Positions 1 to 64,000 of a stretch of DNA of 64,000 bases are shown here, one piece after another. Location: assembly GCA_951406725.2 (NCBI GenBank), contig OX597830.1, positions 5,518,001-5,582,000 of the forward strand, read 5' to 3'. A model generated the notes under the pieces. It made no database searches. It was not told the origin of the DNA and saw only the letters and a program-made list of their open reading frames with translations. The translations under genes and the position numbers were made by a program. The DNA is from Octopus vulgaris. Taxonomy: Eukaryota. The number at the start of each line of letters is the position of its first letter. The first letter of the stretch is position 1.

Positions 1-51
1 ATATATATAAATACATACATAATAGCATATACATGTATCTTTAAATTTTGT

Positions 52-417
52 TTTACTTTCTTCAGTTATTAACCTGTGGCCATGCTGGGGCGTCACCTTG
101 CAGAAAAATTAGCCGACCAAATTGACCCAAGTATTTTTCTTTAAAGCTTGACACTATCGGTTTTATTAGCCGAACCACTAAGTTACTTGGAGGTAAACAC
201 ACCAACACCGGTTTTGGGGACAAACACACAAACATACACACACAGAAAATATGCATACAACGGATTTCTTTCAGTTTCCCTAACATCCACTCACAAGGAC
301 TCAGTTGGCTCGAATCTATAGTGGAACTGATGCACCCATGGTGCCACACAGTTGTGCTGAACTCGTGACCATGCGGTTGGGACGCAAACTCCTACCACAT
401 AACCATGCCTGCACCTG
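52..417 (-). mobile_element. tRNA-derived SINE, family A (degraded full-length copy)
   Basis: Reverse complement aligns over its length with the copy at 14271-14680 (head, CACTCACAAGG block, internal CA tract, GGCCATGCTGG tail). Confidence 0.8.
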
Positions 418-531
418 TCGGTGGGGATGTGTATGTTAGCGTTCAGAATAACAATGATTCCATATAGTCTTGTAGGAAAATGTATGTAAAATATCAATAA
501 ATATTATGGTAATAGCAGAAAACAAATAAGC

Positions 532-532
<1 letters not shown>

Positions 533-612
<80 letters not shown>

Positions 613-627
613 CATTATTATTATTAC
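533..627. repeat. (TTA)n microsatellite
   Basis: Direct reading. Confidence 0.98.
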
Positions 628-1091
628 TCTGTTGTTGAGCTTTAGCGATTAAAATGCCATATTTCATTGAATATGCGAATTAAATTTGCATACATGTATC
701 TGTATGGTTCACTTTCGAAAAGAACTTATCTTCTTCGTTACCTATACGTAGATGTATATAATATGTGTGTGTGTGAGAGAGAGGGGGGAGACAGAGAGTA
801 ATGTATATAAATATATATTCATATAAATATGCACATATAGATACATATATATGCATATATGTATATATGAGTATTTATATACACATGGATATATATATAT
901 ACTTATATTTGTTTACGTTCTCAAACTTTAATTGTCACTGATGATAAAACGGTCGCAGACCGCCACGATGTTGGTTAGTGACTTCTCTCCTCAAGATCAG
1001 ACAATATTTAATATCTCGTTGGCTTCTATTATTGTCCAGGAAGACATATCCGGAAGCATCTCAGAACATATTTCTAAATAACAACGACAGA

Positions 1092-2868
<1,777 letters not shown>

Positions 2869-2869
2869 A

Positions 2870-2900
<31 letters not shown>

Positions 2901-3497
2901 GTATTATCAATACGCAAATACTGACAAGAAATGGTATAAACGTATGCCAAACAAGCTATATGACAAACAAGGTATAGGACTAGTCCACAATCATCTGACA
3001 TATGCCTGTTCAAACTGACAAAGAAATAAAAGTTTATCACGTAAACAGGATAATCAAGGAATGAGGGGGCAAATAACAACCGCTTAGTGATACACATTGC
3101 AGTCCTTGATGACTAGAATAATGTCCATAAAGAACTGGAGAAGTGGTCAAATTACAAAGACCTCGAAATAGGAATATTCAAGATATGGGGTATGGAGGTG
3201 AAAACAATACCAATAATTATTGGAGTACTGCGTATGATAACAAAATAGATGAATAAAAACATATAAGATATACTTAGACCTTCAACACCAGCAAAATATC
3301 CCCAAAAAAGCCCTGCTGGGGACACCCAACATCCTACGCAAGATACTATAAATTCCAGAAAGAATAAAATGCAAATATGACCGCAGTGACATCTGTAAAT
3401 GTTACACTATGTCTCCATAATGGAACATAGAAAAAGACCAGACGTTCATAACTACACGCCGTACAGTGTAGTATATTATGAATAAATATACTACGAT
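2901..3497 (+). mobile_element. Degraded 3' fragment of an R4/Dong-like LINE (RLE domain + 3' UTR)
   Basis: Encodes remnants KWYK..P, TDKEIK, YKDLEI, KTIPIIIG, ALLGTPNILRKIL*, homologous to ORF 47036-47851; starts directly after a (TAA)n tract. Confidence 0.8.
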
Positions 3498-4046
3498 AAA
3501 GCTAGAATACTTTGTACTAAGAATCGTTGGTTGTTACATTATATCTATTTCATCTGTTTATATTTCTCACATAACGGCGAATTTCGATAAAGGTCAGTTA
3601 TATTTCTACAAACGACTGATAGAATATGTAACGGCTACATTAAACACCAGAGTCGATTCAATTAGCTTAACCACTCAATCTATACAAAAGTCTCTTTCCA
3701 CTTATTAATATGTAATCATATATTAGTAGGACGGTTCATTTTGGTGAATTAAATTGACGTATTCATATATTTATGATACACGCCATGGTGTAAATGGCCA
3801 GGAAGCCTGCACGCTATAACAGCACCGTCTTTCTGGTTTTCTTTGTGTGTTATACTTTACATAAGTATTCACATAGAAGGACATATGTGGCCGCAGACAA
3901 ATTATAATTCTGAAGAATCTGTGAGAAATATTAAGAAAAGATATTTGAACTGCTTCACTTTAGTGCATTTCTGGTATTTCAGATATTAAAAAATAAGAAG
4001 AAGGACAAATAGAAGGGAAAAAGAAGAAAAAGAAGTTGAAGAATAG

Positions 4047-4190
4047 GCGCAGGCGTTGCTGTGTTCCTTCGAAATATCATGAATCCGGGTTGAGTCCAAC
4101 TGCATGCTCTCTTAGACAAGTGTTTTCTACTTTAGCCTCGGGCTGACCAAGACATTGTAAGTGGATTTAGTAGACGGAAATAAGCCCGTG
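4047..4190 (+). mobile_element. SINE family A, 5' part (degraded)
   Basis: GGCGCAGG head, GGGTTGAGTCC B-box-like motif, CAAGTGTTTTCTACT and GTGGATTT.GTAGACGGAAA blocks shared with 14271-14680. Confidence 0.7.
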
Positions 4191-4191
4191 G

Positions 4192-4435
4192 TAACATTGT
4201 CCCGAAACAGATCAAAGACAAAAAGGATTCCATTACCTTTAAACGGAATCTGGACAAATTTCTTCTAGGAATACCAGATAAGCCACCCATACCTGGATAC
4301 AACTCACTCAACAAGAACTCCCTACTCGAATAGACCATGATATCACAAAATTTGACTTAAAAAGGATTTAGATAATCCTATCAGGTAGTGCTATTAAGTT
4401 TAACATTGCCTGGACCAATCTTTGGTTGAAACATC
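4192..4435 (+). mobile_element. 3' end of a CR1/L2-group LINE
   Basis: Translates as NIVPKQIKDKKDSITFKRNLDKFLLGIPDKPPIPGYNSLNKNSLLE, the FK..LD.FL..IPD.P...GY..NSL type of ORF2 C-terminus of CR1-group elements, followed by a short 3' UTR. Confidence 0.7.
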
Positions 4436-4556
4436 AGGAGTGGATGTGAGGTAAGTAGCATGCTTACCAACCACATGTTTTGTGCCTCAGTCCCACTGTG
4501 TGACACCCGACCAAAGACTTATGAGTGGATTTGGTTGACGGAAATTGAAAGTAGTC

Positions 4557-4590
<34 letters not shown>

Positions 4591-4815
4591 GTTATAAAAG
4601 GAGATAGGGGTTGAAAATTCAACCCACCATGGGATAACATATATCCAATATACTGCTAGATAGGTACCCAACAAGGCTAATACATAGATGTTAAAAATTG
4701 CCAAACAATCAGTTCATCTATTGTATTATATGGGCAAAGGTAATAATATTACCGTAAATTAATACTACAAAATTAGAAAATGGAGAAACATACTTAAATC
4801 AATAAAACATCATAT

Positions 4816-4852
<37 letters not shown>

Positions 4853-5110
4853 GTGTGTGTATGTGTTTGTGTGTGTGTTAGTTTGTGCCTGTGTTAGTTT
4901 GTGCCTGTGTTTGTCCTCCACCAGCACTTGACAATCCTGCGTAGGTGTGTTTACGTCCCCGTAAGTTAGCAGTTCGACAAAAGAAAACGATAGAATAAGT
5001 ATCGGGCTTAAGAGAATAATAATGGGGTCAGTTCGTTCGGCTGAAGTTCTTCAAGGCGGTGCCCCAGCATATCCGCTATCTGATGAGTGAAACAAGCAAA
5101 TGATGAAACA
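4436..5110 (+). mobile_element. SINE family A interrupted by a ~230-bp insertion (4590-4820) in its internal TA tract
   Basis: Head 4436-4555 and tail 4905-5110 align with 14271-14680; the unrelated insert is bounded by (TA)n on both sides. Confidence 0.8.
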
Positions 5111-5771
5111 TAATAGATAGAGAATACTGGACAAAATTAAGTTATTTGCGTAAGGAATGGTGATTTATATTATTGGCCTCAAAATAGAGGAAAGGCTAAA
5201 TTTATCTTGGCTAGATTAGAAATAAGGACATCATGATCGGAGATCAAATAACAGTAGCGTTCAGTGAATCAGTTATATAGTCGGGGTTGATCTAATTGAT
5301 GTTTGTTCAAGTACAAAATTTTGCTGAGTTTACCGAAAGAATCCTTTTAGCGCACTTGGTTCTGTAATGGCGGATCAGAAAAGTTTTTCTATGATACGAT
5401 ATGGTAACAGGGATTCCGTGGGGAACACTGACTCAATATTTTGATGGAGCAATGTCACACAGAATTCCTCATGCAATTAACGGGGTCTGCGGAACATCAG
5501 TGGTTGGGATGACGAAAAATATGAGATGTAGTCGATTAAAGATGTATAAGAAGAAGAATGAAAGATTGAAGGAAGGAGGGTAGAAGAACAAGGAGAAGAA
5601 AGAGAAGTGAAAGGGAGAAGATGAAAAGAAGGGGAAATAGAAGTTAAAAAAAGAGGGGAAGAAGTAGAAAAAACGAGAAGACGAAGAAAAAAAGTGAGGA
5701 AGAAACGGAAAAAGACGAAGGGGAAAAAGTAGTGGAAGAAGTAATAAAAGTAGTAGTAGTAGCAGCAGCAG

Positions 5772-5772
<1 letters not shown>

Positions 5773-5846
<74 letters not shown>

Positions 5847-5938
5847 CATCATTATTATTATTATTATTAGTAGTAGTAGTAGTAGTAGTAGTAGTATAGT
5901 AGTAGTATAGTAGTAGTAGTAGTAGTATAGTAGTAGTA

Positions 5939-5988
<50 letters not shown>

Positions 5989-5999
5989 TAGTAGTAGTA

Positions 6000-6043
<44 letters not shown>

Positions 6044-6255
6044 AGAAGTAGGAAAGAAGAAGAAATAGAAGGAAAGAAGAAGAAGACGACGACGAAGAAG
6101 AACACGACGAAGAAGACGAAGAAGAAGACGAAGAAGAAGGAGAAAAAGAAGAAGAAAAAGAAGAAGAAGAAAAAGAAGAAGAAGAAGAAGAAGAAGTAGA
6201 AGAAGAAGAAGAAGAAGAAGAAGAAGAAGAAGAAGAAGAAGAAGAAGAAGAAGAA
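5773..6255. repeat. Compound microsatellite (TTA)n-(TAG)n-(GAA)n
   Basis: Direct reading. Confidence 0.97.
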
Positions 6256-6684
6256 ATAAAAGTTACTAAATTGAATGAGTTTTGTGATGAAGTCTTAGTT
6301 TATCTTCCTACGTATGTGTTTTAACAATTCTTTCTTAGCAAAAAAAAGAATATCGTTTTGAATGGAATTATATTCTCTATACAAGTTTTTGGTGTGTCGC
6401 AAAAATAGCTCCAAAGAACTTACCTGATCTGAGAAAGTCTAAAAACAAAATATAGAAACGGAATCAAAATTACAAAAAAAGAAAAAAAAGAAAGAGAACA
6501 ACATAAAACAAAACAAAAAGTTATAAAATCATTAAAAAAATGAAGAACTGAAAACAAAGTTGAATTAAAATATATAAAAAAAAACAAAAACAAATTATGA
6601 ATAGAAAGAATAAAAAACAACGAAAAATAAAAACATTATCCTCTCAATGATTAAGAATTATTTCCCCTATATAATAAGTATTGT

Positions 6685-6688
6685 GATG

Positions 6689-6749
<61 letters not shown>

Positions 6750-6903
6750 TAATAATAATGATAATAATAATAATAATAATAATGATAATAATAATAATAA
6801 TGCCAACAACAACGATTGTGGTGAAGACAACGATAATGGCGATGACGACGATGATGATGATGATGATAATGATGACGACGACGATGATGATGATGATGAT
6901 AAT
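6685..6903. repeat. (TAA)n/(TGA)n microsatellite
   Basis: Direct reading. Confidence 0.95.
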
Positions 6904-7540
6904 CGCAAAAGTTACTTGAAAAAGTTCAGCGGTCACGACATGGAGAGTTAATTAGCTAACAAGCAATCGTTCGTGTTTTTGAATGTGTATGTACATGAGT
7001 GCGTGCGTGTATGTGAGTGCGAGGGTGTATTAATACATATGTGTGTGTATGTGTGTGTGTGTGTGTGCGTGTGTGTATGCATCTCTGCATGTGTGTGCGT
7101 TCGTGTGTAAAGCGGTATAGGAAGTGAAAACGAGGTTGTTAGAAATGTCACTTAAAGTTTTGCATTCGCTTACAGATTTGACATTGAACCACGTAAGCAA
7201 GTAAATACTTGAAGACAAACAGAAGGAGGATGTACAGTGGCGAGTAGTAGTTGGAGGAGATTAGACTCCTGGTTAAGGATTACATCCACAAGGAAATAAA
7301 AATTTCAAACATGGGTCTCACAGGTTCGCTTCACATCTACCTATGTATATATTTGCGTGTAAGCATGTGTATATGTGTGTGTGTATGTATCTATTTATCT
7401 CTCTATTTCCCCTCTTTCTCTGTGTATATGCATACATGCACACATAGATATATATACATATCTATCTGTCTGTCTATCTTTCTATGCATGTATCTATCTA
7501 TCTGTTGGTCTATCTATGTGTGTGTGTGTGCGTGTGTATG

Positions 7541-7612
7541 TATCTTTCTGTCGAAGAACATAGGCTGGAAACTTCAAAGACTTTTCTATTATTCCCGAGC
7601 ATCAAAATATAT
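7541..7612 (+). mobile_element. Short fragment of the Penelope-like terminal region also seen at 24152-24230, with degenerate hammerhead-like motif
   Basis: TATCTTTCTGTCGAAGA.C.TAGGCT..AAAC.T.AAAGAA-like block (7541-7580) and ATTCCYGAGC are shared with 24152-24215. Confidence 0.65.
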
Positions 7613-7614
7613 TT

Positions 7615-7727
7615 TGGGGGAGCGGGGACCAGTCGATTAGTCGATCCCAGTACGCAATTGGTGCTTAATTTGTCGACCCCGAAAGGATAAAACGCGAAGT
7701 CAACCACGGTGGAGTTCGAACTCAGAA
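7615..7727 (-). mobile_element. tRNA-derived SINE family B (partial)
   Basis: Reverse complement contains TTCTGAGTTCGAACTCC (B box) and the CCTTTCGGGGTCGAC..ATTAAG.ACCA core shared with 60046-60246. Confidence 0.75.
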
Positions 7728-8242
7728 TTTAACTGATCACGTGATCTTCCTCAGCCAATGAAACCGTATTCAAAACGGTACCAATTTGAACCATGTGCTT
7801 TCTACAAAAAGAAAAGAGAGAATTTTTCTACTCTACTCAGTAGCAAAACAAATGCAGGACAACTTCATGTCTTTCTATCGCAACTTTCGAAAACCAGCGA
7901 AATCTGTGAAACCGGTTAAGTGTTTAAAACTTGAAAAAAAAAATCTAAACAAATCTCACCTTCTTATATATATATATACATACATATATAAACCAACCTA
8001 TGACTGTCTGTTCTATGAAAATATCATTATTATTAGGTTCGTCCATCAGGTATCAACTTTATACTTTGCAATTTGTGGTTCCTGAGATAAATTATCACGC
8101 CAATTCTGGTATGAGACACACGTTTACGATATATGCACGTCTTGACGCTGGACTGCGTGCTTTTTGTGCAGCCCTGCTCTCGCTAGCTTCTGTGGTCGTA
8201 TCATATTCTAAGCACTGTACACAGTACTACGCAATATTGATC

Positions 8243-8321
8243 TAAGCAAGGTGTTTTCAAGTAGACTGCTCTAAGCATTGTGAGTGGATTTGATAGACGG
8301 AAGCTGAAAGAAGCCCGTCGC

Positions 8322-8386
<65 letters not shown>

Positions 8387-8600
8387 CGTGTATGTGTTTG
8401 TGTGTCTATTTGTCCCATCGCCACCATCGCTTGACAACCGATGCTGATGTGTTTACGTCCCCGTAACTTAGCGGTTCGGCAATAGACACCGATAGAGTAA
8501 GTACTAGGCTTACATAGAATAAGTGCTGGGGTCGACTTGCTCGATTAAAGGCAGTGCTCCAGTATGGCCGCAATCAAATTACTGAAACGAGTAAAAGAAA
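8243..8600 (+). mobile_element. SINE family A, 5'-truncated
   Basis: Aligns with 14350-14670, including the internal TA/TG tract and CTGAAACRAGTAAAAGA tail. Confidence 0.85.
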
Positions 8601-9540
8601 GTATATATATATGTATTAATATATATATATATATACACACACACACAGAAAAAATTCTGTTGGTTCAGAAAGAAGCAATAAATTACAGAACTCAGCACTT
8701 AACTCTGGCGTATTTTTCAATAGCATGCAACTGATAGTTTTCTACTTCTAGTACTCCGAGTTTCGCGTTTCGGCTGATTCAGCGGGGAATCTTGAATTAT
8801 CTGTTGTTAGAATATATTTTGAAATATTATACGAATGCTATCATGGAAACAATTATCTTTTGAAGCAACCGTCCGAGCGATACGTGCTTAAACGACTGTT
8901 TCAAGCTCGCGGATTTCATTTCATTTGTGGCTCCCGAGAGAAGGCTATAAACAGCTTCTTTTTTTAAAAGTTATAATTGTATTTGGCTTTAAACCACATA
9001 TCAGAGAGGTTGAGGAAATTGCGTTGTTTAAGCAATATTTTAATAGAAATTGTTTAGGAAACATTTCGAAACCAACGTTCTCATTCATACCGAATGTCAC
9101 ATCGAAAGTGAAGAAGATTGGGACTTCAACGAAGGGAACTTCGTGTCATGTATACAAGTTGCTAATAACTATAGTTAACGCCAAGACACATCCATGCACC
9201 TCAGCATATCAAGAGACATATTTAGCAAATACATCTACAGAAATGTTCCAATATACGCACGTACAAGTGTGTATAGGTGTCTGTATATAAGTGGATACAC
9301 ACACATATGCACAAACAATATTTGTTTATATATGAACAAATATATTTACATTTCTTTATATCATTTATATAGAGAACATTTATATTAAACGATACACATT
9401 TGTGTGTATGCCTATATATATATATACAGATATATACATATAACTATGTATGTACGTATCACTCTCTGCTCTCTCTCTTTCTCTCACTCTCTCTCTCTAT
9501 CTATCTATCTATTAACCTAGACATAGTTATATATACATAA

Positions 9541-9792
<252 letters not shown>

Positions 9793-10421
9793 CTGTGTGT
9801 GAATGACTGCGTGAATGCATTAGTGTGTGTGGTGTTGCGTTGGAAAAGTCCAAATGATATTTAGGTCTCTTTCAAGATGGCGGTAAAAACACTACGCTGT
9901 GAAGGGGAGGTAAGTTTGAAGACATGTGTAATGAGAAGCTCTTATCTGGAACCTCATGCAACAAGGGAAATAATGTCAATTATTCATATTTATTAGGTCT
10001 GTTACTTAGAATATATGGCACCATAAGTCGAAACTAAGATATGGATAGGTTGGCGAGAAAGACACATACAAGAATATAGAAGAGATAACACGCGTTACAT
10101 AAGAGGGAGAGAGAGAGAGAGTGAGAGAGTCTGTGAGAGAGCGAGAGAGAAAGATAAGGGGATCAGTTTAGATCTATGTACCTATCTATCTATATATCTG
10201 TCTATCTATTTCTATATTTACACACTTACTCGTGCGCGCACACTCTTTCCCTAAGATCACACACATTCGACTAAGACCGGTGCAACGAAGCTATAGATAT
10301 ATAAATGCAAAGACAGAATAAGAGATAAAATTAATGGTAACGTATTAACTTAATAAATAAATTAAGGAATATGTATAAATATATTCATAAACGAAAATAA
10401 TTTAACCTATATATATATATA

Positions 10422-10469
<48 letters not shown>

Positions 10470-10910
10470 TATATGTATATATGCACACAAACATGTCATA
10501 TGTCCTACGTGGATGCGAATGCATGTGTGTTTGGGCTTTAATGTATCTCTATGTGCGTAAAATATGTTTGAGTGTATATAAGTACGTAAACACAGAGATA
10601 TGTAGATGCAAAGATAGATTTCAATACGTTATATACACACACGCATACACACACGCGCACACACACACACATCTGTATGTATATATATACATATATCAAA
10701 TATATGAAAGTATATACATACATATATGTATGTGTATATATATATACATAGAGAGAGAGAGAGAAGGGAGAGAGAGAGAGAGATTGGATAGATATGTGCA
10801 TAAATTTTAAAATATGTGTGTATATATATGTATGTATGTAAGTATGTATGTATGTATGTATGTATGTATGTATGTGTGTATGTATGTATGTATGTATGCA
10901 TGTATGTATG

Positions 10911-10958
<48 letters not shown>

Positions 10959-11371
10959 CGAATTATGCAGAAATTTGATATATGCATATATATATATATG
11001 TGTGTGTGTTTGTGTGTGTGTATGTATGTATGTATGTATGTATGTATATTATGCAGATTTATGTATCAATTTAAATCAGAGAAGTGTAGCAACAACGTAC
11101 AAAAGCCATTCACCTACTTATACATGTATAACATATATACAGGAATAAACAACCAAATTGGTAAACATACGTATTAGAAATATCTACATGACACAAAGAT
11201 AAATAGAAGACGACACGTTGGGAGAAGAGAGAGAGTGAGAGAGAGAGAGAGAGAGAGGGACGGGGAGAGACATAGAGAAGGAGAGAGTATGAGAGAGAGA
11301 GAAGAAAAGAATTATATATATGTGTGTGTATTACGGAGTAATACGAACGGCAGCAGATATTACACACACAT

Positions 11372-11434
<63 letters not shown>

Positions 11435-11692
11435 TACACTTTACTACGTATATGTATTCGTATATGCATATCTAGCTATTTTCACCTTCTCTCTCTGTCT
11501 CTCCCTGGATATATATATATGTATATAAATATATACATATTCGCAAATATATACATACATATACATGTATGTATATATACATATATATCCATAAGCAAAT
11601 ATATATATATATGTATATATGTGTGTTTATATGTTTATATTTATATTTACTTACCTATACAATGAATACGTAGCTACAAATATATAGATATG

Positions 11693-11776
<84 letters not shown>

Positions 11777-12138
11777 TGTGTGTATACGCGCGCACTCACA
11801 AACAGACACATACGCGCACACACATGCAAACACACACACATATACATGGTATTGCATAACGGGCTAATATATATCGCAGCCAGTGTTTGTGTATACAAGG
11901 AAAGCTAGCCACAGAACATTACATTTACACCAGAAACTGAAAACAAATCCCGCCACGTCTCTTATGTAGTTTTTAATAGAGTGAGGCAGTAAAATGGAAA
12001 GGAAAAAGGGTGATAAGGGATGAAGAAATATTATGACAATAAGGTGGGGGTGCGGTTTGAGGAGTACTTTAGTAGGAGGAGATAAATATCGTTAGATTGT
12101 GTGTGTGCATGTGTGTGTGTGTGTGTGTGCATGTGTGT

Positions 12139-12183
<45 letters not shown>

Positions 12184-12370
12184 TGTGTGTGTGTGTGGTT
12201 GCTGTAGCGTCTCTGAACAGCTTGTGTCAGTTTTCTTTTTCTCTGTGTGCATATCCATATACACTTGTGCTGAACTGTATGAGTAAGGTTTTATAGAGGT
12301 ATCTCAGAACATACGCTTATGCGTGTATATACACACATATATATGTGTATATATGTATGCACAAGTATGA

Positions 12371-12402
<32 letters not shown>

Positions 12403-12461
12403 CGCAGACATATAGATATGTTTGTATATGCGTGTGTGATTTTTAGACATGTCCTTCAATA

Positions 12462-12723
<262 letters not shown>

Positions 12724-13202
12724 CATATACACATATGTTTGTATATGTGTAAGTGTAAATGTGTGTCTATTATATGTTATGCTTATTAACCTGTGCGGTT
12801 ATGGATTTTTCTGTGTATATATGTGTGTGTAAATATTAGCAGTAAATCATTTGTTATCTTTCCGCCTGTTATCTATCTATATAATACACAAATATACGCA
12901 TATACATACTCTCATACCTTCAATTACATACACATATGGACAGTCATACAGACTGACAGAGGAATAGATACAGTAAAACGCACGCACGCATACATATGCA
13001 TATATTTAGAGCACAATAAACCTGGCCTTTGATATTGAGTCTATTCGACTCATGTTAGATGTGCGTCTTGGCGTTACAACTCTGTAACCACTTGAATTTC
13101 GCTACGGTTGTAGGGCAACCTCTTCTTACTCGGGCAACAGATATCTTTAGAACATCACCGTGCCCATGATAATTATCGGAAAAGATAGATAGATGGATAA
13201 AT

Positions 13203-13243
<41 letters not shown>

Positions 13244-13594
13244 CGTGTGTGTGAGTGAGCGGGAGAGCGAATAAGAGGGAGGTGGGGGAGGTGAAAGACA
13301 GGATGCCATGTACTCTCCAACCAGAGACCTTATCCTAAAATTATCATCAGAGTGATCTCCCCTAAAGACATCCCTTCTGTATTTATATTCCCTCTATTCT
13401 ATCTCTCCCTTTTTTAAACAATAGAATTTTTCTTTTTGTCTCTTAGCCTTCTCGTCATCATTGCTGTATCACCTCCCAATTATTCACACCTGTATCACCT
13501 CTCGATTATTCACACTTGTCTTTCGCCGATTTTTTATTGCTGTGCTTGTCTCTGAGGTGTAGTATTTGCTATTGCTAATTATTTATTGCCTATC

Positions 13595-13750
13595 ATCCTT
13601 CCGATGAAATGCTCTGGTCATGTGACACTTACAGCTTGTGTGGATTTATATATCATACACCTAAGCTGTTGCCTTATCATTTACATCTGTTTTCATTATT
13701 TGCATTATTGCAATAAACAATCACCACATTGTCGAAACAGCTGTAAAGAT
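13595..13750 (+). ncRNA. Degenerate type I hammerhead ribozyme motif with long stem II insert, in a probable Penelope-like terminus (~13310-13829)
   Basis: ATCCTT-CCGATGA-AATG...CATTGTC-GAAA-CAGCTG-TA-AAGAT. Palindromic stem III (ACAGCTGT), GUA triplet, imperfect stems I and II, U4C core change; the element ends at (TA)n. Confidence 0.5.
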
Positions 13751-13828
13751 CCATCAATTATTTTTTCTTAATTTCTTAGGTGACCTCATTATAAATAATT
13801 TGGTGCCATATATAACTGCTTGCCTATC

Positions 13829-13950
<122 letters not shown>

Positions 13951-14270
13951 AAGGAGGGCAGAAGAAGGAGAATTAAGTAGATCAACAATAAAAAAAAATG
14001 GAATTTATTACGGTGAAAAATATTTCATACCAAAATGACCACACCAAAAAATTCCGTTTCTTTATTCTCGATATACATTAATCCTCTTTTCCCTCCCTTT
14101 TTTTTTGCGTGTATGTATATATGTACGTATATATGTGAATAAATACATGTCAATGTGTGTTTGTGTTTCTCTGCGTGTATGTATGTATAAGGTCCTGTGT
14201 CTTTGTGTGTGAGTGTGTGTGTATTCTTTTATGTGTGATTATATATATATATGTGTATATTTACTATGTA

Positions 14271-14680
14271 GGAGTAGGAGTGGCTGTGTGGTAAGTAGCT
14301 TGCTAACCAACCACATGGTCCTGGGTTCAGTCCCACTGCGTGGCATCTTGGGCAAGTGTCTTCTGCTATAAGCCCCGGGCCGACCAATGCCTTGTGAGTG
14401 GATTTGGTAGACGGAAACTGAAAGAAGCCTGTCGTATATATGTATATATATATATGTGTGTGTGTGTGTGTCTGTGTTTGTCCCCCTAACATTGCTTGAC
14501 AACCGATGCTGGTGTGTTTACGTCCCCGTCAAATAGCGGTTCGGCAAAAGAGACCGATAGAATAAGTACTGGGTTTACAAAGAATAAGTCCTGGGGTCGA
14601 TTTGCTCGACTAAAAGGCGGTGCTCCAGCATGGCCGCAGTCAAATGACTGAAACAAGTAAAAGAGTAAAGAGTAAGAGTA
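14271..14680 (+). mobile_element. tRNA-derived SINE family A, full-length well-preserved copy
   Basis: A-box TGGCTGTGTGG (14281-14291), B-box GGTTCAGTCCC (14324-14334), CTTGGGCAAGTGTC block, internal (TA)(TG) tract and short tandem tail (AAAGAGT)n; near-identical inverted copy at 30683-31064. Confidence 0.92.
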
Positions 14681-15517
14681 TGTCTCTTATATATGTTTAT
14701 GTATGGGTATATATATATATATGTGTGTGCGTCTGTGTAGGTATGTGCTCGTTTTTGTATGTGTGCATGCTTGTAATGCAACACACCCTATTTTGATAGT
14801 GAATAACACACTCTAAAATATAAGTTTGAAAACCGCGTTTGAGCAAGAATTCGTATCAAAGTCACATTTTGTGAGCTTATAAACTTCTAATTATTAAGGT
14901 GGAAAAAGATCAGAAAAGTCATTTCTATTCACTTTTATATACATGTGTGTGTGTGTGAGTGTGTGTGAATCAAACAATTGATCAAACAGCCTCTCACTCA
15001 AACAATTTGTCTATCGGTGTGCCAAGATACCTAGTTATCTAGTTGTCAACCTATCATCCTAATCGCACACATATATGCAAACGTTTATACATACACACAC
15101 ATATATACACTTACAAAAAGGATCTGCTCATCAGTTATTTATCAACCTGTAACGTATTTTATGAAATTAGCATTTTATAGCAAGGTGCTGTTTATTGCAA
15201 CAGTAGGGTAGCACAGCCATTTTGAAGGTCGGTTTTGTTTTTTTATGATATGTTTTGAATATGTTTCACTGATGAACAAAAGACGTAGATAATACGTTAA
15301 TTCCAGGTGATCTGGAACTAAATTCTTTTTCTAAATGTCTTGCTTTGAGAATTGCATTCGGTACGATCCGTTTATTTTTGGTAGTATTGACTTTGAAGGT
15401 CCCTCCTAGCGTGTGGCATTAATGTGTAATAATGCCCTCTATATAATATGTTTTATGTTTATGTTTTATGTTTTCCAGTTTCAGCTCTTGAGCTGTGGCC
15501 ATGCTGGGGCACCGCCA

Positions 15518-15800
<283 letters not shown>

Positions 15801-15906
15801 ATACAATACTTCTACAGCTACTACTAGCATAGACTAAAATTGTTTTCAGAAAGAATGGCACCATCAAAAGTGGCAGTATATTAAAATACCTTTTATTGGT
15901 GAAAAT

Positions 15907-16230
15907 TATAAAAAATTTATAAACAAGGGAAGAAGAAAAAAGATTTCTATGCCAATATGCAGAGAATAGACATTAAATCGCCAATCACCACATTACAATA
16001 TACATTCACTATAAATACACGTCGTGCTGAAATCGAGGAGAGCAGGCTAACAGAATTTTTTTTAAAGAAATAACGAATCTAAAAAAAATTCTGTTAGCTT
16101 GCCTTCCTCGATTTCAGCACGACGTGTATTTATAGTGAATGTATATTGTAATGTGGTGATTGGCGATTTAAAGCCTATTCTCAGCATATTGGCATAGAAA
16201 TATTTTTTCTTTTGCCCTTGTTTATAAATT

Positions 16231-16237
<7 letters not shown>
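15907..16237. repeat. Long inverted repeat (arms ~158 bp, spacer ~15 bp)
   Basis: 15907-16064 is the reverse complement of 16080-16237 with few mismatches (e.g. CACGTCGTGCTGAAATCGAGG / CCTCGATTTCAGCACGACGTG). Confidence 0.95.
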
Positions 16238-16288
<51 letters not shown>

Positions 16289-16293
<5 letters not shown>

Positions 16294-17204
16294 TTAGCAA
16301 CGATTTGCCTCACCACACAGCGAATTTAGAAATAGCAGTCAAAGAGTTATGTTATTCTTTCTACTAAAAGGGAGATCTCAGTAAAACCACAGCACTTGAA
16401 AGGCAAACACAGACAGGCAAGAGAGAAAGAAATTACGGCAATCTATCATACAATTTTAAGTCACCTACGGACGTACGTTTCGAAATTAAGTTTTAGGAAA
16501 GCATAAGAATTAGATAATTATGTCTTACCCAACTTCTTTTCTCATCAGCGTAGGACACTACAATTATGAATAATTGTATATTAAATTTCGAGGTACTAGA
16601 AGGCATCATCTCAACTCAGTATCAGAGCGAGCTAAAGCCGTTACCAGTATCACCAAATTCAAAGTGTGAATGAAAGTTTGTGTCACCAACCCCTTCCCAC
16701 CAGCGTGTAGCCAAGACAAGATGTTGTGGTCATTTACTGCGATGAAATATGGTTATCAGTAATAATATAGGGTGAAATTAATTAATTTGGAATAATCATT
16801 AATTTCACCAAGTAGATTTCGGCATGTAAAAGCCTCATTTGAGGAAAGCTTAAGTAATTAAGGGTTTAGCAACGATTTGCCTCACCACACACCGAATTTA
16901 GAAATAGCAGTCAAAGAGTTATACTTATTCTTTCTACTAAAAGGAGATCTCAGTAAAACCACAGCACTTGAAAGGCAAACACCAAGTGCTATGGTTTTAC
17001 TGAGATCTCCCTTTTAGTAGAAAGAATAACTATAACTCTTTGACTGCTATTTCTAAATTCGGTGTGTGGTGAGGCAAATCGTTGCTAAACCCTTAATTAC
17101 TTAGTATTACTTAAACTTTCCTCAGATGAGGCTTTTACATGCCGAAATCTACTTGGTGAAATTAATGATTATTCCAAATTAATTAATTTCACCCTATATT
17201 ATTA

Positions 17205-17210
<6 letters not shown>
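16289..17210 (-). mobile_element. Non-coding Penelope-like/retrozyme-like element: 572-bp period partial tandem plus inverted terminal copy, inserted in (TA)n
   Basis: Direct repeat 16289-16410 = 16861-16982 (period 572); inverted repeat 16754-16970 vs 16983-17210; hammerhead at 16464-16554; (TA)n on both flanks; no ORF of 60 aa or more in the track. Confidence 0.85.
16464..16554 (-). ncRNA. Type I hammerhead ribozyme
   Basis: Minus strand reads CCTACG-CTGATGA-GAAA-(~52 nt)-TTTC-GAAA-CGTACG-TC-CGTAGG. Perfect 6-bp stem I, intact CUGAUGA/GAAA core, 4-bp stem II base, palindromic stem III (ACGTACGT) and GUC cleavage triplet. Confidence 0.85.
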
Positions 17211-17260
<50 letters not shown>

Positions 17261-17263
<3 letters not shown>

Positions 17264-17459
17264 AATAATAAAAGGGTAAAACTAATTAATTATTAATTAA
17301 TTTTAGCAAGTAGTGTTCAGTATGTAAAAAGACCATTTACGGTATATTTGAAACATTACGTTATAAAAATAGGGTTTAGTAAAATAATTTACTTTACCAC
17401 ACACCGATCTTTTTAGAAATAGCAGCCAAAAATCTTAGCTATTTCTTCTACTGATTTTT

Positions 17460-17462
<3 letters not shown>
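17261..17462 (-). mobile_element. Diverged relative of the terminal segment of the 16289-17210 element
   Basis: Collinear with 16757-16940 (AGGGT.AAA.TAATTAATT, CAAGTAG, ATGTAAAA, AGGGTTTAG, ACCACACACCGA, TTTAGAAATAGCAG.CAAA, TTCTACT); flanked by (TA)n. Confidence 0.7.
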
Positions 17463-17504
<42 letters not shown>

Positions 17505-17785
17505 GTACTTGCATATATACGTATATACGTATATTTACAATTGATTTTTCCTATACACCTACAGTGAAAATTACATACGTACGGTATCTATGCCCAAGTG
17601 TACAGTTTTACATATACAAGTGCACACGTATTGTCACTCACGTACACACATGCACTTTTGCACATAATCATACGAATGCACAGAGCAAGGATCCTTTTCA
17701 AATTGATACTAAGCAGCTATTTGTTAAGCTCTGCAGCTATACATGCTGTCAGAGAGACTCAGGAAACACATGGAGACATCAGCGC

Positions 17786-17872
17786 CAATAATAATAATAA
17801 TAATAATATTAATAATAATAATAATAGTAATAATAATAATAATAATAATAATATTAATAATAATAATAATAA

Positions 17873-17941
<69 letters not shown>

Positions 17942-17972
17942 TAATAATAATAGTAATAATAATAATAATAAA
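17786..17972. repeat. (TAA)n microsatellite
   Basis: Direct reading. Confidence 0.97.
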
Positions 17973-18796
17973 AATCTGTTGTCCAGTTACATTTAACCCG
18001 GTTCCCTTCTTTTAACTTGTTTTTCTCAGCAATAACAATCGCATGCAACACATATTTTGTCGCGATTCCTCCAAGGATCAATGGAGACATTAAGCTTATA
18101 GTGATCGATATTTCCCATTCTGTTTCCTTTTTTCGCCATTTCTCCCCATTCTGTGATGACGGTTTAACATTTAATATTTTCTGGTTAATTCTGCTGCTTT
18201 TTACCTTTGCCTTTCCATTATTCCTCCTTTTTGTTTTCTTTCTCCAATAACTGAGTTGCAGAAACACAGATTTCTTTCTTTCTTTCTTTTGTTTTTTGGT
18301 TTTGTTCTCCGGGTTTACGCTTCCATTTGACAATGAGGATAACAGAATAAAGCAAAATACAAAACATAAATCGGTGGAGCTATCTGTATAAACATCGGTC
18401 GCCTCTCGTTTCCCCATCGTACTTATTGCTTGGCTGAATCATTACAACATCGGACAAAATATCTTACAGCGTCTGTTTCTATCTTTCTGCACTGATTTCA
18501 AATCCCACCAAAAACAAATTTGCCTTTTATCAATCGGCAGTTTATAAAATATGGATCAGTGGAACATTTGGTGCGATGTAATCGGTGAACCCCTGTCCTC
18601 AAAGCTGCTGCCCTTGGGTCTACATCAGCATCAGGTAAGATGATGTCATTCATCGCGTCTTTTCAAGTAGGTATGATTATACACGTCTTGTTTAATGTTG
18701 CACACGTAATTATTTATGTGCAATGTGATTCGAAGTGCAGTGGTACAGAAACAAATGTCACCGGTATTAAAAGTATGCTGACAGAGACAGGCGCAG

Positions 18797-19088
<292 letters not shown>

Positions 19089-19834
19089 AACTTGCCGTCT
19101 TGTTACATCTGACTCAGTTCTCTTTATGTAAGCACATGTGTGTATGTTTGATTCTCAAAGAATGAAAAATGTACTCAATCCACTTAGTAAATTTCAAACC
19201 CTAATTAGAAGTTAATTAGACGCTCATCGTTTCCGTCCTTTACAACAAAACGAGAAATTTCAGAGTCGTGATGAGTGAACACCTCAGACTCGATTAAACA
19301 AATATATCATGTGATAAAGTATTTATCAGATGAGCGTATAGGGCAATGAGTTGAAAAGCAGTGGTATCCGATGGTCTTCTTTCTTCAACGTTAAACAGTC
19401 TCTTTTTCTATTCAGTATTGAAAACCCAGGATAAAACTAACTGCTCAACTTCAACAAATTATACTTTTCGCCAGTCTGCTTGCGTTGTGGCATGTCTTAT
19501 TCACTCTAGCTCTGTGCAATGTCTTCATAACATTTTGTACTGCACTCAACGAAGATTTACAGTTGTAAGACTAATTCAGTTTATGCTTATCTCTTGAGTT
19601 TTATGCATCATAACCAAACTGTGTATATTTACAGCTTATTTATTGTTCTGTGAATACTTATTGCAAGTTATTGAATCTGATGCACAAAGTTCTAAAACTG
19701 GATTAACTTATAACAATTTCTTATTTCGTACCTAATCCTTGGCAATCAAAATAATTCTCTTTTCATTTTATTTTCTTCTGCCTGATGATCTTCAAAATAT
19801 TTTAAAAACCAACAAATATGTGTGTGTCTGTGTG

Positions 19835-19905
<71 letters not shown>

Positions 19906-20419
19906 GTAGAATTAAGAAATGGACACAATTCGTTATCCTCTCTAGTGTCCTCTTTTTTCAAAGTTCTTCTCTGCGGTAAATGTCTAAGATATTTCCTCTT
20001 CGCCATTTAAATAGGATGAGATTTTCAATCTGAAGAATTTTAAATGCCTAAAGTCGGCCAATATCTCTCTGGTCAGTGGACGTAAATAGAGTTGTAGCCC
20101 AATTAGCTGCCGCAAACTTTGGTTTGATGTAATTAGAAACTGGATTAAAACCCTAAAACAATAGCGAAATGATGAAATCAGAGGAATATAAATTTTAAAT
20201 GTCCTGCCTTGAGGACAAAAAGCAAGCATTCTTTCAAAAATTTATCAAATTCTTTTGGTTGATCACTTAATTTGATTCGCTCTAGCAACTGTACAAAAAT
20301 TTGTTTACTAAATGCACAACTCAAATATCATCATCATCATCAACAACAGCAAACCCTGCACATTAGTCCACTCTCTCCATTAAATCGATGTTTTCTGAAC
20401 AGGTGCCATGGTATGCCAC

Positions 20420-20557
20420 TCGACAGGTGACGAAGTGATCGCGGAGCAACGTGAGATGAAGTGTTTTGCTCAAGAACACAACATCCAGTCTAAGAATTGA
20501 GATCACAATCACTGGATCTTGAGTGCAACATCCTAACCACTAGGGCATTCGCCCTCC

Positions 20558-20558
<1 letters not shown>
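20420..20558 (-). mobile_element. tRNA-derived SINE family C (degraded)
   Basis: Minus strand: GGAGGGCGAATGCCCTAGTGGTTAGG (A-box-like), decayed B box, then TGTTGTGTTCTTGAGCAAAACACTT, a CORE/V-SINE-like post-tRNA block. Confidence 0.65.
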
Positions 20559-20612
<54 letters not shown>

Positions 20613-22636
20613 GTACATACCTATATATATGTGTGCGTATATAAATATATACATATATATATGTATATATATATATATATATACATATGTATGTATATAT
20701 ATGTGTATATATATATATATGTGTGTGTATGTGTGTTTGTGCTTACACACATGCAAACACACACATACATACACATAGATACTTTTACTCTTATTACCAA
20801 TTCCGACTGAAGACAGTGGGAGTGCTCAGGTTCATGCATAATGTAAACACACATACAAACACACACAACATACACACACGTAGATATGTAATATTTAAAT
20901 TTTTCTCCTAAAATATCTGGAATCATATTCTGAAAAAGTAAAATACGATAACATTCACTAAAATGTATATAAGAATATCACAAACAAATAGATTCATGGA
21001 GTTCTCTTTTTTTTTGTTTTCCTTACAAAATAATTATAATTTCTTAAAAAATCTGAGACGCCGAAAAATGATAAAGCATTACCAATTGGGAAATTTTCTA
21101 TATTGGTCAGTCTGGTTTCCACACATTTCTAGCAGACACGAGAAGAATTATTCTGCAAATAAAAAAAAATATATAAAAAATATTCAAAATCATTTATGAT
21201 ATATTGTATTTTCATATATTGTATAAAAATACAATAATTTTCGGTAGAAAGAGATATTTTTTTTTTTGGTGGGTTAAAAAAATAAAGAAAATTATTTGGA
21301 AAGAAAATTTTGCGTAAATCATGAACAGATTTCAACAATGGTTGTGATATTATCTCATATTATCAACAGGAAACTAGTTTTCTGCTAAATTTAACAAACA
21401 TAACAAAGAATTCAAGAGGAAACGAAGTTCTATCTTTACAAAAATCTTTGGTTTTGACTGGCTAAAACTTCATAATTCAAACAATTGAAAACCGTTCGTT
21501 CTTTCATTTTTAGAAAATAGAAAAAATATAAATAAATAATAAAAAATACAAAAAAATAATAAAACGTAAAAAAAAAAGAACAAAAATTATAAACAATTTT
21601 CTTGGATATCGATTTTATGAAATATTTTTCGGTTTTGTGAAGAGAAATTGAAAACAGTATCACCAGGCCATTGTTTTGATCCAGCAGTCGCTTTACAGAC
21701 GACGTTCCAGTCGTGACCATGCCCTCATTCGTTATCAAGGACGAAATCTATGACGGTAGTATCTCAAAAGCAGAACATGAGATAATGTACTCCTTGATAT
21801 ACAATGTCCAAAATGAAATGTTATTGTCATGGTTGGAAAGTTTTTGATCAACACGACCAGTCTAATAACAACAACAGCTAACAACAACAACAACAATTAC
21901 AATAACGAGGTTCAAACGTGAACATTGTCTATGGGGTAGTGCCGACCGATCTGCTTCAATATTTGTCTGGGTTGTTTTCATGATCAATTCTAGGTGAAGA
22001 TGGAAAGCAAAACCGGCTGCGGATTGATTCGAAAACGAGCTTAAAGACTTACAACTAAATTGTCACACATCGTTTTGTCTGTTATTCAACCGGTTTTGTC
22101 AGACTTTTATTCCATCAATTAGTTTTTTAACGTTAGCAAAAACCCCAATTTGGGGAGGATTATAGCATATGACAAGTGCCTTAGGGAGTCGATCTTCGAA
22201 CTACGAAAACCAATGGAGCCTGTCACAATATTTTAAAAAAGAACATAAATTGACTAAAGTAAATAATTATACTCCACCATATTTCTGAGTACCAAAAAAG
22301 AGAAGATATTAACAAACATAAATAGTCACTTTTGGAACCGTATTGTCTGTATTTTCCATGGAATTAAGTGTTCCTTCACTGACACTGGCAACAGCAACCA
22401 AAACTAGGAAATAGATGAGGTGCTCCAGCATCACATCAGAGTAATAGCGGAAGCAAAATATAAGACTAACAGGATCATTATTAATGAAATAATTGAAATG
22501 ACCAAGTTTCAGGAAATTTTGAGATCTGAGAGTGGAAACACAATGGTAAAGAAATCCAAACAAACGAAGAAATATTTTGGATTGGAATATACATAATCGG
22601 ATACGTGCGTATGTATATAATACATTCACTCCACCC

Positions 22637-22720
<84 letters not shown>

Positions 22721-22750
22721 ATACATACACACACACACATATATATATAT

Positions 22751-22915
22751 AATATCTATGAAAGTGAAATTATCTCTGTGTGTGTATATGTGTGTACAAA
22801 AATTTAATGTAACTCAATAACTTCTACATCTTTCTTCCGATGTCTTTAAAACTGTATACACAGCTGCTTCACATCCCAGGCTCAGACATAGGCTACTTAG
22901 ATTTTTAAAAATCGA
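22751..22915 (+). mobile_element. Possible non-autonomous Helitron-type 5' region
   Basis: The order ATCTAT..AAAGTGAAATT-(TG)n-AACTCAATAACT..TTCCGAT..AAAACT..GACATAGGCTACTT resembles microsatellite-carrying non-autonomous Helitrons; no 3' hairpin/CTRR end identified. Confidence 0.3.
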
Positions 22916-23149
22916 TACTGGGGCCTCTAGAGCGATGGGGAACCAACACTAGAGGATTCCTGTTCATTTGCATTAATTAGCTATTTTATAATCTGTAGGG
23001 TCTTCCATACGTTTTAAATCTATTTTATGAACGTGAAAGGATGTTGTCTATTTATTGCCACTGTCCGCCAGCGATGCTGATTAAATTGACTGGCAACACT
23101 GAACACATACTTTTCTACAATTTTCACCAAACTTTACCTACACATTACT

Positions 23150-24289
23150 TTTTTATGCCTTTTGGACTCAACTCTCCCCCATTTTCATCTAACCTCCTCC
23201 CCGACACCTACTTCTCTGCACTCCTACATCTTTTCACCCCTACTCTCTTTCTCTCTTCTTCCCTTCTTTCCCTTCTTCCCCCTTCTTCCTTCTTCTCCCT
23301 CTTCTTCTCTCTTCTTCCATCTTCCTCTTTTCTCTTTCTCTCTGCTCCCTCACTCCCCTTCTCTCCCCTCCCCTCCTCCTCTCCTCTCTCCCCTCCTCCC
23401 CTTCTGCATATCTCCCTCCCCCTTTTTCTCCTCCTCTCCTCCTTCCCTCCTCCTCCTCCTCCTCCTCCTCTCTCCCCTCCTCCTCTCCTGTCTCCCCTAC
23501 TCTTCCCCTCTCTTCTCTCCCCCTCTCACTCCCCCCATCCCCGTCCCCCGTCTCCCTCCCTTCTCTCCTCTCCTCCTCTCTCTCCTCATATACCCATCAT
23601 TCCTTCCCCCATAAACCCACCCACCCACACTCCACCTTCCCTATCCTTCCTACCCCATTTCCCCATTCTACCCCACACCCTCTCCTACATACCGCACCCA
23701 TATCACATACCCCTCCCCCACATACCTCACTTCTAAACCCAGCCACTACCTACCCACGACCCCCACTCTACCCCAACCCCCAGCCGAACCCACACCCCAA
23801 CTGTGCTTTCCCCACTCTCGCCTCCCCCACCTCCCCACAACATCACACCACACTACACTACACCATACATCACATCACAACACACCACCCACACACCCAT
23901 CCCCACATCTTTACACCCACACATACATACACACACACGTCCAGACCAACAGCTCTCTTTCACACGCACATACATATTCTCTTATACACACACGCACCTT
24001 TGTGTTGAGGGCACCTTCGTTTTGGAAGTCACTTGACCCTGTTATCTCCCCTACTGTCCCTCTAGCGCCTGACCACTGTCCGAAGTCAGGACGCCATGAT
24101 AGATCGTTAGCTCCTACATGCATTTACTTCGCTCCTTGTTTCTTTTCTGTGTATCTTTCTGTCGAAGAGCGTAGGCTCAAAACGTAAAAGACATTTTCTA
24201 TTTCTATTCCTGAGCGCTATACTAATACATTTATTTGTTTGTACCCCACCTGCCTTCGTCTTTTGTTTATTTTCGTAAACTTTCCCTTT
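23150..24289 (+). mobile_element. 5'-truncated Penelope-like element 3' end
   Basis: PFGLN (23158-23172) matches the P.GLN C-terminus of Penelope GIY-YIG domains. It is followed by ~750 bp of CT/CA low-complexity sequence, a terminal region with a hammerhead-like motif (24154-24191) and a (TA)n flank; a second copy of the terminal motif lies at 7541-7612. Confidence 0.6.
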
Positions 24290-24485
24290 ATATATATATA
24301 CATATATATATATATGTGTGTATGTGTGTGTAATATAGGTGGCTAATTCGTAATTTTACAATCGCAAGGCAGAAATATATGCCACTAAAGTGAACAAAAG
24401 GTACTAACCAGCACCAGTATTGCTAGAAATAAGAGCCAAAACATCTCAATACCAACAGAAGCAGCATCTGAAAGATTGTGACGTG

Positions 24486-24547
<62 letters not shown>

Positions 24548-24704
24548 TGTGTGTGTCTGTGTAATATAAAATACATGAATATATTATATATCTGAATGTA
24601 CAAAACTATCCTCTCTCTCAATACATACACACGCACGTGCACATACATACATACATACATACATACATACATACATACATACATACATACATACATAAAT
24701 ACAT

Positions 24705-24744
<40 letters not shown>

Positions 24745-27235
24745 TACACTGGATTGCACGATTAACATTTATCTAAACGTGGTTAATTTTTAAGAAATGC
24801 TAAATTTTCTTTCGTCTTCAAAGCATAACATTTTGAAATTTCATATTTCTATGTTCCTGTTCTTGTCGGTGTCTTGTTCAAAATGAAATTCTATTTCTGA
24901 TGAAGACAGTATTCTTCTTTGACGGTTTGTCGTGTGAGAATCTTCGTCAGGATTAATAGCGAATATTTTAACTGATTTTTTATAGAGAATATAATAGGAT
25001 GAAAAACCTGGCTACATCTGACGGATAACAGAAGAGAACATATGTGCACATGCATAGATCAAATTTAGAATTAAAGAGGGACTAGGCGAGACAGGGAGAA
25101 GTAATTTAAAATGATAAAGAAGAAAGGAAACTGGGGATGAGGGAAACTGAAGAATAAAATAAACATTTTTGGGGTGCGGATTCGAAGGAAAAATGCATAT
25201 TTAAACCCATCCGTGCTATATACTGAATTAGAATATCACACTCTAGTTGCTATGGCAATGTTTTTGTTTTTAAGTTTTGATATATATGTATATGTATAAA
25301 AATCCAGCTAATATTAGCAGACATATCTCATAGTATATATTATTGGTTTCAACCTAATTCTTCTCAGTTTTATTGCAAAGCATTTTGTAAAAATAGTCTG
25401 TTCATTATATCTTTTGTTGTTTATCCATATAATAATAATCATCAACGCACTCCCACCCCCACATATTAACTGAATTATTTTCGTTGCGACAGAAAGAGAG
25501 AGATAGATAAGGAAGGAGAGAGAGAATAAGAGAGAAAGAATGGGAGCGAGATTGTAGATGTAAGGAAAGACCAAATCCGACAAGCTGATAGAGACATCTA
25601 AGTGTATACCGGAAGATAAATGTCAGAAAACAAAGGTTGACAGACAACGAGACAAAGTCACGAGATGTGAATAGCAGATTATTGGTGTAAATCGAAGTTG
25701 CAGATCAGAATAGAAGATTATTTGGTGTTAAAATATTATCTCGAATCTATCAACTGACAGTCAGAAACATAAATAAGAAAATATATAAATATTAGAAGCG
25801 AAGGATATTGTGTACTCTACACAGAAAAACAAACAGAGTTTTATTTTAAATTATCCAGAGTCTTAGGATTTTAAGATTCCATGGGCACACACATGCACGC
25901 ACATACATATGCACACTCACACACGCTCGCTCACATACGCACATACACACACTTACACACACACTGATGTACGCATATACATGCACAGAGTGTGACATCA
26001 TATTTTTTCTGATATCTAGAAAGATACATTTCTTGTTTTCTCTCCTATTATTCAGGAGGCACCGTTCTATTTGGTGTGGAAATGATTTTACCATTCTTCC
26101 AAAATTATCTGCGTTCACATTTTTTGACCTACAAATAAAAGCCAGACTCCGAATGGTCTCGTTACTATTATAGATTCGTCAGATTTTATTAGTAAAAGAA
26201 AAAAGAAATGGCCACCGAAAGGTTAATGTATTTAGTTTAATTTTGCGCTTATTAGATAGAGGAAGAGACTTGGAAAAAGAGGAGGCGATAAAAATATAGA
26301 CATATAAACGAAAGCTAACTCGTGTACCAATACTCTTAAATTGAATAGGCTTGTAGTTCAGAGAACATCCAGATTTAATTGCTAGATTAAAAACTTCGTA
26401 AATATTGATATGCTGATTGGTAATTTAATAATCGAAACTTGCGTCTTCTAACTCCATTCTTCTCACCCCCTTTCTTTCTCATACACACACATACTCTCTC
26501 TCTCTCTCTCTCTCTCTCTTATTCCCTCTTCCTATCTCTGTCTCTCTCTCTCTATGTCTGTCTCTGTCTCTCTTCCTTTCTCTTGATGTAGCGATGCAAC
26601 TTTTTGTTATTTTTTAATTTTCTTTTCACTGCAAATTCTCAGCTCTCAGACGCTATATATTTACATGTCTCCGCGTATGTATCTATGTTTTATGTATACA
26701 CACACATGTACATAAATAGATTGATATATGTATGTGTGTATATATATATTCATAAGTATATGTGAACATATATATATATATATATATATATGAATTCTTG
26801 TCTGTTTATGCACACATACACACCAACATATATCTATATGTATACAAACACATAAGTACATATATTTATAAAAATATATACACACAAACACATACACACA
26901 CTTATATAATTATACAGTATCATATAGATTTAAATCGAACGACAAAAAAACCATTATTTAAAGCTCCATGAGTATTTCTGTATAGCTAAAGGGGAACTGT
27001 GATGAGAATTTCTATTATAGAACTTCATTTGGTTAGAATCTACAACTGTGCAGGTCACAGAATACGTATAGAAGATACGTACGTACATACCTACATGCCT
27101 GCCTGCCTGCCTACCTACCTACCTGCCTACCTACATACATACATACCTACCTACCTACATACATACCTATATGCATTCATACATACATATTTGCATACAT
27201 ATATACATATATGTGTATAATTAATATATATATAC

Positions 27236-27286
<51 letters not shown>

Positions 27287-27485
27287 CAAAGTAAGCAACA
27301 AGGATATCCAAGGTAGTGTAGTACAATCGTTTCATACCACTTCATTTTATCAAACAATGTAAGTATTACATCAGTTTCAAAATGTAGAGCAATCTTCAGC
27401 CACATATAGAATATTTTTTGATTAATACCAAATTCTGGTGCCTTTAACTTAAGTACCATATTCATCTGAATCTAAATTTTGCCAA

Positions 27486-27520
<35 letters not shown>

Positions 27521-28576
27521 CATATATGTGTGTAAGTAGGGATGTAATCTTTTTAAAGTGTTATTTTAAAGTGATGATGTATAACACATAAGAGAGATTT
27601 TGCCCTTCCTTCGTAATACCTCGTGTTTAGTATACCTTAATCTTTTAGTTTATTCAAGAATTTCATGGTCTCATCATCAGAATGAAATGATGGTACCAAT
27701 GCGTGTAGGTTAAGCGTTTGATCGCAGGTCTCCAATGATCATGTGCGTATTGTTATAACTGATAAAATCGGCAAGTTAACGTTTGTATATTTTTTAATCC
27801 GGCGTTGTTCTACTGCAAAACCTACAGACTTTTCCTTCTAAGAGATTTTCTGACATATGAATTTCTCGTTACCTGCTTAGCAGTTGACCTTTTATTCGTT
27901 AGTATGTATATAGAAAGAAAGGCTCCAAATTGCTTCTTATTTAATATTCTAGTCAATCCGCCAACAGGTTACAGTTTTACGAACGCAGTACGTTCTCGGA
28001 AGCGCAGTGTGTTCCTGCTTGAAACAATGTATTTCACTCAGAACCTTGTTAGACTACGCATTATATTATGCGATATAGTGACCAACGCACTTCATTGATC
28101 CCTTCCATTGTATGTATATGCATATACACACACACATATACATGCACATATATACATATATATATATATATATACGTATACATATATATATATACATATA
28201 TACATATACATAAATTCTAAAGGAGTGGATACAAAAGGAAAACAGCAAAACTGGTTGAAGTGGTGACAGTGAAAAATACGGTCGGTTGCTTCAATGCTCG
28301 GCGTGAAAAAGAAAAGAGAAAGAGAAAAATATAAATTGATGACCACGGGTCAGGTGTCAGTAGTTGGAGGAAGAAAAGTAGCAGCGGACAGAGAAGGGAG
28401 AGGACAAAGAGAGAGATAGAGAAAAGGGAATAGAAAAAAGGAGAGGGATAGAAATATAAGTCGTACGAATATATTAGCTCTTACTGTGATTCATATCGAG
28501 TGTAGGTAACGTTCCGTTACGTGATGAGTTGAAAGACAGACATAGAAGATGACCAACACCCCATATGCGCGCGCGC

Positions 28577-28611
<35 letters not shown>

Positions 28612-28661
28612 TGTGTACATATTTATATGTCCTTATATATATTAATAATAATAATAATACA

Positions 28662-28744
<83 letters not shown>

Positions 28745-28753
28745 TAATAATAA

Positions 28754-29178
28754 ACGTATCTGTCAAGTCCTACCAAAAACTGAGCAAATATAAAGATCTT
28801 GAAATAGAAATTAGCAAAATGTGAAACCTGAAGACTAAAACAATACCTATTGTCATAGGTGTCCTGGGGATAATAGCAAAAGAGGCTGATTGCTAACTAG
28901 CTCACATACCAGGAAACCCTCAAATGGCAGAAATTCAAAAGATAGTGCTCATGGGAACTGCATATTTCTTACGCAAAATACTTTCTATGTAATCTCAAGT
29001 TTTAAAACAAACATAATTTTCTTATGTTTTTTTAGACATTCAGTAGTACAACACTAAGTACAAAACCAAATATATGGCACCCTAGGTAAAACACCAACAT
29101 GAACTTCCAACTTTTGATCTCTTGAGGTCTCTGGGTGAGACTTGGAGCCAACTTGTACAAATATAAAGTCAAATATAG
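28754..29178 (+). mobile_element. 3' fragment of an R4/Dong-like LINE
   Basis: NVSVKSYQKLSKYKDLEIEISKM*NLKTKTIPIVIG...IQKIVLMGTA; flanked by (TAA)n; same family as 44779-45032. Confidence 0.9.
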
Positions 29179-29228
29179 AATAATAATAATAATACCAATA
29201 ATAATAAAGATAATAATAATAATAATAA

Positions 29229-29784
29229 ATGCCCTGATGCAGTACCAGGCAGTGGCTCTCATGGCTTCTGATCTTAACTGATTGGAAGTGTTATCATGTA
29301 CATTGTTTTGTCTTGGTATAAAAGATGGGCTACAGCAAATATTCTGCTCAATACCACAGATTTGCTTGTCAGTTGTTTGACCTTAACCAGTTGAGCATGT
29401 CCCTTAGTGGCTGACGATATGTGCATCTCTGATCACGAGCAGAAGTAGTGGGGGAGCATCATAGCCATGTGTTGAGAGGGCTTGTTTGGGGTTTGAATAA
29501 TTCACCTCTGGAAACATGGGTGGTTCTTTCAACATCCTTAAACAACCCTTATTCAGGGACCTTTTGAGCGGGATGGGCTACTCAACCTGAAGAAAATTCT
29601 AACAGGGCCCCACCTGCAAGGTCATGTGCTGTTTATCTTGATATGAGATCACCATGTCGCGCACATATGGTTGTGATGCATGTGCCTGGTGTACCTTTAT
29701 CAGACGGGTAGTCATGATGGGTATATTGGGCTTCGTATATTTTACCCCAGTGTCACTTTGATGGCATGCACTGCTCTCTCACTC
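29229..29784 (+). mobile_element. 556-bp non-coding (TAA)n-associated element, copy 1
   Basis: ATGCCCTGATGCAGTACC...CTGCTCTCTCACTC, nearly identical to 43765-44320 and the reverse complement of 61117-61661; (TAA)n on both sides. Confidence 0.92.
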
Positions 29785-29839
<55 letters not shown>

Positions 29840-29846
29840 TAATGAT

Positions 29847-29884
<38 letters not shown>

Positions 29885-29889
<5 letters not shown>

Positions 29890-29951
29890 AGATAGATAGA
29901 TAGATATATAGATATATAGATAGATAGATAGATAGATAGATAGAAAGATAA

Positions 29952-30002
<51 letters not shown>
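29885..30002. repeat. (GATA)n microsatellite
   Basis: Direct reading. Confidence 0.95.
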
Positions 30003-30682
30003 TGCATATATTAGTACAGGATATCACCTGTGTAAACAACATGAAATACGTAGACAAATGAGATAAATGCGTAAACAACGAGAGCAGAGAAAGTAAACAC
30101 AGAAATGACCTTTAATCAGTTGACGGCTGAATATCTACTCCTCATTTTGAGCATTCAATGACATATTTGTATATATGTGTACGTATATAAACATACATAT
30201 AAAACTGGCTTCCACACATTGTTTGCATCTACCGATTTCACTCAAAGTCACTGGTAGGCCCAGGGCGATAATTGTAGAAATTATGTAGTAGAACTGAACA
30301 CAATACCATGTGATTTCAAAGCGAAATTCTTAAACCCATAACTAATCGTAAGCGAATAATAAGACCTTCGAGTCTTTTAGTGTCTTTTATAGCCCTTTTG
30401 GAGAATTTCCACCTTTTCAAACATTAAAGTCTTGTCTGTTCACTGAAGAGACTTGGAAAAGGTTTAGCTAAAGCTTTCGAAATATCATTTCTTGTAACAT
30501 ATCTATTTTTTCCGTTTCCTTGATCCTCTTGGGTACTTTATATAAATGATCGGACGATCTTTCTCAGAACAAGAAGGAAAACTTCATCTGGAAAATACAA
30601 TTTCATAAAATATCGATGTGTGTGTGTATTAATTTACACACACACACAAATACATACATACATATATATATATATTTTTTTT

Positions 30683-31064
30683 TTTTACTTGTTTCAGTCA
30701 TTTGACTGCGGCTATGCTGGAGCACCGCCTTTAATCGAGCAATTCGACCCCGGGACTTATTCTTTGTAAACCCAGTAATTATTCTATCGGTCTCTTTTGC
30801 CGAACCGCTAAGTGACGGGGACGTAAACACACCAGCATCGGTTGTCAAGCAATGCTAGGGAGACAAACACATACACACATATATATATATATATACATAT
30901 ATATACGATAGGCTTCTTTCAGTTTCCGTCTACCAAATCCACTCACAAGGCATTGGTTGGCCCGGGGCTATAGCAGAAGACACTTGCCCAAGATGCCACG
31001 CAGTGGGACGGAACCCGGAACCATGTGGTTGGTAAGCAAGCTACTTACCACACAGCCACTCCTG
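30683..31064 (-). mobile_element. SINE family A, full-length well-preserved copy
   Basis: Reverse complement of 14277-14662 with few differences. Confidence 0.92.
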
Positions 31065-31575
31065 TATATATATATATGGCTGTGTTTTGACGTTTTCCGC
31101 CTTGTAAAGGTAATAATAGCCCTATTTTCTGCTGTTTTTACGGCGATACTGCCTTCGGAATATCACTTTCTTGTCGGCATCGTACGATACACAATCGACG
31201 CTTTTAAAATCATAAATAAGTATGTTTATAAACACACATTGTCGTTACATATGCATACATATATATACATACATATTCATGTATATATGTAAGTACGTAT
31301 ACATGTAAGTACGCATGTATGTATACATATATATATAAATACACGCCCACCTCCATACACACATGCAAATATATTAAGTGTATATATAACAATTCGTGTA
31401 TAATGACTGCATGATGGCGGGCGCGAACGTGTCTGTGTTCTTGCATATACTGTGTCTGCGTGTATATGTTTGTGTGTTAATGCTTGTGCATGTATGTATA
31501 TATGTATACACACGCGCCCACATAGACACACATATGTAAGGTAATTAGCTGCGCAATAAACACCGTTGCACTCTG

Positions 31576-31663
<88 letters not shown>

Positions 31664-33079
31664 TGCGTGGTTTTTTTTTTTTTTGTGCGTGCATGTGAGT
31701 TTGGGGCTTGCTAACTTCCTGCACTAGGGTCCCTGGATTTACCCTTCTATAAATATGTATAAATGTGTGCGTGTGTGTGCGTGCGTGCGTGCGTGTGAGT
31801 GTGTATATATATGTATACCTATCGTGTACCGCATTGTGTGTATATGTCTGTAATTTTGACACATCAAGTGAGTAAATTGTAAGAAAATAAAATGTGCATT
31901 GACGCGTAAAAATGCACTCCATTTTTTTTTATAGTAACAAGTAATGCCGTTCTCTTGTCGTTGCTGTTGTTGTTATTGTTGTTGCTTTTGATGTCTTCCC
32001 GTTGCTCTTGCTACGCTTATTGCTATTTTATAATCGACTGTAACCGGATACGTATCCTATAATAATTTACCATATTTGTATTATAAAGAAATTTGCTGAA
32101 ATTCATCTCTTTTTTACCTCCTCCTCCTTCTCCTCCTCCCTCTCCTCTGTCTACTCTTCTTCCTCCTCCACCTCCTCCTCCTCCTCCTCCTCTTCTTATC
32201 TTCCTTGTTCTCTTATTTCTCCTGTTTCCCCTTCTATTCTTCTCCTCCCCATTCTTCAAGAATATTTAATCGCATTCTTCAGCCAATATCAGCCAAAAAT
32301 GGTAAAACAGAATACAAGCACATATACATGCGTGTGTTAGTGTGTCTGTGTGTGTGAGTGTGTGTGTATGTGTGTGTGTGAGTGTGTGTGTATGTGTGTA
32401 TATAAATATATGCACATAATCTATATACATACATATATGTGCATATATATATATATATGTATGTATATATATATATATATATATATACACATACATCTAT
32501 ATACATGCATATATGTGTATATATATATATATGTGTGTGTGTGTGTGAGTACGTAAGTATGTATGTATGTATAAACATATGCAGAAATACGCTCATGACC
32601 TCCATCTTACAATCAATATATACAAATTGCAATATACATGTAAAATATGTACAGATGTATATATATATATATGTATATATATATGTATATAGACACACCG
32701 CAGTCACACATTTGTATAAATGGGCCGTCGCTGCATCAGAGGTGCATTATAAATATATGCATAAATTCCAGCAGATGAATAATGGACGGACTAACGAGAA
32801 TGACATGGAGGCCATTAAGTATGGATCCAGGTCGTCATGAATCGACGAAGAATATCGTCTGAGACGTCACTTGTTTCAGCGGTCGGCCAGGAAATATGCA
32901 GAGGCGGCGACTACGACGACGACAACAGCGATAACACCACCACCAACAACTTCTTCTACAACAACAATATTAACTTCAGTAAACACCAATCATTATAACA
33001 CAAACACACACACATATACATACTCACGCGAAGATACACATATACACATATATGTTTGTTCACACGCACAAACACACTC

Positions 33080-33117
<38 letters not shown>

Positions 33118-33987
33118 ATGTGTGTGTATACATTTCATAGACGTATTTATCTCTCAAAGAAAGTTAACTGGAATATCACAGACCAATTTGTTTAGGAATA
33201 CTGCCTAATTAAGAACGCATTAGTTCTAACACAGACGTACACACACATGCAGACAATCATAAACACAGGTGTATATATGAATGCGTATATATATGTATGT
33301 ACGTATGTATGTAAATCTATATATGTAAATAAATATACACATGTATATATATATGTGTGTGTGTGTATGTGTGTGTATTCTTTTTTTCAAAATGTACTCA
33401 ACTTGATTTCAGCATTGTTTTAATTTTGAACCCATATTTTTGTTGTTTTACTTCAGTTCAGAATCATTTCGCCGTTTCGGGTTTTCATTTTTCTTCCGCT
33501 TTTCTTTTATTACACTTCCACTATGGCGATGTAGAACGCCTGTTGAATTAGCGCCGAAATTTATTTTTTTAATTTTTTATTTTGTTAACTATTTCCGTGA
33601 GAACTTTATAGAGTTCGAAATGCGACACCAAAATCGGACAGGAAGTTCAATATATCCAGAAATGAATTTTAAAAAAAATTAAGTCTTAAGTCAATTTCAA
33701 AATAGAAAAGAGTTCAACAGAGTCTGCGTTGGATTTAAATATAAATGAAAATGACGACTGGAAGAATGAAAAGAACCGAGAAAGAAAGAATGTGAACCAA
33801 TTTTCGAAACAATAATAATTCCTGATAGGAGAAACGGAAAATGGACCGCGTACAGACTTGAGTTTCTCAACGTGAGGCGTAGCTATATTTTTTGAGGGGC
33901 GTTGGACTTTAGAATGAGGCGTGAGAAAGTAAAAAAGAAATATAACTAGTAATAAATTTTCATTCAAACTTCTTTTTGTGCGTACGC

Positions 33988-34018
<31 letters not shown>

Positions 34019-34555
34019 AGAAAAGTACAGATACATACATATACATACAAACACATATACATTCATGCATGCATATATACATACATGTTTGTATATATGT
34101 ATGAATGTATCAGTATGTATATATATATATACACACGTATACATACATATATACATATATATATATAAGCATACATACACATACACATATATATATATAA
34201 ATATATGTACACACACACGCATATATACATACAATACTGGGTACGTCAAAATCCAGCGACAATTTTCAAGTTGATATCCGAATGATAACTTCAACGTTAG
34301 TGCCGTAGAATTTTAATGCATGTTTCAGTGTATATTTGTATGATGTATATGTATTTACACTTATGGATGTGCATGCTTACGCGTATATATTTTCCTGCGG
34401 TTTCTTTTACAAATTTCTCCTTGCCGGAGAAAGGATTGGTTTCGCCTCTAGAAGCGAAGCTGTTTCACTGGAATTTGGACATCAGTAATGGAATTTGTAA
34501 GCATTTATGTACGTGTGTACGTTTGTTTATATCTTTATTTTTTACCTTCTATTTT

Positions 34556-34862
34556 TTTCTGTCATTGAACTGCGGCCATGCTAGGGCACCGCCTTGAAGG
34601 AAATTAGTCGAATGATTAGACCCGGGTACTTATCTATTTTTCAAGCTTGATACTTTGGCTAACGGTGGAAGGGGGTGGGGGCAAAAACAGACACATAGAC
34701 GGCAGGCCTCTTCGAGTTTTCGCCTACCAGATCCAGTCACAAGGCCTTGGTCGGCCTGTGGTTAAAGTGGAAGACAATTGCCCAAGGTGCCATGCTGTGC
34801 GATAGGTCCCAGAACCATGCGGTTGGGAAGCGGGCTTCTTACCACACAACTACACCTATCCC
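34556..34862 (-). mobile_element. SINE family A, degraded
   Basis: CTGCGGCCATGCTAGGGCACCGCCTT, CACAAGGCCTTGGTCGGCC and TTGCCCAAGGTGCCA blocks collinear with 30683-31064. Confidence 0.8.
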
Positions 34863-35181
34863 TATATATACAAATGTATGTATGTATGTACGTATGTATG
34901 TATGCATGTGTTTCGTTTCCTGCTTGGACTTTTAAAATTTATTTCGACCGTCCACAGCCTCGATGACTTTTCTTTTCCCTTTGCTAATTGACGATTCACC
35001 CTTGAAATTTCTTGAGGGTAAACTATTCCTTTTTTTCTCCCAGCTATCATGGCGAACTGCAGCGAATGGTTTAGAGGCTTATTTCTTTGGATTACTGTAC
35101 CTGTGTATGGATATGTGAGTGCATGTATATATTTTGGCATTTATTTATATATCTATGCATGGCAACGTGTGTGTGCGTATA

Positions 35182-35686
35182 CGAGATGGGATCAAAAAGT
35201 TCGGGTTTTTTTGTTATGGTAACGAAGATAATGTGCGCGGAATGAAACCGGTAGGCACATATTGACCTTGCACTCTTTCTCGTATGCACACACTAAGTTA
35301 TAACGTTCTGTCTCACTTCCCTTGGAAGTAAAGTGTGTAGAGTGTGGTCTTCTCTAAAAGGAGATCGGGTTTCAGCTGCACCGGATCTCCTTTGTTGTGT
35401 CGAGGAAGACGAAAAGTTTTTCAAAACGGTCATAGCGAGTCAATGGCTATGAACCCAAATCAAGGCTCAGGCTCCGTAGTGGAAAACATCAAAATTTTAA
35501 GACGTTGAATTAATCCTAGGGACAGCGACGAGGAGTCCCAGGAATGCTTCCGTAATTGCACATGACGCAGGATAACGTACGTGGTTTGAGATGGAGACTT
35601 CTCTAACGGAGGCTGCATGACCAATTGATAAGTCTTACAGTTTTCACTTTATAGCAGCATCACCAATACTTTTTGATCAGATCTTC
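35182..35686 (+). mobile_element. Internally deleted mariner-like DNA transposon (MITE-sized)
   Basis: Imperfect TIRs CGAGATGGGATCAAAAAGT / ACTTTTTGATCAGATCTTC, TA on both sides; 35540-35605 reads QECFRNC..R..YV..GDF, like a mariner transposase C-terminus. Confidence 0.7.
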
Positions 35687-36333
35687 TATATATGTGTAGA
35701 CCAAAATTTGTGTGTGAGTACGAGGTGGGAGTGGGGGGTTCTTTGCTTCTGTGCGATATATGAAGTATCCCCAGATGTAATTAAGATCTGCAACGCAAGA
35801 GTATATTGTTTATTTCTTGCTAAATATAGACAGTAATTGAACATCAATGGAATTCGATTAACTATCGATATTTACTTACAGAAAACACACCACGTTTTTG
35901 AGTTCTTAAAGATACATATTGTGTGACAAGGAGGCTGCTGTTCCGTCCGTAACGGCTGTGTTTAAATCAAATAGATTCTGATTGTGTTGAAAAGAAATTT
36001 GGAAAAAATATATATCCAATCCTTAACTTGTATCTTTCCTGGTGTGAGCGGAGTAAAAACGTGATAAGTTTTTTAGCGGTAAATATGGGAGGAAGAAGTT
36101 ATATGAAGTGAATATAGATTCACTTGTTAAACCTTGTGAGAGGAGATTTATAAACGGGTATATATGTTTATGACTTCGTGTATTACTGTGTATGTGGTGT
36201 GTGTGTGTATAATTGATATATATATATATATATATATATGCATGTGCATGTGCGTGTAGATGAAAAATCATAGAGTGGTAAATATACGTGTTTATATATA
36301 CCCATCGCATATAAATAAATGTATATAAACACG

Positions 36334-36395
<62 letters not shown>

Positions 36396-39300
36396 TACAT
36401 ACAGTTATATATATATATCTGTATATGTAAGTATGTATACACACACTTATCTATGTATCTCCCTATCTATCTGTGTTTATGCGTATGTTTGTATGTATAT
36501 ATGAATGTGCATGTCTGCTTACGTGTAGGTGTGTATGTGCGTACGTGTTGGTAATCTTTACCTTCTTTCGACTGTGTATAAATCATATTTACCTATATAT
36601 ATAACTATATACATACATACATATATATATATATGCATATATTCATGTATATACATATGTATGTTATATATATATATATATATATATGTGTGTATGTAAG
36701 TATGTACATATGCATGTATGTATGCATGTATGCATGTGTAGGTGTTTGTATGTTTGTGTATGTATACGAATGTGGCATTATCTACACATAACAGTCTTGG
36801 AGGTTGATTTGCTAGCGAAATAATATCAGCGTCACAATAGGAATTTGTAAAGAAAACTTAACATATTTGCTCCAACTTTACTAGTCTGTTTCTATAGAAT
36901 GGCCGCTCTATAATGGGAAATCTATGGACCAAACATAAATGCTGTTTTTATTATATTACATCCACAATCAAAAAGAGAACATTTATAGATTTATGTCTCC
37001 TCCTCTGGGACTATGAGATTTTCTTTTAGTCGTTTCTAGAAATTATCCTGTTTGGCTGCGAAGAAATAATACATGATTGTGTTGGAAGCATCAGTAAAGA
37101 AACGGTGCCATCTTGGAAGTAATTAAATATTTGGCTACGTCTTTCAATGAAATGGTTTCATTGAACAATGGCTATTCTACTTACTAATAGTAATTCTGTA
37201 AAGAACCCCTGCAAATTCCCTTTGTGCTTCATTTAAAGCAATACCAGTGGAAAACGATATAGATTTATTGGAATTAAAATGTTATGAAGATCTTTGGTTC
37301 CTTGTTTGTTCTAAACACAAGGCACTGATTTTCTAAAGTATGGAAGTACATACTTAAGAATGTCAGACGATTTTCAATAGGGAAGAAATTACAGACCAAC
37401 AAATAAAACGGTTGGCGGAAAGCAATATGGAGACGCCTTTCAGGAAAATTGCCCATACAAATCGATATTCAAACTCGACGCAAGATTTATTTCTTCAGCG
37501 GTTTTTCTCATTCTCCTAAAATGAACCATATTAATTTTCGCCTGCATCCCTCTCTAGTTATTCAATAGAAAACTTTTCTTTGTATTTATAAACAACGAAA
37601 CAACCATGCGATAATTTGCATCTCGAAAAACTATCACAAATTGTAGACTAATAATTTTAAAATCAATCTTATATAAATTTATGCTAACGATATTGCTTTT
37701 TGTTATTTTTTTTCGGTTTATCGATATTTAGCTCTATAATTCAGTATGTAATCTTTAAATGAAAAGCCTCTCACCATTAACTACTATAAACGTCTAATTA
37801 AGGTTGTCATTAAAATCTAGTATGTTTGTATTACATACAGTTTAACACGTCTACTGTATTTACACTCTATGGAGAAAATGATACATGCATACTAACTACT
37901 TAAGGACGAACTTCCCCTGGCATCCAGGAGAATAGATTTTCTGTTGTCAGTTTATTATTAAATTACTATTCCGCCTAATATTTTTTCTATAAAATCTTAT
38001 ACTCTCTCTTACCAGTCGATATGCTTATCTCTACTTCCAGCGCTCTAAGGATGACCTCGAATAAGATCGAAATTTACACAGAGTTATCATTGTACTGTAG
38101 TATACTAGAATCATTCTCGATTCTGTTCTGTTCTAAATTAAATCTAATAATATGTATAAATCCAAAGAAGGATTGCTTCCTACCTAACAGCATTAAAATT
38201 ACTCTTTTAGATAATTCTTTTCTTCATTAAAATAAACCATTTACTTTTAATTAGTAGAAATGTCTTCACTAAATCAAAATTATTAGCGCTTAATATGCCG
38301 TCATTTATGCGGTAGACATCCACATGTATAATTTTTAACCCTTCTACCTGTTAAAGAAATAAATGAAATAGTAACGTAATTACAGATTTGATATCATTTT
38401 TGAATCCTTTTTTTAAAAATTATTCCTGTCTTGGGAATTATTCCACGGCACGGCTTCTTGAGAAAACCAATTTTATCCCAGTCTAGAGTACTTTTTCTGC
38501 CACATCTGGTCTGATTTACGAGACGATCTTCTCTTTAATACAGTATTTGTAGCAAATAATACACAGCAATATTCTCTCTTACTTTTCATTAATAAAATGG
38601 AATGAAAAACTTTTTTATTTCCTCTTTCGAGCTGTATGTTTTAATAATATCCAACGAAATATCTAAATACTTTACAAGGGACTCACTATTAACTGATGTG
38701 ATTTCATATCAGCATTCAAACTATTCCCTCTTATTAAATATTCCATTAATTTCCTTTTCATCGCAGGTCACCAAACGCACTTGATGTTTGCCATTTTCTT
38801 TTTTCACTGTCTAAATAATAATTCATTTCTCTGCAATTAAGCTACTGAACCAAAATATTAAATGGCGTTAGAAATTGCTGTGTAATTATTATTATTATTG
38901 TTGTTGTTGTTGTTGCTTTTGTTGTTGTTGTTGCTGTTGTTATTCATATTTCATTCCATGTTTCTGTTTGCTATAATTCACTGAAATTGTTATTAATTTT
39001 CCCCAGTCTTAATGTACATATGTTGCCACCGTTCTTTAGTTTCATAAATTGATTTTCGTGTACCAATTTGGTTCCTTTCTCGACTGATTTCATCTTCGCA
39101 ATTAATTATTTGCTCAACGCAAAGTAGCAATAACACAACACAGCAACAATGACAGCAGAAGTAAGTACAATGACAACAACACCAACAACAGCAACAACAA
39201 CAACAACAACGATGACAGCAATAGCAACTACTATATCAAGAACAGCAACCACTTTAACACCAAAACCGAAAATGAAAATGTCTAAATATGAATAGAATTT

Positions 39301-40749
39301 AGAAAAGTATGTCTCCCATCCAAACACATTTCAATAAAATAAATATAACAATATGTCTGAAATTATTATAATCATAATATTATTCTAAGCCGACGTTTAT
39401 GGCAAAATAAGGAATCACAAGAATGGTTTCACTTTTTGGAAATATTTCCCAAAATATTTTCTCATTATTTACCTCACGAAACCCAGGTGTGTGTTAATTA
39501 GTCAAAAAGTACTTAATGTAATTGATTTCAAAAAAGCTAATAGCTATATAAATATAATCATATAATAAATGAAACAATATTGATCAATGGTTAGTTATTA
39601 TTAAAAGACATCGGGAGTCTGTTGCAAATGTATTTCAGTATTATGAGGCCTCCTTAGCGAATTGATGCTACCGTACTAATCGAAATAATGATAAAATAGT
39701 TAACTAATTAAATGCAAAATATTGTATGCAAGTAGCTGTGAATAATTAGCATATTTAAAAGCCATGGCTCAATGAAGGAAATGACTCAGTGATGCCATCT
39801 GCATGAGACACAGTAGTTAAGCTTGTGTAGTTACTAGTTTATATAATTAATATCAAATCACATCATATATTACTTAAGATTTCAATCTATTCAAGGAGAT
39901 CATGAGTTCTGATGTCGCTGGTTTGTTGTTGTTGCTTGTGGTGTTTGATCATTGACTAAAGCGACTAATGATCAAAGACTTTGAGATTGCCATCATAAAT
40001 CTTTTGAAACATAGAATATGTCTAGGAATGACAACATTATCCTTGATAAATGCATTTTCTCCTTTTGAAGACAGTATGGTTTCGTGTTCAGTGAGATATG
40101 GCTGCTATTTCTAGGAGGTCGAACCTCTACGCAGATACTCGTTTGGTCGCTTAAGAGATTAATCTGTTGTGCTTTGTGGTAAGAGACCTTATCATGAACC
40201 TTTCTACGTAAGAGAGAGATCTTTGAGACAAGCCTGATTATGATTGATTAAATGATCAAAGAGAGACACAGCTAAAGGGAAATCAAAGCAACTCTATGTG
40301 ATATCTTCTACTTTATTCTTCCGGTACAGCAGAATAGAAGGAAATTCATCTTGTGTAATAATTAAATGTTATTTCTCTTTAAAAGTTCCCACAAAGGATG
40401 AAAAACAAATAGAAGTCGGATCAATATGTGTTCCTACTTTTTTGTTCGAAAGAATTAAGAAACATTTACAATAAAGCAGAATAAGACACTAATTTGGCTA
40501 CGGATTTGGTAGGAATAATGTAATAGAAAGCCGCCAATTTCATGCATAACCAACTACAGATTTCATTTGGTTTGTTCTTATAGCTGCAGGAAAAACTGTC
40601 GTCTGCAATGTTTGCTGAGTCACAAATAATGACAGAAGGAAGAAAAAATAATAAAGCGAGTAATAATGAAAATAATACGAATGATGATAACAATGATGAC
40701 AGAAGTAGTGGTAGTAGAGGTAGTGGTGATAGTAGTAGTAGCTTCTGTT

Positions 40750-41075
40750 TAGAAACTGACCGCACTGTTGAAGCAAGGAGACCGAACATGATCGTAGAGG
40801 ATACAAAAAGGCCAACAGAAAGTGTAAGATCATAGACACTTTGCAATACTGCGTAATAATGGTCTGGATATGAAAGGAATTGAGAAAAATAAGAGAAATA
40901 TCAAGATTTTCCCAGAGAGATGAAGAGGTTGTCGAAAAAGACATTGACATTATTCCAATGGGAATTGGTGCATTTGCACAAAACCCAAACTGCTTGGATA
41001 TTGGAACAGAGGCACGGATTGTGGATCTGCAGAAAAATGTCAGCCTATTCTCTGCAGGAATACTAAGGAATATTC
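40750..41075 (+). mobile_element. Highly degraded RLE-domain fragment of an R4/Dong-like LINE
   Basis: ETDRTVEARRPNMIVED, EKIREISRF, DIIPMGIGAF and LQKNVSLFSAGILRNI parallel the RLE region of ORF 47036-47851. Confidence 0.65.
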
Positions 41076-41147
41076 ATGTGATTTATCACCAAATTGCAGA
41101 ATAATATTCCTACTAAATTAGCAATACTAATAGTGATAATAATTCAT

Positions 41148-41272
41148 TCTAGCATAGGCACAAGGCCTGAAATTTTGGAGTAGGTGTCAGGTCGATTAGA
41201 TCCACTCCAGTCGGCGGAATTTGAACTCGGAACGAAAAGACAGACGAAATGTCGTTAAACATTTTGCTCGTC

Positions 41273-41273
<1 letters not shown>
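41148..41273 (-). mobile_element. SINE family B, internally deleted
   Basis: GGCGGAATTTGAACTCGGAACG (B box on minus strand) and AGGCACAAGGCCTGAAATTTTGG tail shared with 63119-63268. Confidence 0.7.
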
Positions 41274-41512
<239 letters not shown>

Positions 41513-43020
41513 TAGCAAGGTATGAAAAGCGCATTAGATTCTTCAAGGACAACGTTAAAAATAACCCTAAAAGTTTTTACAGGAAGATAGGGAAAATACC
41601 TTTTACAGTAAAGACTGTTCCATCAAAAGAAGAAGTGCAGGAATTTTGGAATAAAATTTGGACAGAGTGAGAAAACAGGCCCCTTCCTATGACTTTACCG
41701 AGGAGAATTAAGAATGTACTCGTAATAAAATTAAATAGGGGAGCATCATTAAAGTCATGAATGCACGGTCTATGCCAATACTAAGTTACTCTGCTCACTT
41801 TGTGAAATAGACAAAGATCGAGTTGCAGAACTAGAAGGCTGCTAACAATGCTCTCTCGCCTGAAAGCAATATCAACCGTGTCTGTCTGCTAAGAAAGGAA
41901 TGTAACAGAGGATTGCTAAACGCAGAAGACACTGTTAATACTGCGGCGCTGGATCTGAAGAATTATATCGTGCGGAGTAAAAGAGAACAATACTATCGGC
42001 CGTCAGAGATACCCAAAGTGTTACTGAAACAGTGAGAGAATTCAAGGAGAAAAGGAAGGACAGCAGAACAAACAAATAAAATGCAATGGAACTGCATGGC
42101 CAATTTATGCAAAAAACTGAAAATGTTGGAAGTGATACCTGTTGCATTTAGTCAACGGACGGGAACTTGAAACGAGAGACTGAAATGCTAATTATAGTCA
42201 CTCAGGAACACGCCCTTAGAATGGCAAAATTCGACAAAACTCAGACAACAAATGTAGAATCTTTAGGAAAAGAGACGAAAGTATCAATCACGTTTTAAGT
42301 CGCACAAAATGAGTATAAGCGCAGGCATGACTGTATAGGCAAAGGAGAGCATTGGGGTGTTAGCTGAGTGTATGGCTTTAAATAACACAAAAGTGGTATG
42401 AACATGAACGAGAGGCTATGCTAGAAAATGAGAATAACAGTATGTTTGAGGACTGGCCATGCTACTGAAGCAAGCTGATTAATATAATCATAGAGGTGAA
42501 AAAAAAGAGCAAGATTGTAGATTTTGAAATTCCCTATGATAGCAGAATCGATACCGAAGAAATTTAAAAAATTGAGAAATATCAGGAAATAAGGGTTTGA
42601 AACTGAAAGAACTTGGTATAATAATCGGGTTGGAAGGGTGCTTGAGTAAAAAAAAAATGCAAAATATTATGGGATTTTTCAATTCAAACGGATAAGAATA
42701 ATTAACCAATTAAAATAATAAACCAGATATAATAATAAACAAGGGAAAGCGAGTTTGCCCAATGATTGATTCAACATGTCCGTTTGATTCCAGAATTGTA
42801 AAGAAAAATGAAAATGTAAAAAATACTATCCCTGTAAATTTGAAATAACGAGATTTTGGAATATGAAAACCGTAAAGGTTGCGCCTGTAATAATTGGTAA
42901 ATTAGAGAGAGTTAGTAATGATTTAGACCAATGGTTAAAGGAGATTGCAACGGAATATCCTGTAAAGATTCTACAGAAAGTTTGCCTCTTAGAAAAGATT
43001 TTCAGGAGGATTTGAGCATT
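41513..43020 (+). mobile_element. Degraded R4/Dong-like LINE lacking the RT core, followed by a second RLE fragment (~42700-43020)
   Basis: 41513-41670 ARYEKRIRFF..NPKSFYRKIG..PSKEEVQEFWNKIW matches ORF 45155-45580. From ~41690 it continues with post-RT motifs (ELHGQF, GNLKRETE..QE, YKRRHD, KWYEHE). Confidence 0.75.
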
Positions 43021-43051
43021 TGAAAGATTATCGAAAATTTGAGGATACCTA

Positions 43052-43529
43052 CGAGGTAGCATGAAGACGTTCGCGGATTAGTTCTGTAGCGCACCTATCG
43101 ATGGAAGCACACGGTTGCACGCGCAGTGGTCTTCATAACGCAGGCATTCGGCAAAAGCGATCGGATCTGTGGGACACGAAGCGTTGAATTCGACAATGTA
43201 CCCTGCCACCAAGCTTCCCTTACCGGCGCATTACTCGCCGAAAACAACCGGTTATCGCTTCTGCACCCTCCCTAATCGCCAGATTTAATACCTGCGGACT
43301 TCCATTTCTTCCCCAAGATGAAAATGCAGCGCACAGATTGCTGTTTCATTATCGTTGTCGAGATCCAGATCTGGAAAATGACTTCCCGGCCAGATGCCAA
43401 AAGTGGCAGGAAAGCAGAGACCGTTGTATTGCTCATCAAGGTGACTATTTCGAAGGAGAGGATTTTGAAACGTAGGTAAATAATAGTCACTAAACATAAC
43501 TAGTCCTGGAACTTTTTGATATCATCACG
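43052..43529 (+). mobile_element. Internally deleted mariner-like DNA transposon
   Basis: TA-flanked imperfect TIRs; remnants DNVPCH, HPP*SPDLIPADFHFFPKMK (YSPDLAP motif) and KWQESRDRCIAHQGDYFEG. Confidence 0.85.
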
Positions 43530-43604
43530 TACAGTTATAGATAATAGCCTGCTACCCACATAAAATTTACCAGGAATAACAACAAACCTGTATCAAATCG
43601 AATA

Positions 43605-43692
<88 letters not shown>

Positions 43693-43709
43693 TAATAACA
43701 ATAATAATA

Positions 43710-43764
<55 letters not shown>

Positions 43765-43766
<2 letters not shown>

Positions 43767-44320
43767 GCCCTGATGCAGTACCAGGCAGTGGCTCTCATGG
43801 CTTCTGATCTTAACTGATTGGAAGTGTTATCATGTACATTGTTTTGTCTTGGTATAAAAGATGGGCTACAGCAAATATTCTGCTCAATACCACAGATTTG
43901 CTTGTCAGTTGTTTGACCATAACCAGTTGAGCATGTCCCTTAGTGGTTGACGATATGTGCATCTCTGATCACGAGCAGAAGTAGTGGGGGAGCATCATAG
44001 CCATGTGTTGAGAGGGATTCTTTGGGGTTTGAATAGTTCACCTCTGGAAACATGGGTGGTTCTTTCAACGTCCTTAAACAACACTTATTCAGGGACCGTT
44101 TGAGCGGGATGGGCTACTCAACCTGAAGAAAATTCTAACTGGGCCCCACCTGCAAGGTCATGTGCTGTTTATCTTAATATGAGATCACCATGTCGTGCAC
44201 ATATGGTTGTGATGCATGTGCCTGGTGTACCCTTATCAGACGGGTAGTCATGATGGGTATATTGGGCTTCGTATATTTTACCCCAGTGTCACTTTGATGG
44301 CATGAACTGCTCTCTCACTC
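43765..44320 (+). mobile_element. 556-bp non-coding (TAA)n-associated element, copy 2
   Basis: Same length and termini as 29229-29784; (TAA)n/(TGA)n flanks. Confidence 0.92.
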
Positions 44321-44389
44321 AATGATAATAATAATAATGATGATGATGATGATGATGATTATAATACTAACAACAACAACAATAATAAT

Positions 44390-44516
44390 TTTTCCTCTTT
44401 CTCTCTCTCTTTCCCCTTTTCTCTGGCCTACCAATATATACAGTACATATCTCTGCCCTAGGTATCAGGAAGACACTCGGCAAGGAATGGAAACAGAATT
44501 GAAAGAATGTTACGAT
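44390..44516 (+). mobile_element. Probable 3' UTR-only fragment of another R4/Dong-like family
   Basis: GCCCTAGG...CTCGGCAAG motif as in the 3' UTR of 60593-61067; TAA-type repeats on both sides. Confidence 0.5.
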
Positions 44517-44519
44517 AAC

Positions 44520-44561
<42 letters not shown>

Positions 44562-44562
<1 letters not shown>

Positions 44563-44637
44563 GCACATACCCAAGTTACATAGAGCTGCACTCGGTAGTG
44601 CAGTGAAAGTACATGATAAAAATAAAACTAATCATTG
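44562..44637 (+). mobile_element. Extreme 3' end (76 bp) of an R4/Dong-like LINE
   Basis: AGCACATACCCAAG..ACA.AGAGCTG..CTCGGTAGTG matches 47877-47948; between (TAA)n tracts. Confidence 0.8.
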
Positions 44638-44777
<140 letters not shown>

Positions 44778-44778
44778 T

Positions 44779-45031
44779 AATGGCAGAAATTCAAAAGATA
44801 GTGCTCATGGGAACTGCTCATATCCTACGCAAAATACTCTCTATGTAATCCCAAGGTTTAAAACAAACTTTTTTTTATTTATTTATTTATTTTTTTTTTA
44901 TGTGTTAGAGATTCACTAGTACAACACCAAAAAAAAAAAAAACCAAATATATGGCACAGAACTTCAAACCTATTGTCTCTTGAGGTCTCTGGGAGCCAAC
45001 TTGTACAGACATAAAGCAAAAGTCAAACATA

Positions 45032-45032
<1 letters not shown>
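44779..45032 (+). mobile_element. 3' fragment of an R4/Dong-like LINE (same family as 28754-29178)
   Basis: ATGGCAGAAATTCAAAAGATAGTGCTCATGGGAACTGC... and 3' UTR align with 28923-29178; between (TAA)n tracts. Confidence 0.88.
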
Positions 45033-45067
<35 letters not shown>

Positions 45068-45072
45068 TAATA

Positions 45073-47948
45073 CTCACTCAAACCCATCCAAACAGGAGTA
45101 CCACCACCCAAACAAACCCTGTGGATAAATAACATCCAAAACAAAATACAAAAAATGAGAAAAGATCTGTCGATTCTTAATGAAATCAGCAAACAATCAA
45201 CGCTACTGAACAACAAAAAGAAAACAAAAATACTCCGCAAATATAACATCACAGAGAAAGATTTACCTGAGATAAAAGAAAAGCTGAAGCAAGATATCCT
45301 TGCCAAAGCACAAAGGATCCGCCGGTACGAGAAACGCCAGCGCTTCTTCGAACAAAACAAAAAGTTCAACTCCAACCCCAAAAAGTTCTACCAACAACTT
45401 GGCAAAAATAAAATAGAAGTCACTGCAGCACCAACGGCAGAAGAATTGGAAGAATTCTGGAGAGAAATATGGTCGGCGAACGAACAACCCCAAAAAAGGA
45501 GAATCAAAATAACAAACTCGGCATCTGAACAACTTTGGACCCCCATAACAACTGAAGAGGTCACCCAGGCACTGCAATGACTAAGCAACTGGAAGGCATC
45601 TGGGCATGACAAGATCCCCAACTCCTGGTTGAAATATCTAACAGGAATGCACAACAAGCTGGCTGAAAACTTTAACAACATACTAGCAGAGCCAGAGACA
45701 ATGCCTGAATGGCTCACGAAAGGGAAAACCATCTTAATTCCCAAATCAAATGAGACAGCAAAACCAGAAAACTACAGACCAATAACCCACCTCCCTACAA
45801 TGTTCAAGGCATTTACTGCAGTGATATCGCAAAGGCTGAACAAGCACCTGGACGAAAACAAACTGTTCCCAGGAGAGCAGAAAGGATGCCGCAAAGGCTC
45901 ATATGGCTGTAAAGATCAACTAATGATTAATAAAGCCATAACTGAAGACAGCCACAGAAAGAAGAAAGGCCTCAGTATGGCCTGGATTGACTACAAAGAG
46001 GCGTTTGATAGCATCCCCCACTCATGGATCCTCGAAACATTAGCCATTAACAAAGTAGCACCAACAATCATGAAATTGATAGAGCACTCTATGAATAAAT
46101 GGCAAACAGTCCTACACCTCCAAACAAAAGAGGGACTCATGAAAACCAAAGACATCCCCATTAGAAGAGGAATATTCCAGGGAGACACGCTCTCTCCACT
46201 CCTTTTCTGCTTGGCACTGTCACCTCTATCTGATATACTAAATAGAACTGGATGCGGATATAAATGTTACGGCAAAACGATGAGCCACCTTTTATATATG
46301 GGTGACCTAAAACTATACGCTGCAAATGACAAACAGCTGGAAACACTATTAAAGACAGTTCATGGATTTACCAAAGAAATAGATATGAAATTTGGATTAG
46401 AAAAATGCGCCAAAGTAACCCTGAAAAGAGGAAAACTAGTTAAGAGTAGTAAAATCACACTAGATAAAACCAATGAAATAAAAGAATTAGACCAAAGCCA
46501 AACTTACAAATACTTAGGAATCCATGAACTAGATAAGACACAACACACACAAATGAAAGAGAAAATAAAAAAAGAATATTATAGACGAGTTAGATCAATA
46601 CTAAAAACAGAGCTCAATGCTAAAAACAAGATAATAGGTATTAACACTTTAGCTGTCCCAGTTATAAGTTACAGCTACAATATCCTTAACTGGACATGAA
46701 ATAAACTGACCAAAATAGATAGGAAAACAAGAAAAATAATGACAGGATCTAGGATGCATCACCCAAAATCTGACATAGAAAGACTATATATACAACGTAT
46801 AGAAGGTGGTAGAGGCCTTACACAACTGGAAAACTACTATAAAATAACCACCATAGGACTGCAAAAATATCTACTTCAGAAGGAAGGAAAACTGATACAA
46901 ATAGCAGCAAAACACGAGCCAAACAAAAAACTCTTCTAGTATTTAAGGAAGCTGAAAAAATACAAACAAGAAATCATACCACCTAATAAATATGAAGAAG
47001 AAGAAGATGAAGAAACAACAAAAACTATAAAACAAATGAAATCCAAACTAAAAATAGAACAGCAACGAACCATGTTAAAACGATGGCACGAAAAGCCCCT
47101 TCATGTTAAATACTGGACTAAACTAAACGCAAAAGAAATAGACAAAGAAAAATCCCAGCAATGGTTGAGAAACTCAGGACTCAAAGCCGAAACAAAGGGA
47201 TTTCTAATTGCAGCACAAGACCAAAGCCTCTCCACCAGAAATTACCAAAAACATGTAATGAAAAGAAATATAACAAGCAACTGCAGAATATGTGGAGATG
47301 GACAAGAAACAATAAATCATATTATCTCTAGCTGCCCAGTCCTGGCTAAGAAGGAATATATTCACAGACATGACAGAGTTGGAACCTACATACATTGGAA
47401 GCTATGCCAACATTATGGAATAACAACAGAAAAAAGATGGTATAGGCACACTCCAGAAAATGTCACAGAAAACGAGAAAGCAATCATACTCTGGCATATG
47501 CCGATACACACAGATAGAGAAATTAAGGCCAACAGACCAGATATAGTTGTCAGAGATCATGAAGAAAAAAAATGCTTTCTAATTGATGTATCAATACCGG
47601 CAGATAACAACGTGTCTCTAAAAGAAATGGAGAAACTATCAAAATACAAAGACCTGGAAATAGAGGTAACCAGAATGTGGAATCTGAAAACAGAAACAAT
47701 TCCTATCATAGTAGGTGCATTAGGCATGATAAAAAAATATTCAGACAAATACATAACAAAAACACCAGGACTTACAAACACATATAACATACAGAAAATT
47801 GCACTACTAGGCACTGCACACATCCTACGCAGAACACTTTCCATACAATAACCATTAGAGCATCACAACAAATCACAGCACATACCCAAGGCACACAGAG
47901 CTGTGCTCGGTAGTGAAATGAAGACACGCTATAAAAAATATACTACTG
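45073..47948 (+). mobile_element. 5'-truncated R4/Dong-like (RLE clade) non-LTR retrotransposon, ~2.9 kb
   Basis: Single reading frame with RT, CCHC knuckle and RLE, a short 3' UTR, and (TAA)n on both sides. Confidence 0.95.
45155..47851 (+). pseudogene. Disrupted reverse transcriptase-endonuclease ORF of the R4/Dong-like element
   Basis: RT motifs NYRPIT, EQKG, WIDYKEAFDSIPH, GIFQGDTLSP, YMGD (for YMDD, 46295-46306) and YKYLG; knuckle CRICGDGQETINHIISSC; RHD; RPDIVV..LIDVSIP..KLSKYKDL. The four ORF-track pieces share one frame, broken by stops at 45578, 46697 and 46937. Confidence 0.93.
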
Positions 47949-47960
47949 AATAATAATAAT

Positions 47961-48060
<100 letters not shown>

Positions 48061-48100
48061 TATTATTATTATTATTATTATTATCATTATTATTATTATT

Positions 48101-48217
48101 GAGTGAGAGAGCAGTTCATGCCTTCAAAGTGACACTGGGGTAAAATATACGAAGCCCAATATACCCATCATGACTACCCGTCTGATAAGGGTACACCAGG
48201 CACATGCATCACAACCA

Positions 48218-48220
<3 letters not shown>
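48101..48220 (-). mobile_element. 556-bp element, copy 3 (only the terminal 120 bp)
   Basis: Reverse complement of 44201-44320; embedded in (TTA)n. Confidence 0.9.
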
Positions 48221-48250
<30 letters not shown>

Positions 48251-48624
48251 CATTATATCAGTCCAAAGAAAAACATATGATATTTGAACCTATTAACGCC
48301 TCTAATATTCAAATTATTTTAACTAACTTTGTTTCTTTAAACTAATTTTATTGGCAAGTGTAATGCATGGAACCATCATTGGTTATAAACGCTACAGAGA
48401 AACTATTATAAACTTCGTTTCTGTGGCGGGTTTTTATCGTGTTTACAGAAGACTTTTCTCAGTTGACAAACATACGAAGACTTGCAAATGGCAATAGAGA
48501 AAAGTTACAAAGCTACTAGAAGTGCTTGATTTACTAAAACTAAGTATATTAAACTAACGTGTGACATCAGGGAATTACATTAGAAATGCGCATTTAGGAG
48601 TTGAGGAAATGATTAAGATATAAT

Positions 48625-48900
48625 ACTAAGAAATGAAGAATAAAATGAAAAAAATATTACAATGGGAAAGTTCTGATAACGTTAAAAATACGGAACTGAA
48701 TGCTAGAAATGAGGGAATTGGTATAAATATAGTGGATTAAAGTATCCTTGTTATAAACAATAGCCTACATAACCGGAAGTTAAGTGAATTGAAGAAGTTA
48801 TACAGAAAAGTTTGGAAACGACTGAGATTGTTCTGAAACCGATATCACAAATCTAATATAAATATGAAATACCTATTCCGTTGAGACTGTGTCTTATACA
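48625..48900 (+). mobile_element. Very degraded R4/Dong-like post-RT fragment
   Basis: EMKNKMKK..., TELNARNEGIGIN, N.KLSELKKLYRK resemble MKEKIKK..TELNAKNKIIGIN..NW..LTKIDRK at 46550-46740. Confidence 0.5.
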
Positions 48901-49379
48901 AATAGAAATTATTAGTCACATTTAGTTCCTCTGTGATTATGATAACAAAAGGACAAGATTCCGGGTTTAACATTGATGAACTTCGAAGCGGTTTCCAGAT
49001 TTTAAACCTATTATACTAAAACCTCCAATGTAAATGTTGTAAGCAAATTTTCAGGAAGACATTCTAACGAGGTTTCTATAATTTTGGTTCTATATTATTT
49101 CAAATAGACTTAGTATTGCAGCTGAAATTTCACATTAATCTGACCTTCGCAATTGGCTTAATTACATTTGCCAAAGCTTTGTATAGGCATGATTGTCACC
49201 ACATCCAAATTAATACTTGACCTAACTCAGTAGATTTATGCTTAGGCAAGAAATAGTTTTTTCTCAAATAAACGCTGTGCAAACGTTACACGATCAAATA
49301 ACTTCTGTGTCAGCTGTGGGTTAATAAACTGATTAAAAAAGCGAAACCAAATTAAATAAAAGAAATTAAACGGTGTGAT

Positions 49380-49430
<51 letters not shown>

Positions 49431-50777
49431 GACAGAGACAGAGAAAAAGAAAGAGAGGGAAAGAAGGAGGGAGGTGGAGGGAGATACAGAGAAAAGAAGA
49501 CAGAGAGGGAGGTAGAACGGAGGGAGAGATTGAGGGGCAGAATGAGGTTTCATTTAGAAAAGACCGAAATATCGATTGGGACGACGGCAGTGTTAACATA
49601 GAGCCAGACATTTTGAATACATCCCCTCTATTATACAGCGACTGGAAATTACATAGGTTAAGGTGATACAGCATTGTAAATTGAATGCGACAATTTTATT
49701 CAAGTAAGTTTCTAAATTTCGTGTATGTAGCAAGTTGTTGCGAGTAAATTATTCAGACAGCAAACTGATAGCATCACCATAAAACCAATTAGAAAAGGAA
49801 AAATGCTGAGTAACGAAGAAGACGAAAAAATATATAAACGAGATGTTTTGAAATATAGTCAATTAGCAAAGAAAATGTAGTGAGTTTTAATGAGAAAGGA
49901 AGCAATTAGATCGCCAATGTAATATTTTTGAAATATTCTTAACACACATTTTAGTAGCAATTTAAATAACAAGTCTAGACTGATGTCTTAGTAAAGTACG
50001 TGATTTTTAGGCAAGATAAGCACAATTACCAATTCATTTCGTGGATTGGTTAAAACACATCAACAAAGAAACAGAAGCAAAACCAAAATACCGATTCGGG
50101 CGTTTCACAGAAAAAAGTATAATGAACAAGCGTAGCAATAAACATCCATATTAACACCTTGTTGAATTCATTATTTGTTAGTTACTGACTCAAAGGAAGA
50201 ATAAATATCACCTGTTATTTTTAAAGATGCTATTTAGGATATATTTCTTTGGTTATCAAGGTAAAATAAGGAATGCAAAATTTTCTTGGCACCAAGAAAT
50301 TTATATCCACACACCCAACAGATTTTCACCATTATTTCCAAGAAGCTTCTAGTTTTTGATTCTGTAGAAAAGTCAGTCAAATGACATAAGACATTATTTC
50401 AACGTTTTCTGATTACAAAACCGACTTTTGAAATAATAAGCTTCGATAACTTTCTAGCGAACTTTTAGCTGCTTAAGCTTTTCATAGGAGGGATTAATTG
50501 AGATTGGTTGCTAATCCTTCAGTTTATTACTAATCTACAACTGCCATAACTGAATATTATGCTTACATAAACACGATCCTTCTAAGCAAGGATTAAACGG
50601 GACACGTATAAGATTAAAACTAACATCGCCTATTTGAAATTTATCTATTCTGTGTCATAAACGAGAGATTATGTTAAAATTCTATGGTTGAACACTATAC
50701 GTGTGCTTCCTAGTTTGAACGGTTTCAATATCACCACATTCTTCAGTGGACCATTCTACCGGATAAAATAAATACTA

Positions 50778-51000
50778 TTCTATATTTAAGGGATGAGGAA
50801 TTATATACATTATTTACATAATTTATTTTTATTTAAATTTGACGGATATTTGTCCTCCTTTTGTTGGTTATTAACACAACGTTTCGGCTGATACACCCTC
50901 CAAGACACTTGATGAAGGCCGGAGAGTATATCAGCCGTTAACAACAAACAAGATGAAGTCAAATATCGATCAAATGTAAATAATATAAATAATGTAAAAT
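50778..51000. mobile_element. Fold-back (inverted) copy of the hammerhead-bearing tail of the 55127-55533 element
   Basis: Left arm 50778-50902 is the reverse complement of the tail; right arm 50898-51000 is the tail in sense orientation; the arms overlap at CTCCA. Confidence 0.85.
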
Positions 51001-51029
51001 AAATAGTACTCCCTTATAGTTTCTTTTAT

Positions 51030-51375
51030 TTATTTCAAACATTGAACGGCAGCAATTATGTGAAAAGCCTTAAAGGATTAGTCAGACAAATCGACCACAC
51101 TAAATGCCTTGTACTTATTTTATAGTCTTCATTTGGTGAACCGTAAAGTAACGGAGCGTAAAAAAAGCAATAATGATTGCCAAACGGTGATGATAACCAC
51201 ACAAATGCACGCACCTGCATATAAACATATATACCCATATAAACATACATATACACAGGTATTTACATAAAAGTATGTGTGTGGTTGTATGTGTGTGTGT
51301 GTATGATGAGTTCCTACAGAGTTTCTGTTTTCAATTTTCACTTAGAAAGCTTTGGTCATCTCGGAGCCATGATGG
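51030..51375 (-). mobile_element. SINE family A, heavily degraded
   Basis: CTTGTACTTATTT, GAACCG..AAGT.ACGG.GCGTAAA and TTTCTGTTTTCAATTTTCACTTAGAAAGCTTTGGTC blocks collinear with 30683-30970. Confidence 0.6.
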
Positions 51376-52027
51376 GAAGAGTTTACACTAACGAATCTAA
51401 TTGTAATTGGAACCCCCAGTGATGGAATCACATTCTGGGAGTTAGGCATATTTTCAGGTTCATGAGGCTGCGATTAAAAAGGGGTATATTTTTCTCGCCC
51501 CTCCTTAATTCTTCTGTCCCTCTGCATCTACCTCTCTCTCTCTTTTCTTCCCACGTGACCGGCGTTCGGCCAAGCCTGATCTTTCTATTTTGGTCTGGCC
51601 GTTGTCCGTGCAACATCGATATTCCTCCCTGTGCCTGTGAAATCCTCTATTTCTACCGTAAGGTTTAATTTCCACACACTCCAGCTTCATTTTATTCGTC
51701 CTTATTCGAAAGACACCTGTTGTTATGTTCTGTTACTATTATTGTTGTATTTGGGTAACATTGTCCGTCTTCTTTCCGTTCTTGTTTTTTGCATACATTC
51801 GCTGCATTTTACCAGGGAATCTAATGCTCTTAGCTTAGTTTTTCCTTGGGGCTGGCCAGATTGGAGCAATCTCGAGTATAATCAGCCGAAATTGTGAAGA
51901 TAATCTGAGGAAAGAAAACTTCGAATGACCCGTCCCTGTTTTCATTGTATCTGAATGTTTTGTTGTCCTATTTTTGCATCACCTAACTGTCTGGATGTTT
52001 TGCGTTCTTGTCCCATTTTGTATTTTA

Positions 52028-52113
<86 letters not shown>

Positions 52114-52160
52114 CATATATATGTATATATATATGTATATATATATATACACATATACAT

Positions 52161-52214
<54 letters not shown>

Positions 52215-53011
52215 CTCGAACTTTAGGCTATCTACACTGTTGGATTCCATTGTAATATCAAAATTCTTCAGGTGTAGACAATCCAGGTTTCACAATGGCA
52301 GAAGCGTTGTGTGTTTAGAGAAGAGTAAAGCAAATTTAAATTAGACAAAAAAAACTTAAACTCGTCTTAAAGAATTTCTTTGTCCTCTCATTCGGATTGT
52401 ACATACACACACACACACACATAGATAAATACACACACGTACACACGTGTATATGACGTGTTCACACAATTTTCCTCTGCCAATTTCACTCCTGAAGGAC
52501 AGGTCAGCTCGAGGCTATAATAGTCAGCCCTTGTCCGAGGTGTCATGCAGTGACATCGAAGCTACAAATACAAGGTTGTGAATCTAATTTCCCTAACTAC
52601 TAATCCATTCTTGTGTCTGAATTTCTAATTAACAATAATTTTGTTGGCTTCCAACTATTGCTCAATTACTGGTTTGCTGATCAAAACCTTTCCAGCTGTG
52701 ACCATTCCGTATGTCCATACATCAAAACCTGCATTGTTGGACAGTGGACAACCATCTAATTAATTTTTAGGAGTCAATGTATGATCGGAGTTTTATTTGA
52801 CTTCTAATTCCAAGAGGCTGAGTCATTAGAGCATCCTTTGTAGGCATTCAGCTTCAGAGAAGTGTTCTCTTGTTGTTCACCTTGTTTTACTCTCATACTT
52901 GACAGAAAGGGAAGCATACAACCCCTAATTAGCAGACAACACAGCAGTTATACCGAAACCACTACTGCTGCTTGCACCACCGTCGCCGTGATTACCACCA
53001 CTGATACATAT

Positions 53012-53185
53012 TTCTTTATTACCCACAAGGGGCTAAACATAGATGGGACAAACAAGGAAAGACATAGGTATTAAGTCGATTCCATCGACCCCAGTGCGTA
53101 ACTGGTACTTAATTTATCGACCCCGAAAGGATGAAAGGCAAAGTCGACCTCGGCGGAATTTGAATTCACAGCGTAACGACAGACG
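53012..53185 (-). mobile_element. SINE family B
   Basis: Reverse complement of 60080-60245, including core and tail (TTTAGCCCCTTGTGGGT). Confidence 0.85.
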
Positions 53186-53939
53186 TCACCGTCACCATCA
53201 CGCAACCTCCACTGCTACTACAACGCCTTGACCACTGCAAACGCCACTACCACCACCTGCCATATTATGTATCGGTGCCAGCGTACGACCATCAAAAAGC
53301 GTAGAAACTTCCAGTCACGAGAACTGGTTAAATGACTAAATATCATTGAGCAGATACAGAGGTGTGGATGTATGTCGGGTCCAGAGGTTGGTAGGGAGAA
53401 TTTAAAGGTGGTTGCGTTGAAGGAGGACGCTGTGATATATTTAAAGAGCTGGACTGATGCCATTAATACACTCACAGATGTAATTCAATGTAGCTTCCAA
53501 TGGAAACTTTGATATCGTTATTATAATGAAGTTACAACATGGCTGCCGTTAGTTAACGCTAAATGTTACTGCAGTCAGTGAAACCAACACAAGATTCTCT
53601 TTGGCGTTTGGTTCATTACTGCCAGATCTCTTCCTGCACTAGCATGCCACAAGCATGTTTATATTAATCAATCTCTTTATTCCCTTCTCTGTAGCTTTAA
53701 GTCTTTAATTTTCTCTTCTCGTATCATATCGTTGACTCTCTAATAAGTGGTCGCTAACTCAGACAGAAACCGCTATACATAAATCACGACACGCGCACAC
53801 ATACACGCACGCACACACACACACACGTTTACACACACACATACATACACACAGAGACTTACACACACATGCGCATGCATTGAACACGCACGAAGAAATC
53901 GAACAAGCATGCACGCAAACACAAAATGCCTAGCTAAAT

Positions 53940-54137
53940 GTGTGTGTGCGTGTGCATGTATATATAAATATATTTGTATATATATATATTTGTAGGCATA
54001 TATGTATGTGTATATATATATATATACATGTATATATACATATATATATATATATACATATATGTATATACATATATCCATATGTATATATATATATATA
54101 CATCTATATATACATATATGTATATATATATATATCC

Positions 54138-54225
<88 letters not shown>

Positions 54226-54235
54226 ATATGTACGT
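53940..54235. repeat. (TA)n-rich microsatellite
   Basis: Direct reading. Confidence 0.95.
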
Positions 54236-55126
54236 ACATAGACACGCACACGTATTGTGTTATCGGTAAAACAGTCGCTTCAAAACGGCTACTTTGGCCA
54301 TACTGGGGCAATGACTGCAAAAAGTTGGTCGACCAACTCTTCACTGGTCCATATGTATTCGACCTTATCAGAAATAAAAAGCAAATCTGGGCTAATCCTG
54401 ATTTGAGCACGATGCACAAGGGGCTCTAATCAAAAATCTCTCGCTTCCTTTTGTATCTTTTTACTGCTTCGTGCATTTGCGGTATTTTAATTATCGTTGC
54501 AATTGCATACTAATAAGCTTTGGTAAATATATCGACTGGATTCACTCCTTAATCAATATCCCCATCTAACTGAATGCCCCAACCTTATTAACATCACTAC
54601 AATATTCTCAGTTTTAATGACCCACTGAGATTATTAATATTAACGAATTTTCTTCAGCAACATGGGCTGCACGCGTGGCTGTTCCGTCCAGAAGATCACT
54701 TCGCTCACGTGTACATCTTTATAAAGACAAGTGTATTGTGCCAGGTGTGTCATTCTCTATAAAATGGTAGGGTGCATTTTGACTAAGGTAGGGTGCAGTT
54801 TGCTGCTATGTCTAGCAAGTTGAATGCCTGCACTTTTATAGAGAATCACCTGTAAAATATTGTTATTAAAAGATCCAATATATACATTTGCTTTTCTAAA
54901 TGGTTGGATGTAATATTAGAAAAATTTGGATCATACAATTAAAATACAAAAGGAAAACACACACCTGTAATTTCAAACTTTCCTGCTGCCAGGAACCTTT
55001 ATATCGAAATGAAAGTTTTCAAAGGGCCCTATGATATTCTAAGTCATGTGTACCCAACGAATTTGAGCACAGCTAAGAGGTCACAAAAAGTCAGCGTACC
55101 TGAGGTTACAAACTGCAGACATATAG

Positions 55127-55268
55127 TTCTATATTCAAGAGATGAGGAATTATGTACATTATTTACATTATTTACATTTGATGGATATTTGCCCCTCGGG
55201 GATATGGCGTAGTGGTTAAGAGTGCGGGCTACTTAACTCAAGAATCCGAGTTCGATTCCAGGCAGTGA

Positions 55269-55361
<93 letters not shown>

Positions 55362-55533
55362 TAATAATAATAAGAATGACATCGAAAAATACCTTAGGTA
55401 TGAGAACCCAGGTTAGAAATTTCTCCAAGACATCTGATGAAGGCTGGAAGATATATCAGCCGAAACGTTCTGTTAACAACAAACAAGATGAGGACAAATA
55501 TTCGTCAAATGTAGATAATGTAAATAATGTGCA
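55127..55533 (+). mobile_element. tRNA-headed SINE-like element with internal (TAA)n, hammerhead-bearing tail and upstream inverted copy of its 3' end
   Basis: Inverted tail 55127-55197; tRNA-like head 55198-55270 with A box TGGCGTAGTGG (55205-55215) and B box GAGTTCGATTCC (55248-55259); (TAA)n 55273-55372; tail 55373-55533 with hammerhead motif. Confidence 0.8.
55429..55474 (+). ncRNA. Minimal type I hammerhead ribozyme motif
   Basis: GACAT-CTGATGA-A-GGCTG-(10 nt)-CAGCC-GAAA-CG-TT-CTGTT. Intact core, 5-bp stem II and palindromic ACGT stem III; the first stem I pair is mismatched in this copy but is ACAC/GTGT in the 50.9-kb copy. Confidence 0.65.
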
Positions 55534-55706
55534 AACGTAGATACTCACACTGTAGATTTGTGCTGGAGAAGGAAGAGGTAAGAAGAGAGCACTCAGACAT
55601 TGATTCGAAATTGTGGGAGTTATATTCACTTGAACATAGTTTAATCCTGCTTACGTTATATATGTACGTATGTATGTATATGTATATACACATCTGTATT
55701 TGAATG

Positions 55707-55744
<38 letters not shown>

Positions 55745-55922
55745 AGTGTGTATGTGTGTGTATACGTGTGTCTAGACATACATGAAGGTAGACACTTGTT
55801 ACTTGTTACTTTCCATCGACACGATTTTAACACAAATTCTCAATAATAACGTTATATCTTTTGTATTTACACACACAAACTCACACATGCACACGGGCTA
55901 GGACACTCACATGCATATATAA

Positions 55923-55956
<34 letters not shown>

Positions 55957-56186
55957 GTGTATGTATGTATATATATATATACATATTATATATACGTACA
56001 TATATACATATATATGTATATATTTGCAACTGTGTTATATATATTTTTATAGATAATATATATAAGATATATATAATCAATATAAACACACATAATTTAT
56101 ATATGCATGATAATGTATATATACATATGTCCCTCTTTCTTTCTCTTTCTCCCACTCTCTGTATATATATATATATATATATATAT

Positions 56187-56235
<49 letters not shown>

Positions 56236-56409
56236 CATCCGTACATATACACATACGCATATATATACACATATACACATAAGTATGTTCTTAGATACAA
56301 ATTATTTGACAATGATTGATACAGTCTCTGGGATTTAATTTGTCAACGCGATTGCTTTTTCAAAAATTGCTTTTATTCAATTTGCGAGGACCAAGAATCT
56401 TTATATTAA

Positions 56410-56697
<288 letters not shown>

Positions 56698-57078
56698 TCT
56701 AGACTGAGTTTTTTTTTCAGCTCCTATAAAGGCCAGGCGGGAATATATAATAGACGCTCATTGATAACACGCAAATTATTGAGAGACAAGATTTGAATAT
56801 AAAATTGAAAGCAAGTCACCATTAAATATTTCCATTTCCTCACTAAGTCGAAAAATGATAAACCACCATAACAACAACAACAATAACCAACAGCACATAT
56901 TTTTAAAAATAACAAAACGCAATATGTGTGTGTATGCGGGTATGTATGTGTATGTGTGTGCATATGCATCAGAGTATGTATGTGAAACAAACGCCATATT
57001 ATTTTGCTAAAAGATATCAAAAATACATTAAATTTTCCAACAACATCATTACGAATTATTACATTTTTTGCTTTTGCA

Positions 57079-57079
<1 letters not shown>

Positions 57080-57114
<35 letters not shown>

Positions 57115-57141
57115 CATTATCATCATTATTATTATTATTAA

Positions 57142-57198
<57 letters not shown>
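57080..57198. repeat. (TTA)n microsatellite
   Basis: Direct reading. Confidence 0.97.
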
Positions 57199-57614
57199 CG
57201 TCAGTAGCACTATTTTCTCTTGCGTTCGTTGTTTTGTTTTTGTTTTCTTCTTTTATTGTTTAATGCTTAGTTGCTTTATCTTTCCGACCAAAATATTTGT
57301 GATGCGCCATTTTGAAAAGAAAATACTAAAACAAACAAACAAATATATGGATAACAAAATAAATATAACACCATACAAGAAAGAAGCAAAACTAAAGATT
57401 GCAAACGAAACATAAGGAAACGACACACCTCCCCCATGCATATACATATATATACATACATACACGTGTTTGTATATATATATAAGCACACGTGTGTGTG
57501 TGTGTGTATGTATGCAGAATCGAATTAAAGTGTGATATTGATTTCTATTTCATCTAATTACAGCATGTGTTACGTACGTACCTGTACGTACACAATACGT
57601 ATGACGAACGTACT

Positions 57615-57681
<67 letters not shown>

Positions 57682-57826
57682 TCATACGAAATGATGGGGA
57701 AAAGGCTGTCGTTTCTTGATTTTCTATCATATGTATTAGTTAATATCAATAATATCATCCATATTCGTAGTCGAATTACGAATCCCACGATATATATATG
57801 TGTGTATATATGTATGTATATATGTA

Positions 57827-57888
<62 letters not shown>

Positions 57889-59298
57889 GGTAAGTAAATA
57901 TAAGTATATACAAATACGAATATAATTATATATATGTGTGTGTGTGAGTATGTATGTGCCAACATACATGGACACACGCACACACTCTCTCTCACATACA
58001 CACTTATACGTATGTATTTAATTGATATATCAGTACAAGGACCCTAGCTATATGAATTCCGATCGTCGGAGATGATGAAATCCGCCATGTTGTGGCCTGC
58101 GCTGTTAATTTTACATAAAATTAAAAACTTTCATTGCTAAGAATGATGAGAAATAATCGAGATTTATAATGAACGGGTCAATTATTTTTTGTTGTAGACA
58201 ATAAGGACCAGAGTATATATACATAAAACAACGCGGAATTCCGGACACGGTTACCTTGCCTACTAGAAGAAGCAGCAACATGTAGTTTAAGCCATGCCCC
58301 GTGGCCTTGTTGACATCACGTAATATATATCTAATATAGAAAATATGTGAATATATAGTATGGCATGCACGGTTGGATTTTCTCTAAAATGTAGCGACCA
58401 TATTGATTAAATATTCAACCAATAACCCTCTACCTTATTCTGCAACTGAAGAAAATAAATGAGTTTCAGAGATGTTATGAGTGATACAGAAAGGGTCGTC
58501 ATATTTGGAATGTCCTGGATTATAAGTATTGTGGATCATAACTAACCTCGGACTTAAAATAAACAGCGAAACCACCAGCACTAATACCAGCAACATGCAT
58601 CAATGGGATTGCCACCTACTGGCCAGATGAATAAGTAGAAGTAGCAGCCAAATATTTCTGAAAATACATCTTCCCATCTCCCTGTCTCTCTTTCATTTTC
58701 TCTCTCTGAACTCAGTTATGGCTGTAAGACGTGACATGAACAGCTGCAACAGAGACAACGAAGCCATGACCAATAAGAGGGACAGAGATCACCGCAAGTC
58801 ATTTGACAGTGTCCGCACACCAGGGTTCGATTCCACACCTTTGAACAGGGACTTAGGCTCAATTCAGATGGATATGCGAGGCTTCTGAAGACTGTGGTCA
58901 ATCTATAGGTGGAAAGGGTTGGTGCTAGAAGGTCGTATGTACGTAATCAGATTTTGGATCCTTACCATTCCTTCACTTAACCCCTACAAATATTCAGATA
59001 TCCCCCCAATATAATAGTGTCACTACATTACAGTCACATGAACAGACCCAATTCTCCAAACCACTTGCCTTCTTTTTCCCAAACCATGCAAAATATACAC
59101 ATTCATGCAAGTACATATATACACTCACAAACACTTATCCCATCAATTCATACATATATACACACAAACAAACAACTACACATATAAATACATACTGGCC
59201 TTCTTACCTATGCATAGATATGTAAAGATGCATGTGTACATATGGGTGACCAGATATCAGCGGAAGATAGCGTCAAGTATTCGGTGAAAGAATACACA

Positions 59299-59338
<40 letters not shown>

Positions 59339-59761
59339 TCCACAAACACACAGAAGGATATTTGCAGCAGAATCGATTGATGCTGTACACCTGACCCAGG
59401 AAACAATTAGCCGGCATCGCAGCAATTAATATTGCCAAAGGCCTTTTGATTGCACACCCCAAACCATAATTACGTTTAGAGCATACATACGCTCACACAC
59501 AAACACACGCACGTATTCTCTCCCACCTTCTCTCTCTCAACCGCCTTCTCTCTCTCTCTTTCACACACACATGCAACGCAAGTGCACAAACACAGGGCAC
59601 CCCACTCCACTGACATCGATAAGCAATCGTTCACTCATGCGTGCGTGTCATAGCTCCATATTCTATTGCATGTTTGGCGTCGACCAATTGATATTATATA
59701 AGTTTGTGCGTGTATGCACTTATTTCCCTCATTCTCTCTCTCTCTCTCCCTGCGTGTGTGT

Positions 59762-59810
<49 letters not shown>

Positions 59811-59888
59811 GGTGTGCGTGTATGAGTGTTATTTTTTTTGGTGTTTTCAGAATTTGCCTCAGAAAACATTCCTTTCACAACAACAACA

Positions 59889-59981
<93 letters not shown>

Positions 59982-60030
59982 GCTCCTGCTGCTGCCACTG
60001 CTACTGCCTCTACTTCTCCTACTGCTGCTG
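59762..60030. repeat. (TAG)n tract and oppositely oriented (CTA)n/(CTG)n tract
   Basis: Direct reading. Confidence 0.95.
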
Positions 60031-60045
60031 CCCATTATTATTATT

Positions 60046-60246
60046 AAGGCGAAATGCGTAGCCATATTTCGTCTGCCGTTAAGGTTCTGAGTTCAAATTC
60101 CGCCGAGGTCGACTTTGCCTTTGAACCATTCGGGGTCGATTAAATAAGTACCAGTTACGCACTGGGGTCGATATATTCGACTTAATCCGTTTGCCTGTCT
60201 TTGTTTGTCCCCTCTGTGTTTAGCCCCTTGTGGGTCGTAAATAAAT
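60046..60246 (+). mobile_element. SINE family B
   Basis: B box GAGTTCAAATTCC, core GGTCGACTTTGCCTT..TTCGGGGTCGAT.AAATAAGTACCAG, tail TTTAGCCCCTTGTGGGT. Confidence 0.88.
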
Positions 60247-60308
60247 GATAATAATATTAATTATTATTATTATTATTGATATTATTATTATTATTGCTGT
60301 CATTATAT

Positions 60309-60520
60309 AAGTCGGCGAGCTGCAGAATTTTTAGCGCGCTGGACGAAATGTTTAGGAGTATTTAGCCCATCGATACGTTCTGAGTTCAAATTCCACCGTG
60401 GTCGACATTGCCTTTTATCTTTTCGGGGTCGATAAAATAAGTATTAGTTGAACACTGGGGTCGATGTAATCGACTCATACCCTCTCCTCAGATTGCTGGC
60501 ATTGTGTTAAAATTTGAAAC

Positions 60521-60522
<2 letters not shown>
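60309..60522 (+). mobile_element. SINE family B with an alternative tail
   Basis: GGCGAGCTG.CAGAA head, same B box and core as 60046-60246, different 3' end (TTGCTGGCATTGTGTTAAAATTTGAAACC) followed by (ATT)n. Confidence 0.85.
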
Positions 60523-60586
<64 letters not shown>

Positions 60587-60592
60587 CATTAT

Positions 60593-61067
60593 TTAATCTG
60601 TATGCTTGTTACAGGCACTTGCCGAGAGACACCCAGCGTCCTAGGGCGAATGAAGGATAAGAGATGTTACAGTATGACTGAAAGGTTGGGGAGGGTAACT
60701 GACAGGGACAATAGTCAAATGCTTTCATGTAATACAACACATTTAAATTGATAGGTCTTTTTCTAAAGATGTGGGCAGTGTTTTTCAGCACAATCTTTTC
60801 GATTTCTCTGAGACATGGTTCTCCTGGAATATTATTTAGATATTATCACAATACCAAGAACATCTCTGTCGCTATCGACTGGAAAATTAAAGAGTATACT
60901 GACACTTTTACCTTCAGCGACTGGCTCAGGTTGATGTTCATACCAGTAAACAGGAGTTCTGAAAATCAGAACTATGTAATGTTTACATATTTTAAATATG
61001 TAATGTTTACGTATTTTCCAATATAAATACTGTCCTACTCTATCGCGACGATTTTTGCATTCGCTTG
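60593..61067 (-). mobile_element. 3' fragment of an R4/Dong-like LINE (same family as 1319-2868)
   Basis: Minus strand ECKNRRDRVGQYLYWKI..HY..WYEHQPEPVAEG; 3' UTR CGCCCTAGGACGCTGGGTGT identical to 2809-2828; flanked by (TTA)n. Confidence 0.88.
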
Positions 61068-61084
61068 TATTATTATTATTATTG

Positions 61085-61972
<888 letters not shown>

Positions 61973-62778
61973 TATGAAATCTCACAGCTTATTTTGCTGG
62001 ATATGATGGAAATTGTCAGCTGTCCACAGCCAGCAGACTAAGGCGACAGTTGTTTACTGGTCATGCTTCAAGAATTCTTGCAGCTTCAAGCAATCATGAG
62101 TTTTGTAGGTGTTCTACATTCACACTTGCACTGATCTTTTTCAGCCATGTTGGTAGTTGAGTGCTGATACTCCCAAGTGCACCAATTACGATTGGTATCA
62201 CGTCTACACTCTTCATTGACCACCAACCTTCGTATTTCCCACTTCAAATCATCATAGTTGTTTATTCTTTCTTCTTCTTTGTCTTTGATCCTGTTGTCAC
62301 CGGGGCATGCTATGCCGATAATCATGCAAGTTCCTTCTTTTTTAATCGCAACAACAATGTCCGGTCAGGAAATCGCACTGGATCATTACATCCCCCTGGA
62401 TTTTGCAATTTTCGGTGACTGCTTCTGGGATTTGCTCCTACCACGTCTTTGCTCTTTGTAAGCTGTTCTCGCCGCAATGCCATGGCGTCGTTTGTATTCG
62501 CGTTGTGCCAATTTCTGGCATTCGCTAACGATGTGCCATACCGTTTCACCCCTGTCATCATACATTCCGCATTTATCGCTCTTGGTAGTGTTGTCTATTC
62601 TGCACTTTACATAACTGGTTCCGTCTCTATCTTCAGGTCACGCCTCCTCATCCATAGCCAACGGTCATCTGAATCTCTCTTGGCGTTCACTTTCTATAGG
62701 AAACTGACCATACATTTTTTCCTTCCATGCTTTTTCTTTTTTTTTCTTCATTTCTTGTCTAAATTTTTCTTTAGCGAC
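61973..62778 (-). mobile_element. Degraded 3' part of an R4/Dong-like LINE (another family)
   Basis: Minus strand WKEKMYGQF, RWLWMRRRDLKIETE, decayed CR.C knuckle, PDIVVAI and IIGIACPGDNRIKDKEEERINNYDDLKWEIRRL; 3' end abuts (TTA)n. Confidence 0.85.
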
Positions 62779-62857
<79 letters not shown>

Positions 62858-63118
62858 GCTATAGTAAAAACACTTCCTCCCACACAGTAACTAATAATTT
62901 TTGAACCAAGCATCTGTGTTTCGCCGGAAGAAGAGGTTCAAGGATGGTAGAGTGAGGTTGAATGATATTGAGATGTGTGTGAGGGAGAGGGACTTCGGAC
63001 CATTAATGGTGGGAGAGGAAATTCGCAATCTTGAGGAAGAAGACAGCTGGGTGTCTCTATAAAGGAAAAAAAATATACAATTTGGAGGTGGTGTCGTAAT
63101 TGAACTCGGTATTATTAT

Positions 63119-63268
63119 TTTCTACTCTAGGTACAAGGCTTGAAATTTTGGGGAGGGGGCCCAGTCGATTAGATCGAGTCCAGTACGCAACTGGTACTTA
63201 ATTCGTCGCTCCCGAAAGAATGAAAGGCAAAATCGACCTTGGCAGAATTTGAACCGAGAACGTAAAGC
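63119..63268 (-). mobile_element. SINE family B (third tail type)
   Basis: Core CAGTACGCAACTGGTACTTAATT..CCCGAAAG.ATGAAAGGCAAA.TCGACCT; tail shared with 41148-41200. Confidence 0.82.
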
Positions 63269-63339
63269 CAGAAGGATATACACAGTATTATTGACAAAGA
63301 TCTGGACATGCTCACAATTTGCGCGATGTTTGTTATCAG

Positions 63340-63672
63340 GGTGCTCAATGGTGAGTACCCTGATCAACTATTTCAGAGGGATGGATATGGAAACTGTCCC
63401 GGATTCTCTCTACACCCCAGATCTTGCTCTCAGTGACTTTTGAGTGAACTTCAGGAGTGGCTCTTTCCAACACATTGAGAAAAAAGTAGGAGGCTATGAA
63501 TAAACGTTCTGGACACCTTTGGCAGACTTCCATGGGGCCTTCAAGAAGTAACTGGAGCTCTACGACAAATTCATTGAAGTATTGCTTGAATGAGATTAGA
63601 GTTTTGTACTTCTTTGAAATCAATAAATTTCTCTCCTGAAAATTTCTGAGAACTTTGTGTGTACGTATCGTA
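63340..63672 (+). mobile_element. Mariner transposase 3' remnant
   Basis: INYFRGMDMETVPDSLYTPDLALSDF (YSPDLAPSDF motif), then DFHGAFKK*LELYDKFIE and a TIR-like end GAACTTT...CGTA. Confidence 0.7.
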
Positions 63673-64000
63673 CTAACAATCCATCTATCTATTTCTCTAT
63701 TTATCCATTTGTCTCTCTCTATCTATACGCCTCACACTCTGTCAATAAGTCCATCTTCTCTCTCGCTGTCTGTCTGTCTGTCTATCTATTTATCGATTCA
63801 CCTTCCGTCCTCCGTCTTTCAAAAGCATTACTATTTATGAGAGACAGACTTGTGTCGTTTATTGCATGAGATGAGAGACGGGAATGTGTGATGCTGCTCA
63901 CGCATGACCGTATCGATTACATCTTCGTCTTCTGTGTGTGTGTGTGCATGTGTGTGTGTGTGTGTGTGTGTGTGGTTGCTGAATGGTTAATGGTTAACAG

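Follow-up and report, generated by a model that had tools for sequence, protein, structure and literature searches.

A dispersed non-coding 583-bp hammerhead repeat of Octopus vulgaris, likely written into (TA)n by a borrowed Penelope-type enzyme

Animal non-LTR retrozymes are non-coding tandem units of low GC content that carry one type I hammerhead each, range from monomers to multimers and co-occur with Penelope-like elements (PLEs), according to the available portions of PMC7229834 and of the preprint by Li, Clavereau and Pollet (10.64898/2026.07.22.740005). That 2026 preprint argues that animal retrozymes derive from PLEs; their mobilization by PLE enzymes has been proposed from co-occurrence and the phylogeny of pseudo-LTRs (pLTRs). 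PLE insertions themselves feature 5' truncation, partial tandems, inverted copies and a 30-40-bp tail (accessible text of Craig et al. 2021, PMC8557442). The purified Anolis PLE protein cleaves AT-rich DNA on both strands, and its reverse transcription begins internally, at two sites that delimit the tail (accessible text of Frangieh et al. 2024, PMC11167929).

The locus described here occupies positions 16289-17210 of the window, which is the whole 64,000-nt stretch of Octopus vulgaris DNA that was analysed. Its best explanation, which we consider likely, is a two-armed insertion of a dispersed non-coding 583-bp hammerhead repeat, probably written into (TA)n by a borrowed Penelope-type reverse transcriptase (RT)/GIY-YIG enzyme. 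The 583-bp family is in all likelihood an animal non-LTR retrozyme or, equivalently, a non-autonomous Penelope-like element. It has an intact-core type I hammerhead in each unit, two or more hammerheads at some loci, no coding function and a GC content below 50%, as expected of a retrozyme, and it has no LTR/PBS/PPT organization, judged from its variable 5' and two fixed 3' ends. As expected of a non-autonomous PLE, it exhibits 5' truncation, partial tandem and inverted copies and two alternative 3' ends. The fixed, matching terminal inverted repeats of a fold-back element or MITE and the joined RT and GIY-YIG ORF of an autonomous PLE are both absent.

All the retrozyme features listed above recur in this family, including the co-occurrence with PLEs. 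Its unit of 583 bp falls within the 51-972 bp range of retrozymes in the available part of the Li et al. preprint, and is larger than the 150-450 bp units in that of Cervera and de la Pena 2020 (PMC7229834). Unlike the animal retrozymes covered in the accessible portions of these sources, it possesses a very long stem II and has no matching pLTR donor that we could find; it consists mostly of dispersed, 5'-truncated, two-armed (TA)n insertions of 1-2 units with two fixed ends. With PLE insertions (available text of PMC8557442 and PMC11167929) it shares 5' truncation, partial tandems, an inverted truncated copy, an optional tail at one end, AT-rich or (TA)n targets and a hammerhead near the 3' end, whereas it has no ORF, its tail measures ~103 nt versus the 30-40 nt published there, and the whole unit spans 583 bp. 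Hydra-clade PLEs (available text of PMC8557442) likewise insert into (TA)n and carry canonical hammerheads; unlike them the unit is non-coding, with no significant end similarity to the four Hydra-type groups examined. The Chlamys non-autonomous elements such as MRC1 are comparable as non-autonomous PLEs with pLTRs and head-to-tail multicopy insertions, but the same portions of PMC8557442 describe them as generally sharing 3' ends with autonomous families and as belonging to a group without canonical hammerheads.

In the literature on cephalopod retrozymes and on non-autonomous hammerhead Hydra/Penelope-like elements we found no description of the 583-bp family. The class is already known and the gain is incremental: the two-end tail footprint and the pairing of two different ends in one insertion (the A+B rule below) provide genomic evidence for the PLE route and a model for the formation of PLE inversions, and the conserved junction fold, which is predicted, gives the existing in vitro PLE assay a defined RNA target that can be mutated.

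Architecture of the insertion

The insertion comprises two arms of unequal length between two (TA)n runs, and both arms point outwards when it is read on the hammerhead strand. Its features are:

16234..16288, no strand: left half of the (TA)n target (sequence)
16289..16982, minus strand: left arm, 5'-truncated at unit position 450 and ending at 572, 11 nt before the usual end A (segments 2-572 and 450-582 of locus L001)
16464..16554, minus strand: type I hammerhead motif, predicted cut between 16470 and 16469 (motif and covariation)
16756..16858, minus strand: tail segment (unit positions 2-104), read through within the left arm (unit alignment)
16851..16861, minus strand: tandem junction from which 10 bp between short direct repeats have been lost locally, accounting for most of the difference between 572 and 583
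16971..16982, minus strand: 12 nt unique to the left arm (unit 450-461), an unequal truncation and not a loop
16983..17104, plus strand: right arm body, 5'-truncated at unit 462 and reaching end A at 17104 (unit alignment)
17105..17208, plus strand: right arm tail of about 104 nt, terminating at end B
17016..17153, plus strand: predicted junction-spanning fold (folding)
17208..17260, no strand: right half of the (TA)n target (sequence)

From its start the left arm crosses the head-tail junction and continues through one nearly full unit before it stops; the right arm runs past end A and stops at end B near 17208. A direct repeat with a period of 572 (16289 vs 16861, 97% identity over 122 nt) had led the preliminary description to a 572-bp unit. 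The period is present locally, but the family unit is 583 bp and 572 is a local deletion variant: the 10 bp that the window copy lacks at its tandem junction are retained in its right arm. The ~220-bp inverted repeat described there also exists, its arms (16754-16970 and 16983-17210) aligning at 91% over 468 columns that include the 12-nt middle and a 10-nt gap. What had been called a 12-nt spacer is, by contrast, unit 450-461, left by unequal 5' truncation of head-to-head arms. The sequence TATTACTGATA, taken for a 3' terminus joined to the next unit at 16754/16753, is really the distal second 3' end (end B), and 16754/16753 lies inside the unit. The (TA)n reported on both sides is there, at 16234-16289 and 17208-17260, and so is the reported absence of an ORF, the longest stop-free stretch in six frames being 56 codons. 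Target-site duplications are unreadable within (TA)n. The three overlapping segments of the window copy have diverged from one another by 2-3.4%, indicating an older, decayed insertion with one hammerhead that is not among the youngest.

The window holds other insertions as well. At 15804-16234 there is a two-armed insertion between (TA)n runs, with 158-nt inverted arms of sequence unrelated to the 583-bp unit and a left arm ~100 nt longer, which would fit the A/B rule. At 17262-17460 lies a single-armed, 5'-truncated, tailed copy of a sister family with its own hammerhead; this family has a 564-bp period, ~66% identity to the 583-bp unit and 2766 candidates. A fragmented LINE with RVT_1 (E 8e-29) and zf-RVT matches occupies 45071-47850 on the plus strand.

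The hammerhead motif and its genomic family

The preliminary description had placed on the minus strand a type I hammerhead with a perfect stem I and a GUC triplet, and the sequence at 16554-16464 agrees with it: a 6-bp stem I, CUGAUGA, a long stem II, GAAA and the GUC triplet form an intact core, and stem III has 2 bp closed by a palindromic GUAC loop. It is the sole site in the whole window, on both strands, that passes a scan for core plus stem I. An Rfam search of the whole window at gathering thresholds returned 0 matches, and the hammerhead call therefore rests on motif and covariation. Across 13 hammerheads of the 583-bp and sister families, 91% of the cells are paired and 28 changes affect both sides with the core kept; none of 500 shuffles reached an equally high value, although these counts take the sequences as independent of relatedness. 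Without constraints, the minimum free energy computed for the 111-nt hammerhead region falls short of significance (z -1.5), and that fold lacks stem III. The hammerhead is real as a motif and constitutes a predicted ribozyme, which seems to be under selection because families at 65-90% identity preserve its core and stems through compensatory changes. A weak, palindromic stem III characterizes the hammerhead type that works as dimers and cleaves poorly as a monomer (PMC4209133); for Xenopus retrozyme dimers, cleavage in vitro of 1 out of 9 is given in the available part of the Li et al. preprint.

With a natural copy as reference, the family unit of 583 bp has end B at 104, the hammerhead core at 312 and the predicted cut after 390, and contains 209 G+C (36%). 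The host genome measures 2.8 Gb and is rich in microsatellites. A search of it with the unit yielded 115 matches among the best 40 scored of 2559 candidates, and within that set about 40 near-full-length copies at 96-100% identity lie on 19 contigs. The exact hammerhead 20-mer occurs 795 times in the genome, in the 583-bp family and close sisters, and the shared end motif 6231 times, with 0 occurrences of either reversed control. Stand-alone monomers, partial tandems and arrays of up to about 5 units are found genome-wide; in the best 30 loci the 3' ends are fixed and lie on (TA)n, the 5' ends vary, and partial tandems and inversions occur. Several loci hold more than one hammerhead (two at L002, about three units at L186, about five in a 594-bp sister), compared with one in the window copy. 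The stand-alone monomers and tandems, the two-ended tail, the 5' truncation, the inversions and the (TA)n targeting together lend support to the initial proposal of a large retrozyme-like monomer copied by a Penelope-type enzyme.

In favour of a MITE (fold-back DNA transposon) or of a satellite expanded locally, either of which would make the hammerhead incidental, are the long inverted repeat and the TA flanks. We regard such an origin as extremely improbable: many copies are single-armed, inner ends vary, the two outer ends differ (A vs B) and there are no fixed terminal inverted repeats; the family is scattered over 19 contigs or more; and the hammerhead covaries.

Two loci call for separate mention. 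At L188 (G000:C11:47595000-47601500), two identical 1.5-unit copies with a common upstream LINE flank lie 2.7 kb apart and represent a local duplication or an assembly artefact. A LINE linked to the hammerhead boundary in L025/L026 was ruled out, as this is a duplicated copy inside an unrelated LINE fragment.

Two 3' ends and the partner enzyme

Both the best 30 loci and a position-ordered sample have 3' ends that sit on (TA)n at two fixed points ~103 nt apart, and 5' ends that vary. End A is the commoner and lies ~103 nt before the distal end B, with 62 A and 27 B ends counted over 78 position-ordered loci of the 583-bp and sister families. Ten of the 11 two-armed insertions pair one A end with one B end (p ~0.001 under independence). 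Before these counts, 7 duplicate or overlapping locus ids were dropped from the segment alignment and 8 from the end-count sample, as were segments below 92-94% identity or shorter than 35-50 nt. Two fixed ends are the Penelope "tail" signature. The coding PLEs of the same genome likewise end at two points on (TA)n, with offsets of ~39 and 32-35 nt in Neptune-type and of ~120, 155 and 67 nt in Hydra-type families. As for the 5' ends, those of 6 of 67 arms fall at unit positions 460-468 (about 16965-16983 in the window), immediately before a predicted hairpin, where the RT may stop.

The unit could in principle be the pLTR, or the 3' end, of a long coding PLE yet to be discovered, with the short copies as its truncation products. 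pLTRs do bear hammerheads and adopt the same tandem and inverted forms (available text of PMC8557442), and non-coding relatives of the ends of one Hydra-type family occur in this genome. Families were missed too, as the protein searches scored the best 76-150 of thousands of candidates, so that a rare parent could have escaped them. At many loci, however, the tail passes directly into the 583-bp body, which leads back to end A, with periods of 564-594. The preliminary description had proposed a genome-wide search for tandem arrays and for links to RT ORFs, and had named a terminal repeat of a longer coding element as the finding that would undo its reading; the search revealed arrays of up to ~5 units and, among 166 loci belonging to the unit or to sister families (some overlapping), 0 whose upstream side continues into PLE coding sequence with no intervening (TA)n. 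A PLE protein match lies nearby at 20 of the 166. A pattern of tail plus ATGG produced 80 matches, and none of the 15 examined was coding or joined to PLE coding, these loci being non-coding sister units, bare tails or unrelated flanks. The pLTR reading is accordingly quite improbable and, for the bulk of the copies, largely refuted.

Searches for the enzyme led to two kinds of PLE. A GIY-YIG family search retrieved Neptune-type families, which showed no similarity to the unit ends in 50 loci, nor in 20 more; matches to the unit at Neptune-type loci turned out to be separate neighbouring insertions behind a (TA)n run and were discarded. Three Hydra-type searches and one seeded on an old copy retrieved four groups, all with other ends, the marginal exception being one 51-nt match with E 0.046. 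Hydra-type families, identified by the motifs in the available portions of Craig et al. (PMC8557442), are abundant here, and their ORFs feature RWK/RWR, DKT, CxCx5C, CxxC and CxH motifs and long tails.

By analogy in tail length, hammerhead style and target, we propose that the partner may well be a Hydra-clade enzyme. A Neptune-type PLE, or one of another clade, is an unlikely though not negligible partner. Insertion into (TA)n with two ends is also seen in two young Neptune-type families, which have many intact ORFs of 775-781 aa; their end offsets of ~32-39 nt and their short or degenerate hammerheads nevertheless fit the unit poorly, in comparison with the Hydra-type offsets of ~67, 120 and 155 nt and with the long-stem-II canonical cores, like that of the unit, in 2 of 3 Hydra-type families. 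The sequence of the unit's ends is common to neither clade.

Several of the PLEs encountered are of note in themselves. Loci L321-L333 (e.g. G000:C1:57207500-57224500 and C11:13691000-13707000) belong to a Hydra-type PLE that is very young; its frame of 717 codons is intact, its period is 2590 bp and it forms tandem and inverted arrays. It is a good candidate for the in vitro PLE assay. Loci L241-L251 are Hydra-type PLEs with unusually long frames of about 980-1091 codons that include an Asn-rich insert, 1.1-1.7-kb 3' UTRs and no domain in Pfam. A young Neptune-type PLE (L081-L093) has a 479-codon frame without Pfam match upstream of its 781-codon RT/GIY-YIG frame, and a degenerate hammerhead core. 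A non-coding hammerhead insertion at L210:880-1360 and L038:1-120 resembles a second Hydra-type family (L261-L290) in ribozyme and end; the two are likely a parent-derivative pair for another retrozyme.

Junction fold and template

Folded as a circle, the unit reaches -147 kcal/mol (z = -5.0 vs 40 shuffles), with -119 for its antisense; the antisense strands of some sister units fold well too (z to -6.0, 6 shuffles). In the window, the predicted helices pair 17058-17066 with 17138-17146 and 17016-17020 with 17149-17153, and end A lies in the loop between. These 9-bp and 5-bp helices, which link the region before end A with the tail, are kept in 8 full-length sister units of 65-90% identity, as are hairpins beside both ends. 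The long junction helix is 96.9% paired over 16 junction sequences, yet it varies on one side only (G-U), with no double compensatory change, so that support for the fold is moderate. A helix strand with ACC-CU at its end precedes each of ends A and B by ~10 nt. On this modelling, the multi-helix fold across the head-tail junction is a candidate enzyme-docking site.

We propose that tandem copies are transcribed on the hammerhead strand and that paired hammerheads would cut the multimers into 583-nt monomers, whose ends would be held by stem I and could be ligated into circles. The enzyme would dock on the conserved multi-helix fold spanning the junction and cut both (TA)n strands, and reverse transcription would be primed internally, at end A from one DNA end and at end B, ~103 nt further, from the other. 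Each cDNA would run round the unit, often beyond the cleavage site, and stop variably, after which the two cDNAs would be joined head-to-head. A bolder version, which we put forward tentatively and think rather doubtful, is that units of 560-600 nt form a long-lived, parentless lineage of RNA circles that diverged into many families but retained the hammerhead and the junction fold; this fold would dock a Hydra-clade enzyme and set both priming sites ~10 nt past the ACC-CU helix strand, so that a single RNA would be copied from either DNA end, at two points of similar structure.

The arms themselves bear on the nature of the template. Divergence is 1.15% within an arm (88/7659), 1.19% between opposite arms (97/8138) and 2.9% between loci. 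Segments have 66% of their non-majority alleles in common within an arm (174/262) and 64% between arms (178/276), versus 8.6% between loci (2620/30616), which suggests one template per insertion. The window's three overlapping segments carry one allele found in 4 of 84 segments, and several alleles are confined to two segments of one insertion (count 2). The predicted cut site is crossed by 46 of 67 arms, a number inflated by the choice of many loci as best full-length matches, and no arm of the 67 starts within 10 nt of it (~2.4 expected by chance), implying that a cut linear monomer is not the main template. Because the arms share rare alleles and often cross the cleavage site, a circle or an uncleaved multimer probably served as template, and between these two the odds are roughly even; the shared alleles are explained equally well by a circle, by a homogeneous tandem source and by conversion between the inverted arms. 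The rare alleles show no A>G excess as a footprint of RNA editing (A>G 25, T>C 39).

With the same element and enzyme class, an uncleaved linear read-through of a tandem source might serve as the template, leaving the hammerhead unused for mobilization and the circle unneeded. Insertion by the Anolis PLE is unaffected by hammerhead mutants and unprocessed RNA is its main substrate (available text of PMC11167929), arrays of 3-5 units exist as possible sources, the 2-bp stem III is of the weak type with poor monomer cleavage (PMC4209133), and a homogeneous source would also yield shared alleles. Less easily reconciled with such a template are the compensatory changes that keep core and stems across families 65-90% identical, the alleles exclusive to two segments of a single insertion (count 2), and the layout of a monomer cut at 390, which would retain the junction fold inside and have its ends paired by stem I. 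We give the linear template a sizeable chance, short of even.

Assembled contigs, from runs guessed to be RNA and from runs of unknown kind, cover the unit, although contigs cannot show strand, ends or circles. Those from the unknown-kind runs contain a 583-nt "goes back" joint, and the same joint exists as a genomic tandem; the unit or close relatives of it also occur in contigs whose runs are labelled as four organisms.
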